This document shows positions 1 through 64,000 of a stretch of DNA of 64,000 nucleotides, one piece after another (position 1 is the stretch's first letter; the number at the start of each line of letters is the position of its first letter). Source of the DNA: a virus (taxonomy: Duplodnaviria > Caudoviricetes); the IMG/VR virus record IMGVR_UViG_3300046522_000316, positions 192,001 through 256,000 of that record; one strand, given 5' to 3'. The notes under the pieces are model-generated. The model was not told the DNA's origin, made no database searches, and saw only the letters and a list, made by a program, of their open reading frames with translations. The position numbers and the translations under genes were made by a program.

Positions 1-2
1 CT

Positions 3-326
3 TCGGATTCCGTTGACGCAACCAAAGACACGGATTACAACAACGCTATTATCAACGCCTTGGAGCAAGTTGCAATTTCCGAGGGTAATAAATACGTTGT
101 TTCTTTCATGTCGCGTCTGAACACCACGCGTTACGCCTACACCTACGAACTGGATATGGTCGGCTACACTTCGGCAGACGTTGTGTCGGAAAACACCGAT
201 ATTCCTCTTCGTGTTTACGGCGAAACTGCTGACCGTAAATATGTTTCGCTTCTGGCGAACGGTGCGAATAACACCGGCATGCGTATCGTGACCATCAAGG
301 AAGGCGGCGGTATTTCGCTGACCTAA
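3..326 (+). CDS. 5'-truncated virion structural protein (jumbo-phage type)
   Basis: Frame is open from the window edge (SDSVDATKDTDYNNAIINALEQ...). The C-terminal LANGANNTGMRIV..GGGI resembles structural proteins found next to jumbo-phage tail genes. Confidence 0.6.
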   Translation, partial: SDSVDATKDTDYNNAIINALEQVAISEGNKYVVSFMSRLNTTRYAYTYELDMVGYTSADVVSENTDIPLRVYGETADRKYVSLLANGANNTGMRIVTIKEGGGISLT

Positions 327-347
327 CAAAGGGATTAATTTCCCTCG

Positions 348-377
348 AAAGGGGGCCTTGTGTCCCCTTTTCTTTTT
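348..377 (+). terminator. Intrinsic terminator-like hairpin
   Basis: aaagggg-gccttgtgt-ccccttt followed by a T-rich tract, between two + genes. Confidence 0.6.
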
Positions 378-389
378 GGAGAATTTTCT

Positions 390-1457
390 ATGTCCCTTTT
401 GCAACACGACGGATTTGATAACTACGGCACGACTACGCTGAACGGCGTGGGCACCGTCGCAAATATCCAGTGGTTGAGTCGCGGTTATGTGCAGCCTACG
501 GGCGCCTGTTCCTGCTCGACCGCCTACGGTAAAAACAGTGGTTCGCTTGGCGTTGGTTTGAACGCTGCAACCACCGATCAGGTTTGGATTAAACGTCCGA
601 TTAAACCTGAATCTTTTTTCTCTACCGGCGTCGCTTACACTCCGACCGTCCGCGTAGTTAAAGGATTTGCTGCACGTTTCGTTCTGCAACCAACGGGCAA
701 CCTTGTGTTTGCGCGAATCGCGGGCGTGAACGTTTCGGTTGGTTCCGATTGGTACATTTACGTCGATGGCGTGAACACCAATTACCAAATCGAATTGAAC
801 ATCTGGAACTTTGTTGAACTGGTGGTAGATATCGCCAACAACAAATTCGAGTTGTGGATGAGTGAAGTGAAGATCCTTGAAAAAGCGATCACCGGATACA
901 CTCTCGATTTTTGGGAGATTCGTTCGCACTTCACCAGCGGCGGTAACACCAGCATTTATCTGCACGTTGACGATCATTATTTGGTGGATGGCGTGGGTTC
1001 GTACAACAACCAACGTATCGGCAAATGCACAACGTTGACCCGTTATCCGACCGCAGATTTTTCGGTGCAAATGACGCCACTGACAGGCACCACGAACTTT
1101 CCGCAGGTCAACCAAGCAACACCAGACGGCGATTCGTCCTACGTGAGTTCGGCCACACCAAACGCGACGGATTTGTACACCAACGTTTCCGCAATTCCAA
1201 CAATCGACGACGCTGCAATCCGTGCAATTTCGATTGCCCCTTCTGTGCGTATGTTGGAACCGGATTCGCTGTCGGTTACTGCCGTTATTAACGTGGGTGG
1301 AACCGAAGCAGTTGGCTACCGGATGAAATTGAAAGCTGCGTCGTACACCAGCGCCGCACACATTTTCGAAGTAAGTCCTGCAACGTCTTTGCCGTGGACA
1401 CCGACAGAAGCACAGAACGTTCGTTTCGGTCAGCGTATTTTGCCGAAACTTCCTTGA
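390..1457 (+). CDS. Putative tail/virion structural protein
   Basis: RBS ggaga before ATG390. MSLLQHDGFDNY N-terminus; beta-rich, rich in G/T/N; appears paralogous to the next gene (shared QRIG junction). Confidence 0.65.
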   Translation: MSLLQHDGFDNYGTTTLNGVGTVANIQWLSRGYVQPTGACSCSTAYGKNSGSLGVGLNAATTDQVWIKRPIKPESFFSTGVAYTPTVRVVKGFAARFVLQPTGNLVFARIAGVNVSVGSDWYIYVDGVNTNYQIELNIWNFVELVVDIANNKFELWMSEVKILEKAITGYTLDFWEIRSHFTSGGNTSIYLHVDDHYLVDGVGSYNNQRIGKCTTLTRYPTADFSVQMTPLTGTTNFPQVNQATPDGDSSYVSSATPNATDLYTNVSAIPTIDDAAIRAISIAPSVRMLEPDSLSVTAVINVGGTEAVGYRMKLKAASYTSAAHIFEVSPATSLPWTPTEAQNVRFGQRILPKLP

Positions 1458-1471
1458 TGTAGGGGAAATTT

Positions 1472-3352
1472 ATGGCACTCATTTATGCTGACGATTATCA
1501 GCAGTGGGCGACGGCGGCGAGTGACAATATTCGGGCAGCGGGATTGTATCCGCAATTCTTGGGCCAGAACGTTCCGGGTTATCAGGGCGAAATGCAAGGC
1601 CTCGGAATTTACCAGCCGTCTTACGCGCAAGGGTACGGCGGCGCTAACTCGATTTTGTATTCGCTTTTGTACGACACAACACGTGGCGCATTAATGGCGG
1701 TGCAGCCTCGTTCCCCTGCCGATGGTCAAGCTGCATTGGCCTCGGGCTTGCGCCGGAAATTTGAATACGACGGCGACACGCTTTATTTCGGAACCACGAT
1801 TGAATTCGGTGGCGTTACTCCAATGTACAGCGGCGATTTTCTGATTTTCGGAAATAACCCGGACGGCGTAACGTTCACAGGTTCCGATCAGGTTGGCACC
1901 TACTTGTATGGTGTGGGAATTGATGCGGATGGTTTTTTCACATTCAACGGAATTTCCACAACTGTTCCCGTGTATTACAAACCGGCGACCACGTTGGTTT
2001 ATATCGACGTGGTTTTCACACCAACCACAATGGAACTCTGGATTAACGATGCGAAGGCCGCGACACAATCGCGTCAAAACCTGAAGCTGAAAGAATTCGG
2101 ATTGACTGCCGGGAAATTGGTAAAGGTAACTGCTGCGAATTTCTGTATATGGATTCACAGCGTAATCATTGCCGACAACACGCCGGGATTCGGCCAGCGT
2201 ATCGGGCGCAAGCGTGCAAAGACTGAACAAGTACAAACCACGCCCACAATCGAAACCGGATTAATACCAGTAGCAGGACAAACGGCGTTGGCGATCATCC
2301 GCAAATTCGCCTCGGGGCCGACAAACGAATCCGATGGGAATATGCTCGGCAGCTTGGCGTCACCGTTGCCTTTTGTGCGAAATGATTTCGGTGGTACGCG
2401 CACGGCCACGAAAAAACCGTATGCGACTGCTATGAATATTCAGGTTAAACGTCTATTTCCGTCACCTGACGGGATGGCGGTTCACCCGTATGTGACGATT
2501 GCAGGAACCAAGGTTTACGGGGATAAAGTTTTACCAAGCTCGACATGGAAAATGTTTCACGTGCCGTTTCCAATTGCTGCTGACCAGACGTTTTCCGCTT
2601 TTAACTTCGGTTATGAACACGACTACAAAGACCTCAACAAAGTCTACGCAGTTGATCGACAAAATACCGAAGTATACGGCGACTCTGGTTTGGTTTCCGG
2701 CAATTGGTACAAGGCTACGGATTTGATCGCGTATGACTCCGCACGTTTCACCACTGGCGGGTTCACCGATTACAACAACAAATTCATAGCGCCGCTTTCG
2801 GACACTGCGACACTTCCATACAAAGCCGGGCAGTCGTTTAAATACGGCGAAGGTATTCACCTCGGTGAAGGCGGCGGGCTTTATACGGCGGTTGGTGCGT
2901 TGGCTCCATCCGTGTTTGCGAATCCGTGGACGCTGGATTTTTGGGCTAAAGAAACAGTGGATAACGCAATCACTTCTCTTTGGTTCATGTGTACAGCAAT
3001 CCCTGTCAATTTGAATGACCGTATTTTGATCGGGGTACACGACGTTAGCACCACGAAAATGTCGTTGTGGAATAACACGTCTAACGCACGTTTTATTTCC
3101 ACATGGAACGCCCCGCTTTCCAGCACCGCTTGGCGTCATTGGGCGTTTGTTTTCGACGGTGCAAAAACATCGGTTTATGTTAACGGTGTTTTGGTGGGCA
3201 CACTGGATTACCCTGTCGCGGCTTTCACTTCGCGCCTCGGTATTCAGAACCGCACGTTGCAGACCACCAGCCGCGCAATCATTGAGCGTTATCGTTTGCG
3301 TGCCGGTACTGCGTGGACAGCCAACTTCGATCCGGAAACAATCTACAATTGA
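1472..3352 (+). CDS. Tail structural protein with C-terminal LamG/concanavalin A-like domain
   Basis: WTLDFWAK...WRHWAFVFDGAKTSVYVNGVLVG is a typical LamG pattern; RBS gggga. Confidence 0.7.
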   Translation: MALIYADDYQQWATAASDNIRAAGLYPQFLGQNVPGYQGEMQGLGIYQPSYAQGYGGANSILYSLLYDTTRGALMAVQPRSPADGQAALASGLRRKFEYDGDTLYFGTTIEFGGVTPMYSGDFLIFGNNPDGVTFTGSDQVGTYLYGVGIDADGFFTFNGISTTVPVYYKPATTLVYIDVVFTPTTMELWINDAKAATQSRQNLKLKEFGLTAGKLVKVTAANFCIWIHSVIIADNTPGFGQRIGRKRAKTEQVQTTPTIETGLIPVAGQTALAIIRKFASGPTNESDGNMLGSLASPLPFVRNDFGGTRTATKKPYATAMNIQVKRLFPSPDGMAVHPYVTIAGTKVYGDKVLPSSTWKMFHVPFPIAADQTFSAFNFGYEHDYKDLNKVYAVDRQNTEVYGDSGLVSGNWYKATDLIAYDSARFTTGGFTDYNNKFIAPLSDTATLPYKAGQSFKYGEGIHLGEGGGLYTAVGALAPSVFANPWTLDFWAKETVDNAITSLWFMCTAIPVNLNDRILIGVHDVSTTKMSLWNNTSNARFISTWNAPLSSTAWRHWAFVFDGAKTSVYVNGVLVGTLDYPVAAFTSRLGIQNRTLQTTSRAIIERYRLRAGTAWTANFDPETIYN

Positions 3353-3358
3353 TGCACC

Positions 3359-3389
3359 AAATGCCCTGAGTAAAATCGGGGCATTTTTC
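3359..3389 (+). terminator. Intrinsic terminator
   Basis: atgccctga-gtaaaa-tcggggcat followed by tttt. Confidence 0.7.
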
Positions 3390-3401
3390 TAAGGAGTGGC
3401 T

Positions 3402-5522
3402 ATGAAGTTACTGAATACCATCGTGTTGCCAAATCAATTGGCAGCGCAGGGAATTAACCACGTCGCCATTTATCAGAATGGTGCGGTTTCTACTTACCTG
3501 AAAGACAAAATAAATTCCAAACTCACGGCTACAGGGCCAACGACCGCTGTGCCAAATGCACGCACCGTCAGAATCAGTCCGAGCGGTGAATATATCGGTG
3601 TACAGAGCGACACCAAAACCGTGCGCATTCGTAACGGTGTGCAGGAATCTTTCGACAATAACGTTGGTTCTTTCGGCATTGCGGACACGGGCCATATCGT
3701 AATGATCGCGCTGGCGTCTGGCGCCGTGCAGGTTATTGATTCGTCGGTAACGAACCTGACGGTGGCTGTGACCGATGACGACCGTGTGGTGTGTGCGAAA
3801 GGCCGCTACATGGTTTACAACCGGGCACGAACCATCACGGCCAATTACACCGACCTCGTTTTGACGCCGGTTGCGTCTGCAAAAGAAATCGTTTATGTGA
3901 CGCACGATCACAACGGAAAATTCGTTGTGTTTTATTCTGATAATACCTTCAGCTACGACGGCGCAGCGGCCAAGACATTTAACGCTCCGGCCCAAGGCTT
4001 CCGCGATGTAGGCGATCAGATTCTCTGCACCGATATGAAAAACGATTGGGCGCTAAACCATTCCAAACCGCAGGCATTTCCTGAACTGGTGCGCAAATTT
4101 AAATGGACTGTTCCGGCTGATCAGAACACCGATTTTGCCAGCCTTCGTTTGATGGCGCCGGGTTCTGGATTCACCACTGCCAATTTCGATTTGAAAAATG
4201 GTGTGGTTGTACAGGACGCCACCGACGTAACTTCCGTATCTGATTCGCCTTATGGTGTGACGGGCAAAAGCCTTTCGTTCAATGGCACCACGTCCAACCT
4301 GCGCACAGCTGATAGCGCGAATATCACGTTGGGCGCCGCAGATTTCACAATTGAATTGTTTGTAAAAATCAATTCGGGAACCACATCAATTACGACCCTT
4401 GTGCAAAAAGGCGGCGGGGCAACCATCGCTTGGCCTAGCTTTTTGCTTCAGGCGGTTGTTGCATCAAAAGCATTCTGCTTCGCTGCATCTTTCAACAATA
4501 CCGGCGCAGACGTTGGCACATTTGATGGCCCCGGTGCTTGGGGCGCATTTGAATTCGATGTGTGGACTCACATTGCAATCACGCGGAAAGGGAATACTTG
4601 GCGCTGTTTCCAAGACGGTAAACTGCGTGCGAAATATACCGGCAACGGAACGCTGTTCCCTAACACCGGACGCGGTATTACCATCGGCGGCTCGCGTGGC
4701 ACCAACTACACTTCCGGCGCCCTGTACGGCCAGCTGAAAGGTAATGTCAACGGATTCCAAATTCTGAATTATGCGAAATATACGCATGATTTTTATGCGG
4801 AAACTCTTTCCACAACACCGGCCCTGCCATCGAATGGCGTACCGGGTGCAGGTTCTCCGATTGCTGGTGATACCACGTTGGGTTATTACGGCACCGCGAC
4901 TGGCACCGCACTTATTACGGGCGATGCTTTGGCGACCGCAGTTGGATTGTCGGCGGGCGTTTCTGTCAACTCTGATACTCCGTGGTTTAAGTTCGCATCG
5001 AATGGGAAAATTCTGTTCATTCCGAAACTACCGATCCGTTCGAATATCAGTTGGCCGCAGCTTTATGCAGCCGGTTTGGTTTACGGTTTGAATTCTGGTA
5101 TTGGCCCGTTCCCATTGCCAACCGACGCAACTGTGCAGCAAACAAAACGCGTAACAATTAACGGAAACGTTTACAAAGTTCGTTTGATGACTGGCGGTAA
5201 TGCTGACCCGTATCCGAGCGGTGAATTCAACGTGAGCAACCCGGCAAATGCATTGAATTCCGAATATACGCAATTGGTACAGCGTTGCTGGGCACTCGAT
5301 CCAAACGGTGCGCCGTGGGATAACCTTTCCATGGAAGAAATGGGTATTGATGGCGTTCACATTATGTGGTGCCAAGAATCGCATCCGAACGGCCCATTCA
5401 GCCGCGTACATCGTGGTATTTCTGGCCCGGCTGGATTTGGTACGACTGACGGCAATTACACCGACGTTGGCGGTTATACATTCATGTGGCGCCCGGTATT
5501 GGAATTGGTTGGGCCTGCCTAA
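3402..5522 (+). CDS. Tail fibre/receptor-binding-like protein: LamG domain plus phiKZ gp131-like C-terminal domain
   Basis: RBS aaggag. DFTIELFVK...WTHIAITRKG..FQDGKL (LamG). GYYG...LITGDALATAVGLSAG..NSDTPWFKF..GKILFIPKLPIRSNISW resembles jumbo-phage tail-tip domains. Confidence 0.7.
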   Translation: MKLLNTIVLPNQLAAQGINHVAIYQNGAVSTYLKDKINSKLTATGPTTAVPNARTVRISPSGEYIGVQSDTKTVRIRNGVQESFDNNVGSFGIADTGHIVMIALASGAVQVIDSSVTNLTVAVTDDDRVVCAKGRYMVYNRARTITANYTDLVLTPVASAKEIVYVTHDHNGKFVVFYSDNTFSYDGAAAKTFNAPAQGFRDVGDQILCTDMKNDWALNHSKPQAFPELVRKFKWTVPADQNTDFASLRLMAPGSGFTTANFDLKNGVVVQDATDVTSVSDSPYGVTGKSLSFNGTTSNLRTADSANITLGAADFTIELFVKINSGTTSITTLVQKGGGATIAWPSFLLQAVVASKAFCFAASFNNTGADVGTFDGPGAWGAFEFDVWTHIAITRKGNTWRCFQDGKLRAKYTGNGTLFPNTGRGITIGGSRGTNYTSGALYGQLKGNVNGFQILNYAKYTHDFYAETLSTTPALPSNGVPGAGSPIAGDTTLGYYGTATGTALITGDALATAVGLSAGVSVNSDTPWFKFASNGKILFIPKLPIRSNISWPQLYAAGLVYGLNSGIGPFPLPTDATVQQTKRVTINGNVYKVRLMTGGNADPYPSGEFNVSNPANALNSEYTQLVQRCWALDPNGAPWDNLSMEEMGIDGVHIMWCQESHPNGPFSRVHRGISGPAGFGTTDGNYTDVGGYTFMWRPVLELVGPA

Positions 5523-5554
5523 TCATTAAATGGATTTTAAATAAAGGGGTTCCA

Positions 5555-6316
5555 ATGCGTTTTATTCTAGCCACCGTAATTTATCTATATAGTTCGATGC
5601 TTTGGTGCCAAGAACTGTACGTGCAATCTCAGACGATCACCGATCTTTACGGCTCAGTTTTTCTCGATAAACTGGACGCAAAAAACGTGATATTTCTGGA
5701 ACGGCAAGCGAAACCTCCCGAGGTCAAACACGCCGTAACGCAATACGCCTTGGCGCACAAGTTCGACAAGATAGTGGTACTCGGACAAAAGCAGGATTTG
5801 GAAGGCGATTACTTCCCGATCCTGACGCAATTCGAAGTGCCAGCAATCCTAACCGGATCGCCAGTCTATCTGCTGCAAGGGACGGGCCGTCTCGCGCAAG
5901 AACGAAAGAAAATGTTTGAGAGTTTGAAGCCCGAAGAATTCGAAATCAAAACCGATTACGATCTGCGAAAAGCACTTGTTGCTCTCCAGAAAAAGCCGAA
6001 AGGTTTTATCGTGATCAACGTTTTTACGATGGCGGATTCGTGGGGCGACAAACGCAACTATCAGACAATTGAAGAAACTGTAATCCTGCACAGGACTGGT
6101 CACGTTGAGGTCGGTGTGTGTTACGCCGGATTTAAAACGGCGCTTGCGGTTGGCCCTACAGCCGATCCCATAGACGTAAAAACGGTCTTGGCCTCCGGTA
6201 AATCCGGAAGCTTGTGTGCAAACCTCGACCGTCTGCGTCTACTGGATAGATTGGATCTATATTCGCAGTCGGCAGGGAAATTCTACCGTGTCAATTCTCA
6301 CGCGTTCGACGATTAG
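5555..6316 (+). CDS. Hypothetical exported protein
   Basis: RBS aaagggg; signal-peptide-like N-terminus MRFILATVIYLYSSMLWC. Confidence 0.6.
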   Translation: MRFILATVIYLYSSMLWCQELYVQSQTITDLYGSVFLDKLDAKNVIFLERQAKPPEVKHAVTQYALAHKFDKIVVLGQKQDLEGDYFPILTQFEVPAILTGSPVYLLQGTGRLAQERKKMFESLKPEEFEIKTDYDLRKALVALQKKPKGFIVINVFTMADSWGDKRNYQTIEETVILHRTGHVEVGVCYAGFKTALAVGPTADPIDVKTVLASGKSGSLCANLDRLRLLDRLDLYSQSAGKFYRVNSHAFDD

Positions 6317-6572
6317 CAAAGGCATAATCTTGAGCATCGTGGTTGTACTTGTCTGGACAGTGTTCTCATTTAATTGGAACAGGCCGGGCAAACCCACGGT
6401 GCGAGAGAGTTACGAATGCATTGTAAAAATATGCAGTGATCTTCCGGGGGCTGGGGACGCTTGCTTGGTGCAAAAACCTAAAATAACGAAAATAATAATC
6501 AGCGAATTTGATGGCGCTGTGACGGTGCAATTCACCCCAACCACAGATAGGTGCGCCGATGGGAGCGATTGA
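6288..6572 (+). CDS. Small single-pass membrane protein with Cys-containing periplasmic part
   Basis: GTG start with gcaggga RBS; hydrophobic GIILSIVVVLVWTVF. Confidence 0.55.
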   Translation: MSILTRSTISKGIILSIVVVLVWTVFSFNWNRPGKPTVRESYECIVKICSDLPGAGDACLVQKPKITKIIISEFDGAVTVQFTPTTDRCADGSD

Positions 6573-7041
6573 CGTTCTTTACTCCAGTCCGATCCCGGTA
6601 TCATTGGCGATTGGATTCAATCTGATATTGCTGGCTGTCGGCTGGTTGTTTGTTCTGCCATTGCATGAGGAAGTAAAATCCCTTCGTAAGCGGGCTGAAA
6701 ATTTCGACAACAGCTACATTCAGAGTGTTGATGCAATTAAAAAAATGCAGGACGATTTGGACGAAATTCTTGGTGTGGTAAAACACCCGGACACACAGGC
6801 CTTAACGTCTTTGGCAGTTGTTTGCGATTCTTTAATGTCACAGGTAAATGACATTCGCAACAATTTAGGTAAGGAAGACCCGAGGGAACGTGCCGAGCTT
6901 TTGAATTTGCTTGAATCACTTGAACGTAATTCGGAACGTATTCTGCGCACGGTTTCTGATGTAAGCGATAAACAAAGTCAAGTTACGGGCTTAATGCTCG
7001 GATTAGGCATGCAGCGCGGCAACCCGCCACGCGGCGTTTGA
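6559..7041 (+). CDS. N-anchored coiled-coil membrane protein
   Basis: One TM segment followed by heptad-rich helical sequence. Confidence 0.6.
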   Translation: MGAIDVLYSSPIPVSLAIGFNLILLAVGWLFVLPLHEEVKSLRKRAENFDNSYIQSVDAIKKMQDDLDEILGVVKHPDTQALTSLAVVCDSLMSQVNDIRNNLGKEDPRERAELLNLLESLERNSERILRTVSDVSDKQSQVTGLMLGLGMQRGNPPRGV

Positions 7042-7048
7042 GGCTCAT

Positions 7049-7840
7049 ATGGCACCTTTCACTCCTAACAATATCCGTTTTCGTTCCGTCGCCGCGTACA
7101 CTCTTGAGCATTTCTATAGCACGAAAGCTTACATGCTCGACGTGGTGATCAACGAGCAAAACCAATTCAGCGAAGCAGCGAAAGAAACGCTGCTTTTGCT
7201 TTTCAATTCGTACAGTAAATGGGCCACGGATATCGAACAGATATTCCTGAACCGCCCGACGCTGACACGACAGGAAATTGAAGCGACACTGGAAGCCGAA
7301 GCAGAAGTGCAGGCACGCCACCGTCAAATCTTCGAAGAAAATACGCATTTGTTTTTGCCGAAGTTCATCGAGATTTGGTACAGCGTAAACGCCCACACTC
7401 GCAAAGCTTTTCAGACGCTCATTCGCAGCGCAGAAGGACAATCGCATCTTGAGGCCTACCCCATTATCATGGCGGCACTCGGATCGAATCTGCAAAACTG
7501 CATGTACGAACTTTATGAAATTGATTGCTTGCTAGGCGGCGATTTTGTTGAAGACCGTTGCAGTACCAACCGTTCGAACAGTAATCGGATGGTTATTTAC
7601 GTGGACAATTTTGCCCTTGATTATTTTTACAAAACGGGCGTGTTCATGTGTGAAGAAAGGATTCGATACTACAACACAATTGCATGTCGTCGATTACCCA
7701 CCCTCGTTAAAAATCATTCCACCTGTAACCTCAGTTACTCCGGTGTAATCGAAGGGGACGAACCGCTGGCAACCCTTTTGAAGCGGTGCGCAGAATATGT
7801 CGATATTATTGATGTAGAGACGCCGCGAAATCCAGCATAA
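7049..7840 (+). CDS. Hypothetical protein
   Basis: 263-aa ORF filling the gap, gagg RBS. Confidence 0.6.
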   Translation: MAPFTPNNIRFRSVAAYTLEHFYSTKAYMLDVVINEQNQFSEAAKETLLLLFNSYSKWATDIEQIFLNRPTLTRQEIEATLEAEAEVQARHRQIFEENTHLFLPKFIEIWYSVNAHTRKAFQTLIRSAEGQSHLEAYPIIMAALGSNLQNCMYELYEIDCLLGGDFVEDRCSTNRSNSNRMVIYVDNFALDYFYKTGVFMCEERIRYYNTIACRRLPTLVKNHSTCNLSYSGVIEGDEPLATLLKRCAEYVDIIDVETPRNPA

Positions 7841-7856
7841 GGAAGAGGATTTTCAA

Positions 7857-9524
7857 ATGGCTGCAAATATTAATGGTAGCTTGCGCGTAGCCGGTCAGGT
7901 TCTGAACCTGAAACCGGAAAACCTTGGCGTTGACCCAACGGGCGGCGGTTTGGTTGAATCGCGTCTTTGGTACAACACTGTTTCGAAAGCATTCAAGTTT
8001 TACAACGGCACGGCTGTTGTTGATTTGGCTGCTGGCGGTATTTCGCAAGAAGACCTCGAAACCGCACTTCTGCCGTATGCAGAAACCACCGATGTAAACT
8101 CTGCAATTACCGCCGCCATTACCGATTTGGTTTCTGGCACGGAAATGCAGAACGCAATCGACAACGCGCTGGCTGGTCTGGATTTCCAAGCCGACGTGCT
8201 GGGCCTCGAAGGCGATTACGTTGCAACTCCGGGCCGTTACATTTTTGTTGACGGTGCGAAATTCACTTCTGGCGTTGCTGCCGCTGCTGGCGATATCGTC
8301 ACTGTCGATGCAGCCGGTGTAATTCTGACCGTTGCCTACGATGTTTCCGCTGCTGGCCCCGGTGCTTTGGCGTGGAATCGTGCAGGCGTTGAATGGCTGC
8401 GCTGGAACGGAACCGACTGGGCTGAATTTGGTGGCCTGACTGGTTTCACCGCTGGCGACGGTATCGAAAAAACTGGCGATGTTGTTTCCGTGAAATTGGA
8501 CGGCGCTTCGCTGACCAAATCAGGCGCCGGTTTGAAAGTTGGCGATCTTTCCGCCACCTACGTTACCCCTGCTGCTCAAACCACTGCGATTAACACCGCA
8601 GTTTCTGGCCTGCAATCTGCTGCACAAGTTGCGGCTGCAATCACTGCTGCTGTTGCGGATTTCCAAGACGCGGACGAAGTGAACACCGCTGTTCTGGCGC
8701 TGCTGGTTGATTACGCAAAAAGCGCTGACGTAACTACCGAAATTTCCACCGCAGTTACCGGTTTGGCTTCGACCGTTTCCGTTAACAACGCGATTGCGAA
8801 CGCGCTTTCTGGTCTGGATTTCCAAGCTGACGTTTTGGGTTTGGAAACTGACTACGCTGGCGTTGCTGGTCGTTACATCATGGTCAACGGTTTGTCGGGC
8901 ATTACCGCCGTTGCAAGTAACACCAACGATATCGTGACCGCAGACGGCGCGGGTCAGGAAGTTTCGTTGGATTACGACGTTTCCGATAAAGGGCCGGGCG
9001 CTCTGGTTTGGAACCGTGCGGCTTCGATGTTCATGCGTTGGAACGGCACCACTTGGGCCGAGTTCGGTGGTCTGACTGGTTTTACTGCCGGTGACGGTAT
9101 CGAAAAAACCGGTGACGTTGTTTCGGTTAAAGCCGATGGCGCTTCTATCACTGTTGGAACCAACGGTATTAAAGTCGGTGATTTGTCGGCCACTTATGTG
9201 ACCCCGGCTGCACTGGCAACTGCTACCGCTGATTTCCTTGTGGAAGCAGACGTAACGCCGCTGGCAACTGCCGTTAACAACGTGCAAACGCAATTGGGCG
9301 CGAGTTTCTTTGCGTTCAGTTCGGGCGCCACTTCGGCAACCACTCACACCATCACGCACAACCTGAATTACCAGTGGCCGATTGTGCAACTGGTAGATCC
9401 GACCACCAACCAAATCATCACCGCCGATAGTGTTGAATTTACTTCGGCAAATGAACTGGTTGTAACTCTGTCCGTGGCCGCGACTCTGCGCGCTTCGATC
9501 AGCTGGTTGAACACCACGCCGTAA
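7857..9524 (+). CDS. Virion fibre/decoration-like structural protein with duplicated domain
   Basis: Strong RBS and strongly biased (high-expression) codons. Ala/Thr/Gly-rich; C-terminal TITHNL..PIVQLVD domain typical of phage fibre/collar proteins. Confidence 0.7.
   Translation: MAANINGSLRVAGQVLNLKPENLGVDPTGGGLVESRLWYNTVSKAFKFYNGTAVVDLAAGGISQEDLETALLPYAETTDVNSAITAAITDLVSGTEMQNAIDNALAGLDFQADVLGLEGDYVATPGRYIFVDGAKFTSGVAAAAGDIVTVDAAGVILTVAYDVSAAGPGALAWNRAGVEWLRWNGTDWAEFGGLTGFTAGDGIEKTGDVVSVKLDGASLTKSGAGLKVGDLSATYVTPAAQTTAINTAVSGLQSAAQVAAAITAAVADFQDADEVNTAVLALLVDYAKSADVTTEISTAVTGLASTVSVNNAIANALSGLDFQADVLGLETDYAGVAGRYIMVNGLSGITAVASNTNDIVTADGAGQEVSLDYDVSDKGPGALVWNRAASMFMRWNGTTWAEFGGLTGFTAGDGIEKTGDVVSVKADGASITVGTNGIKVGDLSATYVTPAALATATADFLVEADVTPLATAVNNVQTQLGASFFAFSSGATSATTHTITHNLNYQWPIVQLVDPTTNQIITADSVEFTSANELVVTLSVAATLRASISWLNTTP
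8151..9212 (+). repeat. Intragenic direct duplication, about 425-nt copies at a 636-nt period (8151-8576 and 8787-9212)
   Basis: GLDFQADVLGLE...WAEFGGLTGFTAGDGIEKTGDVVSVK...KVGDLSATYVTPAA occurs twice. Confidence 0.9.
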
Positions 9525-9540
9525 TTGCTACAAACTAGAT

Positions 9541-9571
9541 CGGGGGCCATGTGCCCCCTTTCTTTTCTTTT
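9541..9571 (+). terminator. Intrinsic terminator
   Basis: gggggc-catgt-gccccc followed by a long T tract; similar to the 348-377 hairpin. Confidence 0.75.
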
Positions 9572-9591
9572 GTTTCGGGGGAGGATTTTTT

Positions 9592-9762
9592 ATGCTGGTC
9601 TGGATTGATGCAAAACCTGTGAAAAATGAAGCGATGAAACGCAAAATGAAACGCCTGACAAAACGTAAAGTTCTGAACCGTCAAGATACTATCGACGACG
9701 AAGGCCTTACTGCTGGTCAGGGACGCGGGCCGGAAACTCCATTCAATAAACAGGGGCTGTAA
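9592..9762 (+). CDS. Small basic protein (56 aa, not in ORF track)
   Basis: ggggagg RBS; MLVWIDAKPVKNEAMKRKMKRLTKRKVLNRQDTIDDEGLTAGQGRGPETPFNKQGL; stop abuts the next ATG. Confidence 0.6.
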   Translation: MLVWIDAKPVKNEAMKRKMKRLTKRKVLNRQDTIDDEGLTAGQGRGPETPFNKQGL

Positions 9763-9763
9763 A

Positions 9764-10027
9764 ATGGAAACAATCAAAAAATACGGGGGTTATTTTCTGG
9801 CGGGGATTATCTTCGTGCTGTCGATTGCAGCCGTAGTTTTTCAACGCAAAGAAAAACCACAACCCGAGTCCGACACTTTCAAAGGCGACCGACTGGAAGA
9901 CAAGGTGCAGACCGCACCGATTCAGGAAGCGCACGAACACATCATAGAAACCTTGAAGCCCGTTCCAAAGACGGAATCCAAGGATATGGCGAGCGCGATT
10001 GACGCGTGGAAAAAAGCAGGAGATTAG
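9764..10027 (+). CDS. N-anchored membrane protein, possible i-spanin-like lysis component
   Basis: Single N-terminal TM helix; lies in the lysis-like cluster. Confidence 0.45.
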   Translation: METIKKYGGYFLAGIIFVLSIAAVVFQRKEKPQPESDTFKGDRLEDKVQTAPIQEAHEHIIETLKPVPKTESKDMASAIDAWKKAGD

Positions 10028-10030
10028 ATT

Positions 10031-10528
10031 GTGGAATTTCTCATAAAGAGTATCGAGAAAGTCATTGAAGTTCCGCTCGACGATGCGGTCGGATACTTCT
10101 TCTGCACCCTTTGCGGTGTGCTGATTAGCTGGATCTACAAATGCCGTCGTGAAGGCATTAAAATGGGCAGCTATTGGCTGGAAAACATCGGGGCTTCCCT
10201 CGGTGTGATCGGTGGTGCAATCGCTGTGTTTCTGTTGACCATTATCAGTGAGCCGGGCGTAGGGAAAATAACCTATCTGGCAATCGGTATGGCCGCAGAT
10301 TCCATGCTGAATAAACCGCCGCTGCCGATGGCTGTACGGGTAGCGATGGAAAAGATTGAGGCCGCACAAAATGAATTGGGTAATTCTCCTTCTATTATTG
10401 TTCCTCCCGGCCTGCTCAAGCCAGACACCGCAAGTGCCGCCGTCGAACATGCAACTGAAAAAGTTGGAAAAAATTACGTTGCAGGCGTCACTACCGGAAA
10501 GGCCGACGCCCCTAGCGATCCAGTCTGA
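10031..10528 (+). CDS. Holin-like multi-pass membrane protein
   Basis: Two to three hydrophobic segments; next to the lipoprotein and peptidase genes. Confidence 0.45.
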   Translation: MEFLIKSIEKVIEVPLDDAVGYFFCTLCGVLISWIYKCRREGIKMGSYWLENIGASLGVIGGAIAVFLLTIISEPGVGKITYLAIGMAADSMLNKPPLPMAVRVAMEKIEAAQNELGNSPSIIVPPGLLKPDTASAAVEHATEKVGKNYVAGVTTGKADAPSDPV

Positions 10529-10817
10529 CGGCAAGGAATACGCGGGCTTCACGTTAACGCAATTGGATCAGTTGAGCGATTACGCAAAACAATCCAAGAA
10601 AAACACCGATGGCCTAAACCTTCTGGCCGGTGCGCATAACCAGACAATTGAACAATATAATTTGATGGTAGATATTGCGAAACAGCAGGAGGCCCGCGCC
10701 AACGAGAACTACGCTCGCTACGTGCAGGAATTTGACGACCACCAAAACGATAAGCGCTGGTGGTCTGTTGAGAAGATTTTTTGGCAGGCGATAGCAATTA
10801 TCGGCCTAGCACTTTAA
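10371..10817 (+). CDS. Lipoprotein, possible spanin
   Basis: gagg RBS; MNWVILLLLLFLPAC lipobox-like; helical body; hydrophobic C-terminal segment. Confidence 0.55.
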   Translation: MNWVILLLLLFLPACSSQTPQVPPSNMQLKKLEKITLQASLPERPTPLAIQSDGKEYAGFTLTQLDQLSDYAKQSKKNTDGLNLLAGAHNQTIEQYNLMVDIAKQQEARANENYARYVQEFDDHQNDKRWWSVEKIFWQAIAIIGLAL

Positions 10818-10830
10818 ACCGGGGACGATT

Positions 10831-11274
10831 ATGCGTATCAGCGAAAACTACACCGACCTTGATGTTGGCTTCGATCTTGTAGCGGTAAAAAACAGGATCA
10901 ACAACACGCCGCCCGTTGAGGCGCTGCGTGCTGCTGAAAAGGTTGCGGAAAATATTCTTGAACCACTGCGACTTGAATTCGATTTTCGAATCGTGAGTTG
11001 GTACAGGAGTCCGGTGCTGGAACGTGAGTATTGCAAGGCCAGTTATTACGATTGGTTGCGTGCGAATGGCCTGCCGTTCAACGAAACGAATTGGGTCAAA
11101 TATCTCAACGAAAAACAGCACGTGTTGGGCGTTGCCGTGTCGCTGATTTCCAACGATGCACAAGCGATCTTCGACTACCTGCAAAACCAAACGTTTGACC
11201 TGCTGCAAATGCGCGACGGTTACATTCACGTTTCGTATGTAGAAAATGCCAACCGCAAAATGGTTCTGGCCTAA
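10831..11274 (+). CDS. Peptidase M15A-like protein (endolysin-like)
   Basis: NNTPP...ILEPLR...IVSWYRS...QHVLGVAVS...GYIHVSY follows the M15_3 pattern. Confidence 0.75.
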   Translation: MRISENYTDLDVGFDLVAVKNRINNTPPVEALRAAEKVAENILEPLRLEFDFRIVSWYRSPVLEREYCKASYYDWLRANGLPFNETNWVKYLNEKQHVLGVAVSLISNDAQAIFDYLQNQTFDLLQMRDGYIHVSYVENANRKMVLA

Positions 11275-11302
11275 TAAAACTTCCCACATAAGAGGAATCA
11301 CA

Positions 11303-11737
11303 ATGTTTGAAATGATCGTTCCAAAACGCACGATGTTTTTCATGGGGCCGCAACGCTCGGGTAAAACTTGTGCAATGCAGCAACTGGTGAAAATGAGCGC
11401 TGAACTGCGCCAACGTATCCTGTTGGTGGGCGAGCCGAACAACCTGCATGCGTTCATGTCGGACGCTGACCTGTACCAGTCCGGGGCGCACATCGACCAC
11501 CTGCCCATGGTGGCCCGTGAGGCGACCGCGCAGCACCTCCGCGCATCGGACTATGACCTTGTGGCGTTCGTCGGTTCTACGGTGTTTGTAGAGCCGGGTA
11601 AGGTGCTTATGTACGGCGAGCCACCGGCTGGCATCGTGGCGTTCTTCGGGCGCCTGTGTGAGCCTACCGCCATGCTGCCGCGTGTGTTCTTTGAGACGCA
11701 TTACAACGGCCACGACCGCGACGTTGCAGTCGGTTAA
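11303..11737 (+). CDS. Small P-loop NTPase-fold protein
   Basis: agagga RBS; Walker A GPQRSGKT near the N-terminus. Confidence 0.6.
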   Translation: MFEMIVPKRTMFFMGPQRSGKTCAMQQLVKMSAELRQRILLVGEPNNLHAFMSDADLYQSGAHIDHLPMVAREATAQHLRASDYDLVAFVGSTVFVEPGKVLMYGEPPAGIVAFFGRLCEPTAMLPRVFFETHYNGHDRDVAVG

Positions 11738-11745
11738 TTTGAAGC

Positions 11746-11786
11746 AAAAAAAGCCCCGAATCCAATTAAGGAAACGGGGCTTTTTT
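11746..11786. terminator. Bidirectional intrinsic terminator between the convergent blocks
   Basis: aaaaaaagccccg...cggggctttttt. Confidence 0.85.
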
Positions 11787-11798
11787 CGTTTCAGGACA

Positions 11799-12374
11799 CT
11801 AGATCCACTTTTCGCGCAGCATGTTGAAAAGCGTTACGGTCGTGAGGTTGTGCGTCTGCATGTACGTCTTCAGCTTGTCGGTATTGAAACCGGTTTGCTG
11901 TACCAGATCCGCGACGATGGAAATGTTGTTGTTCTGCAAATCCAAATAAAACATCGCGTCGATCTTTTCGCTGGTGCCTTCGCCGGGCAACATGAACTGC
12001 TGCTGTTTGGTCAGTGGCGACATAATCACGCCACGATGAATTGCCTTGAGCAAAGTCATGTAGAAGCGATCAAGTTTTCCGAACATCATGTGGTCGATGT
12101 CGGAATAGAAATACGACGGATAAAAATCCACCGGTTCCAGCGCGTCGATTTTCTTGATGTACGGGGCGATACGAACTTCCGGCAACACGTGGCCGTAATA
12201 TTCCACGTCACCACTTTTGCCATCCTGCCCAACATGAATGCGGGCGAATGGTTCACCGACGCATGCGTGCGTGTAGCGTGGCGATCCGTCTTCCGTGTGG
12301 CTTGGGTACAGCTGAAGCACACCGTCAACTTTCAGCAATCGGTTCAATTGCTCTTTAGATAAAATCAAGGCCAC
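11799..12374 (-). CDS. Hypothetical protein
   Basis: ORF track; last gene of the minus-strand array. Confidence 0.6.
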   Translation of the reverse strand: MALILSKEQLNRLLKVDGVLQLYPSHTEDGSPRYTHACVGEPFARIHVGQDGKSGDVEYYGHVLPEVRIAPYIKKIDALEPVDFYPSYFYSDIDHMMFGKLDRFYMTLLKAIHRGVIMSPLTKQQQFMLPGEGTSEKIDAMFYLDLQNNNISIVADLVQQTGFNTDKLKTYMQTHNLTTVTLFNMLREKWI

Positions 12375-12675
12375 TTTTTGACACCTCCTTGGGTTTCATT
12401 TTCTTGATAATGCGCCGCTTGCGCAATTCTTTCAGAACGGCGTCCCGCGTAGGCATCACGATTTCGATCAGCATGTAATCCTGCATTTTGTCAGGAACAT
12501 AAATCGAAGTCATAGCGCCTTCACGCCGTGTGTATTTCACACCAGATTCCGACATGGTTTCCGATGCGATAACCGTGAAAGGTTCGTCAACCAAATCGTC
12601 TTCCTTCGACACAACCCAGTAATGTTTGCCGGGCAGGCCTTCACGCGGAAATAACAGATTTAATTTCTGGCTCAT
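12355..12675 (-). CDS. Hypothetical protein
   Basis: ATG12675 overlaps the upstream stop; gagg RBS. Confidence 0.6.
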   Translation of the reverse strand: MSQKLNLLFPREGLPGKHYWVVSKEDDLVDEPFTVIASETMSESGVKYTRREGAMTSIYVPDKMQDYMLIEIVMPTRDAVLKELRKRRIIKKMKPKEVSKSGLDFI

Positions 12676-12926
12676 ACGGGCCTCAGTTGGAATTTCTCCA
12701 CGTCCATCCACAGCCAGCCTTCGGTGCCACTTTCTTCGAACTTTGCAGTCTTTCCGAAGTGTGCAACAACCGCCCGCAGAACCTCTTCGTTTTCCACACG
12801 CACGGCCCGGCGTTCGTAGGCGTTATGATTCAGCTGTTCCCAAATCATTCCGACTTCCATGCCGTGCGAAAAAGCAGGGTCTTGGTTTGGAAACGGGATA
12901 ATGCATTTAAATTCCGATTCGCTCAT
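12672..12926 (-). CDS. Small hypothetical protein, paralog of 12923-13183
   Basis: Shared G(M/F)E(V/L)GM(I/V)W motif. Confidence 0.65.
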   Translation of the reverse strand: MSESEFKCIIPFPNQDPAFSHGMEVGMIWEQLNHNAYERRAVRVENEEVLRAVVAHFGKTAKFEESGTEGWLWMDVEKFQLRPV

Positions 12927-13183
12927 ACCAGCCTCAAGCCGATTTTCTCGGCGCTGACAACCACCAACGGAACTCCGCAATTGTCCTGATCGTCGTATTC
13001 CGCGAATGCCGGACGGTATCCGAATTTCTTCACAGCCTTTTCGTAAACATCGCGATAACCATCACGAACAATCCACGGGCCTTGACCACCGCCAAGCATG
13101 TCACACCAGACCATGCCGAGTTCGAAACCAATGCGCATTTCCAGCGACATATCTTCGAGTTGACCAAACGGATCTTCCATCAC
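12923..13183 (-). CDS. Small hypothetical protein, paralog of 12672-12926
   Basis: GFELGMVW motif; ATGA coupling. Confidence 0.65.
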   Translation of the reverse strand: MMEDPFGQLEDMSLEMRIGFELGMVWCDMLGGGQGPWIVRDGYRDVYEKAVKKFGYRPAFAEYDDQDNCGVPLVVVSAEKIGLRLV

Positions 13184-13833
13184 TTTCTCCGCTTTTTCAT
13201 TTTGCCCGCTTGGGCCTTGGCTTGTTCGCTTGCGCGTTGGGCCAGACGATCATGCAACTGCGCTTGCAGTTCGACAACGTTCCACGGCGGATTGAAAGGT
13301 TCGGGTTCTTCGCCTTCGCCTAATTCGGGATCGTTCCAGCCGTGATCCGGACAATCCAGCGGATCGCGATATTCACCGGGCAGCGAATACGCGTAGCCTT
13401 CACGTGTCAGGAATGCATCTTTTTCCCGGTCGAAATAAACGACGCGTTCCGCAATCTGCATTTCGAAAAGTTCACGGTAGAAAATATCACCGTGATCGAA
13501 AACCATGAACGGACGCAGGCCTTCGAGAAATGCGAACAGGGATTCAATCGACGTGTAGCGACTCGACGAATATGTCAGCAATTCCCACACGCCGTTTTCA
13601 TCTTGTTTCAGGCTGCGCGAATTCCAGTGAGAAAAAGAACTGCTGGAACCGTGCATTAGGCCCCACGCCCCGACAACACCAGACGCGCTCAGGCCAATTA
13701 GTTCGCCACCGTGGCACGGCGGTTTACTTCCGTCTTTTGGCTTGTCGCACAGCATACGCAACCAATCCAAAATGTTTTGTGGAGTGTTCGCGTTTAAACG
13801 TAACCGAACAGCATGGGCCGTGTAGTGTCCCAT
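13180..13833 (-). CDS. Hypothetical phage protein
   Basis: MGHYT...LNANTP.....WL N-terminus seen in large-phage early genes. Confidence 0.65.
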   Translation of the reverse strand: MGHYTAHAVRLRLNANTPQNILDWLRMLCDKPKDGSKPPCHGGELIGLSASGVVGAWGLMHGSSSSFSHWNSRSLKQDENGVWELLTYSSSRYTSIESLFAFLEGLRPFMVFDHGDIFYRELFEMQIAERVVYFDREKDAFLTREGYAYSLPGEYRDPLDCPDHGWNDPELGEGEEPEPFNPPWNVVELQAQLHDRLAQRASEQAKAQAGKMKKRRK

Positions 13834-13834
13834 A

Positions 13835-14626
13835 TCAGTCGTCGCTCAAGGTTGTCATCAGCGCTTTGAATGCGCGGAATTTGCCGAGTGCTTTGGTTTC
13901 GTGATCGCGCAGTTCTTCGACTTCCAGCGCCACCATCGACATGCGTTCGCGTAGAGCGTTCATGCGTGCGCCGAATTCGTTGTTGAGGGTTTCCATTTCC
14001 TGCGACAATTCGTTGAGTGCTTCGAGTGCGATATCAGCAGCAGTCGGTGCATTGTCGGCGGCGGTTTTGGCGATGGCATTCATTTCAACGGTTTCCTTAA
14101 CAACAATTGGTTCGGGTTCTGGTTTGATTTGTGCTGCATTCTGCGTAGATTTTTCTGCGATTGCTTTTTCCACGGATTCCACACTCACCGGACGGCCCAT
14201 CGCGGAGTCACGCAGAATACTCATGGATTCATCGCTGATTCCGGCAATGCTTTCTGCAATTTCCAAAACGGGCTTCGGTGGAACGTAGGGCACTGCGATT
14301 TTACGCAAAGCTTTCGCGTCCATGAAATCGCCAAGCTTCGGCGGCGTCACGATATCGGAAACAGCTTCACGCAGTTCGCGAATTTTCACAGGCTCACGCT
14401 GGAAAGCATCGCGCTTCACTTCTTTGATCAGGCCGCGATCTTTCAGACCGCCAAGCGCGGCGCGTACCCGCTTGTGTTCGGCGCCAGATTTCCCCGCCGT
14501 TTGCATTTGGCGGTTGATTTGTTCTGCTGACCAGACTTCTTGTATCGGTACAAATTCGAACAGCTTCGCTTCGAGGCTGTTGCATCCTGCCAATAACTGC
14601 TGCTGCCTTGCTTCAGAAATCGCCAT
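13835..14626 (-). CDS. Winged-helix-like DNA-binding protein with C-terminal coiled coil
   Basis: VPIQEVWSAEQI...VRAALGGLKDRGLIKE; start moved to MAISEARQ. Confidence 0.55.
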   Translation of the reverse strand: MAISEARQQQLLAGCNSLEAKLFEFVPIQEVWSAEQINRQMQTAGKSGAEHKRVRAALGGLKDRGLIKEVKRDAFQREPVKIRELREAVSDIVTPPKLGDFMDAKALRKIAVPYVPPKPVLEIAESIAGISDESMSILRDSAMGRPVSVESVEKAIAEKSTQNAAQIKPEPEPIVVKETVEMNAIAKTAADNAPTAADIALEALNELSQEMETLNNEFGARMNALRERMSMVALEVEELRDHETKALGKFRAFKALMTTLSDD

Positions 14627-14630
14627 ACTT

Positions 14631-15305
14631 TTATTCGTCTTCTGTCCGGTTGTAGGTCGGTAGCCACTCACATTCGTTTAGTGGTACATCCATGATGAAC
14701 GCGTAGAAAGCACGCGAAGGGGGAACGCCCAAACGGATATATTCGATCAACCCGCCCGGCCATTTCCAGCCCTTGTACTTGTATTCACAGTTTCCGCGAT
14801 TCTCGCCCGTGATGCGGCAAATGCTGAAACCGCGATAGCGCGCTACTTCCGCTACGTCTTCAATGTCGGCCAATTTGTTGATGAAAAGTTGAATATCAAA
14901 TTCCGGAATGTGCCAGATGTACGGCCACGGCAATTCGGCATCTTGGCGGTCGATGAAATTCGCAACGTGGTGGCCGGGGCCTACGTGTTCGACCATCTTT
15001 TCACGGGTGCGCCAATAGCCCTCAACGTGGAACGGGAACGTCCGGAAACCGTGGCCGTTGTCACGCTGGTAATTCAAAAAGCCTTCCTGATATTGGCTAG
15101 GCACAGGCAGCTTTGGCGGTTCAGCTTTCACGAATTTATAACCGGCGTGTTCTTCGGAACTGAACACGAATTCATCGTCGATTCCGATGTAGGTGAAAAC
15201 ACCGTTGACCGCGACGTTGATGATTTCGATATCGCCGTTAGGCAGATAAACCCAGTACAGGCCCTTATCTTTAATTTCCCACCAATCCAAAACTTTCATT
15301 GTCAC
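14631..15305 (-). CDS. Hypothetical protein (W-x-E...G-x-Y-W family, copy 1)
   Basis: DWWEIKDKGLYWV. Confidence 0.65.
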   Translation of the reverse strand: MTMKVLDWWEIKDKGLYWVYLPNGDIEIINVAVNGVFTYIGIDDEFVFSSEEHAGYKFVKAEPPKLPVPSQYQEGFLNYQRDNGHGFRTFPFHVEGYWRTREKMVEHVGPGHHVANFIDRQDAELPWPYIWHIPEFDIQLFINKLADIEDVAEVARYRGFSICRITGENRGNCEYKYKGWKWPGGLIEYIRLGVPPSRAFYAFIMDVPLNECEWLPTYNRTEDE

Positions 15306-15592
15306 TACCCTGAAAAATATTCGAGTTCTTTCGGAAGCTGCGGCGGCAAATCAATCGCCACAAACACGTGCGTATTTTCGCGGAAACGCCAATGCACCGA
15401 GTCGTTCATTTGAATGCACAGATACGTCGGATCTTCTCCTTTACGGAAAGACGTACTCTTCACACGAACTTCGATAATGTTCCGATCATCCGGATCAGCC
15501 CGGCAAATCATCCAGTACGAAACGCCAACCTCAAGCTGGCGCCAGTCCGTGATAAATTTCGTGAGCAAACGACCTTCGTAGGGTTCGCTCAT
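15305..15592 (-). CDS. Hypothetical protein (same family, copy 2)
   Basis: DWRQLEVGVSYWM. Confidence 0.6.
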   Translation of the reverse strand: MSEPYEGRLLTKFITDWRQLEVGVSYWMICRADPDDRNIIEVRVKSTSFRKGEDPTYLCIQMNDSVHWRFRENTHVFVAIDLPPQLPKELEYFSG

Positions 15593-16152
15593 GCCTTGGC
15601 CTGCTTGGACGCAGCGCTCAGAATTTTGCGCTCGATGATATTGCGGAAATCGGCAGTGTCAGAATCGTGATAACGGATGCCAACCCACTGAAAACTCCAA
15701 CCGCCATTTCCAGCCAGACGGATAATCAACGCGCCTTCACCGGCCAAGCCCGTATAGATTTCCAGCATGCAATTCACGTGGCGCCCACCGATCAAAGGGA
15801 AGCCCGGAACGGGAGTGTTTTCTTGCGCAGGAATTTTCAACATGATGCCGGGGCTTTCCAGAATGCCGGAAGCTTCGAGAACATCGGTCAACATTTTGCT
15901 GTGTACTTCAGCGTCGAAAACTTCTGGCTCGACTTTGAGTTGCGGCCACAGGAAATCAGGCACCGCAACCTTCACGAAGAAATATTCGTCTTGGAAATTG
16001 TTGTGTACCAAATCTTCCCACACTTCGGCACCGATAACGCCGAGGGTGCCACCGTCGTACTCGACCACGGAATAAATCTGCGTATCGCTTTTGAGGACTT
16101 TCCAGTACAGACCGTTTTCGATCAGTTCGTGCCACTCAAGATACTTAGCCAT
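15589..16152 (-). CDS. Hypothetical protein (same family, copy 3)
   Basis: EWHELIENGLYWK; TAATG coupling to the upstream gene. Confidence 0.65.
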   Translation of the reverse strand: MAKYLEWHELIENGLYWKVLKSDTQIYSVVEYDGGTLGVIGAEVWEDLVHNNFQDEYFFVKVAVPDFLWPQLKVEPEVFDAEVHSKMLTDVLEASGILESPGIMLKIPAQENTPVPGFPLIGGRHVNCMLEIYTGLAGEGALIIRLAGNGGWSFQWVGIRYHDSDTADFRNIIERKILSAASKQAKA

Positions 16153-16481
16153 TAATCTGCCCTCATGATCATTCGTCGGACTGTCTGCGCGTGGCATTGT
16201 TTGGGCCAGCAATGGCAAGTCAGTCTCAGGTTTTCGCCGCGCAAATATCTGGTGCGCAATTCCATAATCCGCTTCCAATATTTTCCTTTCTTCTGCATAC
16301 GTCTTTCTGCGTAGGCATCATAAAGCGCACAGCTTTTCTTTCGTGAGCCGGTTTCGCTAATCGGGTATTTGTTCCCGAATATCGTTTTGCGATCCACGCG
16401 CACATCACTGTAACCGGGTTTAGGCGGATCGTTGACCCGCCCCACAATCACGGTGCCTGTTGAACCAAACAAACCCGCCAT
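16152..16481 (-). CDS. DUF4326 family protein
   Basis: VRVDRKTIFGNKY...LRGENLRLTCHCWPKQCHA matches the DUF4326 R..FGNP...L.C.C.P..CH pattern. Confidence 0.8.
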   Translation of the reverse strand: MAGLFGSTGTVIVGRVNDPPKPGYSDVRVDRKTIFGNKYPISETGSRKKSCALYDAYAERRMQKKGKYWKRIMELRTRYLRGENLRLTCHCWPKQCHAQTVRRMIMRAD

Positions 16482-17084
16482 TTATTCCTCGGATTTGCAG
16501 ACTTCATTCCGCTCGACACGCCGCAAAGATTCCGCCAGCATTTTTGCCATCGGGTGCGCTTTGCAACCGGGGCCGTAGGACACGTCAAACGAATCGTTGT
16601 CCAGATCGACGGTGACGGCCAGCTTCGGAAGTTCCGGATGGCGAATGGTGAAGAACGCTTTTTCTTCCGTGTCCTGCATCATATGCACATCGGAAAATTC
16701 CAGCTTCTGGATATCGGCAATCAGTGCAGCCTTCCACTTTTCCAGATGCGTAATCAGCGGATTGGATTCGGTCGGAATTACTTCACGAAAAGCGCGAACT
16801 GCTTCGTCACGCAGGTAGCCGTAGTCGCCATTTTTCGGCACCACGAAATAATTGCCGTCGAGGTCGATCATCAGGTTAATGCGCAGAGTGCCCGACCACT
16901 TTTGCACATAACCGCGAACCGTGGTGCCGATGCATTTCTTCCCTTCGTGACTACTCCACCACGTAGGGCCGTTGGCTTCCCACGTAACGGCGCGGCCACC
17001 TTCTGCGGTATCGACCGGCAGTTTTTTCGAAGCGGCTTTGCACCATTTGCGCAGACGATCTTTCAGCAGATTGTTATCCATCAC
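16482..17084 (-). CDS. Hypothetical protein
   Basis: ORF track; coupled starts and stops. Confidence 0.65.
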   Translation of the reverse strand: MMDNNLLKDRLRKWCKAASKKLPVDTAEGGRAVTWEANGPTWWSSHEGKKCIGTTVRGYVQKWSGTLRINLMIDLDGNYFVVPKNGDYGYLRDEAVRAFREVIPTESNPLITHLEKWKAALIADIQKLEFSDVHMMQDTEEKAFFTIRHPELPKLAVTVDLDNDSFDVSYGPGCKAHPMAKMLAESLRRVERNEVCKSEE

Positions 17085-17803
17085 ACAACCTCAAATTCGA
17101 TGAAAGTATATTCCTGACGTTGGGTCAGGCGGTCGTAAACTTCGTTGTCGGGCATGCCGGAACCGGTCGGGTCATCGTGGTACATAACTTCAGGAAGGAT
17201 CGTGAATTTACGCACGGAAACGCCTGCAATTTCATGCCGCAAAATATCTGCGAGCGCATTACGATTTCCACGGCCCCAGTGGATCTTCCACTTGTTATCA
17301 ACTTCACGGCATTCGACAGGATGAATTCCCGGCTCTACCTTGGCGTCGTTCAAATACCACAGACGCTTTGTGCGATTGTTGATAATCGGATCGCCGCATT
17401 CTTCGGTGGTGATGTACACCAGTTCGATATCTATTCCCGGTGCGTAACCGACGTAGCCCGGTTTCTGGTCACGGGCTTGAGGCACGAAATTCATTTTAAA
17501 CTTCGTGCGTTCTTCGAATTCTTTGAGCGCTTTATCGGCCTGTTCCTGATAGATCGGCCAATCAACGTTAACGCGTTCGTGTGCCTGTTGAATCCGGCGG
17601 AACGAGTCCGCCAGATTCTCACCGGTAGGCTGAATTACTCCAGCCCCCGGATAGCACAGAAAAACATCCGCGCCGCCCAAGAATAGTTTATTGATACCAA
17701 CCGAAAGACGGTCATTACTGATATCAAAATTCAGCGCGTTTTCCTGAACGCATTTAGCGCCCAAAAGATTTTCAACTGCTGAAACAAATTCTCGGAATTC
17801 CAT
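17081..17803 (-). CDS. Hypothetical protein
   Basis: ORF track. Confidence 0.65.
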   Translation of the reverse strand: MEFREFVSAVENLLGAKCVQENALNFDISNDRLSVGINKLFLGGADVFLCYPGAGVIQPTGENLADSFRRIQQAHERVNVDWPIYQEQADKALKEFEERTKFKMNFVPQARDQKPGYVGYAPGIDIELVYITTEECGDPIINNRTKRLWYLNDAKVEPGIHPVECREVDNKWKIHWGRGNRNALADILRHEIAGVSVRKFTILPEVMYHDDPTGSGMPDNEVYDRLTQRQEYTFIEFEVV

Positions 17804-17809
17804 TTGCGA

Positions 17810-18769
17810 TTACCCGCGATTGGTTGGCGTGAATTTCATTTTGCCAAGCGGCAATTTTTCGAAGGTGCCAGTGGTGTGCAGAATGCCTGCGCCGAGGCGC
17901 CACATAGCTTGCGGGAAACCTTCGATTTTTTGCATGATTGGTGCGGTTTCGATTTCAGCAGGATTGGTGATGGTCACATACTCACCATCACGCCACATTT
18001 TGAAACCTTCGTGCGTAACGCGCAGCAAACAAACGTCAGGGAAATCCTTCAGCACGATATCGCAGAACGGGAAATCATACTGATACGACGGACGCTCCTG
18101 TACTTGATGGCGGAACGAACGAACCGGAACGAGGTTCAAATAATCTTGAACAATGTCCGAGGCGCCGCGATGCCAAACCTTCGAAACACCAGCAGCTTTT
18201 TCGATGGTTTTGATGTAATTTTCACCATGTTCAAAATCGACCATGTTGATAATGTCATCACGCTTGGCGGGGCCGGAACGGTAGTTGATCCGGAACTCCC
18301 ATTTTTTCGTGTCACGGGTAATAACGATGCGACCGCCCGCGCCATACGCCTTGTACGAGTAGTACGGACGTTTGTCGTTTGGCTCGGCTTCCTTGAAACC
18401 GTTTTGCGCGCCGATGGTTTCGGCAAGCCGATTCAGGAACTCATGAGTTTCAATCGAGATTCCCGGTTCGTCAGGTTTCAGCTGGGCTTGATGCAGACGA
18501 TGGGAAACACTCAAAAGCATTTCCTTGTCGTAGTCGTGCCCGGCAGGAATGTTGCAGTTGACAGTCAATTGGCCATCGGAATCAATGCTGATTTCCAACG
18601 GGAAATATTCGCCAGTGCAGCGGTTGTAGATATCGTATACAACGCCCTCGGAAATCGGACTGTTAGCTCCACCACTTGCAATGCGGGCGAAGGTCTTTTT
18701 CGAGAGCGGCAAACCAGCAGGGAAAGCTTGGTTTACCATTGCACGTAATTGGTCATGCAAAGTTTGCAT
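17810..18769 (-). CDS. Hypothetical protein
   Basis: aaagga RBS; 319 aa. Confidence 0.7.
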   Translation of the reverse strand: MQTLHDQLRAMVNQAFPAGLPLSKKTFARIASGGANSPISEGVVYDIYNRCTGEYFPLEISIDSDGQLTVNCNIPAGHDYDKEMLLSVSHRLHQAQLKPDEPGISIETHEFLNRLAETIGAQNGFKEAEPNDKRPYYSYKAYGAGGRIVITRDTKKWEFRINYRSGPAKRDDIINMVDFEHGENYIKTIEKAAGVSKVWHRGASDIVQDYLNLVPVRSFRHQVQERPSYQYDFPFCDIVLKDFPDVCLLRVTHEGFKMWRDGEYVTITNPAEIETAPIMQKIEGFPQAMWRLGAGILHTTGTFEKLPLGKMKFTPTNRG

Positions 18770-18823
18770 CGTGTATTTCCTTTAGGTTGGTGTTGCGGTT
18801 GGTACAGCGTTGGTGTTGCCCTT

Positions 18824-18839
18824 TATATTTACAGTTTTT
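18824..18839 (-). promoter_or_regulatory. Recurring AAAAACTGTAAATATA motif (putative phage promoter)
   Basis: Intergenic and oriented with transcription; repeated at 20701, 31555, 38649, 52494, 54412. Confidence 0.6.
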
Positions 18840-18842
18840 AAA

Positions 18843-19829
18843 TCACTCGGCCAGCTGGATAGGCCGCATGTAATCCTCGACGATTTGAACGGCCTTGCGG
18901 CTGTCATCGTTCAGGCTACAGGTGCAGGTTACACGTGCATTGTCGTATACGCGGAACCACACTTTGAAATCTTTGTTCGTTTTGGAATGAAGCGTTACGC
19001 CCGCCGATTCGATCAGGCCTTTCAGTGGCCCTGTCTTATGCACTTCGGCCCGAACGCTACCAAAGACGAACATGTCAAGGTCTGCGAAGTCCGGATGCTG
19101 ATCAATGGCCTGCGTTAGGTCACACAGAATCTTTTCCGGGCGGATGCGTTTGGTTGGACAAATGAAGTCAGGATCACCGATCACAATCCAACCCAAATCC
19201 TCTTCGTCTTCACGTTCATAGCGAACGTTTTCAGACACGAACACATCCATGCGGCGACTGCCGCAACGACGCTCGGAAATCTTCGAATAATCGGTAATCG
19301 GAACGGCTGCAATTTCCTGCACATCTTGCGCCGTGAGTTCATGTTTTACGTGACGAAACAAACCGCCATGGGCCGTGCGCGATGGCTGGTACTTGATACC
19401 GGAACCGAACACGCTGAACAGCACAATTTCGGTGCCTTCCAGAATCACATCCACACGCGGGCGCAGGTTATGTTCCCATTTGTAAAACACTTCAGCTTTA
19501 CGGATTGTTTCCAGCTGCGCAACCAGTTCTTCGATGCGCAGGATTTCTTTTTTGCGCGCTTCGTAACGGGTGATGATCGCGAACGCCAGATGCATCAGCA
19601 CATGGTCATAATCAAACTCACCACCGGCCCCACGCAGAGGACGCATATTGAGGTCGATGCCCGGCGCGGTGAACGTCACTTTGTCCACATGCTTTTCGCC
19701 GTACATGCTGTATTCAATACGCAGTTTGCCACGGTCGGTTTCGACAAAATCATCGCCGCATTTCAACCGGTCGAATTCACCGTTAATGTGTTCCTGACAT
19801 TTGACAACAAACGTTTCGAGATTCATCAA
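18843..19829 (-). CDS. Hypothetical protein
   Basis: 328-aa ORF. Confidence 0.7.
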   Translation of the reverse strand: MMNLETFVVKCQEHINGEFDRLKCGDDFVETDRGKLRIEYSMYGEKHVDKVTFTAPGIDLNMRPLRGAGGEFDYDHVLMHLAFAIITRYEARKKEILRIEELVAQLETIRKAEVFYKWEHNLRPRVDVILEGTEIVLFSVFGSGIKYQPSRTAHGGLFRHVKHELTAQDVQEIAAVPITDYSKISERRCGSRRMDVFVSENVRYEREDEEDLGWIVIGDPDFICPTKRIRPEKILCDLTQAIDQHPDFADLDMFVFGSVRAEVHKTGPLKGLIESAGVTLHSKTNKDFKVWFRVYDNARVTCTCSLNDDSRKAVQIVEDYMRPIQLAE

Positions 19830-20068
19830 ACGATCCTTAGCCGTGGTCGGCAGATATTTTTAACCATCTGGATTAACCGGTCATTCTCTTCGAACACGAC
19901 GCCGGTTGCTTCCACTTCGTGCGGGTTTTCCCACACTTTAATAATTCCGAGGCTCACACCGCATACGGTGATCATCCAACCGCTGAAGTCGCGGTCGTTG
20001 TGACAGCCACAAATGTCATTCAGATGCAGACGAAAAATGTCCTGAAGTTCTTCTTTCTGATCGGCCAT
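19826..20068 (-). CDS. Small hypothetical protein ending RPRLRIV
   Basis: tagga RBS; 80 aa. Confidence 0.65.
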   Translation of the reverse strand: MADQKEELQDIFRLHLNDICGCHNDRDFSGWMITVCGVSLGIIKVWENPHEVEATGVVFEENDRLIQMVKNICRPRLRIV

Positions 20069-20091
20069 ATTTTCCTACCCTAGAAAGAGCG

Positions 20092-20113
20092 ATGGCGCCC
20101 CGGAGGACGCCAT
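20092..20113 (-). other. C(UCCG)G tetraloop hairpin
   Basis: atggcgtcc-tccg-gggcgccat on the minus strand, intergenic. Confidence 0.55.
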
Positions 20114-20119
20114 TTGCTT

Positions 20120-20638
20120 TTACGCGGCTTTCTTCAATTTTGCAGGCTTCAATTTCTTGATCGCCTCTTTGTCTTTCTTCGGCAGCTTCTTGATTTCATC
20201 AAGGAACTTGTGGTGTTCCCGGCTCAGCTTATCGCGGGCTTCTGGAATGGTGAACCACTTGCGTTTCCGCATGTGCTTTTCCTGCCAGTCGTCCAGCTGC
20301 GTGTGAAACTCCATCGCGTACATCACGACGTTTTGTTTCATGCCGTCTTTTTCGTATTGGAACTTGCCGATCTTTTTGGTAACGGTGCCAGAAACTCCCG
20401 CCTCTTCCCAACATTCTTTCGCCGCGTTTTCACGGGCGTCCAAATGCTTTTCCTGACCGCCTTTGGTAAAGCCCCACCAAGCGCCTTTCTTCAATTTCTT
20501 GACCAGACAAACTTGGCGGATACCGTCCTTGTCCCGGTAAGGAATGCAGCCCGATTGTTCACGGACTTTCATTTTCTTTTTCTTTTCCGGTTTTTTGGAT
20601 TTGGCTACTGCGATTTGGAGTTCAACCTGCATTTTCAT
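20120..20638 (-). CDS. Nudix hydrolase (DIPP/Ap4A-like)
   Basis: SGCIPYR...WGFTKGGQEKHLDARENAAKECWEEAGV Nudix box; RKRKWF. Confidence 0.9.
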   Translation of the reverse strand: MKMQVELQIAVAKSKKPEKKKKMKVREQSGCIPYRDKDGIRQVCLVKKLKKGAWWGFTKGGQEKHLDARENAAKECWEEAGVSGTVTKKIGKFQYEKDGMKQNVVMYAMEFHTQLDDWQEKHMRKRKWFTIPEARDKLSREHHKFLDEIKKLPKKDKEAIKKLKPAKLKKAA

Positions 20639-20700
20639 ACAGCCCCTTGTTAGTTAATGGAACGGGGTAAACCCCATCCCTATTAAATTACTGCTCACTG

Positions 20701-20716
20701 TATATTTACAGTTTTT
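20701..20716 (-). promoter_or_regulatory. AAAAACTGTAAATATA motif
   Basis: Exact copy; overlaps the K-L-stop end of the upstream gene. Confidence 0.6.
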
Positions 20717-21548
20717 CGGGGGCTGCTTTAAAGCCTAGTGCGTACAGCGTTACCGTCTGCTTATCACCATCCAACAGTCGGTCAGTGGTTGCGCAATGTG
20801 CGGTGCGGAAAGTACCCACGTCTTTCGACGATATCCACGTCAGGCCGTATTCAAACGCCGCGTCGAGGAACGCGCCGGGATTCAACAAGGTTGCAACTTC
20901 GTTGCCGATTACTTCGCATTTTCGCTTCGGTATTTCCTGCGAAAACATTTCTTCGATACGGACTAGGAATTGCACCATGGCCGAAAAATAGAAATAATTC
21001 TTCGGCCCTTGCCATGCGAAATCTTCTTCCAGATCGTCGCAATCCACATCGTCACAGCCGTACATATCAGGCACAACGAATTTGAAGACGCCTTCGCCTG
21101 CGTAAGCACCGTTGGTTTTCTTCAGATGCGCCACAAGGTAAGGGCCGATGTAGAAGTTTGCCAGATGGCCTCTAGGCAGGTCATCGGTTTTAACTTCCAT
21201 CGGTGTACCACGCGCCCGGAAAGCCTCAAGCACCATACCGATGGCCCTTGTGGTTTTCTGTTTGAAATCCCGATTGTATTTCGCACCCTTGATCAACAGG
21301 TTAATGCATTCCTGCTGATTGCGAACGGGCGTCGGGAAACGGCGGTGCGTAATGCCTCGGTATTCAGCCGTGTATTTTGTGCCGGGAATGTTTTTGCTCA
21401 GGGCAACTTTTACCCCGTCTTTTTCCAGAAGAATTAAGGCAGCTTCGTCGTCTTCTGCGTGAAAGCGATGTACGCCATCCGCCACAAAACCAGCGGCCAG
21501 CAATTGGTCGGTGAATTCTTTCGCGTCAACCGGATTAAATCTTGGCAT
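20706..21548 (-). CDS. Hypothetical protein
   Basis: 280-aa ORF. Confidence 0.7.
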   Translation of the reverse strand: MPRFNPVDAKEFTDQLLAAGFVADGVHRFHAEDDEAALILLEKDGVKVALSKNIPGTKYTAEYRGITHRRFPTPVRNQQECINLLIKGAKYNRDFKQKTTRAIGMVLEAFRARGTPMEVKTDDLPRGHLANFYIGPYLVAHLKKTNGAYAGEGVFKFVVPDMYGCDDVDCDDLEEDFAWQGPKNYFYFSAMVQFLVRIEEMFSQEIPKRKCEVIGNEVATLLNPGAFLDAAFEYGLTWISSKDVGTFRTAHCATTDRLLDGDKQTVTLYALGFKAAPEKL

Positions 21549-21867
21549 CTGGATTCGCCTTAACGCGAGTGTGGCCGTAGGTGCTGACCTGTTGGAAAAG
21601 CGCTTCGTCGATTTCTTTGCGCGATTCCAGCTTCAGCGTTTCGGAATAACCACGGCAGAAAACTTTGCCGTTCTGGCCGTAGTTACAGAACCCGGCGCTG
21701 ATCGCTTTGCCCGGAATGTGACCGTTGCCCGAACGACGAATTGCCCGATGGGTCATTTCGTACATTTCGTTGTGGTTGATCGACTTCGGAAACATGATCG
21801 GCACGTTGTGAGTGTCGCCGGATTCGTCACGGGTTTCGATTACGATATATTTGAATGCTTCGCTCAT
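21535..21867 (-). CDS. Conserved phage hypothetical protein
   Basis: KYIV...VPIMFP...SAGF...C.GYSETL.L.SR pattern. Confidence 0.7.
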   Translation of the reverse strand: MSEAFKYIVIETRDESGDTHNVPIMFPKSINHNEMYEMTHRAIRRSGNGHIPGKAISAGFCNYGQNGKVFCRGYSETLKLESRKEIDEALFQQVSTYGHTRVKANPDAKI

Positions 21868-22181
21868 TGTTCTGGATTCCTTGCCACGATGCTGATCGTT
21901 TCGCGATTGAGGTGTACCAGACTTTTTTCCAGTACGCCGATTTCGGTGTTCAGTAGGGCCACGCGTTGTTTGGTTTTTTCGACTTTGTTTTTCACGAAAT
22001 CAATCAACCACAACTGCGCTTCACGTTCGGTGGCAAACGACACCATAGGCTTAGACGCAGTGGCCCAACTTGCCCACGCGCCCTGCATGTAATATTGCGG
22101 GATATAAAGCTCGTTGAGTTTGATACCCGGCGCCGGTACGCGACAGAAAACGCGAAACGGAATTTGGTCAGGGCTATTCAT
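21864..22181 (-). CDS. Hypothetical protein
   Basis: ORF track; ATGA coupling. Confidence 0.6.
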   Translation of the reverse strand: MNSPDQIPFRVFCRVPAPGIKLNELYIPQYYMQGAWASWATASKPMVSFATEREAQLWLIDFVKNKVEKTKQRVALLNTEIGVLEKSLVHLNRETISIVARNPEQ

Positions 22182-22393
22182 GGTTTCAAATCCTTGGCCG
22201 CTTCTTTGTAGGACGCCACCGCGCCGTCACGAATGTGCGAAGCCAGAATGTAGAAACCGCATACAACACGTGCCACAAAATCCAACACACGGGATTCACT
22301 TTCCCACGACTGGTCTTCACGCTTATGGTTCACGGCAAACATGACGCCATAAACCAAGAAAACCAGAACTACCAACAGCACTAAATATTTCAT
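22178..22393 (-). CDS. Small membrane protein
   Basis: ggag RBS 9 nt before ATG22393; hydrophobic N-terminus. Confidence 0.6.
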   Translation of the reverse strand: MKYLVLLVVLVFLVYGVMFAVNHKREDQSWESESRVLDFVARVVCGFYILASHIRDGAVASYKEAAKDLKP

Positions 22394-22412
22394 TGTCCAT
22401 TGCTCCAAAGGT

Positions 22413-22430
22413 GCCCACCCGAAGGCAGGC
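22413..22430 (-). other. C(UUCG)G hairpin / possible terminator
   Basis: gcctgcc-ttcg-ggtgggc, intergenic. Confidence 0.6.
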
Positions 22431-22442
22431 CCCTTTTTTCAG

Positions 22443-22697
22443 TTATTGTTCGCCTTTCTCGGCACGGGCTGCATCACGCTTGCGTTTATCCCGTTCGTTG
22501 AGTGCGTTGGCTGCTTGGTGCATGGAATCTTCTATAAATTCCACTACGATCATGATCGCCGCAAACACACCGACCACAAAGTAGAAAATCGGATTCCACC
22601 ATTTGCGATCATCGCCCGTCTGCTCCTTGGATAGGTCGTAGCTAAACCACGACGCGTAACCGATCCACACCAGCAAAATCAGATAGATGAAAAACAT
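22443..22697 (-). CDS. Two-TM membrane protein
   Basis: TAATG-coupled to the ligase gene; two hydrophobic helices. Confidence 0.65.
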   Translation of the reverse strand: MFFIYLILLVWIGYASWFSYDLSKEQTGDDRKWWNPIFYFVVGVFAAIMIVVEFIEDSMHQAANALNERDKRKRDAARAEKGEQ

Positions 22698-24067
22698 TAT
22701 TCGTCTTCCCCTTCGCCGTAATATTCCGGGTTGTCGTTGATCAACACGTGCGGGATAAATCGCTCGTTCTTCCACGACAACGTTGGCGATTCGAATTCAC
22801 GAATGCACATCGTGGCCGCTGTCGATTCACGCATGGAATTGTAATCGGAAGCAACGTCGGGAACCATGAACATTCCGATGATGAAATTGTTCCGGCCTTC
22901 GACTTTGTGCGGTGCGTGGTACGCCTGATAAACGCAGTCGTCGCCTTTGTACGGGCCATCGGTGACGTGAGTTGTTGTACCCTGCGCGTCAAAGATTTCG
23001 ACGTTGCTGCTCATGCGACCAACACGTGGTTTTTTCACGTAAGAAACTTTATCGGTTTCGAATTTACGCTCATGCACGTAGGTTGGAATCACTGGCAAAT
23101 CGCCGTAACGCTCTGCGAACGCTGCGTCGTTTTCCAGCAGACGCCAGATGTAGGCCCAAATACCTTTGTTGCTGGTAAACCAACGCCACGCCGGTTCGAG
23201 CATGGTGGTATAGGACGCCCAGTTCTGCCATTCCTTGTACGCCTGCGGGAATGCCTCGACCATTTCTTCCCACGGCACCAACGCGAAAATAACCGTCAGC
23301 GGATTTTCACCGATGTGGAACGGGTTGGTTTTGTTGTTGAAGTCGTAGTCGATTTCCGTAACGTCTGCGAAAAGGCACACGTTGTTTTCGCCAAGAATTT
23401 GCGCGATAACTTCGGAGGTCGCAGTGTCCTCGAACGAATTGCTTTCGTGAATCACGGCAGCGTTGCCCGGAATCTCGCCCATGTCGCCAATCATGGTTTG
23501 CAGCAGCGGGTAAAAGCTATTCAGCTGCAATTCGTTGTCGCCGGTTACGGTTTCGCAAACCTGATTCTGGAACGAAACAGATTCGAAAAGCATGGTCGGC
23601 GTGTCGCCGTTGAATTCGTAGATCCCGGTCACTTCCTCGGTCACAGGATCAAACGCGGCGTCAAAGCGACCGTAGATCGCCTGACGGGCAGACCCATGGT
23701 CACGATAGGAGAACTTCGCGTAGTCGATGAAATACGGATGTTTGCGGAGGAAATCACAGCCCATAAAATACATGAGCGTTTCATTCGATTCGTTGAAGAG
23801 TTTCCCGACCGCCTCAACCAGCATTGCGTATGCGCGTTCGAAAGTGGTTTCGATTTTCGCGCAGGAACTCAGATGCAGATTGTAAACCGGCATGTGGGAA
23901 CTGTGTTCGAGGGGGAACGCAAAATATTCTTTTACGTCCGAGTAGAATTCCGCATCTGCTTCGGATTCCGGTTTCGGCATTTCGCGGTAGAAGGCTTGAG
24001 TCCACGGCAATTCCTCGACCATCAATTTGTTCAGGTCGAAGCCGATATTGTGATACGTGCAATGCAT
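22697..24067 (-). CDS. Glutathionylspermidine synthetase-like ATP-grasp ligase (YgiC/YjfC family)
   Basis: YGRFD...EFNGDTPT..FES, EPAW...SNKG, YVKKP..GR..SNV motifs. Confidence 0.9.
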   Translation of the reverse strand: MHCTYHNIGFDLNKLMVEELPWTQAFYREMPKPESEADAEFYSDVKEYFAFPLEHSSHMPVYNLHLSSCAKIETTFERAYAMLVEAVGKLFNESNETLMYFMGCDFLRKHPYFIDYAKFSYRDHGSARQAIYGRFDAAFDPVTEEVTGIYEFNGDTPTMLFESVSFQNQVCETVTGDNELQLNSFYPLLQTMIGDMGEIPGNAAVIHESNSFEDTATSEVIAQILGENNVCLFADVTEIDYDFNNKTNPFHIGENPLTVIFALVPWEEMVEAFPQAYKEWQNWASYTTMLEPAWRWFTSNKGIWAYIWRLLENDAAFAERYGDLPVIPTYVHERKFETDKVSYVKKPRVGRMSSNVEIFDAQGTTTHVTDGPYKGDDCVYQAYHAPHKVEGRNNFIIGMFMVPDVASDYNSMRESTAATMCIREFESPTLSWKNERFIPHVLINDNPEYYGEGEDE

Positions 24068-24097
24068 GAATAACTTCCTTGGAAAAATGCGAAAAGA

Positions 24098-24760
24098 TTA
24101 CGAGCCAGAACCGTGGGATGCTGCACGGGCACCGCCACCACCGGACATTACGCCAGACGCACGCGATGCAGCAGCCGCTTTATACGTGGCCGGGGCACTC
24201 GACGGGCTTGCACGCCATTGCGAAACGCGGTTGTTCATGTTCGAACGATACGACGGGCTAGACGTGACGGCAGCGCGGTTATTATTCATCAGCATCGACG
24301 TGTAGGCCGACGATCCGCTGTTACGGCATTTACGGCGATCTTGTTCGTTGCATTGCGTAGATTGCAACGGCTGGTGTTGCTGCTGATATTGCTGCATGCC
24401 GCCGTTCTGGTTCATCATTTTCGCCAACGCGTAACCACCGATGGCAGCAGCGCCAGCACCGGCCACCAACGGCCACACGGAATCGCTGCTTTGGCCGTTC
24501 GCTTCTTCACGCACAATATGCAATTGTTTTTCGCCGTTTGCACCGACGCCGTAATACGCATCTTTTACAGACGGATCTTTCGTTTGCAATTCCTTCACGG
24601 TTGCTTGCAAATCTTTTTCGTCTTCTGCGAGTTGTGCGCGGGTTGCCTGACCAGCCTCTTCGTCAACGTAGGCCTGTTCTTCGGCGTAGTCCGGGCTATC
24701 GTCACAGCCAGCGAGAATTACCAAACTTGCTGCTGCCAAAGCAATGACTTTTTTGTTCAC
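24098..24760 (-). CDS. Lipoprotein with Gly/Ser/Arg-rich tail (YgiB/DUF1190-like)
   Basis: GTG start; NKKVIALAAASLVILAGC lipobox; tail SRASGVMSGGGGARAASHGSGS; directly upstream of the ligase. Confidence 0.75.
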   Translation of the reverse strand: MNKKVIALAAASLVILAGCDDSPDYAEEQAYVDEEAGQATRAQLAEDEKDLQATVKELQTKDPSVKDAYYGVGANGEKQLHIVREEANGQSSDSVWPLVAGAGAAAIGGYALAKMMNQNGGMQQYQQQHQPLQSTQCNEQDRRKCRNSGSSAYTSMLMNNNRAAVTSSPSYRSNMNNRVSQWRASPSSAPATYKAAAASRASGVMSGGGGARAASHGSGS

Positions 24761-24816
24761 TTCATTTGTTTCCTTAATGGGGGTGATGTGGGCCAGTCGT
24801 AACAACCTGACCCCTG

Positions 24817-24828
24817 ATATTTACATTA
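24817..24828 (-). promoter_or_regulatory. Variant motif TAATGTAAATAT followed by a hairpin leader
   Basis: TGTAAATAT core; downstream aggggtcaggttg resembles the 38.6-kb leader. Confidence 0.5.
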
Positions 24829-25929
24829 TTCGGCGGTGGCGAGTTGCGGCAAACGCTTGTACAGGAAAGCCAGCAGGTTATCTTCGTGGGATTCGTCACG
24901 TGGAATCGTGAGGCCGTTATTGGTTTCCGTGTTGCGCCGTTCCATCCAGTACGTGACGGTTACGCCAGCATAAAATGCCATCGAAACATACGTGTCTTTC
25001 GGATCTTTATTGTCCGGCCACAGGAAAGCCACAATGCCCTCATGATCGAGCGTTACTTCCGGCGACGGCAAACCGTGTTCTTTCAACGTGGCGAAAAATT
25101 CACCTGCGTTGTTCAGACTGGCAGCAATCGGTTTTTCTTCACCGTCGCCTCCCCAGTTGAATTCGAGTTCGGCGTAAGTGTTTAGGGATTGTTCGGCCAC
25201 GGCGTAAAGCGCATTCGCTTTTTGCCGGGCTTCCTCTTCCTCCTTTTCGATTTCATTCAAAACCGCAACTTGTTCGTCGGTGTACGGCGGAATAACGCAC
25301 TCGGAATCTTCGCCAATTTCTTTGCGGTCGATACGCCCTTGCACCTGTTCGTAATCGGGTTCCGACCACGCCGGGGCGTCAGGATCGTTTGCTTCGGCTT
25401 GTTCCTGCGCGTGCATTTCTTCGTACATCGCTTTATCAGGATGTGGCAGACCGGCGACCACCATTTCCATGCACTGCGGGCAATGGTACATACCCATCGG
25501 CGCACCACACCACATTTCCGGATGTTCGATGCATTCGCCGTTGTTTTTGTACACACGGAAAATAACGGTGCGGATGTTGCCGGTTTCTTCGTTTTTCAGC
25601 ACGCGGAACGCAGTGTGAAATTCTTCCCAGTCGTATTTGAGCGCGTGCGTAAAAGCACCGATCAATTTCATCTGGTCTTCTTGTACGAGATTGCTACCCG
25701 CCAGTCCGAAAACGAAAGTCAGGCACTGCGTGGTTGCTTCGCCTTTTCCTTCGATGAAATAGTTCACGCCGTCTTTGTAGCGGAAGGGCACGATGCTGGC
25801 TGGCCCTGCGATGGAATCGAAAGAAATGCCCAGTTCTTTACCGTCGAACGGCGGCAGTTCCACATCCCACAAAACGTCACGCTGTGTGCCGTTGAAAACT
25901 ACGACGACTTCACCTTTAACCCACGACAT
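24826..25929 (-). CDS. Hypothetical protein with Cys/His (Zn-binding-like) motif and acidic region
   Basis: CIEH...WCGAPMGMYHCPQC. Confidence 0.7.
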   Translation of the reverse strand: MSWVKGEVVVVFNGTQRDVLWDVELPPFDGKELGISFDSIAGPASIVPFRYKDGVNYFIEGKGEATTQCLTFVFGLAGSNLVQEDQMKLIGAFTHALKYDWEEFHTAFRVLKNEETGNIRTVIFRVYKNNGECIEHPEMWCGAPMGMYHCPQCMEMVVAGLPHPDKAMYEEMHAQEQAEANDPDAPAWSEPDYEQVQGRIDRKEIGEDSECVIPPYTDEQVAVLNEIEKEEEEARQKANALYAVAEQSLNTYAELEFNWGGDGEEKPIAASLNNAGEFFATLKEHGLPSPEVTLDHEGIVAFLWPDNKDPKDTYVSMAFYAGVTVTYWMERRNTETNNGLTIPRDESHEDNLLAFLYKRLPQLATAE

Positions 25930-26314
25930 AAAACACCTCAGTAAATGATTGAATTGTTCGTGCGATCAAAGCCTGCACAATCGAATCGTCAGACTGGTAC
26001 GGGCCACACGGATCATGCCAAACGTCAGGCAACGAATAATCGCCGTCGTAGTTTGGTTCGAGCCACAGCAGGCCCTCTTCTTCCCGGTGGCCTTGTGGGC
26101 AGCAGCTGATAACGCATTCGCGCATTTCCACACCGTACAGGCGCATCAACTGGTGTTCGCTAATGTAATGCTGCTGGCCGTCGTTTTTGCTGATCACATA
26201 ATTGGGAACGATCAGGAAATGTTTTTCATTCCGTGAACGGTTTACCCTGCGTAGCATTTCGTCGATTACTTCCTGTTGATGCGGCGGAAGGTCAACGCCT
26301 TTGTATTTGGTCAT
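25916..26314 (-). CDS. Conserved phage hypothetical protein
   Basis: PNYVISKNDGQQHYISEHQLMRLYGV motif; start moved to MTKYKG. Confidence 0.65.
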   Translation of the reverse strand: MTKYKGVDLPPHQQEVIDEMLRRVNRSRNEKHFLIVPNYVISKNDGQQHYISEHQLMRLYGVEMRECVISCCPQGHREEEGLLWLEPNYDGDYSLPDVWHDPCGPYQSDDSIVQALIARTIQSFTEVFYVVG

Positions 26315-26973
26315 GGTTTCGGTGCTTCCAGATCCGTCGCCAAAACTTCTACGCAACCGCCGCCTTGCATTTCCACACGGGCCATAGTTCTTTGCTGTGT
26401 GAGACTCCCACCAATCCACATGTGGCGCACGATGCCGTTACGCCGTGCAGTGCTGACGTAAACCGGCATGCCTTCCTGCGCGATAAATTGCCGCTTCGGT
26501 GGCAAATAATCAGGGCCGTAGGGTTTCGGCAACGTCTTGATCAACGCTTCCAGTTTTTCGAAGGTCGTACTGTTGTGTTCGGAAACATCAGCAGCCTTGA
26601 GTCCCTGCACGTTTACCGGTTTAGCCATAGCCAGAACTTCTTTGATTTCTTCTTCGAATTTCTCGCCGTTGACATGCTGTTCAAATTCGACCGCGCTGTA
26701 GTGCCAGCTACCGGCTTCGAGCAAACGCAAAAACAGCGCACGCATCACCCGGTTCTGTGCTTCCAGTTCGGCGGAGCTACGCAGCGAATCCAGACTCGGA
26801 ATGACGCCGGTTTGTTTGTGGATTTCCAACATCATTTCGATCCACGAAACGATTTCGCTGTTCATGCTGCGATGCTGGCTGTCTGCGATGGATTTGATTT
26901 CTTCGCGCATGCCGTCCAAAAGACGCAACACGAATTTATCTGCGGTACGGCTGCTGTATGTTTTTGCACTCAC
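26311..26973 (-). CDS. amrZ: AmrZ/Arc-family ribbon-helix-helix regulator with extended C-terminus
   Basis: [37 protein letters not shown] closely follows Pseudomonas AmrZ ([37 protein letters not shown], recalled). Confidence 0.85.
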   Translation of the reverse strand: [220 protein letters not shown]

Positions 26974-27752
26974 GATACTTTCCCCACCAAAGCCATTGCC
27001 AGCTGATCGTTCAGCGATGGCTTATTGCGCAAATTGATTTTGAAATATTTGCGAGTCAATTGCTCAAGGCTCGCCAGTTCCCGCGCCACCGGATCACTCG
27101 AAGTTTGTTGCACGATGCATTCCACTTCTTTGATGGTGGTGATTCCGTATTTGAAAATGTACGGCAGGAAAAGTTTGTACGGGCCGAAGGTGCAAATCGC
27201 TTTCTTGCAAACGGTGCCGGGCACACGTTTTTCCGGCCACGTTTCTTGCAGAACTTTGATCACATCGTCAACGGTTTTTACCTGCTTGTATTCGTGCAGA
27301 TAATCCATTTCGATTACGCCTTCGTCTTCATAGTGCAAACTGAACAGACGATCACCGTTCAACTTCAGCGAAAACGCAGCAGTCCACGGGCTGTCGAAGA
27401 AACGCTTTTTGACAGGGCGGCGATTTTTACGCGGGGGCATCTTTGAGGGCTGCACCGTGTGTACGCCCATTTCGTACAAACGAATTTCAATGGCTTCACA
27501 CAGCGCACCAAACGCAGCAATATCTGCTTTGATTTTATCTGCGTAGGTCAGAACCTGTTTAAGGATTGTGGTGTCCATTGTGCGCGACGTGTACGTGTGT
27601 TCTTTGTCGTTGCATACGACACGCACCCGGCCATCGAAAGTCAGCAACGACACGTCGATGTGATGGAACGCCAAACGATCCCCACGCTGGCGGTGAAAGC
27701 CATACTCAAGCAACTGCGCGATCAGACCGGCGCGTTTTTCTTCCTGACTCAT
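26970..27752 (-). CDS. Hypothetical protein, partial paralog of 27749-28597
   Basis: L.L..ED....V.T.D.VIK.LQ segment shared. Confidence 0.65.
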   Translation of the reverse strand: MSQEEKRAGLIAQLLEYGFHRQRGDRLAFHHIDVSLLTFDGRVRVVCNDKEHTYTSRTMDTTILKQVLTYADKIKADIAAFGALCEAIEIRLYEMGVHTVQPSKMPPRKNRRPVKKRFFDSPWTAAFSLKLNGDRLFSLHYEDEGVIEMDYLHEYKQVKTVDDVIKVLQETWPEKRVPGTVCKKAICTFGPYKLFLPYIFKYGITTIKEVECIVQQTSSDPVARELASLEQLTRKYFKINLRNKPSLNDQLAMALVGKVS

Positions 27753-28597
27753 GCAAACTCCCCTGTACCCGCCATTTTCAATTCAGCAGTTTTCTTTTTG
27801 ATGTATTCGAAGAATTCTTCGGTGGTGATTGCACGACGCAGCTTGATTTCCGTGTAATGCATCGGTTCCGGATAATCCTTCACCAGTTCGTTCAGGTCGG
27901 CGTTTTCCGTCGAGAACCGTTGCACGTTTGCCACGCGGTCGATAACGCTGGTCACGCCATGGGTGAACATGAACGGCACGAAATCTTCGTGAGATTTGAA
28001 CGTGATAATGGATTTGCCTTTGAACACAATGCGTTCGTCGTTGCTCGGCCAGAACTGGTGCGACCGCGAACCTTGCAGAATTTTGATTACTTCGTCAGCG
28101 GTTTCTACGTCGTAATCTTCGAACTGGAGGTTCAACGAGGTTTTGTTTGCTGCCCCGGCATACGCCAGATAAAACAGCGGCTCGGCCTTGTATGCATTCG
28201 TGTAGAAATTGCAGACGTGCGTATCAACTTCGTCGCGTTTCCAGAAACCGATTACGCCGAGTTGTTTTGCACGCGCCAACACATCAGCACGCAGACTGTC
28301 GTAGGCCACCACGGACGCAGCACGCAGCGCCATTTCTTGTTCGATATAGGCCACAATTTCTTCAGCTGGCGTTTCTTGTGGCACCATCGAAAAGTTTTTG
28401 TAAGTGACGATATCAACCGTGATTTCATCGGCTGCAATTCGCACGCATGCGTTGTCGTCGTTTTTCACTTCGTAAAGCATGTCGTCATCGTCAGACCATT
28501 CGGCGCGGACGAACTTGTTTTTCTTCAGGCACGCAGTGAGTGCAGGACGACGGAGGGGTTTCAATTTCTTAGCCATTTTTCTTGCACTCACTTGCAC
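27749..28597 (-). CDS. Hypothetical protein
   Basis: ORF track; start uncertain. Confidence 0.65.
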   Translation of the reverse strand: MQVSARKMAKKLKPLRRPALTACLKKNKFVRAEWSDDDDMLYEVKNDDNACVRIAADEITVDIVTYKNFSMVPQETPAEEIVAYIEQEMALRAASVVAYDSLRADVLARAKQLGVIGFWKRDEVDTHVCNFYTNAYKAEPLFYLAYAGAANKTSLNLQFEDYDVETADEVIKILQGSRSHQFWPSNDERIVFKGKSIITFKSHEDFVPFMFTHGVTSVIDRVANVQRFSTENADLNELVKDYPEPMHYTEIKLRRAITTEEFFEYIKKKTAELKMAGTGEFA

Positions 28598-29139
28598 ATG
28601 GTTTTGTAGGAAACGGTAGCGGCGTTTTTGCCGTTATCCATAAAGAACGAATACGATTCTGCACTTTCGATACGCGGATTCCAGCGCTTGCTGTCTCCCA
28701 TTTCTTGTTTCTTGCTGGTGCCATCCGGCATGTGGGCCAGAATGGTGATATCGGAATCGGAAGGGTCGATACGCGTTTCTTCTTTTTGCTCAGCAGTATC
28801 GTAAAACTTCCAACCGAGAACCGTGTAGTAGCGATAGGAATAATCGCGGGTGCCTTTCACCGTCCGTTCACCGACTTTGAAAATGCATTGCGACTGGTGC
28901 GAACCGTAGCGATCCCAATCCTGCACAATGTTCGCCCGGTACGTCCAACCCACGGCGCCCGCCAGACCAATTAACCCAAGCAACGCCAGCAGAAAATACA
29001 GACGGAAAACCCATTTCGACCAACGCGCTTTGCGGTCGTACTTCGCTTTGTCTTCGCGATCATTCTGGATAATTTCATCAAGCGCTTGCTCTGCGCGCTC
29101 GGCTGCTTCTGCGTTCAGGTTTTCGTTCAATTGAGTCAT
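28588..29139 (-). CDS. Single-pass membrane protein
   Basis: ggggaaga RBS; TM segment LYFLLALLGLIGLAGAVGW. Confidence 0.65.
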   Translation of the reverse strand: MTQLNENLNAEAAERAEQALDEIIQNDREDKAKYDRKARWSKWVFRLYFLLALLGLIGLAGAVGWTYRANIVQDWDRYGSHQSQCIFKVGERTVKGTRDYSYRYYTVLGWKFYDTAEQKEETRIDPSDSDITILAHMPDGTSKKQEMGDSKRWNPRIESAESYSFFMDNGKNAATVSYKTMCK

Positions 29140-29181
29140 GTCGATTTCTTCCCCTGTAAAATGAGTGTTCACGGTTAGCCC

Positions 29182-29727
29182 TTAATACTTTTCTGCAAAG
29201 AATGCGATCTTTGCACGGTGCTTTTCGAACAACACCGGGTCAACCGTGTGAACCAGATCCGTGTCCTGAAAAACTTGGGTCTTATCGCATACGAACTTGC
29301 AGCGATTCACCGCCGCAACGTCAGCTGCGCGTGCCCAGTTCAACATCATTTGCACCCGCGTCAAATTCATCAGCGGATGCGTGTACGCCACGTGATAAAC
29401 ATTTCGTACATCGCGTGGAATATGGTTGTAGAGAATCGCCTGACTGGTTCCCTCTACCCAAAACAAATTCGTGGGTTGTTCCATGAATACACGTTGCGTC
29501 AACCACTTCTGTTTTAACACCAGAATTTTCTTGCGCAATTTATGGGTGTATTCCACCACCGCACTGTCACGACCGATAGTAGCCCCATCGACCAACTTTC
29601 TAAGTATCATGCTGGTTTCAGTCATGATAACCCCTTTGCGCGCACAGGCCTTTGCGGTCTTTTTGTTTTCACGCAGGCCGTTAAGCTCCACGGTGAACAA
29701 CAGTGCGCTATCAGTGGTTTCGAACAT
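29182..29727 (-). CDS. Hypothetical protein
   Basis: aagga RBS. Confidence 0.65.
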   Translation of the reverse strand: MFETTDSALLFTVELNGLRENKKTAKACARKGVIMTETSMILRKLVDGATIGRDSAVVEYTHKLRKKILVLKQKWLTQRVFMEQPTNLFWVEGTSQAILYNHIPRDVRNVYHVAYTHPLMNLTRVQMMLNWARAADVAAVNRCKFVCDKTQVFQDTDLVHTVDPVLFEKHRAKIAFFAEKY

Positions 29728-29750
29728 CGGGATTTTCCTTGTACCCTTGA

Positions 29751-30128
29751 TTATATTTTGCGGCCCACAGTCGTCGGGTCTACGTCATCAGTCAAATACT
29801 GATAAGGCCCCTTCGAATAATGTGGCGCAATACGCTTTTTCTTTTTCTCGGTTTCTTCTTGTGCAATCCGTTCACGCGCCTCCCAGTCGTGCCCCTCTTC
29901 GAGAAAAATTCCTTCCTCGGTCACGGTGATCGACGGCGCGCTCGGGATATGTTTTACATCGCTGGTTCGGTAGTTAACCAAAAGGGATGATCCGTCATCC
30001 TTTTTCTTTTTGTCTTTCGGTAACGAACCATCAGGCAGACGGCCCACTTGTTTTGCAAGCTTCGCCAATTCTGCCTGTTCCCGCGCTTGCTTTTGTTTTC
30101 GCTGCTGTTGCTGTTTGCGGGTCAGCAT
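29751..30128 (-). CDS. Conserved basic phage protein
   Basis: KKKRIAPHYSKGPYQY C-terminal motif; start moved to MLTRK (gagga RBS). Confidence 0.65.
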   Translation of the reverse strand: MLTRKQQQQRKQKQAREQAELAKLAKQVGRLPDGSLPKDKKKKDDGSSLLVNYRTSDVKHIPSAPSITVTEEGIFLEEGHDWEARERIAQEETEKKKKRIAPHYSKGPYQYLTDDVDPTTVGRKI

Positions 30129-30132
30129 CGGA

Positions 30133-30516
30133 TTATTCCTCTTTCTGTTCCTGTTCCGATTCAGGCTCAACGACAGCGGGTTCACCGACTGGAACACTGG
30201 CGAAAGAATCTTTCACCGCTTCCATTTGTTCCGGTTCGATTTCCTGCGGGGCGCTCAGGTTGTTGAAACCGATTTGCGGATTTTCTTCACCGATGTAATC
30301 GGCGGCGCGCATCAGGATTTCATCCTTCAGGCCACGGCTACCGTATTCACGACCGTTGATGATTTGGGTCAGCTGGCAGGACAGAAACATGTTCTGCACT
30401 ACGCCCACACCAGCAGCAACAATCGGCCACGGGAATTGAACCTGATTCAGATCCACGTCGTTACCGAACATCATCGGCACTTCGGTTTCGTTGATTTTTA
30501 CGATTACATATTTCAT
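30133..30516 (-). CDS. Hypothetical protein, distant paralog of 21535-21867
   Basis: MKYVIV...EVPMMF...AAG...SR...D. Confidence 0.6.
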   Translation of the reverse strand: MKYVIVKINETEVPMMFGNDVDLNQVQFPWPIVAAGVGVVQNMFLSCQLTQIINGREYGSRGLKDEILMRAADYIGEENPQIGFNNLSAPQEIEPEQMEAVKDSFASVPVGEPAVVEPESEQEQKEE

Positions 30517-30525
30517 GATTTGTTC

Positions 30526-30756
30526 TCAGTGGTGAACTGCGTTTTCCAGAAGATCAGTAATGTCGTCGTAACTGATCAGTGCTTTGTTTTGTTCGATGTT
30601 GAAAGATCCTTCGCTAACCGTTGCGACAATTTCGAAATCGCCGGAAAGTTCGCGTGGAACTGCTGCAACATAGAACTGGCCGTAGCGATGGATATCGCTG
30701 GCTCGCACAGCGGCAAAGCTGTCTTTGTTTCGTGATGCGTAAACCCGAAGGGACAT
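30526..30756 (-). CDS. Hypothetical protein
   Basis: ggag RBS. Confidence 0.6.
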   Translation of the reverse strand: MSLRVYASRNKDSFAAVRASDIHRYGQFYVAAVPRELSGDFEIVATVSEGSFNIEQNKALISYDDITDLLENAVHH

Positions 30757-30840
30757 AGCAATTTCTCCAAACTAGATCGTCGTCTCATAGATTCCCCTTT
30801 TTTGTTGTGGCTCGGTAAATGTCCCGTGCCGAATGTTGTG

Positions 30841-31293
30841 TTACACGGCTTTCGCTTTTTTGATTTTAGGCAACGGTGCCTGCGTGTCGCTGATCCGGGT
30901 GTACAAATTCCCCTTGGCCGTGCGCTCACAAATAAATTCGTTGTGGTCGCGTACCCACTGCGCAAACGCAGAATGCCAAGCACTGGAAATTTTCAGGGAC
31001 GATAGGCCTTTGTGCGAATGCAGACGGATCATCAAATCGTACAGGTTAAACCGTATACCGATTTTCAGTTTGCGTGCATAAGGAACCAGCGCATCCCACG
31101 TCAAGCTGGCAGTATCAACCGGCTGGCGTTCCTCTTCGCAACAAACGTTCAGGTGCTGTTGCAAAATGCATTCAACGACCTGTTCCAAAGAACGCCCGGA
31201 ACTTTCCGCACATTCGTGAAGCGAACGTACCACACGCGGATCAAGATCCAACGACAGATTTACCGACGTTAATTCCATTTCTTGCCCACTCAT
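30841..31293 (-). CDS. RHH/CopG-like plus DUF1413-like DNA-binding protein
   Basis: LSLDLDPRVVRSLHECAESSGRSLEQVV; G.RFNLYDL. Confidence 0.6.
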   Translation of the reverse strand: MSGQEMELTSVNLSLDLDPRVVRSLHECAESSGRSLEQVVECILQQHLNVCCEEERQPVDTASLTWDALVPYARKLKIGIRFNLYDLMIRLHSHKGLSSLKISSAWHSAFAQWVRDHNEFICERTAKGNLYTRISDTQAPLPKIKKAKAV

Positions 31294-31386
31294 TTTTATT
31301 GCCCCGTTTTTACAGCTGATCCCACTGTGCAAACAGCCGATCCATTTCACCGTTGTGGTTGCCCATGGGCACAGCGGCGCGTTGTT

Positions 31387-31578
31387 TTACGGTTCCTGCT
31401 GCCAATCGGCTTCGATCAGCTGCACTTTGAAGTTGCGCGCCAGTATTCGGCTTTCCGCCAAGGTGAATTGTCGGGCGCGTAGTCTGCTTTTGCATGTGTA
31501 AACCTTGTCTTCGGTAATCTTGAAAATGTAGGAGCCTTCTGAAAGCCTCGCTACATATTTACAGTTTTTGTTGTCCAT
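31387..31578 (-). CDS. Small hypothetical protein
   Basis: 63 aa; start uncertain because the recurring motif lies in its first codons. Confidence 0.45.
   Translation of the reverse strand: MDNKNCKYVARLSEGSYIFKITEDKVYTCKSRLRARQFTLAESRILARNFKVQLIEADWQQEP
31555..31569 (-). promoter_or_regulatory. AAAAACTGTAAATAT motif
   Basis: Overlaps the K-L-stop end of 31559-31837. Confidence 0.55.
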
Positions 31579-31837
31579 GTTTGCGCACCTTGTGTGCCCA
31601 CAACAACAGCCCCAGCAACGCCACTTGACCGGCCACTGAAATAATCTGAATCATCACGACCAGCCAGCGCTGCGTTGAACCTGCAATCGACAGGTCGTAG
31701 GCCTTGCCGAAAAAGAAATTGCACAGGCCCAAGCACACAACCATGATCGCAATTGCCAGTCGGTTAGACCAGACGGCCCGCGCTTTGCTCTGACGTTCTT
31801 TTTCACGGCGTTGAAGTTCACGATTTAAATCAACCAT
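31559..31837 (-). CDS. Two-TM membrane protein
   Basis: Two hydrophobic segments. Confidence 0.6.
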   Translation of the reverse strand: MVDLNRELQRREKERQSKARAVWSNRLAIAIMVVCLGLCNFFFGKAYDLSIAGSTQRWLVVMIQIISVAGQVALLGLLLWAHKVRKHGQQKL

Positions 31838-32495
31838 TCTTCAGAGCCTCGATGCATGCGATACGTGCGTCAAGCGTGCGCTGCCAGATATGTTCCCCGG
31901 CCTGCGAATGCATAACGGAACTTTTCAGAAAATCAATTTGCATCGGAATGGCATCAATCGGAATGACGCCCATTTCTTCGCACAGGTCGAACATCACATA
32001 TTGGATGCAGTGAGGTTCCATGCTTTCCATCAGGTCAGCATCGCGCAGACAACATTCCAAAATGCTGTTCGGTTCAATTGGAAATGCCATGTCGCGGAAT
32101 TCCGTGCAGCGAATTGCACGTTCGATCAAACCAATTCCAGCCGGGCCGAAATAGTCATGAACGCATTCAGCGGCGCGCAGACCAGAAACAGCGATTTCGA
32201 TATTGTTGATATCAGGGCCTTTGCCGGTGTGACCGAAATCGTGAAACAGTGCAGCGCAAATGCCGCGTGCGTAGTCCTGCTTCAAACGCCAGCCACTGGC
32301 AGTCATCAGTTCAACGAAACGCAGCGCCACGCGGATACAGTGATCAACGTTGTGGTAAGCGTTGCCGGTATCGAACTGCGCTTTTTGCACGTACCGAAAA
32401 ATCGTAGCCAAACCGTATTCTTCGGTAATTGCTTCGATCATTGCCAGCCGGTAAGTGGCTGCAACGTCCAACTGCATTTTATCCAAAAGACTCAT
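31830..32495 (-). CDS. HD-domain metal-dependent phosphohydrolase
   Basis: YHNVDH...ALFHDFGHTG...DADL. Confidence 0.85.
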   Translation of the reverse strand: MSLLDKMQLDVAATYRLAMIEAITEEYGLATIFRYVQKAQFDTGNAYHNVDHCIRVALRFVELMTASGWRLKQDYARGICAALFHDFGHTGKGPDINNIEIAVSGLRAAECVHDYFGPAGIGLIERAIRCTEFRDMAFPIEPNSILECCLRDADLMESMEPHCIQYVMFDLCEEMGVIPIDAIPMQIDFLKSSVMHSQAGEHIWQRTLDARIACIEALKNG

Positions 32496-32929
32496 GGGAA
32501 AACTCCGATGTTTGAAAGCGTGCCAAAGATGCCACCGATCAATGCGGCGAACACCATGTAACCGACAGAACGCCAGCCGTTAATTTCTTGCAGCGCCAAT
32601 TTCCAGCGGTATTTCTGCGTCAGGAAAACCCCGTCTTCGATTTCCGGCAAATAACCGGTTTGTTCGAAGTGTTTCAACATGGGCAGCAGACGCTTTACCT
32701 GCCCTTGCGTCAAATGCATGCGTGTGTCGCTGTGAACTTCGAGGCCTTCAGGAAACTTGAACGGCACCCAACCTTCACCCGGCACGCAGTAGCGCGTATT
32801 CGATTCGTTCACGCCGAACCAGATTGCGCCCTCGGTTGCGAGACTGCTTTCCTGCAAAGAACATTCGATGCCGTAGCGGTCGGTAAAGTCCAGCAGAGAA
32901 AAACCGCGCTGATTTACGTTTGCGATCAT
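32492..32929 (-). CDS. Conserved phage hypothetical protein with C-terminal TM
   Basis: RGF...FTDRYG..CSLQESSLA....IWFG...RMHLT..QV..LLP.L.HF..TG.L. Confidence 0.7.
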   Translation of the reverse strand: MIANVNQRGFSLLDFTDRYGIECSLQESSLATEGAIWFGVNESNTRYCVPGEGWVPFKFPEGLEVHSDTRMHLTQGQVKRLLPMLKHFEQTGYLPEIEDGVFLTQKYRWKLALQEINGWRSVGYMVFAALIGGIFGTLSNIGVFP

Positions 32930-33195
32930 TTTTCGTTTCCTGTATTCAAAACTTTCGGCTCGACACTTTCGAAAGGATTCGGTGACGTACTATCAACAAT
33001 ATCGACAGCGATTCGTGCGCAGGCATTGCCGTCGAGGATCTTGATGATTTCCGTCGAGTAGGCCCGGCGTGCTTTGTTCCAGCCTTCCTGCCATTCCTTA
33101 CGCGGCACATCGTCAAACGCCTGCGGATACACGCCGAGGTTAATGCTCAGGATTTTGTGCAACGTTTCCGCCAGCTGCTTTTCAACCTCAGTCAT
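32926..33195 (-). CDS. Hypothetical protein
   Basis: ORF track; coupled. Confidence 0.6.
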   Translation of the reverse strand: MTEVEKQLAETLHKILSINLGVYPQAFDDVPRKEWQEGWNKARRAYSTEIIKILDGNACARIAVDIVDSTSPNPFESVEPKVLNTGNEK

Positions 33196-33365
33196 TTTTT
33201 AATCTCCACCTTGACCGTGATATCCAGATAGACCAGAAACGCGATGAAACAGAAACGGGTAATTGCGTCGTTGTACTTGTGTTTGTAAATGTCCGTGATC
33301 AGCATGACGATCAGGCCGATAAGCACAACCCATTTCACAAACTTGATGCTGACTTTAGGAAGCAT
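33192..33365 (-). CDS. Small membrane protein
   Basis: Two short hydrophobic segments; start moved to MLPKVS. Confidence 0.5.
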   Translation of the reverse strand: MLPKVSIKFVKWVVLIGLIVMLITDIYKHKYNDAITRFCFIAFLVYLDITVKVEIKK

Positions 33366-33930
33366 TCTGTTCTTCCAGCCGCTGCTCGATCCGGTCTTCT
33401 GCTGCGCGTTCTTCAGCGAGTTCGCGTTCCAGAATTTCGTCACGTTTTTTCTGGAATTCTGCACGCCACTTTTTCATGATCTTGCCCCGCGAACCTTCCA
33501 GATCATTTACCACGATCAGGCCGGGGCCAACCATACGCCGCATTTTGCGAACTACGGCCTTCAGGTCAAACGACCATTCCCGATACATGCCCTCGACTTC
33601 ACCCAACAATTCCGGATCGCGAACTTCCAAAACATATTGGTACTGAATGCGCATGTGACGACCGCGCTTTTTCTGTTCGTCGATGTAGTGCCGGGCGCTG
33701 TTGTAGTTGCCAGCTTGCCACGCGCACGGTGTGGAATAACCGCCGTTGTCCCATTCCTGAATTTCGAAACCTTCGATGCGTAGCACGGCATCACAATCGC
33801 GAAACAGCGGGCGATATTTCGGATTGATTTGAATGTGGTTGCGCTTCCACCGCCGCATGATCCAACTGCCGTAAATCGGATGGTCAGGCGACACACCCGA
33901 AAACTCGCAAACCTTTTCAATTCCCGCCAT
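33355..33930 (-). CDS. Conserved phage hypothetical protein
   Basis: MAGIEKVCEFSG...KRNHIQI.PKYR.LFR motif. Confidence 0.7.
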   Translation of the reverse strand: MAGIEKVCEFSGVSPDHPIYGSWIMRRWKRNHIQINPKYRPLFRDCDAVLRIEGFEIQEWDNGGYSTPCAWQAGNYNSARHYIDEQKKRGRHMRIQYQYVLEVRDPELLGEVEGMYREWSFDLKAVVRKMRRMVGPGLIVVNDLEGSRGKIMKKWRAEFQKKRDEILERELAEERAAEDRIEQRLEEQNAS

Positions 33931-34360
33931 TGAATTTCTTCCTGATAAAATAAATTTCACCGCCCACCATCCAGCCACCGACGATGAACGTAATCACCAG
34001 ACCGAGGCCACCGATCAACTTGTAGAAAAACCCTATCGACGTTTGTTCACGCTTGTCGATGCTGTACGGCCACAAAACCTCAATCGGTTTATTTCCTTCA
34101 CGCTCGAATTGGCGGTACAGGCTGTCACCGATGCTATCGCTGAATTTCAGGCCGGTTTCTTTATCTACAAAATACCCGTAGGTGTTGTAGTAGTGCTGTG
34201 CTTTGACCTGCGAGTGTTGCGCGTTGGTGTCGATCATGCGCGCACTACGCATAACTTTTTCTTCGCGTTGCTGGCCGACCTTGTAAAGCTCGACGCTGCC
34301 CCAACCCAACAACCCAACACCAACGATAATTGCCCATGCTTTAATTCGCTGACGCATCAC
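33917..34360 (-). CDS. Membrane protein (N- and C-terminal TM)
   Basis: GTG overlaps the upstream TGA; gggga RBS. Confidence 0.6.
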   Translation of the reverse strand: MMRQRIKAWAIIVGVGLLGWGSVELYKVGQQREEKVMRSARMIDTNAQHSQVKAQHYYNTYGYFVDKETGLKFSDSIGDSLYRQFEREGNKPIEVLWPYSIDKREQTSIGFFYKLIGGLGLVITFIVGGWMVGGEIYFIRKKFNGGN

Positions 34361-35388
34361 ATGAAATCCCCGTACTTGGCTTTCCATTCCGCGTCTTCTT
34401 TTGCGCGAACTTTTTCACGCAATTCTGCACGCTCTTTCTTTTCGTAAGCGGCGCCGATTTCTTCCAGCTGGCGTGCAACCCACTTGCGCCCATTCTTCTC
34501 GCGCTTGACCAGATAGTTCACAGCGTCTTTATGCTTGAACTTTTTCCGGGCCTTTTCGTACAACTGCGTAAGCCGGTCGGTTGGGTTATACAGATACTGC
34601 ATATCGCCCACGCGATCATACAGGAAATACGGGCGCCCTTTGCTCTTTGGCATATCAACAACAAAACCATCGACGTGACGTTTCAGGCGTTCGAACGTGC
34701 CTTCCAAATCCCAATCGGCTTCGAGGTCGATATAAATCTTTCCATCCTGTGCTTCAGCAAATGCCTTCAGCCACAATTCAGAATTCGTTGCTTGGATAGG
34801 CCAGTTGCGATTTGCCTTTGCGCGAATTTCCATCGGTACGTGCATCGGCTGGTTGTACCAACTGCCCAAAGGAATTCCACCGTTCAACATTGTGTTGAGC
34901 GAACTAAGCCCGGTCAGGATTGGAACGTTGGATTTACGGTGGCCTTTGTACTGCGGAATACTATCTGCGAAACGCTTCGCCATTTCCGCAAGACTTTCAT
35001 GCTGGTGTTCCTTTGGTTCCCACGCCTCGAAATGGCCACCGGGGCTAACGCTAACCACTTCGTCCAACATGCCCGGATAATTCATGTACCCGTGCATCCC
35101 CATTTTTTCACCGGCTTCCCACATGCGCCGCATCACTTCGGTTTTTCCGCCGCCCTTTGGAAGGTTGGCGCCGATTGTGCCACCGCTGCAACTCCAGCGC
35201 TTACTGGTGATGCTGCTCAACTGCCAAGGCCACAGGCGCGGCTTTGCGGCGAACGTGAATTGACGCGGGCCGTGTACAACCATGTCGCGCATTTCACGCC
35301 ACGCAATAGCGGTTTGTTTATCGCTCTTCGGATCTTTGCCCAGCAGGCCGACGTAATCCGTTGGTGCGTGTTCAGGCCGATTGTTCAT
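34357..35388 (-). CDS. Hypothetical protein with helicase-like Q-motif/Walker A remnant
   Basis: LWPWQ...LPKGGGKT; no DExH motif seen. Confidence 0.6.
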   Translation of the reverse strand: MNNRPEHAPTDYVGLLGKDPKSDKQTAIAWREMRDMVVHGPRQFTFAAKPRLWPWQLSSITSKRWSCSGGTIGANLPKGGGKTEVMRRMWEAGEKMGMHGYMNYPGMLDEVVSVSPGGHFEAWEPKEHQHESLAEMAKRFADSIPQYKGHRKSNVPILTGLSSLNTMLNGGIPLGSWYNQPMHVPMEIRAKANRNWPIQATNSELWLKAFAEAQDGKIYIDLEADWDLEGTFERLKRHVDGFVVDMPKSKGRPYFLYDRVGDMQYLYNPTDRLTQLYEKARKKFKHKDAVNYLVKREKNGRKWVARQLEEIGAAYEKKERAELREKVRAKEDAEWKAKYGDFM

Positions 35389-35560
35389 CGTTCTTCCTTC
35401 GCTTGATTTCCAGCACAGCAGCCGAAACTAATTTCGCCCTGCTTTTCGGTTTTAAATGGCGGTACTCTTCGTTCAAACTTTTAACGATTTGATCCGCCGA
35501 CATTCCTTTGGCTAGCCGCACCAACATGAGGTCTACGGCTACGTCGATTTCTGTACGCAT
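35372..35560 (-). CDS. Small hypothetical protein
   Basis: Start moved to MRTEID, just after the upstream stop. Confidence 0.5.
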   Translation of the reverse strand: MRTEIDVAVDLMLVRLAKGMSADQIVKSLNEEYRHLKPKSRAKLVSAAVLEIKRRKNDEQSA

Positions 35561-35562
35561 TT

Positions 35563-35967
35563 TCAGGCCCGCAATTGACGCAGGCGGTTCACACCACGGC
35601 GGAAAGTATCGGTGTAGAACTCGACACGGTAAGGACGTTCCATAACCGTGAAGGCGTCGTAGAAGTCGATAGCCGGGCCGTCTTCGTCGCACTGCATCGG
35701 CAACGAAATGTACGGGCACTGGTCGAGGCGCTGACCGATCTTGGCAGCAACGGCTTTTTCGATTTCACGAATTGCGATTTCGACCATTTCTTCCATCGAA
35801 TCGCTTTTGTGTTTACCACCGTCAAACCAGAAGGTGTACACGCCGTTGCTGGTATCGAAAGACAGATAGCCTTCAGCTTGTGGCGGGAACGTAGCGGCGA
35901 ACAAGGTAGGCACAACCTCAATAAAGAATTGGCCGGGGAATTTCAACAAGGATTGTGTAGGAATCAT
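35563..35967 (-). CDS. Hypothetical protein
   Basis: Start moved to MIPTQ. Confidence 0.6.
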   Translation of the reverse strand: MIPTQSLLKFPGQFFIEVVPTLFAATFPPQAEGYLSFDTSNGVYTFWFDGGKHKSDSMEEMVEIAIREIEKAVAAKIGQRLDQCPYISLPMQCDEDGPAIDFYDAFTVMERPYRVEFYTDTFRRGVNRLRQLRA

Positions 35968-35974
35968 TTGGCTC

Positions 35975-36490
35975 TCACTTTTCGTTGTATTCGCGTGTAC
36001 GTTTTTTGATGTGTTCACGACTCAATTTCCAAATGTCTTGGTCACGCATTGAGTCACGGAATTCGGTGGTCATCAGGCCGTACATATCCGAGCCTTGACC
36101 TTTGCTATTTACTGCCCAGTCCGAATTGCCTTCCATCACGTGCGACAGGCGCCCGGTGGTTTGCATAAGTGCGTGCAGGCGTCCGGGGTTTTGCAAATAC
36201 GCTTCACGGATTGCAATGCGCATTGTGTCGATGCGTTTGGTCTGGTGGTCTTCGCGCTTTTTGCCACCGGCTTTTTTCGAGCCGTGGAATTTCGCTTTGT
36301 ACGGACAGTATGCGTCGAGAATCTTTGTGCGCAATGCTTTTTCAGAAACATCCAGCGAATAAAACTGGTACATCTGTTCGATGGATTTGAACAGGCGTTT
36401 CTTGTAGTAGAACGGTGAAGGCCACATGGCGCTCCACATCGGATTTTCATACGAGTTAAACGGTGTGGTCTTTACTGCTTTCTTCGCCAT
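35975..36490 (-). CDS. NADAR (YbiA-like) family protein
   Basis: WPSPF...FKSIEQMYQ...AK..G...MR.AIR..Y.QNP...L..T......EGNSDW...G.G..M.G. Confidence 0.8.
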   Translation of the reverse strand: MAKKAVKTTPFNSYENPMWSAMWPSPFYYKKRLFKSIEQMYQFYSLDVSEKALRTKILDAYCPYKAKFHGSKKAGGKKREDHQTKRIDTMRIAIREAYLQNPGRLHALMQTTGRLSHVMEGNSDWAVNSKGQGSDMYGLMTTEFRDSMRDQDIWKLSREHIKKRTREYNEK

Positions 36491-36806
36491 TCTCTTCAAC
36501 TGCCTTTTCGATAGCGTTAAGTAATTTCTGACGGCCTTGTGGGCTGCTCTGAACAATGTTGCCGGTGTGCAGATCAATCAGCGTACCGGGCGGGTGATTC
36601 TTCAAAATCTTTTTGGCCTGTGCATCGCTGATCGTGCAACGATTTTCCTGCATAAACTTTGCAGCTTCGTCTTTCACCGAAACCCACACGGTGCCCAGTG
36701 GTTCGATGTGAGGCGAAACCGGTTTCTCTCCAACCACGAAACGAATGCGCGCCGTAGCAAACGGCCACTTGGAAAGATCCGGGCCTTCCTCATGAATTTT
36801 AATCAT
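36456..36806 (-). CDS. Hypothetical protein
   Basis: ORF track. Confidence 0.6.
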   Translation of the reverse strand: MIKIHEEGPDLSKWPFATARIRFVVGEKPVSPHIEPLGTVWVSVKDEAAKFMQENRCTISDAQAKKILKNHPPGTLIDLHTGNIVQSSPQGRQKLLNAIEKAVEENGEESSKDHTV

Positions 36807-37051
36807 CGCGTTTTCCTGCTGACAATTTCGATCAAAACAAATTCGTGGTCGTCATACCAACCGTCCAGCCACTGATCCAATTTCTGGTAGGCCTGATCAC
36901 GGTCGGTGAAAAACGATTGGTTGATGTGGTTGCGATTTAATTCCTCGCGATGCACACCGCCTTCGAATTCTACTTCGAATGGGTCAACCAATTTACCGTC
37001 TTGCCAAACACGCCAGACGTATTCCGCTTTTATGTTTGAGAAATAACGCAT
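36803..37051 (-). CDS. Hypothetical protein
   Basis: ORF track. Confidence 0.55.
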   Translation of the reverse strand: MRYFSNIKAEYVWRVWQDGKLVDPFEVEFEGGVHREELNRNHINQSFFTDRDQAYQKLDQWLDGWYDDHEFVLIEIVSRKTR

Positions 37052-37070
37052 CTTTCATTGTCCCTAAGTT

Positions 37071-37090
37071 GGGCACCCCGAAGGGCACCC
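37071..37090 (-). other. C(UUCG)G hairpin
   Basis: gggtgccc-ttcg-gggtgccc, intergenic. Confidence 0.6.
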
Positions 37091-37097
37091 GCTTTGT

Positions 37098-37751
37098 TTA
37101 GTCGCAACCACCGGGGCTGCTGTCGTTGTTGCTCGACGGCGAATCGTAGCTCTCAGAACGGCTAGGAGACGAATAGGATTCGCTGCGGCTCGGTGCTGGC
37201 TCAGGCGCCGAATAAACCGGGCTGCATTGCTGTGCAGTGTGGCTAGGCGAACCGGGATAGCCTTCGGTTGCCTGTACCTGCGGAACTTCCACCACGTGCG
37301 CCCGGAAATCCGAATCGACTACAGCAAAAGCAGTAGCCGTAAGCAAAGCGCTGTTGTCTGGTTGGGGACTTTCCAGCGGATCGCGGTCATTACGGCGACG
37401 GCGATTCGACTCGCTCGCCATGTCAGAAGAAACAACACCGGGAACGTCGGTGCGGGGCCGGGACTTTGGGCCTTCTGTTTGCCCGTGCGTGCCTTTCACT
37501 TGGTACGGCAAATTTTCAGCGTGTGCAGCGCCAGACAAAACAGCAATGCGATTGCGGCATTCGTCCAGCTTCTGATCACGATCCAGAAGTTTGCGCACGT
37601 AGTCACGATTTGCGGCCTGCAATTGATGCACTTCGTTTTCCAACGTCACGCGATCTTTTTGCATTTCTTTTTGACGTGCAACGAACGCCTGCCATGCCTT
37701 CGTGTTGAACAGTACGTCGTACCAGCAAAACGATTTTACGAATACGCTCAT
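37098..37751 (-). CDS. Coiled-coil protein with Ser-rich low-complexity tail
   Basis: SRSESYSSPSRSESYDSPSS repeat. Confidence 0.65.
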   Translation of the reverse strand: MSVFVKSFCWYDVLFNTKAWQAFVARQKEMQKDRVTLENEVHQLQAANRDYVRKLLDRDQKLDECRNRIAVLSGAAHAENLPYQVKGTHGQTEGPKSRPRTDVPGVVSSDMASESNRRRRNDRDPLESPQPDNSALLTATAFAVVDSDFRAHVVEVPQVQATEGYPGSPSHTAQQCSPVYSAPEPAPSRSESYSSPSRSESYDSPSSNNDSSPGGCD

Positions 37752-38590
37752 TGTGCATTCCATCCGAGGTTAGCGAACAGGTCTTCACCGATTTCATAAT
37801 CAGTGTCCAAACTGTTCAGGTGTTCAGCGAAAAGCTTCGACCAGTTTTCCAGTTCAACGCCCGGATAAACCGAGGCGAAATCACGCAGTGCAACAGGCGG
37901 AATAAAATCGACGCCTTTTTCACGCGATCCAACGGTAACGCCTTTGCGCAGACGCAGACGCAGTGCGACCGCCACATGCAAACGACCAACGTTATCAGTT
38001 GCATCGAAAATCAAACCTTCGAAGTGCAGCGAAGCCAGATGCGCCAGACTGTGAACAGTGGCGATCAAACGTTCTGCTGGCGTGCCTTCGTTTTCCCACG
38101 CGACGAATTTTTCGCCGTTGACAAACCACGTCATTTCTTCGAACGCTTCACGCATCACGTTGTAAAGCAGCGTGGCGTATGCGTCGATAACGCTGGTCGG
38201 AATACCGCCCGCATTAATCACGGTTTTTACGTCGAGGAAATCAGTGTGTCCACCGGGGCACAGCGAACCCCGGCCCTGCAAATCCGATTCACCGTTACCT
38301 TCCCGCGCACGCATGTACGGATTCACTACCGGCTGAAATGGTGGCGTGCCGTGTTCTTCGACCGTGAAGTAATTCAGCCACTGCGCATAATCGCGGTTGC
38401 CTTTGTACGACTCGCCCCAGTGCAGGGATTCGTCGAGGTCTTCACGCTGGCCGATAATCAGACCGCGTTTGGTCAGGTTCAGGAATTGTTGAAAATCAAC
38501 TTTCACAAAACCTTTGCCACCCAAACCGAGTTGCGGAATGTCTTGCAAAACTTTGCGGCGAATTGCCACGATAGATTCTGGATATTTCAA
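37748..38590 (-). CDS. Nudix-fold phosphoesterase-like protein
   Basis: Y.QWLNY...SLCPGGHTD...NVMREAFEEM; TTG start. Confidence 0.7.
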   Translation of the reverse strand: MKYPESIVAIRRKVLQDIPQLGLGGKGFVKVDFQQFLNLTKRGLIIGQREDLDESLHWGESYKGNRDYAQWLNYFTVEEHGTPPFQPVVNPYMRAREGNGESDLQGRGSLCPGGHTDFLDVKTVINAGGIPTSVIDAYATLLYNVMREAFEEMTWFVNGEKFVAWENEGTPAERLIATVHSLAHLASLHFEGLIFDATDNVGRLHVAVALRLRLRKGVTVGSREKGVDFIPPVALRDFASVYPGVELENWSKLFAEHLNSLDTDYEIGEDLFANLGWNAQ

Positions 38591-38648
38591 AACGGTGTTC
38601 CCCTAGAAGGTAGGGCCTGCCCGGATTGGACAAGCAACCTACCCCTAG

Positions 38649-38660
38649 TATTTACAGTTT
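38649..38660 (-). promoter_or_regulatory. AAACTGTAAATA motif followed by a hairpin leader
   Basis: Intergenic; leader ggtagg...cctacc stem. Confidence 0.6.
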
Positions 38661-38662
38661 AA

Positions 38663-39178
38663 TCAGTTACGACCGCCAAGCTTCAGCGACAGGCCAGCGT
38701 AACGCAAACGAACGTCAGGCCCGGCGAATACCTCGGCAAACGCGTCACCGGTTTCAACAGTGAACGGAACGACCATACCGGAAGCGTTCGTGCAGGACAG
38801 GCGGAACGTGCCGTGCAAATCGGCGTACACCCAAATTTCATCGTCCGGGCGTTGTGCAGCAAACTTCTGAATCTCTTTGATCTTTTCGGAATGATCACCG
38901 ATGGTCGCAGCAGGCGAAACCGAAATCAGTTCGAAGCGGCCTTCGAAATCCGTAACGAATTTACGGTAGTGTTCGTCGTTGCCGAAATACTGAGTGAAGC
39001 GCAACCACAACGACGCCTGATTCATTTCGTCTTCCAGATACAGAAACGAAATTGGTCGAGGTTCCGGTTGGTGGCGTTCGATCATCATGTCGGTGTAGAG
39101 GCCACCCATGACGGTGTTGGTTACGCCCGCACCGGGGCGAGATTGTGCAGCGATCATTTCAGGAAAAACGTATTTCAT
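38663..39178 (-). CDS. Degenerate RecA/DnaB-fold small protein
   Basis: AAQSRPGAGVTN...FLYLEDEM. Confidence 0.55.
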   Translation of the reverse strand: MKYVFPEMIAAQSRPGAGVTNTVMGGLYTDMMIERHQPEPRPISFLYLEDEMNQASLWLRFTQYFGNDEHYRKFVTDFEGRFELISVSPAATIGDHSEKIKEIQKFAAQRPDDEIWVYADLHGTFRLSCTNASGMVVPFTVETGDAFAEVFAGPDVRLRYAGLSLKLGGRN

Positions 39179-39663
39179 TTAACAGTCCTTTTTACTTCAG
39201 TTGCGAAAGCGGCCAGACCTTTTGGCGACATGCGGAGAGTTGCAACGTCCACCGTCACTTTCGGATTTTTGGCGAGCATCAGATTGAAAAACGCATTTTC
39301 TTCTGGCTCGTCCAGCTGTACGTCTGGTTCGTTATCTTCGACCACCACTTTCAACAGGCTCGGCGTGTCGAGGAAAAAGTGGTGGTGCATATCCGGATAA
39401 TTGGCGAGCGAAATATCCAACGCTTCCGCAATGGCCTTCGCACGGTAGGCCTGCATAACGTTGACCCGGTTGCCGAGTTCTTCCATGTGTTCGCGACCGT
39501 ATTTCACGACCAGTTCATGGAACAGCGCGTTCGGATTTTGTTCGTCGGTGACGTAATAAAACGCGTCGTTCGGAAAGCGCTTGATGGCCTGCACCAGCAA
39601 GTTGAATGCTGACATGGACGCACCGGCACCCGCCATGGAAAACGTAATTAATTTCGGTAGCAT
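39175..39663 (-). CDS. Degenerate RecA/DnaB-fold small protein
   Basis: LITFSMAGAGASMSAFN...YYVTDEQ. Confidence 0.55.
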   Translation of the reverse strand: MLPKLITFSMAGAGASMSAFNLLVQAIKRFPNDAFYYVTDEQNPNALFHELVVKYGREHMEELGNRVNVMQAYRAKAIAEALDISLANYPDMHHHFFLDTPSLLKVVVEDNEPDVQLDEPEENAFFNLMLAKNPKVTVDVATLRMSPKGLAAFATEVKRTVK

Positions 39664-39666
39664 TTT

Positions 39667-40068
39667 TTACTCCACGAACAGTGTGATTGTTGCAACGTCG
39701 TCACGGGCCATCTGACGTTTGATTGTGTCGCTGGTGATTTCCACCGGCAACCAATCGCCCGCGTCTTGCTTGTATTTAATCTGGCCGGGCATCCAGTAAA
39801 CGATATGGATATTCGGCGCCAGATCACCCGGCAGGTTTTTGTAATACTCGATGCATTCGTCTACCCGGCCAACGCCGTGACAAACGGCAACCGCTTTGCT
39901 CGGCTTCTGGAACTCGCCCATGACGCGCAGTTGTTGCGGCAACAAATCCTGATCGGCAACCACCACGATAAGCGACTCGAAACGCTCCAGACGTTTGCCG
40001 ATGGTGTGGCCCAACAGAAACGTCGATTGCGAACGGTCAGTGCCTGTAATCACGTTGTAGGTTTTCAT
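39667..40068 (-). CDS. Degenerate P-loop-fold small protein
   Basis: NVITGTDRSQSTFLL...IVVVAD. Confidence 0.5.
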   Translation of the reverse strand: MKTYNVITGTDRSQSTFLLGHTIGKRLERFESLIVVVADQDLLPQQLRVMGEFQKPSKAVAVCHGVGRVDECIEYYKNLPGDLAPNIHIVYWMPGQIKYKQDAGDWLPVEITSDTIKRQMARDDVATITLFVE

Positions 40069-40772
40069 TCTGGTTTCTCCAAAAGAGTCAGACCGTGTTC
40101 AGAGATTGCAGCGATTGCTTCGCGTGCGTCTTCCTCGGACGCGTACACCCAACGCCCGTTAGGTTTATCACCCACATACAGCATCGAATTTTCCTGCGCC
40201 TTTTGCGGATCTACTTCGTTGACCACCAGCACCCACGCATGGAAATTCCATTCGTCACGGCCACCCGTGATTTTGTACGGCGTCAATTTGCTTTCGCCCT
40301 GCGCGACAGACTTGGCGAATGTGTCGCCGGTAATCAAGCACACCGGGTGTTTCTTATAACGCTCACGCTCACGATTTTCACGCAAGCGCCGACGACGCGC
40401 TTTTTCTTCTTTGGCTTCGTCGTCTTTGCGTTGTTCTTTCTCGGCAGAAATGCGCAGCGTACCCGCCGTGATTTCCTGTTCGAGTTGTTTAGCGTATTCG
40501 GTGCCGTCGAACGAACCGCACTGACTCAAAACCCGTTTGGCTTTTACCGAAATTGCCGGATGATCTTCCAGTTTCTTTTTCGGCACCAAATCAATAACTG
40601 CGGCCAGCGCGTATTCCGCTTCGGAACGCATGTCGTTGACACGGTTCAGGCGATTCATAACCGCCGTCTGCATTGCGAGAATGAGCGGCCCCATCCATTC
40701 CGGATTTTCTTCGATAACGTCCATCACGTTTTGGAAGAACCGTTCTTTTTTCATCGGATCGAAATCGTTCAT
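40065..40772 (-). CDS. Hypothetical protein
   Basis: ORF track. Confidence 0.65.
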   Translation of the reverse strand: MNDFDPMKKERFFQNVMDVIEENPEWMGPLILAMQTAVMNRLNRVNDMRSEAEYALAAVIDLVPKKKLEDHPAISVKAKRVLSQCGSFDGTEYAKQLEQEITAGTLRISAEKEQRKDDEAKEEKARRRRLRENRERERYKKHPVCLITGDTFAKSVAQGESKLTPYKITGGRDEWNFHAWVLVVNEVDPQKAQENSMLYVGDKPNGRWVYASEEDAREAIAAISEHGLTLLEKPE

Positions 40773-41377
40773 TCGTCTACGTCCTTTTCCGGCGCTGTGA
40801 ACAGATCGTTATGGTGGCGTGACAGGAAATCGGCTGCGTCACCCATCAGGCCGCTAGTCATTTCGCAAAACGCCTTGGTGAACTTGCGGTCGGCGTACAG
40901 GAATTTTGTGCGTTCCTGTTGATCACGCATACCACGCCACAACCGCATCAGTTCTTCGGGTTTGTTTTCTTCGATGAATTCGCACAGCAATTTGTGCAAA
41001 CCTTTTCTGTACCATTCCACCATTATTTCGGTGTCATGGTCGCGGTCGTAATCGCCCAGTGTCACAGGCAGCACCAAACGCCAGCGCTCAGGTGCCGACG
41101 CAATGAAATCAATTGCAGCCACCGCGCCGTTGCCGTAACCCAAGCGAACCAGTGCATCACGTTCGTCGAAGGCTTCTACAGCATCCATTTGCGAATTTTT
41201 GCTGCGCCAGAAAACCCACCACGTGCCCAGTGTGCGAATTTCGGTGTTGCCGTTTTTCAGCGACAGGCGCAGGTCGCCCAACCGAGTAAAGAAACTGATT
41301 TCTTCAGCTGTTGGATTTTGGTAGTTCTTCAGGTCGAAATGCGCCAGCAAATCGCTGATCAATTTTTCGTGATTCAC
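40769..41377 (-). CDS. Hypothetical protein
   Basis: GTGA overlap; ggaga RBS. Confidence 0.65.
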   Translation of the reverse strand: MNHEKLISDLLAHFDLKNYQNPTAEEISFFTRLGDLRLSLKNGNTEIRTLGTWWVFWRSKNSQMDAVEAFDERDALVRLGYGNGAVAAIDFIASAPERWRLVLPVTLGDYDRDHDTEIMVEWYRKGLHKLLCEFIEENKPEELMRLWRGMRDQQERTKFLYADRKFTKAFCEMTSGLMGDAADFLSRHHNDLFTAPEKDVDE

Positions 41378-42141
41378 TTGGCGTTCTCCACGCACATTTT
41401 CACGTCGTGGGAACGAACCAGCACCCACACCTTCGTCGGCTCAACTTTGATTTCCGGCAAAACGTAATTGCTGGTAATCGAATAATGTTCCTTCGCAGGA
41501 ATAAAAGTGAACGGGCCGTCCGTGAGGAAATTGCCGTGTGCTTCTGGCGCGTGCCCATCGACATAAACCTGCCCGACCGGCGAACCGAGGGAAAGCGTCA
41601 TGCTGTTGAAATTGTGGTGCGCCACACGTTCGCTTTCGTGGTCGTTGTAGCTGTTGTTCACCACGTAGTAATCGTTGGACGCCAGAAATTTATAAAACGG
41701 CGTGTGGCCCAAGCGATTCAATTTCACCCACGCCTGAACGCCGATACGAATTGCATTAACGCCGTCGCGACCTTCCACGTCACGCGTGTATGCCGTGAAC
41801 TCTACCCACTCCGGGGCCTTGGTCAATTCACGGGCGTAGTGGGCGTAGTGAGCCATACAGCACGACAGCCGAATATAATCCGCGACCGCTTTTGTTTCTT
41901 CGTCGGTCTTCGGGGCGAACAGCTGGTCGTGCCAGTCCCAATCAACGCCGTCGCCGTGCGTCTGCACTTTCTTGCGGTAAACGTTGATCGTGTTTTTGTT
42001 GAAGTTGAACCGAATACCTTCGGCCTGAATTATACAGCCCCAGCGCGACGGTTCATTTTCGAACGGGATGGCACGCGTGGTGAAATATTCCAGCACGAAA
42101 TTAATGTGCTTTTGTAGCGGATGTGGTGCAGTCATTCTCAT
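41374..42141 (-). CDS. Hypothetical protein
   Basis: ATGA coupling. Confidence 0.65.
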   Translation of the reverse strand: MRMTAPHPLQKHINFVLEYFTTRAIPFENEPSRWGCIIQAEGIRFNFNKNTINVYRKKVQTHGDGVDWDWHDQLFAPKTDEETKAVADYIRLSCCMAHYAHYARELTKAPEWVEFTAYTRDVEGRDGVNAIRIGVQAWVKLNRLGHTPFYKFLASNDYYVVNNSYNDHESERVAHHNFNSMTLSLGSPVGQVYVDGHAPEAHGNFLTDGPFTFIPAKEHYSITSNYVLPEIKVEPTKVWVLVRSHDVKMCVENAK

Positions 42142-42899
42142 ACGTCCCATTCATGAGGAAAAATAAGCGGCAGCGGCATTTGATCGCGTGGAACGAGTAC
42201 GAGGAAATTATCCTGCATTACGCGGCCCTCTACGATTTGAATGCCTACGGCTTCGCATTCTTCTTTGTTGTTCACGACCATTATCTGTCGGCGCTCAAAC
42301 CACGCCAACACCATGTTCGTATCGACCGGCAAATAATCGAAAGGCTTGTATGCGCTTTCGGCCCACACCTTGAACGGCCCCTGATTCAATTTCGTGAATT
42401 CTTTTTGCTTGAGCAAGAAAGGTTTTTTCACGCCGACGAATTTCGCCTTTGTTCCTGCGTCACTGATCACGCGCCGGTAAGCTTCGTGATTGCTGTTCAG
42501 GCCGCGCACGCGGTACAGGGCATAGAGGCTTATATAATCTGCATCGTCCCAATACTTGCGGCCCTTCAGGAAAGAACGCTCGCCAACCGCAAACACGATT
42601 TCAGGAACATTGAAGCCGGGCATTGTGCGCCAGCGTCGGAATTCCTGCGCGATATCCGCAACGCCTGTCAGCGCTTCGAGTGCCGTATCGGAATAGCGAA
42701 ACTTCCCGATAATGATTGGCCCCATTGTTGCGAGATTTACGATGTGGTCGGAATACGCGTAGGCCCGGATCACGTATTCGGTTGCGTTGAACGTGACGGT
42801 CAAGCCATCGGTCGCGACTTCATTTTCAGAATCTGCAAACGGCACCGTGCGACCATCCAGCAGGTCAATAAAATGCTGCTGAAAATTAACTGGCAACAT
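42138..42899 (-). CDS. Hypothetical protein
   Basis: ggaga RBS before MLPVNF. Confidence 0.65.
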   Translation of the reverse strand: MLPVNFQQHFIDLLDGRTVPFADSENEVATDGLTVTFNATEYVIRAYAYSDHIVNLATMGPIIIGKFRYSDTALEALTGVADIAQEFRRWRTMPGFNVPEIVFAVGERSFLKGRKYWDDADYISLYALYRVRGLNSNHEAYRRVISDAGTKAKFVGVKKPFLLKQKEFTKLNQGPFKVWAESAYKPFDYLPVDTNMVLAWFERRQIMVVNNKEECEAVGIQIVEGRVMQDNFLVLVPRDQMPLPLIFPHEWDV

Positions 42900-43986
42900 T
42901 GTTAATCTCCATATACCCGGCAATCACATTGTAGAAATCGGACACGCCCAACCGATCATCTGTACGCAATTCCACGCGCAGATAACCGCCGTTCTTTTCC
43001 AGTACGAAAATCAGATACGTTTGGCCCGCCCGATCTTTTGCGTCAACCAGAATGCCGACGTGTTTCTGATTGTCGTTTCGTACAACGGTGAATTCGTTGC
43101 GCCCGCTCACAAACGCCGTCAGCTTTTCGCAGTTTGCCAGCCGGTCTTTGATGCCGTCGATTGCGGCCATGCCTGTGCAGTCGTGAATGCCACGCGTACC
43201 ACCGGTTGGGACATTGGTAATTACTTCGTTCACGTGGCCGATTAAATCCGCGCCCTGTGTCACCAAATCGAATTCTTTGTGGCCCCCATTCGAATCATCG
43301 ACCAGAACCATTTTGTTCGCCTTGCGGAATTTCACGGTGATACTCCCGCCGATTTTGTAAACGATGCCTACGCCTTCCGGCCCGTATTCAAAACTCCGGT
43401 CATACAGCGCCGCCAAACGTTCCAGCGAACTTGCCAATTGATCCCCCGTGTTCGGCACAATGTCTACGCCTTCAATGTGGTGCTTCCAGCGCTCTATAAG
43501 CTGCGCCAGCTTGTGCGGCCTGTAACCCTCTTTAAAGAGTTCGCGCAACGCCATCAGTTCGTGCCCCAGCTTCACGTGGTTAGCGTTGGCTGGCAGGCGT
43601 ACAGGCGTCACCGTATCGGCCACCACAACGCCGTTTGCTACGCAGATAATCGGCAACGTGCCTTCCACGAAACGCACAAGGTTTGCAATGCGCAACCCGG
43701 CAAAAGGAAACGCGGTCACGACCAGTTTGTCAGTCGAACGCACGAACTTATTGTCGTACATAAAACTCAACAAACCTTCGGCCACCAGTTGCGGGCTGTA
43801 GCCGTCGAGTTCTTCAGCGACTTTAGGAATCACGTTCGCGAAAATCTCACGGGTCTTGCGCCCGAACTTATCGTAAACCACGACAGCGGAATTCGCGGAC
43901 TGGTAAATATTGTCCACGATGAAAACGTCAAAGACTTCACCGAAGGCGCGGCGGTCTTCAAACAGATCCATTAATTGCATGCTCAT
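42886..43986 (-). CDS. Hypothetical protein
   Basis: 366-aa ORF. Confidence 0.7.
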   Translation of the reverse strand: MSMQLMDLFEDRRAFGEVFDVFIVDNIYQSANSAVVVYDKFGRKTREIFANVIPKVAEELDGYSPQLVAEGLLSFMYDNKFVRSTDKLVVTAFPFAGLRIANLVRFVEGTLPIICVANGVVVADTVTPVRLPANANHVKLGHELMALRELFKEGYRPHKLAQLIERWKHHIEGVDIVPNTGDQLASSLERLAALYDRSFEYGPEGVGIVYKIGGSITVKFRKANKMVLVDDSNGGHKEFDLVTQGADLIGHVNEVITNVPTGGTRGIHDCTGMAAIDGIKDRLANCEKLTAFVSGRNEFTVVRNDNQKHVGILVDAKDRAGQTYLIFVLEKNGGYLRVELRTDDRLGVSDFYNVIAGYMEINNVAS

Positions 43987-44387
43987 GCTGATTGTTCCTT
44001 ATATTCGTCTTCGAATGATTCGCGAAGCCCGGTGGCCTCGGCTAATTTTTGATCCCAATTTCTCAGATAGGTATTGTCGTTGCCTATGTGAATCATTTGG
44101 GGTTTCCCGGTAACTGGGTTGCACACCGCAAAGCGATGTTTAACTTGGCTACCGTCTTTCACCGTGTAATGCGTGATGCCCACGGGAAGCTCACTCGTTT
44201 TATTTGAGCGAGCTTTTGTTTCGAGTTTACGCGGTGGTGCGTCTTCCGGTTCAATTTCGCGCACAGCAGCGGCATACGCTTGCTCACGGCTACCGAAATC
44301 AGAATCGTAAAACTTTGTGCGCTGGGTTCCAAAGCGCTCGGGGATGTACCATCCGGTTTGGATGGCGTTACGATAAATCTTTTTCAT
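43983..44387 (-). CDS. AP2-like DNA-binding protein
   Basis: GW...F.D..FGSREQAYAAAV; LPVGI; A...R..FE pattern of phage AP2 domains. Confidence 0.6.
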   Translation of the reverse strand: MKKIYRNAIQTGWYIPERFGTQRTKFYDSDFGSREQAYAAAVREIEPEDAPPRKLETKARSNKTSELPVGITHYTVKDGSQVKHRFAVCNPVTGKPQMIHIGNDNTYLRNWDQKLAEATGLRESFEDEYKEQSA

Positions 44388-45016
44388 GGTTTGGCATAAT
44401 AAACACTCGCTTCGTGGGCCGGAATAACGGCACTCATAAAATCACCCGTGGGCGCTGTGAAAACATCAAGGCGCCGGAATTCTTCTTCAAGCTCTTCGAT
44501 TTGTTGGCGGTTTTCCATCTGCACCACGAATGCGTTTTCACGCACCGGGCACAACGTCCAGCAATAACGGTCGGTGCGCAAATGATTGCGCCGCGTGTCG
44601 ATCCAGATTTTCTTTCCTGCACCGTCACCAACGTAGGCATAACGACGCGCCTCGGGCACGTGGTCAAGATCCACGCCCAACACATCAATAAACTTACGGC
44701 GGAACTTAGGCGAGACTACAGACGCCCCACGCACCCATTTAGAACGCGTCTCGGGTTTGCATACGGCGTCGAGGTTCACGCCCTGCCGTTGCAGTTCGAG
44801 AATGTGGTAGGCGTACAGGGCCAACCGCCATTCATTTTCGAAGTCGTCAAGAATGCTAAGCGCCTTCACTTCTTCCAACGGCGGCAAATACATTCCCGTG
44901 CCATAAGCGTGCAGCGTTGCGGTTGCGCGCTCAACAGACCAATCCATTTTGGCAGCGAAAGAATCGACGATAGAACGATTGCCTGCCATAGCACCAATCG
45001 ACGAATAAAACATCAT
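44384..45016 (-). CDS. Protein with XRE-like helix-turn-helix segment
   Basis: ETRSKWVRGASVVSPKFRRKFIDVLGV. Confidence 0.5.
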   Translation of the reverse strand: MMFYSSIGAMAGNRSIVDSFAAKMDWSVERATATLHAYGTGMYLPPLEEVKALSILDDFENEWRLALYAYHILELQRQGVNLDAVCKPETRSKWVRGASVVSPKFRRKFIDVLGVDLDHVPEARRYAYVGDGAGKKIWIDTRRNHLRTDRYCWTLCPVRENAFVVQMENRQQIEELEEEFRRLDVFTAPTGDFMSAVIPAHEASVYYAKP

Positions 45017-45066
45017 GAAAAACCCTCTGATCCCGATTTGGTTTCTTAAAAAATTTACTGCCGTGT

Positions 45067-45101
45067 AAAAAATAAATGGGCCACCTATCCAAGCATGGCC
45101 C
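45067..45101 (-). terminator. Intrinsic terminator
   Basis: gggcca...tggccc stem followed by atttatttttt. Confidence 0.7.
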
Positions 45102-45107
45102 GGCGCG

Positions 45108-46631
45108 TCAGACGAAAGTCACGCTGTTCATAAAGAACGAATCGTCGTTCGGGCTAATACCCGTTTCCGGATGGAAATTCGATTCTGCTTCTGCGCTGAT
45201 AGGCAGATGCATCACGTTGTGTTCATCGACATAAATGCCGTGGATATTCAGAATCGCACGACCTGTACTCAAATTGCTCTGGTGTTCACGCAGACTGGCA
45301 ACGCCGCGATGCGGGCCGTTGTCGTAAACTTTGTTGTCCAGATAATAAACGCGGAAATCCATTTCATGAACGGACATTCGATATTCGTCAAACGCGCCTG
45401 CGGAATCTTCGCGCTCGAACAAAACGCCGCGTGGTGCTTCCGCCGCCAGCAGCAAAAATTCTGCCGCTGTAAAGTGTGCGCCGCTGCCCATCAAACGAAT
45501 CGACTTACCCGGCAACGACGACATGAACGCAGACGGGTTCTGTTGAATGTCTTGAATGATTTCGAATTCCATCCCGGCAACGGCCTTGCGGTCGAAGCCT
45601 ACGCCTTTCAGAACGGTTTCCAGTTGATCCCCGCTCAGGGTATCGAAGTAATGGAAAACACGCTCTACGGCGTCCTGCAAGCTCGCTGTAGTGGCGAAGA
45701 ACGAATAGCCTTGCTTGTCCTCGCCTACGATCACTTCTACGCGATCCTTGCGCACCACGGCACGGAATACGCTGGTGATGAAAGTCCACGAAAGATCGCG
45801 AACGTCAGCGGCCTTGTTTGCGTAGTGGCGGAAAGTGGTCGGCCACAATTCCAGCATTGCCCGGAACGCCTTCAGCTGCACCAGACTTTCGTAATCTTGA
45901 AAATCGACGTGCTGCACGTTGCGTTCATAATCGTCGGTCAGATTATGCACCCGATCCAAATCACGCGCCGTGAACAAATCGTAAACTTCGTCACCGGCAG
46001 AATATTTCACTACCGGCGTTTTGCGCGGTTGGAAATTCTGGTCGTCTGCCAGCGGCGAACCTGCCAGCAAATAAATGCCGTGAGTCGCCAAATTTTCCAG
46101 CGTGCCTTCTGAAGGCGATGCAACTTCGTCACGCCAGTTTTTAATCGACTGCGCACTGAACAGGCCGTGCAGCGTTTGGATTTCACCCGGTGACATTTGG
46201 TCGATGTTGTGGCTGATCAACGCACGACGGAAAGCGCGCAGAACATCCTGCTTCGTGTCTTCGTCCATCGTGTGCAGCATTTTCGAACTGAACCGGGTAA
46301 TCAGGTTCGGCACATTGTCTTCTGCATAATCGACGTACAGACGTGCGTCGTCGGAAGTCTGGAACATTTGCACGTACTGCACGATGCCATTGCCACGCTC
46401 GCGCCACAGGTCACGGAATTGCAGCGGCTTTACTTTGTCAGCCTTCGGAGTTTTCACCGGCTCTTTCGGCGTGGCTTCTACCGGGCGATCCGGACGGCCT
46501 TTTGCAACACGCTTTTTCTCTACCTTTTTCTCAACGACAGGTTTTGCAGCCGCTGCCTTTTTCGCCGTAGCGGGTTTCTTTTCCACTGGCGATTTAGCGG
46601 CGTCTTCTTTGCGGATAATTTTTGCTGGCAT
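45108..46631 (-). CDS. Large hypothetical protein with Lys/Ala/Pro-rich N-terminal tail
   Basis: taggag RBS; KKPATAKKAAAAKPVVEKK. Confidence 0.75.
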   Translation of the reverse strand: MPAKIIRKEDAAKSPVEKKPATAKKAAAAKPVVEKKVEKKRVAKGRPDRPVEATPKEPVKTPKADKVKPLQFRDLWRERGNGIVQYVQMFQTSDDARLYVDYAEDNVPNLITRFSSKMLHTMDEDTKQDVLRAFRRALISHNIDQMSPGEIQTLHGLFSAQSIKNWRDEVASPSEGTLENLATHGIYLLAGSPLADDQNFQPRKTPVVKYSAGDEVYDLFTARDLDRVHNLTDDYERNVQHVDFQDYESLVQLKAFRAMLELWPTTFRHYANKAADVRDLSWTFITSVFRAVVRKDRVEVIVGEDKQGYSFFATTASLQDAVERVFHYFDTLSGDQLETVLKGVGFDRKAVAGMEFEIIQDIQQNPSAFMSSLPGKSIRLMGSGAHFTAAEFLLLAAEAPRGVLFEREDSAGAFDEYRMSVHEMDFRVYYLDNKVYDNGPHRGVASLREHQSNLSTGRAILNIHGIYVDEHNVMHLPISAEAESNFHPETGISPNDDSFFMNSVTFV

Positions 46632-46685
46632 TTGGTGTTTCTCCTAAAGGCGGGGGCCGCGTTGGCATGCCCCCTGTTCGGTATT

Positions 46686-47492
46686 TTAGATTTTGGTTTC
46701 TTGCGCTGCCAGTTCGGCAAAGCGAGAGTCGATGGTGCAGAGATATTTCAAGATGCGTTTCGGGAAATTCAGAACCGAAACCGCACCGCTGTAGATTTCA
46801 TGCGACGACGATTGACCGCTGTTCATGTCGTGGAAGAACAGGAGTTCGCCAACCGTCATTTTGTAATAACGAGTGTGGCCGTAATTTGGCACACGCTCTT
46901 GCAGACGTTTCCACGCTGCATCCGAACCACGCCCAAGCATGAGCAATTCGAATTCGTTTTTGCTTACAACGGTCAACACATGCACGTTGCCGAAACGGGT
47001 CACGGTGTTTTCGAACCAGCGCGCACGGAATTCCTGATCAACAAGGGCCTGCACATATTCAACGCGCTCGCCGGTTTCGTCAGCGATGATTGCCATTTGC
47101 TCGGCGGTAGGAATAAACGTGCCGTTGTGGCGGAACAATTGTTCGCGCAGGCTCGGCAGTGGCAACGATTTAAACGTTTCCACATACAGGTTCACAAAGT
47201 CGGTGAACGGTGTCGCGGTTTCCGCTTCGTCGAAATACTCGCCAACCTGATAAACGTGCGGACGTTCAACGCGGGTTTTCTTTCCACGGATAAGCCATTG
47301 CTTGGCAACGCCCAACTGGCGAACGTCGAGCATTGTCCAAACATTCGGGCACGCCTGATTAAAAAGCAGGTCGGCTTCCTCACGGGACAACGCAATTACG
47401 TGCGCTTCCATTTTCTTCACCACGGTATCCAACACGGTGAAAATGTAGTGGAACGAATAAAGCGGGCTAGTAGTACGTGCATTTGCAGCCAT
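46686..47492 (-). CDS. Hypothetical protein
   Basis: gagg RBS. Confidence 0.65.
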   Translation of the reverse strand: MAANARTTSPLYSFHYIFTVLDTVVKKMEAHVIALSREEADLLFNQACPNVWTMLDVRQLGVAKQWLIRGKKTRVERPHVYQVGEYFDEAETATPFTDFVNLYVETFKSLPLPSLREQLFRHNGTFIPTAEQMAIIADETGERVEYVQALVDQEFRARWFENTVTRFGNVHVLTVVSKNEFELLMLGRGSDAAWKRLQERVPNYGHTRYYKMTVGELLFFHDMNSGQSSSHEIYSGAVSVLNFPKRILKYLCTIDSRFAELAAQETKI

Positions 47493-47511
47493 TGATGAAA
47501 CCTCGTAGGGG

Positions 47512-47763
47512 CTAGTAGAAACACAAAAGAAGAAACAGCAAACCGAACATCACCATATTGGCGCGTTCGACTTTGGCAGTGCTTGGATCGGTAGCGCGTC
47601 CAACAAAGAACAGCGCAACCACACAAACCAGAAAACCGATGATACCAATCACAGCGTGCGCCGTTGGAATGCGTAACGCAGTTCCAAACAGCACTATAAG
47701 CAGCCCCACAAAACCATAGTGGGGGCGCATCCATACAGCGTGCCTAGCTTTCATTGTACCCAT
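47512..47763 (-). CDS. Small three-TM membrane protein
   Basis: aaggga RBS; highly hydrophobic. Confidence 0.6.
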   Translation of the reverse strand: MGTMKARHAVWMRPHYGFVGLLIVLFGTALRIPTAHAVIGIIGFLVCVVALFFVGRATDPSTAKVERANMVMFGLLFLLLCFY

Positions 47764-47771
47764 CGAAACTT

Positions 47772-47871
47772 CCCTTAATCCGTGAGGGTTGTATGACCGG
47801 GCAGCGAATGCCCAGCCGCCATACTGGCATCGCTAGGCGTCCGGTGTCAAGTTCTCCACGCGGATCAAGGG
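47772..47871 (-). promoter_or_regulatory. Inverted-repeat-bounded element with sigma70-like promoter and internal hairpin (candidate structured leader/ncRNA)
   Basis: cccttgatccg/cggattaaggg arms; TTGACA (47845-47850), 18-nt spacer, TGcCAGTAT; gtatggc..tgggca-ttcgc-tgcccg..gtcatac hairpin. Confidence 0.55.
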
Positions 47872-47898
47872 TTTAGGCTCTGAAGCTGCTGTAGGGCG

Positions 47899-48357
47899 TT
47901 AGGCGTCGTTGGCCTCGGCAAGCAGGGCCGCGACCTTCGCCAGCTTCACGGCTTCGTGCTGCTCGGGCGACATGATAGAGGCCAACCCGGCGTCGATATC
48001 GAACCACTGGCGTTTGCGCAGTTCGAACTCTTCCCAATTCACATACGACAGGAAAGAGGCGCGATAGAAAATCTCACGCTGAATCTTTTCGTCGTGCGTC
48101 TCGGTTGCCGGGTAATGCAAAACTTCGTCGTAAATCTTTTCGTGCAGTTGAATGCCGACGCCTGCCTCTTCCGCATATTCCTTCTTGGCGTTTTCTTCTG
48201 GCGTCAAACCTTCTTCGACGCCACCTTTCGGCAAAACCCACAGGCCGGGGAATTTCAAAGACGTGACCAACATCACTTTCGAAATGGTGTTATCCAGCAT
48301 CACGGCGCCGGAAGTGGTGCGGGTGTAATTCAGGTTTTCAGATTTTTGAACGAACAT
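47899..48357 (-). CDS. Nudix hydrolase (DIPP/Ap4A-like)
   Basis: WVLPKGGVEEGLTPEENAKKEYAEEAGV; RKRQWF. Confidence 0.9.
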   Translation of the reverse strand: MFVQKSENLNYTRTTSGAVMLDNTISKVMLVTSLKFPGLWVLPKGGVEEGLTPEENAKKEYAEEAGVGIQLHEKIYDEVLHYPATETHDEKIQREIFYRASFLSYVNWEEFELRKRQWFDIDAGLASIMSPEQHEAVKLAKVAALLAEANDA

Positions 48358-48382
48358 GCGTGTTCCTTAAATGGTCAGCGAA

Positions 48383-48625
48383 TTAATAGCGTGCGGAATT
48401 TTGGCGTGCGGCCTGCGCCAGCATCACAAGGTTTTCCAGATCGTCGAAACCTTGCCAACCTTTGCCGTTGTGAATTTCCATACCGGCCACCACGTCAGTT
48501 TTGCACACGTGGTCAGAAAGATCAGAGCGGTACGATTCCTCGGATTCGTTTTCGTGCGGGGCGCGGAAGCCGTACATTTGTGCAGCGCCTGCCAACTGCG
48601 TCATATCTTTGAATTTGGTACGCAT
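48383..48625 (-). CDS. Small hypothetical protein
   Basis: TAATG coupling. Confidence 0.6.
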   Translation of the reverse strand: MRTKFKDMTQLAGAAQMYGFRAPHENESEESYRSDLSDHVCKTDVVAGMEIHNGKGWQGFDDLENLVMLAQAARQNSARY

Positions 48626-49368
48626 TATTTTTCCTCCCGTGGAACCATAAGGTAAGTCATGTCGGAACCGAATACGGAACCGAACAAATCCATCAAACGC
48701 TGGTCAACCGTGAACTTCAGATCGAAGTTATCGAAATCGACGCGGATTGTGTAGGCGCGTGCCGTCATGTGGTGCCACACCATGAGGAAATGTTCGTCCT
48801 CACTGGTATTTTCAGGCGGTATATAAAGTTCACCACGGCCATACGCAACACGCTGTGCGTATGCGTTATGTGTAACCCGCTGAAACAGATCGTGAACCAA
48901 AAGGCGACAGCGCTGAATTTCAAACTGATCATCGACCGGGTGTGCGCCTTGCAGCGTTTTCGCGATAGTGAATTTCAGTTCCGTTTCGTAGTAATGCACG
49001 AACGTTTTGATAATGGTCGCCATGCCCATAAGGTCGAGCAACCCAACGTCACCGGGATAACCCCAGTGAACAATTGGCCCACGGCCCGGAATCAAATACA
49101 GCAGCGAGTAACCGTTATGAAAAAGCCGATCACGATCATCTGCCGTCACGTATTCGAACTGCATGTTTAGATTCGGACGTGCAGGCACAAACGGTTCACG
49201 TGCAGTTCGTAGCCAGTCTTCGACCATTGCCTTCACAATAAAATGCGAATACTGCTTGGGCTTGGATGCGCAATAAATCATTGCGTGATTAATTTTCGCG
49301 TTAGGCTGGGTGCAGGCGTCTTTATCAAACGTCAAACTGAATTTCGGAATAGCACGTTGTAAAATCAC
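48625..49368 (-). CDS. Hypothetical protein
   Basis: ORF track. Confidence 0.65.
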   Translation of the reverse strand: MILQRAIPKFSLTFDKDACTQPNAKINHAMIYCASKPKQYSHFIVKAMVEDWLRTAREPFVPARPNLNMQFEYVTADDRDRLFHNGYSLLYLIPGRGPIVHWGYPGDVGLLDLMGMATIIKTFVHYYETELKFTIAKTLQGAHPVDDQFEIQRCRLLVHDLFQRVTHNAYAQRVAYGRGELYIPPENTSEDEHFLMVWHHMTARAYTIRVDFDNFDLKFTVDQRLMDLFGSVFGSDMTYLMVPREEK

Positions 49369-49751
49369 AGCAGCCCCTTTTCAATCAAATAGTCTTCGAT
49401 TGCTTCACGTGCAACCCGGTCAATTTGTTTTGCGCGTCGGCCTTTCTTCGCCAGTTTCATTTTCTCATGGCGTTTTTTCATCAGCCGATCATGCAGCACC
49501 ATTCCAGCAACCCAACCGGCCCCAGCGCCTACGCAACTGAAAAGCGAGTAATACGGGTTTTCCATCTTGAGTGCAGCAACGCCAATCGTCAGCATAATAA
49601 TCAATTCGCAGGCGCTCATTGCAGACCCGCCACAAAATGCCATGATCTTGTGACCGCCTGAAGCTGCCTTGCTCTGCATTCCACGCAAAAGAGTAGTGAC
49701 GAATAAAACACCACTCATGGACAATACAGTTGTCGCCATGTGCCAATCCAC
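49365..49751 (-). CDS. Three-TM membrane protein
   Basis: Hydrophobic helices; GAGAGW.AGM.LH. Confidence 0.65.
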   Translation of the reverse strand: MDWHMATTVLSMSGVLFVTTLLRGMQSKAASGGHKIMAFCGGSAMSACELIIMLTIGVAALKMENPYYSLFSCVGAGAGWVAGMVLHDRLMKKRHEKMKLAKKGRRAKQIDRVAREAIEDYLIEKGLL

Positions 49752-50296
49752 TACGATGTTGCCCCCATTTTTTCAAGTGCAAAACGCATCGTGGTATCAG
49801 TAACCAAGCTGCTCACTTTCACCGTGTCAGCAGCGCTAGATTTTTCCAGCGAAACGATTGCCGGGAATTTGGTATCATCCAGCGTGACGGCCAGCGGGAA
49901 ATCCAAACGCACTCGGCCATGGCCGGGAATACGGGCAACCTTGCGCGCAGCGGTGTACACACCCGCCATCGAACGAACCAGCCACAGGTTTTTATGCAGG
50001 TGTTCGTATTGATCGTGGTCGGGACTATCGAATTCGATTGAAACACTATTTTTGTGCGGCTGCATTTGCTGCACAGCGTCGATCATTTGTTGGTCGGTGT
50101 AAAACTTCAGATCGTAAGTGAGTTTTTTCCGACTCTCACAAATCTGCATCCACCATTGCACATCGGTGCCGGTTTCTTCCGGATAACTGCCGGTAAACTC
50201 GAATGGGCAATCTGCGCCCAAACCACTATAGGCCCTGACAAGACGCGGGATATCCGAGCGGTTGCGCACCGGAAATATATTACGCTTGCTTTCCAT
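49751..50296 (-). CDS. Hypothetical protein
   Basis: aaggaaga RBS. Confidence 0.65.
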   Translation of the reverse strand: MESKRNIFPVRNRSDIPRLVRAYSGLGADCPFEFTGSYPEETGTDVQWWMQICESRKKLTYDLKFYTDQQMIDAVQQMQPHKNSVSIEFDSPDHDQYEHLHKNLWLVRSMAGVYTAARKVARIPGHGRVRLDFPLAVTLDDTKFPAIVSLEKSSAADTVKVSSLVTDTTMRFALEKMGATS

Positions 50297-50305
50297 TGTT
50301 CTTCC

Positions 50306-50887
50306 TTAGATCATTTTCGATTGAATTGAGTAGGTGCCTTCGCCGGTCGTCTCGAAGAATGTTGCGTTCAAAATTGCGCGTTGCAAATCGCGATACACAC
50401 CGGCCCGCCATGCTGCGTAATTGTCCGGCTTCGAATCCGGGTGAAATTGCAGACGGCGTTTTTCTTGTTCGTCAAACTCGAACAATTCTTGCGCAATCAT
50501 GTTGTCGATCATGTCCAGCAGCGTGCGCAGTTCGCGCTCTTCCAGAAGCCCGTTCGCCACCATGTCGAAGTGTACCGAAACCCAACCGTCATCCAGATAG
50601 GCGCCGAGTTTCGAACACGCATGCATGCACATCCGTTTCGATTTTTTCCAGAATTCACGCGGTGCGTTTCCATCACCGATGTACTCGACTTGCGAAGCGC
50701 GGTAGCAGAACCGGGCAGCAGGCATAAAAACTTCTTGGCGGAAGAATTCGCGCAGTTCCTGTACCTGCTGATCCTTCGCCCGGATCTTGTTGAAACGTTC
50801 GTGAATGAAATGCGAAGGGAATCGGAAAATCACAGCGTGTTCGTGCTTGGATAGCATTTTCACCAGCCGATCATTTTTATCGAACAT
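50306..50887 (-). CDS. Hypothetical protein
   Basis: TAATG coupling. Confidence 0.65.
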   Translation of the reverse strand: MFDKNDRLVKMLSKHEHAVIFRFPSHFIHERFNKIRAKDQQVQELREFFRQEVFMPAARFCYRASQVEYIGDGNAPREFWKKSKRMCMHACSKLGAYLDDGWVSVHFDMVANGLLEERELRTLLDMIDNMIAQELFEFDEQEKRRLQFHPDSKPDNYAAWRAGVYRDLQRAILNATFFETTGEGTYSIQSKMI

Positions 50888-51231
50888 TACTTGTTCCCCA
50901 GCTGCGCTTCGAGTGCTTTCCGCTGTTCGATGGAATCACGATACGTCCGGTACTTGTGCGCCAGATTATCGTTACCCGGTTTCAGACACGACATGCGGCC
51001 CTGTGAATCGCTGCTGATATAGCAAACCACATTCGCCTCTGAATCGTAAAAGCGGGTCATGTCAGAGATACCCGACCCATGGTTGAAAAACTCAATCATG
51101 AACGGCGATTGTTCGACGAACTTATTGGTTTTGGTTTCTGCTTCGGCACGCGGAGAGTTCACGAAGTTCAGCGTCAGCGCCGTGACGATCATTGCGGAAA
51201 TCAGCGAAAGGTTTCGGTAGTCGTGTCGCAT
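50887..51231 (-). CDS. Exported protein with signal peptide
   Basis: Signal peptide ending AEA; D....VVCY......MSC. Confidence 0.6.
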   Translation of the reverse strand: MRHDYRNLSLISAMIVTALTLNFVNSPRAEAETKTNKFVEQSPFMIEFFNHGSGISDMTRFYDSEANVVCYISSDSQGRMSCLKPGNDNLAHKYRTYRDSIEQRKALEAQLGNK

Positions 51232-51695
51232 TAATTTGCCCCATCCAGAATTTGAGCTTTGATCATGTCAAGAATACGATCCACGAAATCTGCGTGATCG
51301 CATGCCTCTTTCACCGTCGAGAATTTAGTGCCCAGTGACAACCCGTGCGGCAACCGGGCTTTTTCCAAATCGAAACCGCCGACGATCCGCACGTACCAAT
51401 CACCGTGCCAATAAACACGCGTCCAATCACTTACACGGTTGCGCTCACTGCGAACGGTCACGCCACGAATCGGAGTAATGTCACCGTGTTCGATGTGGTG
51501 CTGAATTAGATAATCACGAACCGGCACAAAAACATTTACATCAACGACCGTTTCTACTTTTACACCAACGAGCTTCCCGCAACACTCGCTGATAAAAGCC
51601 GGGGCTGTATAGTGCAGCAATTTCTGGTTGCAGTACGGGCACTTCAGAAGATCGGGGGTCATTCGGTTTCGCTTCCACTTTGGTAAGCGCGCCAC
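51231..51695 (-). CDS. Zn-ribbon protein
   Basis: CPYC...CC; start uncertain (possibly MTPD). Confidence 0.55.
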   Translation of the reverse strand: MARLPKWKRNRMTPDLLKCPYCNQKLLHYTAPAFISECCGKLVGVKVETVVDVNVFVPVRDYLIQHHIEHGDITPIRGVTVRSERNRVSDWTRVYWHGDWYVRIVGGFDLEKARLPHGLSLGTKFSTVKEACDHADFVDRILDMIKAQILDGAN

Positions 51696-51789
51696 AATAA
51701 ACGCAGCGCATTTTTAATTCCGAGGTCAGGAACATCGCCTGTAATTCCGGCGAGCAAAACAAGCCACGGCTACATCGTCGGCAATTCAT
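51541..51789 (-). CDS. Possible small Zn-finger protein overlapping the previous gene
   Basis: CRRC...CVYC; ATGA-coupled to the upstream gene. Confidence 0.4.
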   Translation of the reverse strand: MNCRRCSRGLFCSPELQAMFLTSELKMRCVYCGALTKVEAKPNDPRSSEVPVLQPEIAALYSPGFYQRVLREARWCKSRNGR

Positions 51790-52037
51790 GAGCGGTGCGC
51801 AGAACCGTCGAGTTCACCGGCACGCTTGAATTGATGAATCAAAAACTTTTCAGCAGATTCCAGTTCGGCACGAACCTGATTATCCCGCTGATCCAGAAGA
51901 CGTTTACGTGCCTCATGGAAGTTTTGGTAGCGCAGTGCTTTCGAAAGATGTTCCTGCGCGTTCGCCAATTGAACACCGGTAATCCGACGCACACGCCGGG
52001 CCACGGCTTTGAAGAGTTCCAGTGCGTTGTCATTCAT
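51786..52037 (-). CDS. Small helical protein (glyoxalase-superfamily-associated N-terminal domain-like)
   Basis: ARR....G.QLA.A.E.LSKAL.YQNFH. Confidence 0.55.
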   Translation of the reverse strand: MNDNALELFKAVARRVRRITGVQLANAQEHLSKALRYQNFHEARKRLLDQRDNQVRAELESAEKFLIHQFKRAGELDGSAHRS

Positions 52038-52311
52038 TTGAAATCAGGCCCAAACGTTTTGCGACTTCGTTGAATTCTTTCAGGTGTTTGTCGTTGTTCA
52101 CCAGAACAGATTGGTGCTGCTGAATTTTCGATTCGTGGGACTTGATGGCGATCAGGCACCCGGCGATATCATGCAGCTGCGTGTAACCACGTTTACCGCT
52201 AGGCGCAACGCCGATCAATTTGCAAACACGCACATACAATTCGTGTTCTGCATCTGCCGCTTTTTGAACAAGGCCGCGTGCCGTATCCAGATCCATAGCT
52301 TTGCCGATCAT
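52030..52311 (-). CDS. Hypothetical protein
   Basis: TAATG coupling to the small upstream ORF. Confidence 0.55.
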   Translation of the reverse strand: MIGKAMDLDTARGLVQKAADAEHELYVRVCKLIGVAPSGKRGYTQLHDIAGCLIAIKSHESKIQQHQSVLVNNDKHLKEFNEVAKRLGLISNE

Positions 52312-52481
52312 TAGCAGGTAATCCGTGGTGGTGTGATAAGGGTTTCGTGACCGCAACCGGGGCACACGTGGCGGTACTGCATACCACGCGGAATTACCAT
52401 GCCGGTTGGTGGCCGGTGCGACAGGTTAAAGCACGGCTCTTTGTATTCCGGAATAGGCTCGAAGCCTGACTGCTTTTTCAT
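52311..52481 (-). CDS. Small Zn-ribbon protein (56 aa, not in ORF track)
   Basis: ggag/aggga RBS; MKKQSGFEPIPEYKEPCFNLSHRPPTGMVIPRGMQYRHVCPGCGHETLITPPRITC. Confidence 0.65.
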   Translation of the reverse strand: MKKQSGFEPIPEYKEPCFNLSHRPPTGMVIPRGMQYRHVCPGCGHETLITPPRITC

Positions 52482-52493
52482 TGTCCCTACTCC

Positions 52494-52508
52494 AAATTTA
52501 CAGTTTTT
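52494..52508 (-). promoter_or_regulatory. AAAAACTGTAAATTT motif variant
   Basis: Overlaps the K-L-stop end of 52498-52956. Confidence 0.5.
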
Positions 52509-52956
52509 CTTCGAACTGCGGCACCGGATAAACCATGTGCATCGCGTCTTCGAAAAGTATAGGGTTCAGCGCCCGTGACTTGACGATAGGCGGAATGCGG
52601 ACGATTGCGGCCCAGTGGGCGTTACCCTGCACGTCCACGATAAAACCCTGCTGTTGAATGTACAGATCGACGCGCTGTTGCCAGTCCTTCAGCGTTTCGC
52701 TTTTTGCACGCTTCAATTCTTTTTCTTTACCGGCGAGTTCCCACCGCTGATCGGGGTCAATTTTCAACTCGGGGGCATCGTGCAAATCGCTTTTGTGGAA
52801 CGCGTCATACACAGCGGTACGATGGTCGGAACGTTTGTGATTAAAACGCAGAGTCACTTCCTGCGTCCGAACCGTCTGCATGAATTCTGACAACCGCTCA
52901 AACGAAAGCGGGTCGCGACCATCCGTGTTAATGATCAAGGTGTCGATTGCTTTCAT
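52498..52956 (-). CDS. Hypothetical protein
   Basis: aaggga RBS before MKAID. Confidence 0.6.
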   Translation of the reverse strand: MKAIDTLIINTDGRDPLSFERLSEFMQTVRTQEVTLRFNHKRSDHRTAVYDAFHKSDLHDAPELKIDPDQRWELAGKEKELKRAKSETLKDWQQRVDLYIQQQGFIVDVQGNAHWAAIVRIPPIVKSRALNPILFEDAMHMVYPVPQFEEKL

Positions 52957-52957
52957 T

Positions 52958-53419
52958 TTAAACGTCCCTTTCCGCAAAGTTTTGTTTCGGGAGAACGCCA
53001 CCGGTAAACACGCAGGTCAGTAGGTCGGGAACCTCTTCCATAATGCCCGGCAAATATTTGTTGAAGTCTACGCAATGCAGCACACGCAATTTGTTGTAGG
53101 CGTCACGGCTGCGCGCATTGTGGGAAATCTGGAACCGGGTGATTGCCGAATCAATTTCGCAAATATCAATCCAGCCCTTGTTGAACATGGTGTCCACTTT
53201 GGCAACCAGATTTGTCAGCGCCTGCATTTGCCAAACGTCATCCATATTTTCCGGTTCAGGAAATACGATCAGGTCTGTGATTTTCTGCTTACGGAAAACG
53301 CGGATGCTCGGCGCTTCCTGACGGGAAGACTGTTGCGAAATGTGCGCCATCGCGGTCGATGCAGAAGGTGTGCTGTCCGTGTCTTTTACACGGGTGATTG
53401 AAAGTCCTAAGAAATTCAT
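52958..53419 (-). CDS. Hypothetical protein
   Basis: ORF track. Confidence 0.65.
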   Translation of the reverse strand: MNFLGLSITRVKDTDSTPSASTAMAHISQQSSRQEAPSIRVFRKQKITDLIVFPEPENMDDVWQMQALTNLVAKVDTMFNKGWIDICEIDSAITRFQISHNARSRDAYNKLRVLHCVDFNKYLPGIMEEVPDLLTCVFTGGVLPKQNFAERDV

Positions 53420-53778
53420 TTGTTAAGCCCCTGTACGATTTCCACGATGTTGACGCCGTAGTGATTCACGTCACGAATTGCAATGTCGAACAATTCCTGT
53501 TCGGTCGGCGCACGTTCAGGCATCGGAGGATTTCGCAGCAGTTGCATACGCTGTTCGATATCGTCGATATTCCGTTTCATTTGCTGCACACAACTCGAAC
53601 CGTGTTCAACGTCCAAGAAACCATCGAACATACTTGGGCCACGTTGACCGACAGCACCACAGCCCGGCAAATTGGAATACAGGTTGTCCAGCACCCTTTG
53701 GCGCTGGTCGCGGTGTGCCGTAAGCTTGCGATAAATACCTTCCAGCACTTTCACTTTTTCGTAATTCGTCAACGACAT
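53416..53778 (-). CDS. Coiled-coil hypothetical protein
   Basis: Start moved to MSLTN. Confidence 0.6.
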   Translation of the reverse strand: MSLTNYEKVKVLEGIYRKLTAHRDQRQRVLDNLYSNLPGCGAVGQRGPSMFDGFLDVEHGSSCVQQMKRNIDDIEQRMQLLRNPPMPERAPTEQELFDIAIRDVNHYGVNIVEIVQGLNK

Positions 53779-53779
53779 T

Positions 53780-54031
53780 TCACGATCCTTTTTGCATGCG
53801 TGCGGCTCTTTTCGATTGCCCTGCACGGTCACGCCGAGATTGGTTTAAAAGCGGCCACTGCACATCGAGGAATTTACACGCCTCGTAGAATTTACGCCGG
53901 TCGTATCCGAGGATTTCGGCAGCGTGCGTTCTGCTGTGTCCAGTAGCCGCAAGTTCCCTGCACTTAGTTACAAGGCAGTCCGTTTTTTCCAGTTGCGTTT
54001 TGGTTTGTATGACCGGTATTTCTGTTTGCAT
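53780..54031 (-). CDS. Small HTH-like protein
   Basis: ELAATGHSRTHAAEILG. Confidence 0.45.
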   Translation of the reverse strand: MQTEIPVIQTKTQLEKTDCLVTKCRELAATGHSRTHAAEILGYDRRKFYEACKFLDVQWPLLNQSRRDRAGQSKRAARMQKGS

Positions 54032-54101
54032 ATCGCGTACACCGTAACGGCCAGCGGCAGGCAATTCATGAACACCATGAAAAGAATAAACAACGTCTTC
54101 A

Positions 54102-54347
54102 CTATTCGCTCACTACCAGCTGAAGGTCATAGCCAAGATTCGCGCAGAACATCAGGATGCGGGCGAGCGGCACTTGGCCCCGGCCCGTGATGATCCCGTG
54201 CAAATCAATTTCGGAAATTTTGTACAACTTGCAAAGTTCTGGCGCTTTCATTCCGAGCTTTGCGAGTTTCGCTTGGATTGCTGCAACCGCCTGATCGCGG
54301 ATATCGTCTACAGCGATTTGGCCTCGGTCGAGGTTTGGCTTGGGCAT
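54102..54347 (-). CDS. XRE-family HTH protein
   Basis: LGMKAPELCKLYKISE..LHGIITGR....LARIL.FC..LGY. Confidence 0.7.
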   Translation of the reverse strand: MPKPNLDRGQIAVDDIRDQAVAAIQAKLAKLGMKAPELCKLYKISEIDLHGIITGRGQVPLARILMFCANLGYDLQLVVSE

Positions 54348-54694
54348 TTCGTTCCCCGTAAATCAATGAGTAGTTGGCGGCGCGCTTGCTCCACCGTAAT
54401 GTTACTCATTTTATTTACAGTATCCAATTCGATGCGCAGTTCCTTGATCAGTTCGCGCAGTTCCCAATTGTGATGTTCGATTGGCTGACCACCGATGTTA
54501 ATGCGTGGCTTGGGCGTGCTGTAGATCGTGCCCGGCATGCGTAGAGCATCGTATTCTTCCGGTGCGATGATATCGACAACCTGTGCGCGGTCGCTGTTCA
54601 GGTAGCGTTCGAAACCTTCGGCCTTCAGCAAAAGATTTTTGATGCGCTCGGCCTGTGTAAGCAGCATCCCATTTTCGTCACGTTTTTCAGTCAT
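54308..54694 (-). CDS. Hypothetical protein
   Basis: ORF track; contains an internal ACTGTAAATA motif at 54412-54421. Confidence 0.6.
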   Translation of the reverse strand: MTEKRDENGMLLTQAERIKNLLLKAEGFERYLNSDRAQVVDIIAPEEYDALRMPGTIYSTPKPRINIGGQPIEHHNWELRELIKELRIELDTVNKMSNITVEQARRQLLIDLRGTKCPSQTSTEAKSL

Positions 54695-55142
54695 TGGTCG
54701 GGTGCCCCAACGCAGTCCACAAAAAGTACGCAGGTTTTTCTGCTTGTTCTACCGAACGAACGTTCCAGTTCGATTGGAACGTACCCAGTTCAATACCGGC
54801 ATTGACGTTCTGGTAACTGACCGTCGCGTGGAACATGAAACGCGGCATGGAACCATCACGCGGATAGCCCGGAATGCGGAACATATTCGACACGCTTACC
54901 ACGATGGAATATGCACGAACTTTCTCACCGAACAATTCCTGATAAACGCGTTTGTGCAGCGAGTGTGGGTAGTCGCCGGTTTCGAAAGGACGCATATCGC
55001 GCCACGTGTAACCCGCATCGCTGAATGCCAGAAAGATCGGATCGTTTACCAGACCGTTAGGCAGATTGCTTGCGCTTTTTGCTGTTGGATCGGGCACGAC
55101 GTGACTTACGTTCCGGCTCAAATTCTGATTCGACTGGTTCAT
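54687..55142 (-). CDS. Hypothetical protein
   Basis: ORF track; overlaps the upstream gene by 86 nt. Confidence 0.55.
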   Translation of the reverse strand: MNQSNQNLSRNVSHVVPDPTAKSASNLPNGLVNDPIFLAFSDAGYTWRDMRPFETGDYPHSLHKRVYQELFGEKVRAYSIVVSVSNMFRIPGYPRDGSMPRFMFHATVSYQNVNAGIELGTFQSNWNVRSVEQAEKPAYFLWTALGHPTND

Positions 55143-55494
55143 CTTTTTTCACTTCCATTTCGGCAAGAATCATTTCGACCAATTTTACGGGCGCAGGGTG
55201 CCACATAATGGTCATCATCAGTTCGAAGTTCGAAGTCCAAACTTTTTGTACGACGCCACCTTCGCCTTCGACGTATTGAACTTGATCTACTTTTTGCAAC
55301 ATTTCCCACGCAGCTTTCCGCACAGCTAATGCCGTACCTTCCAGTCGCGCAGCCAACACCACGACCAGCAGTGCATGCCGGTAATCGTGCAGGATTTTCG
55401 GAGGGTCAGGTTTCTTTGGAAAAATAACAAAGTGAACATGGTACGCAATTGAAGTGCGTGCAAACGGCGCCTTAAACTTTATCACTTCCCGCAT
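55057..55494 (-). CDS. Hypothetical protein
   Basis: ORF track. Confidence 0.55.
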   Translation of the reverse strand: MREVIKFKAPFARTSIAYHVHFVIFPKKPDPPKILHDYRHALLVVVLAARLEGTALAVRKAAWEMLQKVDQVQYVEGEGGVVQKVWTSNFELMMTIMWHPAPVKLVEMILAEMEVKKDEPVESEFEPERKSRRARSNSKKRKQSA

Positions 55495-55780
55495 TTACTG
55501 CACTCGCCTTATCGTCGAACAACTTCCACAGCGCATGAAAATCCGTGTCTTCCTGCGCGGCCCTTGTTTGGTTAAGTGCGGCACGGATCGTTTCGTGATC
55601 CACGCCATCCAGATATTTAATGATCGCCACTTCTAGCCGGTGAAGGCCGTTGGCTTTTTTGCAGAAATCGGAATTCATTTTCTGCACTGTTTGATCGTGG
55701 CCCGCCGCGTAATGCTTTTCACCCGTGGCGTTCGCACGTGAACCGTTGCTGCGTTTCCTTTTAGCGGGCATCTGTTCCAT
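55472..55780 (-). CDS. Hypothetical protein
   Basis: gagg RBS. Confidence 0.55.
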   Translation of the reverse strand: MEQMPAKRKRSNGSRANATGEKHYAAGHDQTVQKMNSDFCKKANGLHRLEVAIIKYLDGVDHETIRAALNQTRAAQEDTDFHALWKLFDDKASAVNAGSDKV

Positions 55781-55783
55781 GGC

Positions 55784-56203
55784 TTACGCCTCGGACGGAA
55801 TCGGATACGGCAGGCCCATGCGACCTTTGAAAATCGGCATGTTCAGAGCGACAAGCGCATTCAGAACTTTCACCGTTTCATCTGGATCGCAATGGCAGGA
55901 ATGTTTCAGTTGAACCAGTGAACCGTCCGCATTTTCGCGATAGATGAAACGTGCGCTTTCACGCCAGCGGCCCGGCACCATCGTGTACAGGCGGTCGCCC
56001 ATTGCATCATGCGGCGCCAATTTACGTTCAACACGCAGCATGAAATACATTTCGGATTCGATGTTCATGCGCAACACAAACGCTTCGATATCTTCGGCTT
56101 TATCCAGCTTGAAGGATTTGATCAACATATCCAAAGCTTCGTACTTGTAGAAGCCGAGAATCAAACGACCGTGACCTTTCGGGATTTCAGGAATCGGAAT
56201 CAT
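55784..56203 (-). CDS. Hypothetical protein
   Basis: ggagg RBS. Confidence 0.65.
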   Translation of the reverse strand: MIPIPEIPKGHGRLILGFYKYEALDMLIKSFKLDKAEDIEAFVLRMNIESEMYFMLRVERKLAPHDAMGDRLYTMVPGRWRESARFIYRENADGSLVQLKHSCHCDPDETVKVLNALVALNMPIFKGRMGLPYPIPSEA

Positions 56204-56205
56204 GC

Positions 56206-56781
56206 TTAGGCCTCCGCGTTGTTGGTCAGGGTGTGCAGCAAACCTTCGGCTTTCAGTTTGCGAATTTCACTGAGGGATTTTCCGTACTTCGCCGCCAGTT
56301 CTTTCACTGTACCTTCGGGCGCCGGTAGGTGCTGGCTGTTGAATTGCTGGCGAGACGCACGCACCGCGTTATCCTTGGCAAGTGCTTGGCGAGCGCCGCT
56401 TGCCCGTTGGTTGCGAAATTCCACAGTCGCCGGAATATCCACGATCTTTTTCATGGCGATAGCCACAGGTTTCAGCGATTCGAAATCTATATGCGCGTGA
56501 TCTTTTTCCGACAGGCCTTTAATGTGAAGCGCAGCCTTTGCCTTGATCAATTCCAGCGGTTTCGTGATTTCTGCACCGAACGCCAGCAACGCGTCCATGG
56601 TGTTATGCGGGTTGATGTGGCGACCGTTCAACGCGTAGTAAATCGCCAGACGGATATCCGCGTCGGTCACGCCCTGTACGATCATGTCTGCGAAGTAGAA
56701 GCGGCCTTCGAAAATGTCCATGAACATTACGAAGCCTGCGTCTGTACGTTGTTTTGCAACTGCTTCCAAATCTCGGCTCAT
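56206..56781 (-). CDS. Hypothetical protein with C-terminal HTH
   Basis: GTVKELAAKYGKSLSEIRKLK. Confidence 0.65.
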   Translation of the reverse strand: MSRDLEAVAKQRTDAGFVMFMDIFEGRFYFADMIVQGVTDADIRLAIYYALNGRHINPHNTMDALLAFGAEITKPLELIKAKAALHIKGLSEKDHAHIDFESLKPVAIAMKKIVDIPATVEFRNQRASGARQALAKDNAVRASRQQFNSQHLPAPEGTVKELAAKYGKSLSEIRKLKAEGLLHTLTNNAEA

Positions 56782-57149
56782 TAAAAAATCTCGATATCGT
56801 GAATGTATTCTTCGCCCGCCAAGTGCTGTTTGAGAATATGATAAAGCACAGGCAGCATTTCAGGTTTCTTGAAAATCGGAGGGCAGCACATCGGCAGAAT
56901 GTACGCCGGTTTACTTCCGTTAAAGGCCCACGTGTGAATCACAGCCCAGTGAGAAAAACGCAGGTCGCCAACATGCGCACGAAATGCAGAAACTTTCGCT
57001 TCTGCTTCTTTCGTTCTGCGATCAAGTGTATCGCTGCGCATGTTGCCCGGAATCCTCAACAGGCATTGGTAATCATCAATTGCAGCCTTGCCCTTTTGCA
57101 TCTGCTCAACTGTGATGTGATTACCGTAAGAAATGCCTGTGCGATCCAT
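56781..57149 (-). CDS. Hypothetical protein
   Basis: gggga RBS. Confidence 0.6.
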   Translation of the reverse strand: MDRTGISYGNHITVEQMQKGKAAIDDYQCLLRIPGNMRSDTLDRRTKEAEAKVSAFRAHVGDLRFSHWAVIHTWAFNGSKPAYILPMCCPPIFKKPEMLPVLYHILKQHLAGEEYIHDIEIF

Positions 57150-57152
57150 GGT

Positions 57153-57896
57153 TTATTCCCCGTGGTGTTCTTTGCTAACCTGCTCGGTGATAACTTGCAG
57201 TGCTTCCGGCGTCACGTGTACGTCGTGTGCAGTGTAGAAATCCAACACGTTGCCTTCCAGAATCTGGATGAACAATTGATGCACGGCGCTGATATAAATG
57301 TTGCGCACATCATGGCTAGGCAACACCGATTCCATCTTCACGCTATCGCCGCCCGGCGCTTCGTAAAAGAAAGCGGTTTGCTGCGTGTAAATCGGATCTT
57401 CGCCGGTCAAATCAATTCCGATATCGAAATTGTCGAAAGCGGTTTCCAAAATACGTTTTGCCATCTTGCCCGTCAGGTACGGCAGATCGGGTTTGCCTTT
57501 CGGATCGACCTCAGCCCGCAGATGGAATTGCAGCGAATCGCCGTCACGATCAGCCACGTATTCGATTTCGAGTTCCAGACCGTGAACGCTTTCCGTGGTG
57601 CGTACTTCGTTGAGTTCTGCCAGCAGCGGCGAAATCTCACGACGCACCACATCAGTGACCAAAGCCACGGGGTCAATGCGATCCACAATTTGTTTGACCA
57701 GCGAATCGCCAGACAGCCCCAGCAACGAAATAGGAAACTTCATTTCCATTCGGCTGAGAATTGCGTGACTGTCCATCACGTTGGTGTCGATGCGTTTGGT
57801 TTCCAGCTTCGGTTTACGAACACGCGGTTTCGGCGGGTTCTTTTTCAGGGAAGCTTTTGCTTTTTTGTCTTCGTCTTTCTTTTTCTTCGTAGCCAT
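57153..57896 (-). CDS. Hypothetical protein with basic N-terminal tail
   Basis: TAATG coupling; MATKKKKDEDKKAK. Confidence 0.65.
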   Translation of the reverse strand: MATKKKKDEDKKAKASLKKNPPKPRVRKPKLETKRIDTNVMDSHAILSRMEMKFPISLLGLSGDSLVKQIVDRIDPVALVTDVVRREISPLLAELNEVRTTESVHGLELEIEYVADRDGDSLQFHLRAEVDPKGKPDLPYLTGKMAKRILETAFDNFDIGIDLTGEDPIYTQQTAFFYEAPGGDSVKMESVLPSHDVRNIYISAVHQLFIQILEGNVLDFYTAHDVHVTPEALQVITEQVSKEHHGE

Positions 57897-59095
57897 TATT
57901 TCACCCATACCCAGTCTTTAAGTTTCGCATCCCACATTTTCGTATTGGCGGGAGTCATGCGAATGAGGTTCATGTTTTTGTATACGCCCCAGCCGCCTTT
58001 GGCAAAATTCACAACCCATGGCGATGTGCTGGTGGCGCGCACGTACAATTTACGGACTTTCAAACGATCCGCACCGGTACGGTCGATGCAAATCAGCTGG
58101 CGTTGAATCTCAACTACGCCAGTTTTCAAACGAGTCAGAATCTGGATGTTGTAGCACCCATTTTCCAATTCGAGTTTTGGCAATTCACTCGGTTTGTAGC
58201 GCGGATAATTCGCGATGATTACTCGCGACTCCGATGCCCCCGCGTGAATGTATTCGTCGTTGCTCATGCCGCTGTACAGGAAGTGATCCCCGTACCACGT
58301 GCGCAGGAATCCAACGTTAACCGGCGTGCGGTCAAAGTTGCCGCTGAAGTACGCGCCGTATTCTGCCACCAGTTGGTTTGCCGAACGGAAGAACGCGCCG
58401 TATTGCCCATTTGCAGCGGTGTTCACATCGGGAATATCCGGCCCGTGGTCGGTGATCAGAATCACACCGTTACCGGCCTCACGATACGCCACCATTGCCG
58501 CCACGCCTTGCGGTGTGAAACGCCCGGTTGCTGTCGTGTAATCAGACGACATATGCAGCACTGCGCAATACTGGTCGAGTTCCGCGAACGTCGGGTTCAG
58601 CGTGCCGCTGTAGTCCGCACGGTCTTTGAAAATCGGATTGTAGCCAGCGATTGCAAACAGATTCGCAAACGACGTGTAGAAGCCCGTAGGCGCCCCGGAC
58701 TTAATCGGGTAGGCCTCGGCTGCAACAGCATCGCCCAAGATCAGCACGTTGCGATTGCCCGCGTTAACTTTCGCTTTGTTGCTCACGAAATTCAGCGCGT
58801 TGTACAAATATTTAAACGCACCAGTCAGCCCGGCGAAACCGACGTTAGCGGCTGGCGCGTAGATGTTGTAAAACTTCGGAAAACCACCGTCATATACAAC
58901 GTTGCCGCGCCCGTCCTGCGTCACCGCAATAAATGGGTTTGCAGGATTGAGCGTATCGTAGGCAACGTATTCGGAAAGCGTCGGCATCAATCCGTTAACA
59001 GTGAACATAACGAAATCGACGCTCTGGCTCGCTTGCCAGTCAACGGTTTGGCGAGTGGTGTACGTGCCCGCCAAGTGATCGAGATTTACATGCAT
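57896..59095 (-). CDS. Putative virion/tail-associated protein with GATase-like (class I glutamine amidotransferase-like) fold
   Basis: FIAVTQDGRGNVVYDGGFPKFYN; LDQY.AV.....G..A..AY..AG.G.ILITDH; structural-type codon and amino-acid bias. Confidence 0.55.
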   Translation of the reverse strand: MHVNLDHLAGTYTTRQTVDWQASQSVDFVMFTVNGLMPTLSEYVAYDTLNPANPFIAVTQDGRGNVVYDGGFPKFYNIYAPAANVGFAGLTGAFKYLYNALNFVSNKAKVNAGNRNVLILGDAVAAEAYPIKSGAPTGFYTSFANLFAIAGYNPIFKDRADYSGTLNPTFAELDQYCAVLHMSSDYTTATGRFTPQGVAAMVAYREAGNGVILITDHGPDIPDVNTAANGQYGAFFRSANQLVAEYGAYFSGNFDRTPVNVGFLRTWYGDHFLYSGMSNDEYIHAGASESRVIIANYPRYKPSELPKLELENGCYNIQILTRLKTGVVEIQRQLICIDRTGADRLKVRKLYVRATSTSPWVVNFAKGGWGVYKNMNLIRMTPANTKMWDAKLKDWVWVK

Positions 59096-59104
59096 GGGAA
59101 ACCT

Positions 59105-59422
59105 TTAGGAATTTGGTCGGTAGTCTTTATCCGGCCAATGTCCACATTCGACCATCGCGTCTGACCACTGATAATGGCAGAAGCTGGTGACGCACGAATC
59201 AAAAACCGAACAGAGTTCATCGAACGTTTCGATTTCATGCGAGCCATAACGCGTGTCGATGAACAGCGTGCCACCTTTCGTGGTGTACGCACTCATGTGA
59301 GACTTTGCGCCAGTATTGAGTTCGTAAGTAAAACGGGATTTTTCTTTGTCGTATCCGAGGGTGATTTCTACGCCGAGTTTAACCAGCTGTTCAACCAACG
59401 GATGGAGGGGTTTCGTCTTCAT
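59105..59422 (-). CDS. Hypothetical protein
   Basis: ORF track. Confidence 0.65.
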   Translation of the reverse strand: MKTKPLHPLVEQLVKLGVEITLGYDKEKSRFTYELNTGAKSHMSAYTTKGGTLFIDTRYGSHEIETFDELCSVFDSCVTSFCHYQWSDAMVECGHWPDKDYRPNS

Positions 59423-59867
59423 GTTCTTTACCTTTACAGTTATCGTCAGGCTCAGATATTTTTGGTCGTTGTGCTTCGAGGTCGCGGATTTTATTCAGCT
59501 TTATGGCCCGCACTCGTTGCGATGTGGTCATCAGGATTTCTTCGACCACACGATTACCCGGCGAATGATATTGAGCGTGCTGTTTACCGTCACGGGTCAA
59601 CGGCACACCGTATTCGCTGAAAACGCCTTTTTGAATTCCGTTCACATCGTGCATGCGCCAACGGATATTTTTGTGATTGATTTTTTCTTGCGTGATCGCC
59701 AACCGAAATGCGTCGAAGGCAATCTCGTTTGCGATGTGGATCGTTTCATGTGCGTCGGGCGCAAAGTAACGCGACGGGAGCGAAAGCGCCTCGCCATCCG
59801 AAAGTGCGTACACTGCGTATTCCGCTTCGTCTAACGATCCGGGCAGGTGCAAGTGGACTGTAATCAC
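59391..59867 (-). CDS. Hypothetical protein
   Basis: GTG start with ggag RBS. Confidence 0.6.
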   Translation of the reverse strand: MITVHLHLPGSLDEAEYAVYALSDGEALSLPSRYFAPDAHETIHIANEIAFDAFRLAITQEKINHKNIRWRMHDVNGIQKGVFSEYGVPLTRDGKQHAQYHSPGNRVVEEILMTTSQRVRAIKLNKIRDLEAQRPKISEPDDNCKGKEHEDETPPSVG

Positions 59868-60431
59868 GTTGGATAAACTCCACGTTCAGGAAATATTCCG
59901 CATCGTGTACGTCGTGAAACACCACGCGTTTACTCACAATGCCGTGTTGATAAAAGTCTACGGTGAATTTCCGGCGTTTGCCTTTCACGTGTTCGGAGAC
60001 TCTGATATTTTTCTCTGAATCGCTGATAAAGATTTCGTGCAGGTACTCGCCACGACTCAAGCGATACAGCGAATAAGATGCTTCACGCGGTCGGTCATTG
60101 TGGTGAACAATCCGCGCCACTCGAAGGAATTCTGATTTTCGGAACAGGGGCCACAATCCCCGTTTTTTGTTTTGCTCTGTCGCCGCTGGATGGTGCGTAG
60201 CATGCACAGCAGATCCTCCTTCTTGGACTCGCTGTAACTTTTTGCAAGTCCTGTATTCAAATTACGCAAAACGAAGCTTTTACGATATTCAATCAGCACG
60301 TAATAAATCGGACGCTGATCCGAGCCGCGTGCCTTGAAAGAAAATTCGAGCGTTCCCTCGCCACGCGATTGCACTACTTTGTACTCAGGCAGTGCAGCGC
60401 GCAAATCCGATACAATTTTCGACCACAACAT
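59746..60431 (-). CDS. Two overlapping frames (60057-60431 and 59746-60207), possibly one gene joined by a -1 frameshift
   Basis: An in-frame A_AAA_AAC heptamer at 60162-60168 links the frames. Confidence 0.45.
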
Positions 60432-60459
60432 TTTTCAGAAATCCTTTTCTCAGTTTGGG

Positions 60460-60786
60460 TTAGAGGCTACGCGGAATGCCAGCCGATTCTTCGGCCTGTG
60501 CAATGATTTCCTGCGTCAGGCTACGGATGGCAGTTTTGCGAACGGTGAAACAGAAAACATCGTTCGCGCTGAATTCGCCGTTTGCCAGTTTGTCTTCCAG
60601 CACTTCGGCGCCCCGGCGAATTACTTCCACCAGCGGGTCAGGAATGTAGGTGCCTGCTGCGTCGAACATTTGCAGCGTATTTGCCAGCGCAATATCAGTG
60701 CTGTTCATGCCGCCGCCAGCGCGTGGCCCGGTGACGTTTACTTCTGCCACGTATTGGTCTTCGTAGCGAATGCTTTTATCGTTCAT
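60460..60786 (-). CDS. Hypothetical protein
   Basis: gagg RBS. Confidence 0.65.
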   Translation of the reverse strand: MNDKSIRYEDQYVAEVNVTGPRAGGGMNSTDIALANTLQMFDAAGTYIPDPLVEVIRRGAEVLEDKLANGEFSANDVFCFTVRKTAIRSLTQEIIAQAEESAGIPRSL

Positions 60787-60793
60787 ACAGACC

Positions 60794-61606
60794 TCAATGA
60801 ATGTGGTGATTAGGGACGTTCAGACGCACCACAGTACGCGTGCAATCGCGCAGCACTGGTAACGACTCATGCACGAACGTAACGTTGCCTGCGTAGGCCG
60901 TGTGGGCGTCTAGAATGACTTCCTGCATATGGCTGAAATCCAGATGCGAAACATCGCCACCGGGCAACACCAAACCTTCCCATTCGCCAAGCAACGCACG
61001 ACTGGCCGAAATGTCAGAAGCCAAAATAATCGCTTCCGGTCTATCGTTCAAATCGAACTCCCAACTACTACCCGGAACATCCCATTGGTCGCTCGCCTTT
61101 TTCGTCGGGTTGCGAGTGTCGTAGTTTTTGCGTGGCGTTTTGTGCGGCTTGCCAAGATCGCCACGTTCTTTTTTGCGGGTTTCTTCCTCACGCTTGCGGC
61201 GCTGATATTCCTCTTCGGAAATATAACCGTGCCCATCGCGACGACGACCAACATCGGAATGACTTCCACGTGGGGCATGACGACCACTAGGCATACCGCC
61301 GTGTGCAGAAATTGCGTTCCACGGTTTTTGTCCATCGTTCCACGCGCCCGCAGGATTCCAATAACCATCAACATGCAGGCCGGGGCGACGATGCGTTGTG
61401 GTGGCCGCAACAAACTTCTGATCAACCATCAAATAAATCGGGCCGTCAGTATCCACGCCGACCAACATTTGATCGACGGTTTGTTGCCAGCGTTTCAGGT
61501 CTTCAGGCAGACCAGTTTCCAAACGAAATTCACGCATGTAAATTCGTTCTGCTGTGTACGCCGGAAAATCAACCGGGCCAACTTTCTGCATAACCGACTG
61601 CAACAT
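60794..61606 (-). CDS. 2OG-Fe(II) dioxygenase-like protein
   Basis: RRPGLHVDG (HxD)...VHES.P....R.VVR (distal His and 2OG-binding Arg). Confidence 0.75.
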   Translation of the reverse strand: MLQSVMQKVGPVDFPAYTAERIYMREFRLETGLPEDLKRWQQTVDQMLVGVDTDGPIYLMVDQKFVAATTTHRRPGLHVDGYWNPAGAWNDGQKPWNAISAHGGMPSGRHAPRGSHSDVGRRRDGHGYISEEEYQRRKREEETRKKERGDLGKPHKTPRKNYDTRNPTKKASDQWDVPGSSWEFDLNDRPEAIILASDISASRALLGEWEGLVLPGGDVSHLDFSHMQEVILDAHTAYAGNVTFVHESLPVLRDCTRTVVRLNVPNHHIH

Positions 61607-61929
61607 TATTTCTTCCTCGACTGCTTACGCATTTTCTTTTTCACTTTACGCGCTGCACGTTTGATGGCCGCAAACGGTTGACCGTGGCCGCTGGTACGCA
61701 CGCCGTCAGAACGCCCGCCTGAATAGCTCAGGCCACCGAACGGCAAATGGGTACGTGGTTCCGTGTCTTCGGTGCGTGGTGGCGTCGGGTGCATTGCAGC
61801 AGCCGTTGCCATTGCCATAGCCAGCATACGCAAATGACCACTACGCCCGCCGCTGGTTGTGGTGCGGATAATTTCGATGCCGTCCGGATACTTTTGGACA
61901 GGCACGTCGCCTTGAATTTCATTTTGCAT
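61606..61929 (-). CDS. Small protein with basic C-terminal tail
   Basis: Ends AAIKRAARKVKKKMRKQSRKK. Confidence 0.6.
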   Translation of the reverse strand: MQNEIQGDVPVQKYPDGIEIIRTTTSGGRSGHLRMLAMAMATAAAMHPTPPRTEDTEPRTHLPFGGLSYSGGRSDGVRTSGHGQPFAAIKRAARKVKKKMRKQSRKK

Positions 61930-62346
61930 TTAGCGAATTCCGACAGAAGTTTGAGAAACAATCACGGTGTAGGTGCGCGTAGACTGATCCGCCATCAGGG
62001 CCTTGGCTTGTTCGTTCGCAATTACTTCGTCGCGGTAATGAATTGCACGACTGCCGACTTTCGTGGTGCCTACAGAATCCAGCGCAATCACCGCCACATA
62101 TTCCATGGAACGGTTTTCGCGGATCATGTAGAGAAATTCGGTGCCCGGTTGAAGTTCGCCGCGTTCAACAGCTTCGAAGCCGGGACTAGCTGGCGCAGCC
62201 GTCCACACCTTCGCAAAAGCTTCTGCGGTTTCTTTGTTGGGAAAGCTCAACGCCTCCTGATCAAGTGTTACCATAAGCACTTTGCCATCGGGGCAAATCA
62301 TGCCGACAAAACCACCAGATTTTTTATTGCGAATTACGAATCCCAT
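61930..62346 (-). CDS. Hypothetical protein
   Basis: TAATG coupling. Confidence 0.65.
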   Translation of the reverse strand: MGFVIRNKKSGGFVGMICPDGKVLMVTLDQEALSFPNKETAEAFAKVWTAAPASPGFEAVERGELQPGTEFLYMIRENRSMEYVAVIALDSVGTTKVGSRAIHYRDEVIANEQAKALMADQSTRTYTVIVSQTSVGIR

Positions 62347-62990
62347 TATTTCCGTTTCCCTTCTGCGTCAAACATTACGACTGCAACCACGCCGTAGCGC
62401 GTCGATTGCGGGCCGCGTAAAGAATCGCGAACCTCTTCGGCCAGTTTCCGGCCCGTGGTCAGCATTGCTTTTTGAATGTCGGTGCTGGTGCGAATATCGG
62501 GGCCAACCAACGCCGTGATGTAACGGTTCGTGTGGTTGTCGCTGATCGCGTAAACGTTAATGTCTTCCGTCGGCGGCACGTCCACATTAATTGGCGTGAT
62601 GTGCTTCCAGAAAATGTATTCCAGCGCGTCGGTTGAGGCCACACGAATATAGCCATTGCGCGGCAAAGATTCTTGCAGGATTGGCGAATGCACTTGATCG
62701 ACAAACACCGCGTGATAACCGAGGACAGTTGCGCGATTCTCCAGCCACGAAAGCAGCGTGCGGAAAAACCCCTGATTACGCAATCTTTCTGCAACGTCAA
62801 TCGACGCCACGGATATTGCAGGAATGAACATACGGCCTTCAGGCTCCAGACGACGCCCGGCGCGCAGGTAAATTCGGAACTGCGAACATTTAAATTCTTC
62901 CGAACGTGGAATTTGTGAATCGACTTGCGCAGCTAGCCAATCCGCGATTGCGTCCATGGCGGGGCCAGCATTATCTTTTTTCGCTTTCAT
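62346..62990 (-). CDS. GNAT-fold acetyltransferase-like protein with extra C-terminal domain
   Basis: VASIDVAERLRNQGFFRTLL (motif A)...RNGY. Confidence 0.7.
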   Translation of the reverse strand: MKAKKDNAGPAMDAIADWLAAQVDSQIPRSEEFKCSQFRIYLRAGRRLEPEGRMFIPAISVASIDVAERLRNQGFFRTLLSWLENRATVLGYHAVFVDQVHSPILQESLPRNGYIRVASTDALEYIFWKHITPINVDVPPTEDINVYAISDNHTNRYITALVGPDIRTSTDIQKAMLTTGRKLAEEVRDSLRGPQSTRYGVVAVVMFDAEGKRK

Positions 62991-63547
62991 AACTTACCTG
63001 CCTTTTTCGCGGCCAAGAATTGTTTTCGGAATGCCTGTTTACGGCGCGTCTGGATAATTCGAATTGCTCGCCAGCGATCAATAAAAAGCTCGCCGGTCTT
63101 TTCGCGGATTTCCCGCGATGCTCGTTGTATTTCCACTTCGCCAAAAGTATTGTCCGGCACATAAATAAAATGCCGTTCGAAGAAATCCAAGGAACCCGGA
63201 TAACCCTGCTCGCCCTGAATAACCCGGTTGCCGAAGTTCTCCAGTTCACGCAGTCGTTTCAGCATGGCAGTAGCAACGCCCTTACGGCGCTTTGTAGGCG
63301 TCACGTAGAACTGCACATAGCAGCGCTTAGGTTCGAACAGAATGCAGCCCACAGGCCAGCTTAGTTTCGGCCCGCCCCATGCAACGATGATCATCACTTC
63401 CCGGCGCCAATCTTTGCCGGTGCGTGCGACACGTTCCCATGAATCTTGCAGATGGCCGCTTTCCTCGAACATGCGTTCCCTGCTCATGATTCCGGCGATT
63501 TCTTTTAACGCAGTTTCACCAGTGTACGAATGACAAGCCAATTTCAT
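62987..63547 (-). CDS. GNAT acetyltransferase
   Basis: FYVTPTKRRKGVATAML (R/QxxGxA)...SLDFFER. Confidence 0.8.
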   Translation of the reverse strand: MKLACHSYTGETALKEIAGIMSRERMFEESGHLQDSWERVARTGKDWRREVMIIVAWGGPKLSWPVGCILFEPKRCYVQFYVTPTKRRKGVATAMLKRLRELENFGNRVIQGEQGYPGSLDFFERHFIYVPDNTFGEVEIQRASREIREKTGELFIDRWRAIRIIQTRRKQAFRKQFLAAKKAGKL

Positions 63548-63720
63548 TTGCGGCCCTTACGCTGCGCACGCAACGCTGCACGTTTCTTTTTGGAAGGCAC
63601 GCACACTTTGCGTGGGTCTTCTTTCCGGTCTTTCGGATTGCTACGCAGGATCGGCCCCAGTTGTGTACCGAGGCGAATGCTGCGCGCAATCATGTCATCA
63701 ACGAAATATCGGTCAGGCAT
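63544..63720 (-). CDS. Small basic protein (58 aa, not in ORF track)
   Basis: MPDRYFVDDMIARSIRLGTQLGPILRSNPKDRKEDPRKVCVPSKKKRAALRAQRKGRK; coupled at both ends (ATGA overlaps). Confidence 0.6.
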   Translation of the reverse strand: MPDRYFVDDMIARSIRLGTQLGPILRSNPKDRKEDPRKVCVPSKKKRAALRAQRKGRK

Positions 63721-63962
63721 CATTTCTTCTTAGCCCGTGCTTGTTTGCGCGCTTTCTTTTCGAGTTTACGCTTGGCTTTCTTTTTCTTCGCCGCTGCAAT
63801 TTCGTGCGGCCAGATCGGTTCCGGGGCGCGACTCAAATAACCAGAATGAGGTTTGCCCGGCGTGAGAAACAGCGTACCGGTATTTCCAGTCAGCCGGTCG
63901 AACACAGTCGGGTTTTCGTTGCGGTCACTCATTAGCGCATTGCGCAATCCTTGATCCATCAT
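63720..63962 (-). CDS. Small protein with basic C-terminal tail
   Basis: Ends KKKKAKRKLEKKARKQARAKKK; gaggg RBS. Confidence 0.6.
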   Translation of the reverse strand: MMDQGLRNALMSDRNENPTVFDRLTGNTGTLFLTPGKPHSGYLSRAPEPIWPHEIAAAKKKKAKRKLEKKARKQARAKKK

Positions 63963-64000
63963 TGCTGTGCCCTCGCTGGCGATTCGTTCGATACAGGAAT

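Follow-up and report, generated by a model that had tools for sequence, protein, structure and literature searches.

Our analysis showed that the window, the whole stretch of 64,000 nucleotides (64 kb) of phage DNA analysed here, carries a dispensable two-gene accessory cassette, which consists of a lipoprotein gene and a ligase gene and is a phage-borne copy of the YgiB-YgiC module of bacteria. Its source, found in a rhizosphere metagenome, is a jumbo phage resembling Lu11 and HRDY3, a giant soil phage of the Pseudomonas type. The best explanation overall is a two-gene envelope/polyamine cassette, to which we give a probability of about 0.7.

Layout and conservation of the cassette

The following features were assigned to the locus:

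24817..24825, minus strand: promoter-type motif TGTAAATAT, with four exact copies in the window and a match to a putative Lu11 promoter
24098..24760, minus strand: predicted lipoprotein of 220 aa with a lipobox, matching PHROG 13808, divergent DUF1190 (YgiB/YjfM)-like
22697..24067, minus strand: predicted YgiC/YjfC-type ATP-grasp acid-amine ligase of 456 aa, assigned by PF03738, PHROG 6215 and fold
22443..22697, minus strand: two-TM protein of 84 aa, a backbone neighbour with a TAATG overlap with the ligase stop
22407..22435, minus strand: GC-rich, UUCG-looped hairpin closing the unit on its 3′ side, identified by folding energy and z
about 22698-24825, minus strand: two-gene cassette (lipoprotein, ligase and promoter motif)

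The lipoprotein, ligase and two-TM ORFs are co-oriented on the minus strand, and their coordinates agreed with those of the preliminary description. A 71-aa gene begins 14 nt past the UUCG hairpin (ATG at 22393). The lipoprotein gene was found immediately upstream of the ligase gene and on the same strand in all 31 phage loci (31/31), phiPMW and PhiW-14 included, with ligase identity down to 32%. The expected co-conservation of the two genes was therefore borne out, and they are inherited together as a conserved unit. Both families occur in identical order in the Pseudomonas phages Lu11 (gp278/gp277) and HRDY3 with a ligase identity of 65%, in phiPMW (gp104/gp102; 37%), and in Delftia phage PhiW-14 (gp090/gp092; 32%); in phiPMW and PhiW-14, a tiny TM ORF separates the lipoprotein and ligase genes. 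In the more distant Aeromonas phage 25 and Achromobacter phage Motura, the ligase is paired with Cys-rich, GG-ended DUF1190-type lipoproteins. A homospermidine synthase gene adjoins the pair in Motura, which ties the module to polyamines.

Two relatives, L042 and L044, were collinear with the window but lacked exactly the lipoprotein and ligase genes, while L043 had both of them. Because these collinear genomes have no pair while L043 does, the cassette is read as dispensable.

The DNA of PhiW-14 has putrescinylated thymine. This phage bears a homologous lipoprotein-ligase pair, and by analogy the cassette might serve a polyamine-type hypermodification of DNA. We consider this extremely improbable, since the constant coupling to a secreted lipoprotein indicates the envelope and not DNA, many unrelated phages, as well as bacteria, also have the pair, and close relatives of this phage live without it.

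The locus had been described as an operon of three genes. Of this description, the coordinates, the overlap of the ligase stop with the start of the 84-aa ORF as TAATG, and the two hydrophobic segments of the encoded protein all stood, but the inclusion of the TM gene in the unit did not, because L042 and L044 retain it in the same backbone position without the lipoprotein and ligase genes. For this gene the refuting outcome named in the preliminary description, an absence of co-conservation, was thus observed. The 84-aa protein neighbours the cassette as part of the conserved genome backbone and is not a component of it, and its gene is translationally coupled to the ligase gene through the cassette insertion. 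Its eight homologues were all from close relatives. It showed no match to DUF350 (YjfL), only weak sub-threshold matches to other families (e.g. DUF378, E 0.0099), an E value of 0.45 against E. coli YjfL in BLASTP, and no resemblance to the phiPMW and PhiW-14 small TM ORFs.

Quite improbable, then, is a reading in which the two-TM protein is a functional part of the operon, as an anchor, an exporter, or a YjfL-like partner. The persistence of its gene in L042 and L044 argues against it, as do the lack of detectable similarity to YjfL or among the TM ORFs of different clades and the many clades in which the pair occurs without a TM gene and with a hairpin directly 3′ of the ligase gene. The points in its favour are the TAATG overlap itself, the small TM ORF overlapping the ligase stop in the Lu11-like clade, the tiny TM ORF between the two genes of phiPMW and PhiW-14, and the membership of YjfL in the bacterial yjf operons.

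The cassette has its own phage promoter motif, a putative promoter. On the minus strand of the window, TGTAAATAT was observed four times against 0.28 expected, and the copy at 24817 aligns with an annotated 'putative middle/late promoter' of Lu11, with the extended consensus AAAAACTGTAAATATA; the promoter-like motif proposed at this position was thus confirmed. A 367-aa gene upstream ends immediately before it, and the lipoprotein start follows at a distance of 56 nt; in Lu11 the motif is placed one gene further upstream. The sigma-70-type match at this site (9/12) was not above chance, and generic scans for sigma-70 promoters and terminators gave results not above shuffle expectation. A hairpin leader had also been proposed before the lipoprotein gene; its folding does not exceed that of shuffled sequence (z 0.06), and this proposal was not upheld.

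The UUCG hairpin that had been noticed after the two-TM gene was supported by its folding energy (−18.4 kcal/mol, z −2.55). Its U tail is weak; termination and mRNA stabilisation are both possible roles. Hairpins with stems of different sequence close the module at the equivalent position in HRDY3, Lu11, L016, and L020, and in L008 and L009 a hairpin lies directly 3′ of the ligase gene. In other phages the pair is flanked by hairpins or promoters.

The ligase and its bacterial relatives

The ligase matched Pfam PF03738 (GSP_synth) at E 9.8e-45 (153.8 bits, cut-off 29.3) and PHROG 6215 at E 6e-104. Its best sequence matches in the PDB were YgiC (7uk8, 1.3e-14) and YjfC (7uk6, 3e-12), followed by trypanothione synthetase (1e-7). 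Foldseek with the AF2 model (pLDDT 89.2) matched YjfC, GspS, and YgiC at E values of 2e-24 to 4e-19, YjfC being the top hit (E 2e-24, TM 0.82 by target). Residues R134, D136, E151, and N153 of the ligase align with R316, D318, E330, and N332 of GspS, and K301, K346, R351, Q381, and R423 with K498, K533, R538, Q568, and R598; Q568 apart, these GspS positions define the conserved catalytic residues of the family. The catalytic residues are invariant in 26 phage ligases and also in YgiC, YjfC, and GspS. The claim of an ATP-grasp ligase with intact motifs was therefore well founded.

The identity of the ligase to YgiC and YjfC was 24% and 23%, respectively, as against 18% to GspS. In the loop past the E-x-N motif, the phage enzymes share D-T-P-T with YgiC and YjfC, whereas GspS has D-S-A-S-C. 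E. coli Gss (PDB 2IO7-2IOB) and trypanothione synthetase share with the phage ligase the fold of ATP-grasp synthetases and the residues for Mg, ATP, and acyl phosphate. Unlike Gss, to which its identity is 18%, the phage ligase has the YgiC-type loop past E-x-N and no CHAP amidase domain: no second Pfam domain was found in it, and against the bifunctional Gss model NF007801 it scored 31.7 bits with a cut-off of 882, the match being confined to the synthetase part (ligase residues 289-400, profile positions 486-586). This agrees with the earlier view of a YgiC-type enzyme without the Gsp amidase domain. The protein is a predicted cytoplasmic member of the YgiC/YjfC branch of the glutathionylspermidine-synthetase family. 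Because its identity to YgiC and YjfC is only about 23% and the phage ligases have about 60 extra N-terminal residues and insertions relative to them, its substrate specificity may differ from theirs.

In the passages of PMC11762307 and PMC12568646 that cite Pederick 2023, YgiC and YjfC are reported as peptide-spermidine ligases, and RefSeq annotates E. coli ygiC and yjfC as 'peptide--spermidine ligase'. The passages of PMC11762307 and PMC12506659 that cite Sui 2012 and Pederick 2023 report that they do not make Gsp. By analogy with these enzymes, the phage ligase would probably join polyamines to peptides, with glutathionylspermidine not being its product. The reading found in databases is that of a plain glutathionylspermidine synthetase, buffering thiols or polyamines independently of its neighbours. 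Its basis is the naming of the families in Pfam and PHROG, together with the annotations in Lu11, HRDY3, phiPMW, and PhiW-14, and the catalytic core is indeed common to the phage ligase and GspS. Nevertheless it is improbable, for the sequence is nearer to YgiC and YjfC, which those passages describe as non-Gsp-makers, the D-T-P-T loop is theirs and not that of GspS, the amidase domain is missing, and the obligatory pairing with a lipoprotein is left unexplained.

Two E. coli pairs are likened to the phage cassette, YgiB-YgiC (tolC-ygiBC operon; YgiC PDB 7UK8/7UKA) and YjfM-YjfC (yjfIJKLMC operon; YjfC PDB 7UK6/7UK7), each of which is made of a DUF1190 lipoprotein and a peptide-spermidine ligase. 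In the E. coli and phage pairs alike, the lipoprotein gene is followed by the ligase gene in tight linkage, and the ligases agree in fold, in catalytic residues, and in having no amidase domain. That the phage genes are the counterpart of the bacterial ygiB-ygiC and yjfM-yjfC pairs, as had been supposed, was supported by the same families in the same gene order. The supposed link of the bacterial ygiB-ygiC/yjfC pair to PspA-type envelope-stress operons is documented in the literature (PMC11237479). Unlike the E. coli operons, the phage pair has no PspA, YjfK, YjfL, or TolC genes nearby, and a tblastn search for Band-7, PspA/YjfJ, YjfI, YjfK, YjfL, and homospermidine synthase found none of them in the 64-kb window. 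It further differs in being a dispensable cassette under a phage promoter motif, with a ligase identity of about 23%. None of the four proteins matched a PADLOC defence family.

The suggestion of an uncharacterised new multi-gene system was not supported. The ligase is already annotated as glutathionylspermidine synthase in the records of Lu11, HRDY3, phiPMW, and PhiW-14, where the lipoprotein is merely a 'hypothetical protein'; the phiPMW paper terms this synthase gene unusual and of unclear function (PMC5587285), and a YgiB-like lipoprotein has been noted in phage Moon (PMC4319498).

The lipoprotein family

At its N-terminus the lipoprotein bears KK and a hydrophobic core, followed by the lipobox L-A-G-C, which fits the pattern [LVI][ASTVI][GAS]C and has Asp at +2. 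The lipobox Cys is invariant across 31 close homologues and nearly invariant across the phage family of 123 members (clusters at 50% identity). The protein is thus predicted to be exported and lipid-anchored. Its start is likely the GTG at 24760, 9 nt past AAGGAA. The longer alternative from a TTG at 24805 is less likely, because the relatives begin with MNKK or VNKK. An acidic N-terminal helix and a three-stranded sheet are followed by a Gly/Ala-rich hydrophobic segment (about residues 96-116) and then by a basic Ser/Asn/Arg-rich half with a flexible Gly/Ser end. The C-terminal part is rich in Ser, Gly, Arg, and Asn, which together with the LAGC signal peptide agrees with the lipoprotein with a Gly/Ser/Arg-rich tail of the preliminary description.

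The protein matched PHROG 13808 at E 5e-41. No match to Pfam PF06693 (DUF1190) was found for the window lipoprotein at E up to 0.1, or for those of HRDY3, Lu11, phiPMW, and PhiW-14 at E up to 10. Among the 123 family representatives, 16 matched PF06693 at E up to 0.01, and one alone (P0068) passed its gathering score, with 25.8 bits against a cut-off of 22; this protein also fits the phage-family profile (E 1.3e-29). By hhalign, the phage family and a small DUF1190 profile were collinear over 182 columns (probability 91%, E 9e-7). An earlier comparison with a two-sequence YgiB/YjfM alignment had aligned 18 columns, after which a slightly more diverse DUF1190 alignment was used; a search with E. 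coli YgiB returned near-identical enterobacterial proteins that added little diversity. Through the intermediate family members and the profile comparison, the family is assigned as a divergent DUF1190 (YgiB/YjfM) lineage, in a protein whose C-terminal half is compositionally biased.

In layout, YgiB and YjfM agree with the phage lipoprotein: the lipobox and an ectodomain are followed by a hydrophobic segment of the type S-x-S-x-W-P...G, then by a basic half of low complexity, and the C-terminus consists of small residues. The phage protein differs from them in having the helix and three-stranded sheet instead of a Cys-rich N-terminal part. Its AF2 model (pLDDT 84.7, pTM 0.74) packs the N- and C-terminal halves together. 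With this model, Foldseek matched nothing in the PDB at E up to 0.001; VIA-align reached a Z of 4.3 at best. The N-terminal helix and sheet bear a weak PepSY-like resemblance, and fold novelty does not follow.

The features of this family allow a sharper form of the envelope/polyamine explanation, sharper because it names the carboxylate substrate. The lipoprotein would be bitopic: a single Gly-rich TM helix would separate an acidic, lipid-anchored ectodomain from a basic tail in the cytoplasm, and the ligase would amidate the free C-terminal Gly-Gly or Gly-Ser carboxylate of this tail with a polyamine. In the 110 lipobox-bearing members, the part before the hydrophobic segment was always net negative (mean −9.5), and in 97% of them the part past it was net positive (mean +10.6). 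The sequence ended in GG in 62 of these members, in GS in 18, and in RR in 12, and the lipid-modified Cys was followed by Asp or Glu in 68. YgiB, YjfM, and the proteins of Aeromonas phage 25 and Motura are likewise GG-ended, and a free carboxylate is what ATP-grasp ligases require. However, the hydrophobic segment is Gly/Ala-rich and would make a weak TM helix (Kyte-Doolittle mean of 1.33 across 17 residues), the AF2 prediction is one compact model (pTM 0.74) without a continuous helix, in which the acidic half may do no more than pair with the basic one, and PMC11762307 calls E. coli YgiB a predicted outer-membrane lipoprotein. When the ligase was modelled in complex with residues 117-220 of the lipoprotein, the score was 0.29 (mark 0.32), which weighs in neither direction on binding. 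We put this sharper form forward only tentatively.

Proposed function and significance

Under the best explanation, that of the two-gene envelope/polyamine cassette, the ligase would, judging from its homologues, use ATP to activate a peptide or protein C-terminal carboxylate as an acyl phosphate, which would then be amidated with a polyamine such as spermidine or putrescine. The strict co-occurrence of the pair in phages and bacteria suggests that the lipoprotein works with the ligase at the cell envelope. It might receive or bind the conjugate, or the carboxylate substrate might be its own conserved Gly-Gly/Gly-Ser C-terminus. The phage may express the pair from its own promoter motif and so adjust the envelope or polyamine state of the host in infection. 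Several observations count against this explanation. The predicted locations, cytoplasmic for the ligase and exported for the lipoprotein, leave the meeting of the two to be explained; the identity to YgiC and YjfC is low, with extra residues and insertions in the phage enzymes; the DUF1190 link was made via intermediates and profiles in a compositionally biased protein; and the central hydrophobic segment of the lipoprotein is weak as a TM helix, with the two halves packed together in the AF2 model.

The three-gene reading is corrected here to a two-gene unit, and no new kind of system is revealed. What is added is that the lipoprotein-ligase pairing is absolute in the loci examined and that the free C-terminus of the lipoprotein is conserved. 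PHROG 13808, a large 'hypothetical' family of phage lipoproteins, is now placed as a divergent DUF1190 branch. The YgiB-YgiC/YjfM-YjfC module is widespread in bacteria, where its physiological substrate and role are still unknown. The phage version is stripped to two genes, without PspA, TolC, or YjfL context, and natural relatives with and without the cassette on one backbone could ease functional testing. It is possible, though doubtful, that DUF1190-type proteins, the phage family included, are the natural substrates of their partner ligases through a C-terminal polyamine cap. If true, this would be an undescribed protein C-terminal polyamination, borrowed by phages to alter how the host inner membrane is charged or behaves during infection.

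Locus layout and the ligase

Analysis of the window confirmed the three genes named in the preliminary description: three ORFs are present between 22443 and 24825, all on the minus strand.

24098-24760, minus: ORF 1, lipoprotein, with a basic n-region, a hydrophobic core, the lipobox L-A-G-C and Asp at +2
22697-24067, minus: ORF 2, ligase of 456 aa, 30 nt after ORF 1
22443-22697, minus: ORF 3, 84 aa with two hydrophobic segments, its start overlapping the ORF 2 stop as TAATG
22407-22435, minus: GC-rich hairpin with a UUCG loop (-18.4 kcal/mol, z -2.55)

The GTG at 24760 is the most plausible start of ORF 1; AAGGAA lies 9 nt before it, and homologues start with MNKK or VNKK. Two jumbo Pseudomonas phages, HRDY3 (314 kb) and Lu11 (281 kb), are the nearest relatives on record: part of the region is 72% identical to them at the DNA level, and ligase identity is 65%. 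The stretch was also found in metagenomes from rhizosphere and soil.

ORF 2 matched Pfam GSP_synth (E 9.8e-45) and PHROG 6215 (E 6e-104). Among solved structures, its top sequence matches were the E. coli ligases YgiC (1.3e-14) and YjfC (3e-12), and trypanothione synthetase matched more weakly (1e-7). An AF2 model made from 26 phage homologues (pLDDT 89.2, pTM 0.90) had YjfC (E 2e-24, TM 0.82 by target), the synthetase half of GspS and YgiC as its best structural matches. ORF 2 is 24% identical to YgiC, 23% to YjfC and 18% to GspS in sequence. When four phage ligases were aligned with these three enzymes, 20 columns were invariant, including the equivalents of GspS R316, D318, E330, N332, K498, K533, R538 and R598. 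The bifunctional Gss model scored only 31.7 bits against a cut-off of 882 bits, and the amidase domain is absent from ORF 2. The description of this gene as a YgiC-type ATP-grasp ligase with intact motifs and no Gsp amidase thus holds. Following the E-x-N motif, the loop sequence is D-T-P-T, shared with YgiC and YjfC, whereas GspS has D-S-A-S-C. In the cited passages of PMC11762307, PMC12506659 and PMC12568646, which draw on Sui 2012 and Pederick 2023, YgiC and YjfC reportedly do not synthesize glutathionylspermidine and ligate spermidine to peptides. The phage ligase would likewise join a polyamine to a peptide or protein carboxylate as an amide.

This gene has already been annotated in Lu11, HRDY3, phiPMW and PhiW-14; the phiPMW paper called it unusual and its function unclear. 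A YgiB-like lipoprotein was previously noted in phage Moon.

The lipoprotein and its DUF1190 lineage

The window lipoprotein belongs to PHROG 13808, and neither it nor its HRDY3, Lu11, phiPMW and PhiW-14 counterparts matched Pfam DUF1190 directly. A profile built from 31 close homologues and searched against 1.84 billion proteins recovered 123 clusters at 50% identity, and 16 of the 123 representatives matched DUF1190. One of them, P0068, is encoded directly 5′ of a GSP_synth gene on a phage contig and scored above the DUF1190 gathering threshold (25.8 bits vs 22) while matching the phage profile with E 1.3e-29. Alignment of the phage family with a small DUF1190 alignment by hhalign gave a probability of 91% (E 9e-7), the two being collinear all the way from signal peptide to C-terminus. 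Both groups have a lipobox, an S-x-S-x-W-P...G hydrophobic segment, a basic low-complexity half and a small-residue C-terminus. In bacterial DUF1190 the N-terminal part is Cys-rich and has been termed 'metal-chelating' (PMC11237479); the phage proteins have a long acidic helix and a three-stranded sheet in its place. By these profile comparisons, the 'hypothetical' lipoproteins of PHROG 13808 appear to be a divergent DUF1190 branch, a modest new assignment.

The AF2 model of the lipoprotein was unexpectedly confident (pLDDT 84.7, pTM 0.74), being uncertain only in the lipobox region, residues 98-108 and the last 20 residues. Residues 25-200 formed a compact, confident model although the sequence is low-complexity by eye. 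No matching fold was found among the solved structures searched; the N-terminal part is weakly PepSY-like. Because the model is confident and compact while resembling no solved structure, the DUF1190-type C-terminal half may fold into a genuine domain rather than form a disordered tail.

The lipoprotein could be bitopic, with a cytoplasmic tail serving as a possible ligase substrate. The region before the hydrophobic segment is acidic in all of the 110 family members analysed (mean net charge -9.5), that after it is basic in 97% of them (mean +10.6), and the C-terminus is GG in 62, GS in 18 and RR in 12. But the segment is Gly/Ala-rich and weakly hydrophobic, and the single AF2 model is compact and would also allow plain pairing between the acidic and basic halves. 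We consider it unlikely that the ligase modifies this tail. The lipoprotein, which carries an export signal, would act at the envelope as the functional partner of the ligase, which is predicted to be cytoplasmic.

Pairing and the insertion spot

A lipoprotein-family gene lies directly upstream of the ligase gene on the same strand in 31/31 loci (26 from viral contigs scanned with the ligase alignment, four metagenomic loci and the window), with ligase identity ranging from 74% down to about 32%. The proposed linkage of the two genes is therefore upheld, and its strictness, kept at every locus examined, is a modest new observation. More distant phage ligases show the same pairing, but with classical DUF1190 proteins. 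The partners in Aeromonas phage 25 (ORF085c) and Achromobacter phage Motura (gp274) are Cys-rich and GG-ended.

In Motura (L040, NC_049849.1, 527-3352), a homospermidine synthase gene adjoins gp274, directly 5′ of the genes for this short DUF1190-like lipoprotein and the GspS-like ligase; this would be a three-gene phage polyamine module. A Band-7/SPFH gene lies one to a few genes 5′ of the pair in the T4-like Aeromonas phage 25 (L039, 158-1081) and in a 256-kb metagenomic phage contig (L009, 382-1848), recalling the Band-7 variants of bacterial PspA/ATP-grasp operons (PMC11237479). Bacterial ygiB/yjf modules occur in an envelope-stress context, ygiB being Cpx-regulated (bioRxiv 10.1101/2022.08.05.503015), and yjf-type operons combine PspA, a YgiC/YjfC-type ligase and DUF1190 (PMC11237479). 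None of the bacterial yjf-type partner genes was found in the 64-kb window.

ORF 3 (TM84) does not share this pattern. Its family has 8 members only, all from close relatives, and comparable small TM ORFs that overlap the end of the ligase gene are confined to the Lu11-like clade. In phiPMW and PhiW-14 a tiny, unrelated TM ORF separates the lipoprotein gene from the ligase gene, and the other clades examined have no small TM ORF at the pair. L042, a locus from a 187-kb contig, is collinear with the window (46-94% identity) in the order Arc-domain gene, 167-aa gene, 367-aa gene, TM84, TM71, 105, 110, 280 and Nudix; both lipoprotein and ligase are missing from the collinear position, where the stop of the 367-aa homologue lies 3 nt before the TM84 homologue ATG. 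The claimed three-gene operon is contradicted by these comparisons, and exclusion of the membrane protein from the unit is new here, if modest.

L044 also lacks the pair, while L043 carries it. The pair is therefore a dispensable two-gene indel whose site is variable within a conserved backbone, and the TAATG coupling of ligase and ORF 3 is a by-product of the insertion position. That relatives both carrying and lacking the cassette occur in nature is again a modest novelty. At the insertion spot L044 has an unrelated 136-aa gene of no Pfam family (3050-3460), so cassette exchange may have a hot spot where the 367-aa gene meets the small TM gene.

The gene that follows ORF 3 in the window encodes a 71-aa protein (22178-22393, minus), which is hydrophobic in an N-terminal segment and lacks a lipobox Cys. 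In the same place Lu11 encodes a lipoprotein that is annotated as a Cor superinfection exclusion protein (L002, 5655-5969) and HRDY3 a small lipoprotein (L001, 4372-4623). None of the three matched Pfam.

Regulatory signals

The 9-mer TGTAAATAT at 24817-24825 has four minus-strand copies in the window against 0.28 expected and is the core of a Lu11 sequence annotated as a putative middle/late promoter.

18825-18833, minus: promoter-type motif, extended consensus AAAAACTGTAAATATA(A/C)AG
20702-20710, minus: same motif
24817-24825, minus: same motif
31555-31563, minus: same motif

In the window the motif stands at the cassette's 5′ boundary; in Lu11 it is found one gene farther 5′. The Nudix hydrolase gene is preceded by one of the copies, likewise in Lu11. 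The promoter-like motif proposed earlier is thus supported but its hairpin leader is not, the fold upstream of the lipoprotein gene being not significant; a generic sigma-70 match there did not exceed chance.

The UUCG hairpin proposed at the 3′ end was recovered at 22407-22435. Its position is conserved with different stems in HRDY3, Lu11, L016 and L020, and in L008 and L009 a hairpin directly follows the ligase. Since the window hairpin has no strong U tail, it may either terminate transcription or stabilise the mRNA. L008, an unusually long JGI contig (876,603 bp), carries the pair divergent from a Nudix gene block (4850-7000), with a near-consensus sigma-70 promoter 5′ of the pair and a strong terminator directly 3′ of the ligase. 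Judged from their sequences, these putative signals are consistent with an accessory (moron-like) cassette that is expressed on its own.

What the first reader, a model, noticed from the sequence alone, without database searches (positions are those of the whole stretch)
26311..26973. Phage-encoded AmrZ mimic fused to extra domains
Seen: a near-identical N-terminal RHH to Pseudomonas AmrZ, including the DNA-contacting strand ([11 protein letters not shown]), with L replacing the usual P in RLP, followed by about 170 unrelated residues ending in an SH3/KOW-like segment. Established: AmrZ controls alginate, motility and c-di-GMP genes, and AmrZ and its phage homologs have been reported to repress P. 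aeruginosa CRISPR-Cas expression. Inference: a transcription-level anti-CRISPR or surface-receptor remodelling factor, with a novel C-terminal addition.
Basis: partly seen in the sequence, partly recalled or inferred. Interest (0 to 1): 0.65.

Follow-up and report, generated by a model that had tools for sequence, protein, structure and literature searches.

The report
Jumbo-phage AmrZ-like regulator, three modules
A giant soil or rhizosphere Pseudomonas-type phage encodes a 220-residue protein whose front end copies the DNA-reading head of the host biofilm and motility regulator AmrZ, followed by a small acidic helical module and a Tudor/KOW-like barrel; phage AmrZ look-alikes are already published and tested, so this is a new variant of a known kind, not a new principle.

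Summary
Window 26311-26973 (-) is a real, conserved gene, translationally coupled to both neighbours. Residues 5-49 are 67% identical to P. aeruginosa AmrZ (PDB 3QOQ). That includes the exact [11 protein letters not shown] arm and strand, and every base-reading and dimer-dimer residue; RLL replaces RLP. About 170 residues follow that show no similarity to the AmrZ tail.

The window belongs to a Lu11/HRDY3-like jumbo phage. About 25 full-length relatives sit on ~300-kb phage contigs. The tail has two parts:
- A ~48-residue acidic helical module (LL..G.W[FY].SA.E.D...DGE), absent from Pfam and PHROGs and shared only with a few small phage-like proteins.
- A Tudor/KOW-type barrel, probably homologous (hhalign 74%) to the barrel tail of the shorter jumbo-phage AmrZ homologues, including PaBG's, which was shown to repress CRISPR-Cas.

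So the C-terminal addition is only partly novel. The most likely function is an AmrZ-operator-binding regulator that rewires host transcription while lacking AmrZ's own tetramerisation and SadB/Lon-degron tail. The specific anti-CRISPR or receptor-remodelling role is untested, and no AmrZ-type operators are enriched in the window. This scan has found phage AmrZ look-alikes on other DNA before. Verdict: new variant of a known kind, moderate interest.

The parts
26311..26973 (-). Whole CDS, 220 aa plus stop, GTG start
   Evidence: 17 homologues at 45-86% identity and the same length.
26818..26973 (-). [quoted passage not shown]
   Evidence: Pfam Arc at 50.4 bits. AmrZ 3QOQ at E 5e-13. Translation checked. 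Y6, S8, R9, K13, V15, R17, R23, N38, H34, R35 and E46 correspond to AmrZ Y11, S13, R14, K18, V20, R22, R28, N43, H39, R40 and E51.
26620..26808 (-). Residues 56-118: acidic helical module. Predicted as helix 61-86, conserved loop [11 protein letters not shown], then helix 103-115.
   Evidence: AF2 pLDDT 68-83. The profile search finds the core in ~25 small proteins of 59-158 aa. No Pfam or PHROG family matches. Mean net charge is -3.9. Translation checked.
26500..26619 (-). Residues 119-158: variable, low-confidence linker
   Evidence: pLDDT is below 50-63. Length varies from 5 to 45 residues across the family.
26314..26499 (-). Residues 159-220: Tudor/KOW-type SH3-like beta-barrel
   Evidence: pLDDT ~96. 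VIA-align Z 8.4, rmsd 2.3 A over 56 residues to the ERCC6-L2 Tudor domain, in a flat list of Tudor/KOW/chromo barrels. hhalign to the barrel tails of the shorter phage AmrZ homologues gives prob 73.8%, P 2.9e-5. Translation checked.
26970..26973 (-). GTGA overlap: stop of the upstream ORF (26970-27752) overlaps the start of this gene
   Evidence: Sequence read directly.
26311..26314 (-). ATGA overlap: stop of this gene overlaps the ATG of the downstream 132-aa ORF (25916-26314)
   Evidence: Sequence read directly.

Best explanation
This is a transcription factor of a Lu11/HRDY3-like jumbo phage of soil or rhizosphere Pseudomonas.

Shown:
- It has an Arc-family ribbon-helix-helix head with the AmrZ-specific N-terminal arm.
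- It keeps AmrZ's base-reading Lys/Val/Arg triplet, its backbone contacts and its dimer-dimer contacts. These are kept in 25 of 26 family members although the rest of the protein has diverged to about 25-45% identity.

Inferred:
- RHH dimers read GGC half-sites as AmrZ does. They would therefore occupy AmrZ-type operators in the infected cell, such as those of amrZ, fleQ, psl, algD and c-di-GMP genes, and the cas promoter where present. That would reset surface, motility, biofilm and possibly defence expression to the phage's benefit.
- AmrZ's own tail, which tetramerises the protein and carries the SadB/Lon degradation signal, is absent. It is replaced by an acidic helical module and a Tudor/KOW-like barrel.
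- These parts presumably supply self-association or a contact with RNA polymerase or another partner, and free the protein from the host's proteolytic control of AmrZ.
For: - Head identity.
- Contact residues defined in the AmrZ-DNA structure (PMC3325190) are invariant in the family.
- The AmrZ-type head occurs in at least 576 places in bacterial genomes. The best 80 are almost all Pseudomonas or Azotobacter. Among cultured phages it occurs only in Pseudomonas phages, so it tracks the host genus.
- Precedents: PaBG, phi3 and JBD68 AmrZ homologues work in P. aeruginosa and lower Csy levels (10.1101/673095). Early RHH protein Gp53 of PhiPA1019 binds the ftsZ, fleQ, pslA and amrZ promoters (PMC13650114).
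- The barrel tail is probably shared with PaBG- and Noxifer-type homologues.
- There is no excess of GGC-N5-GCC operators in the 64-kb phage window: 19 against 18.65 expected, and 2 against 2.03 with an A/T-rich linker. This fits targets lying elsewhere.
- The SadB-binding residues Q91, A94 and L95 lie in the AmrZ tail (PMC12075610), which has no counterpart here.
Against: - There is no experiment on this protein or its family.
- The head is only 58-67% identical to AmrZ. The Pro-to-Leu change just after the reading strand could alter geometry.
- The host is unknown, and whether it has an AmrZ-controlled CRISPR system is also unknown.
- Only 64 kb of a roughly 300-kb genome could be scanned for operators, and the AmrZ consensus is degenerate (PMC3946381). 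Phage-internal targets are therefore not excluded.
- The functions of the two tail modules are inferred from fold and charge alone.
Confidence: 0.5

Rival explanations
1. It is a phage-internal regulator. The protein binds operators in the phage's own genome, for example to time early and middle genes or to autoregulate its long leftward operon. The likeness to AmrZ would then reflect shared ancestry only.
For: - Arc, Mnt and many phage RHH proteins regulate phage promoters (established knowledge; PHROG hits are annotated as Arc-like regulators).
- The three-module heads form their own clan (support 0.92) and are more diverged from AmrZ than the short phage homologues are. That suggests long residence in the phage.
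- The gene has conserved synteny in ~300-kb phages.
Against: - There is no excess of AmrZ-type operators in the window.
- The one site in the putative upstream gap lies inside small ORFs.
- The reading residues and the AmrZ-specific arm have stayed identical to those of the host genus, which is unexpected if the host sites did not matter.
Confidence: 0.25
2. It is a dominant-negative antagonist of host AmrZ. The phage head forms mixed RHH dimers with AmrZ subunits, or competes for its sites. Because it lacks the AmrZ tetramerisation tail, it would break AmrZ activation and repression rather than mimic them.
For: - The head is 67% identical to AmrZ, with the hydrophobic core kept.
- The AmrZ C-terminal domain is required for tetramerisation and for both activities (Xu et al. 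2016, as cited in PMC13650114) and is absent here.
- Gp53 and AmrZ are reported not to be functionally equivalent.
Against: - 5 of 6 mobile homologues complemented a delta-amrZ strain instead of antagonising AmrZ.
- The dimer-dimer contacts seen on DNA (H39, R40, E51) are kept, so the protein can probably form its own dimer-of-dimers.
- No heterodimer test could be run.
Confidence: 0.12
3. It is a partition or centromere-binding protein (ParG/omega-like), or a ribbon-helix-helix antitoxin.
For: Some PHROG families hit by the head are labelled 'partition protein'. The FitA-like antitoxin RHH profile also matches related heads weakly.
Against: - No ParA-type ATPase or toxin family is found in the ten neighbouring ORFs.
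- The PHROG matches cover only the RHH.
- The gene sits in a string of overlapping phage genes of unknown function.
Confidence: 0.03

Closest known systems
AmrZ (AlgZ) of Pseudomonas aeruginosa, 108 aa, PDB 3QOQ
   Same: It shares the Arc-type RHH with the same N-terminal arm (YSSR), the same base-reading K/V/R triplet, R28 and N43 equivalents, and the dimer-dimer residues. Identity is 67% over 45 residues.
   Different: - It lacks AmrZ residues 1-5 and has Leu for Pro24.
- The AmrZ C-terminal domain (tetramerisation, SadB/Lon degron) is absent. It is replaced by ~170 unrelated residues.
- It is phage-borne, not chromosomal.
Mobile AmrZ homologues of Pseudomonas phages and plasmids: PaBG gp302, phi3, JBD68 (Borges et al., bioRxiv 10.1101/673095); also Noxifer gp106
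   Same: These are phage-encoded AmrZ-type heads. PaBG- and Noxifer-type proteins of 120-175 aa end in a small barrel of the pattern W.P.vG.lV...L.P. That barrel aligns with this protein's barrel at hhalign prob 74%. PaBG is a distant relative of Lu11-type phages (PMC7412058).
   Different: Their heads are closer to AmrZ (mean 79% against 58%) and intermingle with bacterial AmrZ in a head-only tree. They have no acidic helical module; here about 105 residues separate head and barrel. This family is untested.
Gp53 of P. aeruginosa phage PhiPA1019 (126 aa; PMC13650114)
   Same: It is an early RHH protein of a lytic phage, resembles AmrZ, and binds the host promoters ftsZ, fleQ, pslA and amrZ.
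   Different: It comes from a 94-kb phage and is a short protein.
XDJ14992.1 of Pseudomonas phage HRDY3 (205 aa), annotated 'Arc-like DNA binding domain protein'
   Same: It has the same three-module build and the same gene neighbourhood. It is the only cultured-phage relative found.
   Different: It is 34% identical and keeps RLP. No function has been studied.
P22 Arc and Mnt repressors
   Same: They share the RHH fold family. Mnt likewise uses a C-terminal add-on to tetramerise (PMC3325190).
   Different: They have different reading residues and tails, and they regulate phage promoters.

Membership tests
[quoted passage not shown] | Profile match above the curated cut-off | tested here: met
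   50.4 bits against a cut-off of 20.4, residues 8-46.
AmrZ orthologue | Base-reading residues K18, V20, R22 and arm residues Y11, S13, R14 | tested here: met
   K13, V15, R17, Y6, S8 and R9 are present. They are kept in 25 of 26 family members.
AmrZ orthologue | C-terminal tetramerisation domain (...SPELSLHERELLQRFRQL..QQNAL...) with the SadB-binding residues | tested here: not met
   No such motif is present. hhalign of the middle region against an alignment of AmrZ tails gives P 0.39. Degron residues are from PMC12075610.
AmrZ orthologue | Chromosomal gene of Pseudomonadaceae | tested here: not met
   The window is a jumbo-phage fragment. No full-length relative appears among bacterial genome hits.
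Barrel-tailed mobile AmrZ homologues (PaBG/Noxifer type) | AmrZ-type head followed by a small C-terminal beta-barrel | tested here: met
   The head is met as above. The barrel is modelled at pLDDT ~96.
Barrel-tailed mobile AmrZ homologues (PaBG/Noxifer type) | Barrel homologous to theirs and joined to the head by a short linker only | tested here: inconclusive
   hhalign gives prob 73.8%, P 2.9e-5 over 51 columns, but a plain HMM search gives nothing significant. Here a ~105-residue module plus linker is inserted.
Tudor/KOW/chromo (SH3-like barrel) fold | Five-stranded small barrel superposable on solved members | tested here: met
   Z 8.4, 8.3, 8.1 and 8.0 to the ERCC6-L2 Tudor, SMN Tudor, Tbtudor and DSIF KOW domains, at rmsd 1.7-2.3 A over 50-56 residues. 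The Foldseek local hits are the same kinds.
CarD/TRCF RNA-polymerase-interacting domain (PF02559) | Sequence or fold match to the RID barrel | tested here: inconclusive
   The ESM Atlas shape search lists Mfd/CarD_TRCF_RID proteins first, but at TM 0.35-0.44. There is no Pfam hit at E up to 1, and none appears in the top 50 of the PDB-wide list.
Transcription-level anti-CRISPR (AmrZ-type repression of cas genes) | Lowers Cas expression or CRISPR immunity in the host | not testable with these tools
   This is known only for the PaBG, phi3 and JBD68 homologues in P. aeruginosa PA14. The host of this phage is unknown.
ParG/omega-type partition protein or RHH antitoxin | Adjacent ParA-type ATPase or toxin gene | tested here: not met
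   No such family is found in the neighbouring ORFs.

The most novel reading that the evidence does not exclude
The ~48-residue acidic module (LL..G.W[FY].SA.E.D...DGE..L..E) may be a portable phage docking unit for a host protein such as RNA polymerase, or the SadB/Lon system that controls AmrZ. The module also occurs alone in small phage-like proteins. Tethered to an AmrZ head and a Tudor/KOW-like barrel, it would make a phage-built factor that brings or traps that host machinery at AmrZ operators. The factor would then be more than a simple repressor copy.
Probability: 0.12. Interest if true: 0.7.

Novelty: new variant of a known kind. Interest (0 to 1): 0.38.

Why it matters
Phage copies of host master regulators are a known route to rewiring infected cells, and AmrZ copies are the best-documented case in Pseudomonas. 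This family adds three points:
- The AmrZ reading head has been kept for a long time in ~300-kb soil phages while the host's regulatory tail was swapped for phage-specific parts.
- The barrel tail appears to be a common feature of jumbo-phage AmrZ homologues. In the papers read here, no mention of it was found.
- One more small module, with no family assignment, can be inserted between head and barrel.

If the tail modules contact RNA polymerase or shield the protein from SadB/Lon, that would explain why phages replace the tail rather than copy the whole of AmrZ. A cultured relative, HRDY3, makes this testable.

Tried and rejected
No oligomer, AmrZ-heterodimer or RNA-polymerase docking test was run.
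- The AF2 monomer of the full protein gave a poor model (pLDDT 59), with the RHH modelled as helices, as expected for an obligate dimer.
- Foldseek against the PDB and BFVD gave no match at E <= 0.001, only generic small barrels. PaBG- and Noxifer-type proteins did not appear in the BFVD list.
- The ESM Atlas feature search on residues 56-220 gave no usable hit.
- Pfam and PHROGs found no family for the middle module, alone or in the small proteins.
- A profile search for longer proteins carrying the module found no new fusion partners. Contexts of stand-alone copies were short contigs of small unnamed ORFs and told nothing about function.
- P0137, a 674-aa eukaryote-like repeat protein, was judged a false positive.
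- A plain HMM of the barrel against the tails of the shorter homologues gave nothing significant. Only the profile-profile comparison gave a signal.
- A possible AmrZ-tail origin for the first helix of the module was rejected (hhalign P 0.39). The idea came from tblastn extensions to residue 84.
- The operator search for GGC-N5-GCC showed no enrichment. The site at 31449 lies in coding sequence.
- The sigma-70 promoter and terminator scans were at chance level.
- No whole genome is held for this window.
- No RNA holder was listed among the sequencing runs, and read laying was not used.
- Midpoint rooting of the 50-residue head tree was uninformative. Only the unrooted split is reported.

Full report
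**The gene.** Window 26311-26973 on the minus strand is a 220-codon ORF with a GTG start.
- Its start overlaps the stop of the upstream ORF (GTGA).
- Its stop overlaps the ATG of the next ORF (ATGA). It therefore sits in a string of translationally coupled leftward genes.
- Seventeen proteins of 202-229 aa at 45-86% identity exist in metagenome assemblies, several on contigs of 290-316 kb.
- An exhaustive profile search added eight more distant full-length relatives.
- The gene is real and under selection.

**The replicon.** The window encodes virion structural proteins. It also encodes a glutathionylspermidine synthase that is 65% identical to those of the jumbo Pseudomonas phages HRDY3 (313 kb) and Lu11 (280 kb).
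- HRDY3 has a syntenic 205-aa homologue at 34% identity, annotated 'Arc-like DNA binding domain protein'.
- Lu11 gave no hit at the threshold used.
- IMG/VR contigs of 300-308 kb carry relatives in the same gene order.
- The stretch is held by rhizosphere and soil metagenomes from separate studies.
- No whole genome is held for the window.

**The head.**
- Pfam Arc matches residues 8-46 at 50.4 bits against a cut-off of 20.4.
- The only solved relative is AmrZ (3QOQ), E 5e-13, with 30 of 45 residues identical.
- The AmrZ-DNA structure paper names K18, V20 and R22 as the base readers of 5'-GGC half-sites. It names Y11, S13, R14 and E25 in the N-terminal arm, R28 and N43 as backbone or positioning contacts, and H38, H39, R40 and E51 at the dimer-dimer interface (PMC3325190).
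- With an offset of five, this protein has K13, V15, R17, Y6, S8, R9, D20, R23, N38, Q33, H34, R35 and E46. Except for the variable H38 position (and D/E at E25), these are kept in 25 of 26 members of the wider family.
- The Pro-to-Leu change (RLL) marks the close clade. Distant members keep RLP, and one keeps AmrZ's MKPLKQ start.
- In 185,579 species genomes the same head motifs occur in at least 576 places. The best 80 are almost all Pseudomonas, Azotobacter or close kin, and none is full-length.
- Among cultured phages, only Pseudomonas phages carry the head.
- In a tree of the 50-residue head, the three-module family forms one clan (support 0.92) with 58% mean identity to bacterial AmrZ. 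The heads of the shorter phage homologues average 79% and intermingle with AmrZ. With so short an alignment, this is indicative only.

**The tail.** Nothing after residue 55 resembles the AmrZ C-terminal domain. Two modules can be told apart.

*The acidic helical module (residues ~61-115).*
- It is predicted as helix, conserved loop, helix at pLDDT 68-83.
- Its net charge is about -4.
- The core motif is LL..G.W[FYH].SA.E.D....[VI]DGE..[LF]..E[IV]...L.
- A profile of the whole non-RHH part, run against 1.84 billion representatives, found only 35 proteins. About 25 are small proteins of 59-158 aa that share just this core, alone or behind a coiled-coil or cysteine-rich segment.
- The core is in neither Pfam nor PHROGs.
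- The few contexts recovered are short contigs of small overlapping unnamed ORFs, one beside a sliding-clamp gene and an RNase T gene.
- No further fusion partner was found, and there is no second copy in the window.

*The barrel (residues 161-220).*
- It is modelled at pLDDT ~96.
- It superposes on Tudor, KOW and chromo barrels at Z 8.4-6.5, in a flat list that singles out no function.
- An ESM Atlas shape search put Mfd/CarD_TRCF_RID proteins first, but at TM 0.35-0.44. I keep this only as a lead for an RNA-polymerase contact.

**Relation to known phage AmrZ homologues.** Sorting the Arc-domain hits by their tails gave two classes.
- *Bacterial AmrZ.* These carry the ...SPELSLHERELLQRFRQL..QQNAL tail.
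- *Short phage homologues.* About 66 proteins of 120-175 aa have the head followed by a segment of pattern W.P.vG.lV...G.I..f....a.....L.P[FVI]. Many lie on 246-277-kb contigs. This class includes Noxifer gp106 and PaBG gp302.
- A profile-profile comparison of this protein's barrel with those tails gives 73.8% probability, P 2.9e-5 over 51 columns. A plain HMM search does not reach significance.
- PaBG's protein is one of three phage homologues shown to lower Csy complex levels in P. aeruginosa. Five of six mobile homologues complemented delta-amrZ (10.1101/673095).
- PaBG and Lu11 belong to one distant phage group (PMC7412058).
- The barrel is therefore probably not a novelty of this protein. 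The inserted module is.

**Mechanism.** What is shown is an AmrZ-type reading head on a phage-specific tail. Three steps are inferred.
- *Site recognition.* The protein recognises GGC half-sites and AmrZ operators.
- *Location of targets.* The main targets are probably in the host.
  - amrZ1-type sites (GGC-N5-GCC) are at chance level in the window: 19 against 18.65 expected, and 2 against 2.03 with an A/T-rich linker.
  - The head has stayed matched to that of the host genus.
  - Gp53 of PhiPA1019, an early AmrZ-like RHH protein, binds the ftsZ, fleQ, pslA and amrZ promoters (PMC13650114).
- *The tail swap.* The swap removes the residues through which SadB hands AmrZ to Lon (Q91, A94, L95; PMC12075610). 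The phage protein should therefore escape that control. The module and barrel would supply oligomerisation or a partner contact in place of the AmrZ tetramerisation domain.

**Rivals.** Three alternatives remain: a purely phage-internal regulator, a dominant-negative AmrZ antagonist, and a partition protein or antitoxin.
- The first cannot be excluded, since only a fifth of the genome was available.
- The third is unlikely, as no ParA-type or toxin gene is nearby.

**Novelty.** Phage AmrZ homologues are published and tested. Earlier reports of this scan describe barrel-tailed look-alikes in several other jumbo-phage genomes, and one longer relative. My analysis agrees with them and was made before I read them. 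The additions here are:
- the three-module family;
- the unassigned acidic module, and its occurrence alone in small proteins;
- the profile link between the barrels;
- the missing degron;
- the lack of operators in the window.

I rate it a new variant of a known kind, of moderate interest.

Noticed in passing
window 30841-31350 (-): A second possible ribbon-helix-helix protein lies in the same leftward gene string. It is a 169-aa ORF with a sub-threshold FitA-like RHH match (21.2 bits against a cut-off of 27, residues 35-66) and about 100 further residues of unknown kind.
   Followed up: partly
window 26970-27752 (-) and 27749-28597 (-): The two ORFs directly upstream (260 and 282 aa, no family) are paralogues over their C-terminal ~85 residues (32% identity, E 4e-10). 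A homologue precedes the AmrZ-like gene in the distant ~300-kb relatives too.
   Followed up: partly
P0128-P0153 (metagenome proteins); module in window 26620-26808 (-): A ~48-residue acidic motif, LL..G.W[FY].SA.E.D...DGE..L..E, defines a small unnamed family of 59-158-aa proteins. They lie on phage-like contigs and are absent from Pfam and PHROGs.
   Followed up: partly
window 38557-38567: This is one of only two AmrZ-operator-like palindromes with an A/T-rich linker (GGCAATTCGCC). It lies at the start of ORF 37748-38590 (-), where another first-stage note places a conserved leader. The count is at chance level, so it may mean nothing.
   Followed up: no
L089 (JAVESM010000002.1, 276,082 bp, filed as a Pseudomonas sp. 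MAG contig): It gave the best 'bacterial' hit to the head (54% over residues 5-85). The contig has the size of a Noxifer-type jumbo-phage genome, so it is probably a phage contig binned into a bacterial MAG.
   Followed up: no
window 25916-26314 (-): The coupled downstream 132-aa ORF (phrog_7644, unknown function) is present in L002 but absent between the same two genes in HRDY3, L003 and L004. It is therefore a lineage-specific insert.
   Followed up: partly
window 31830-32495 (-): A 221-aa HD-domain protein has a weak class I phosphodiesterase-like match (HD 22.9 bits; PDEase_I 18 bits, below its cut-off).
   Followed up: no
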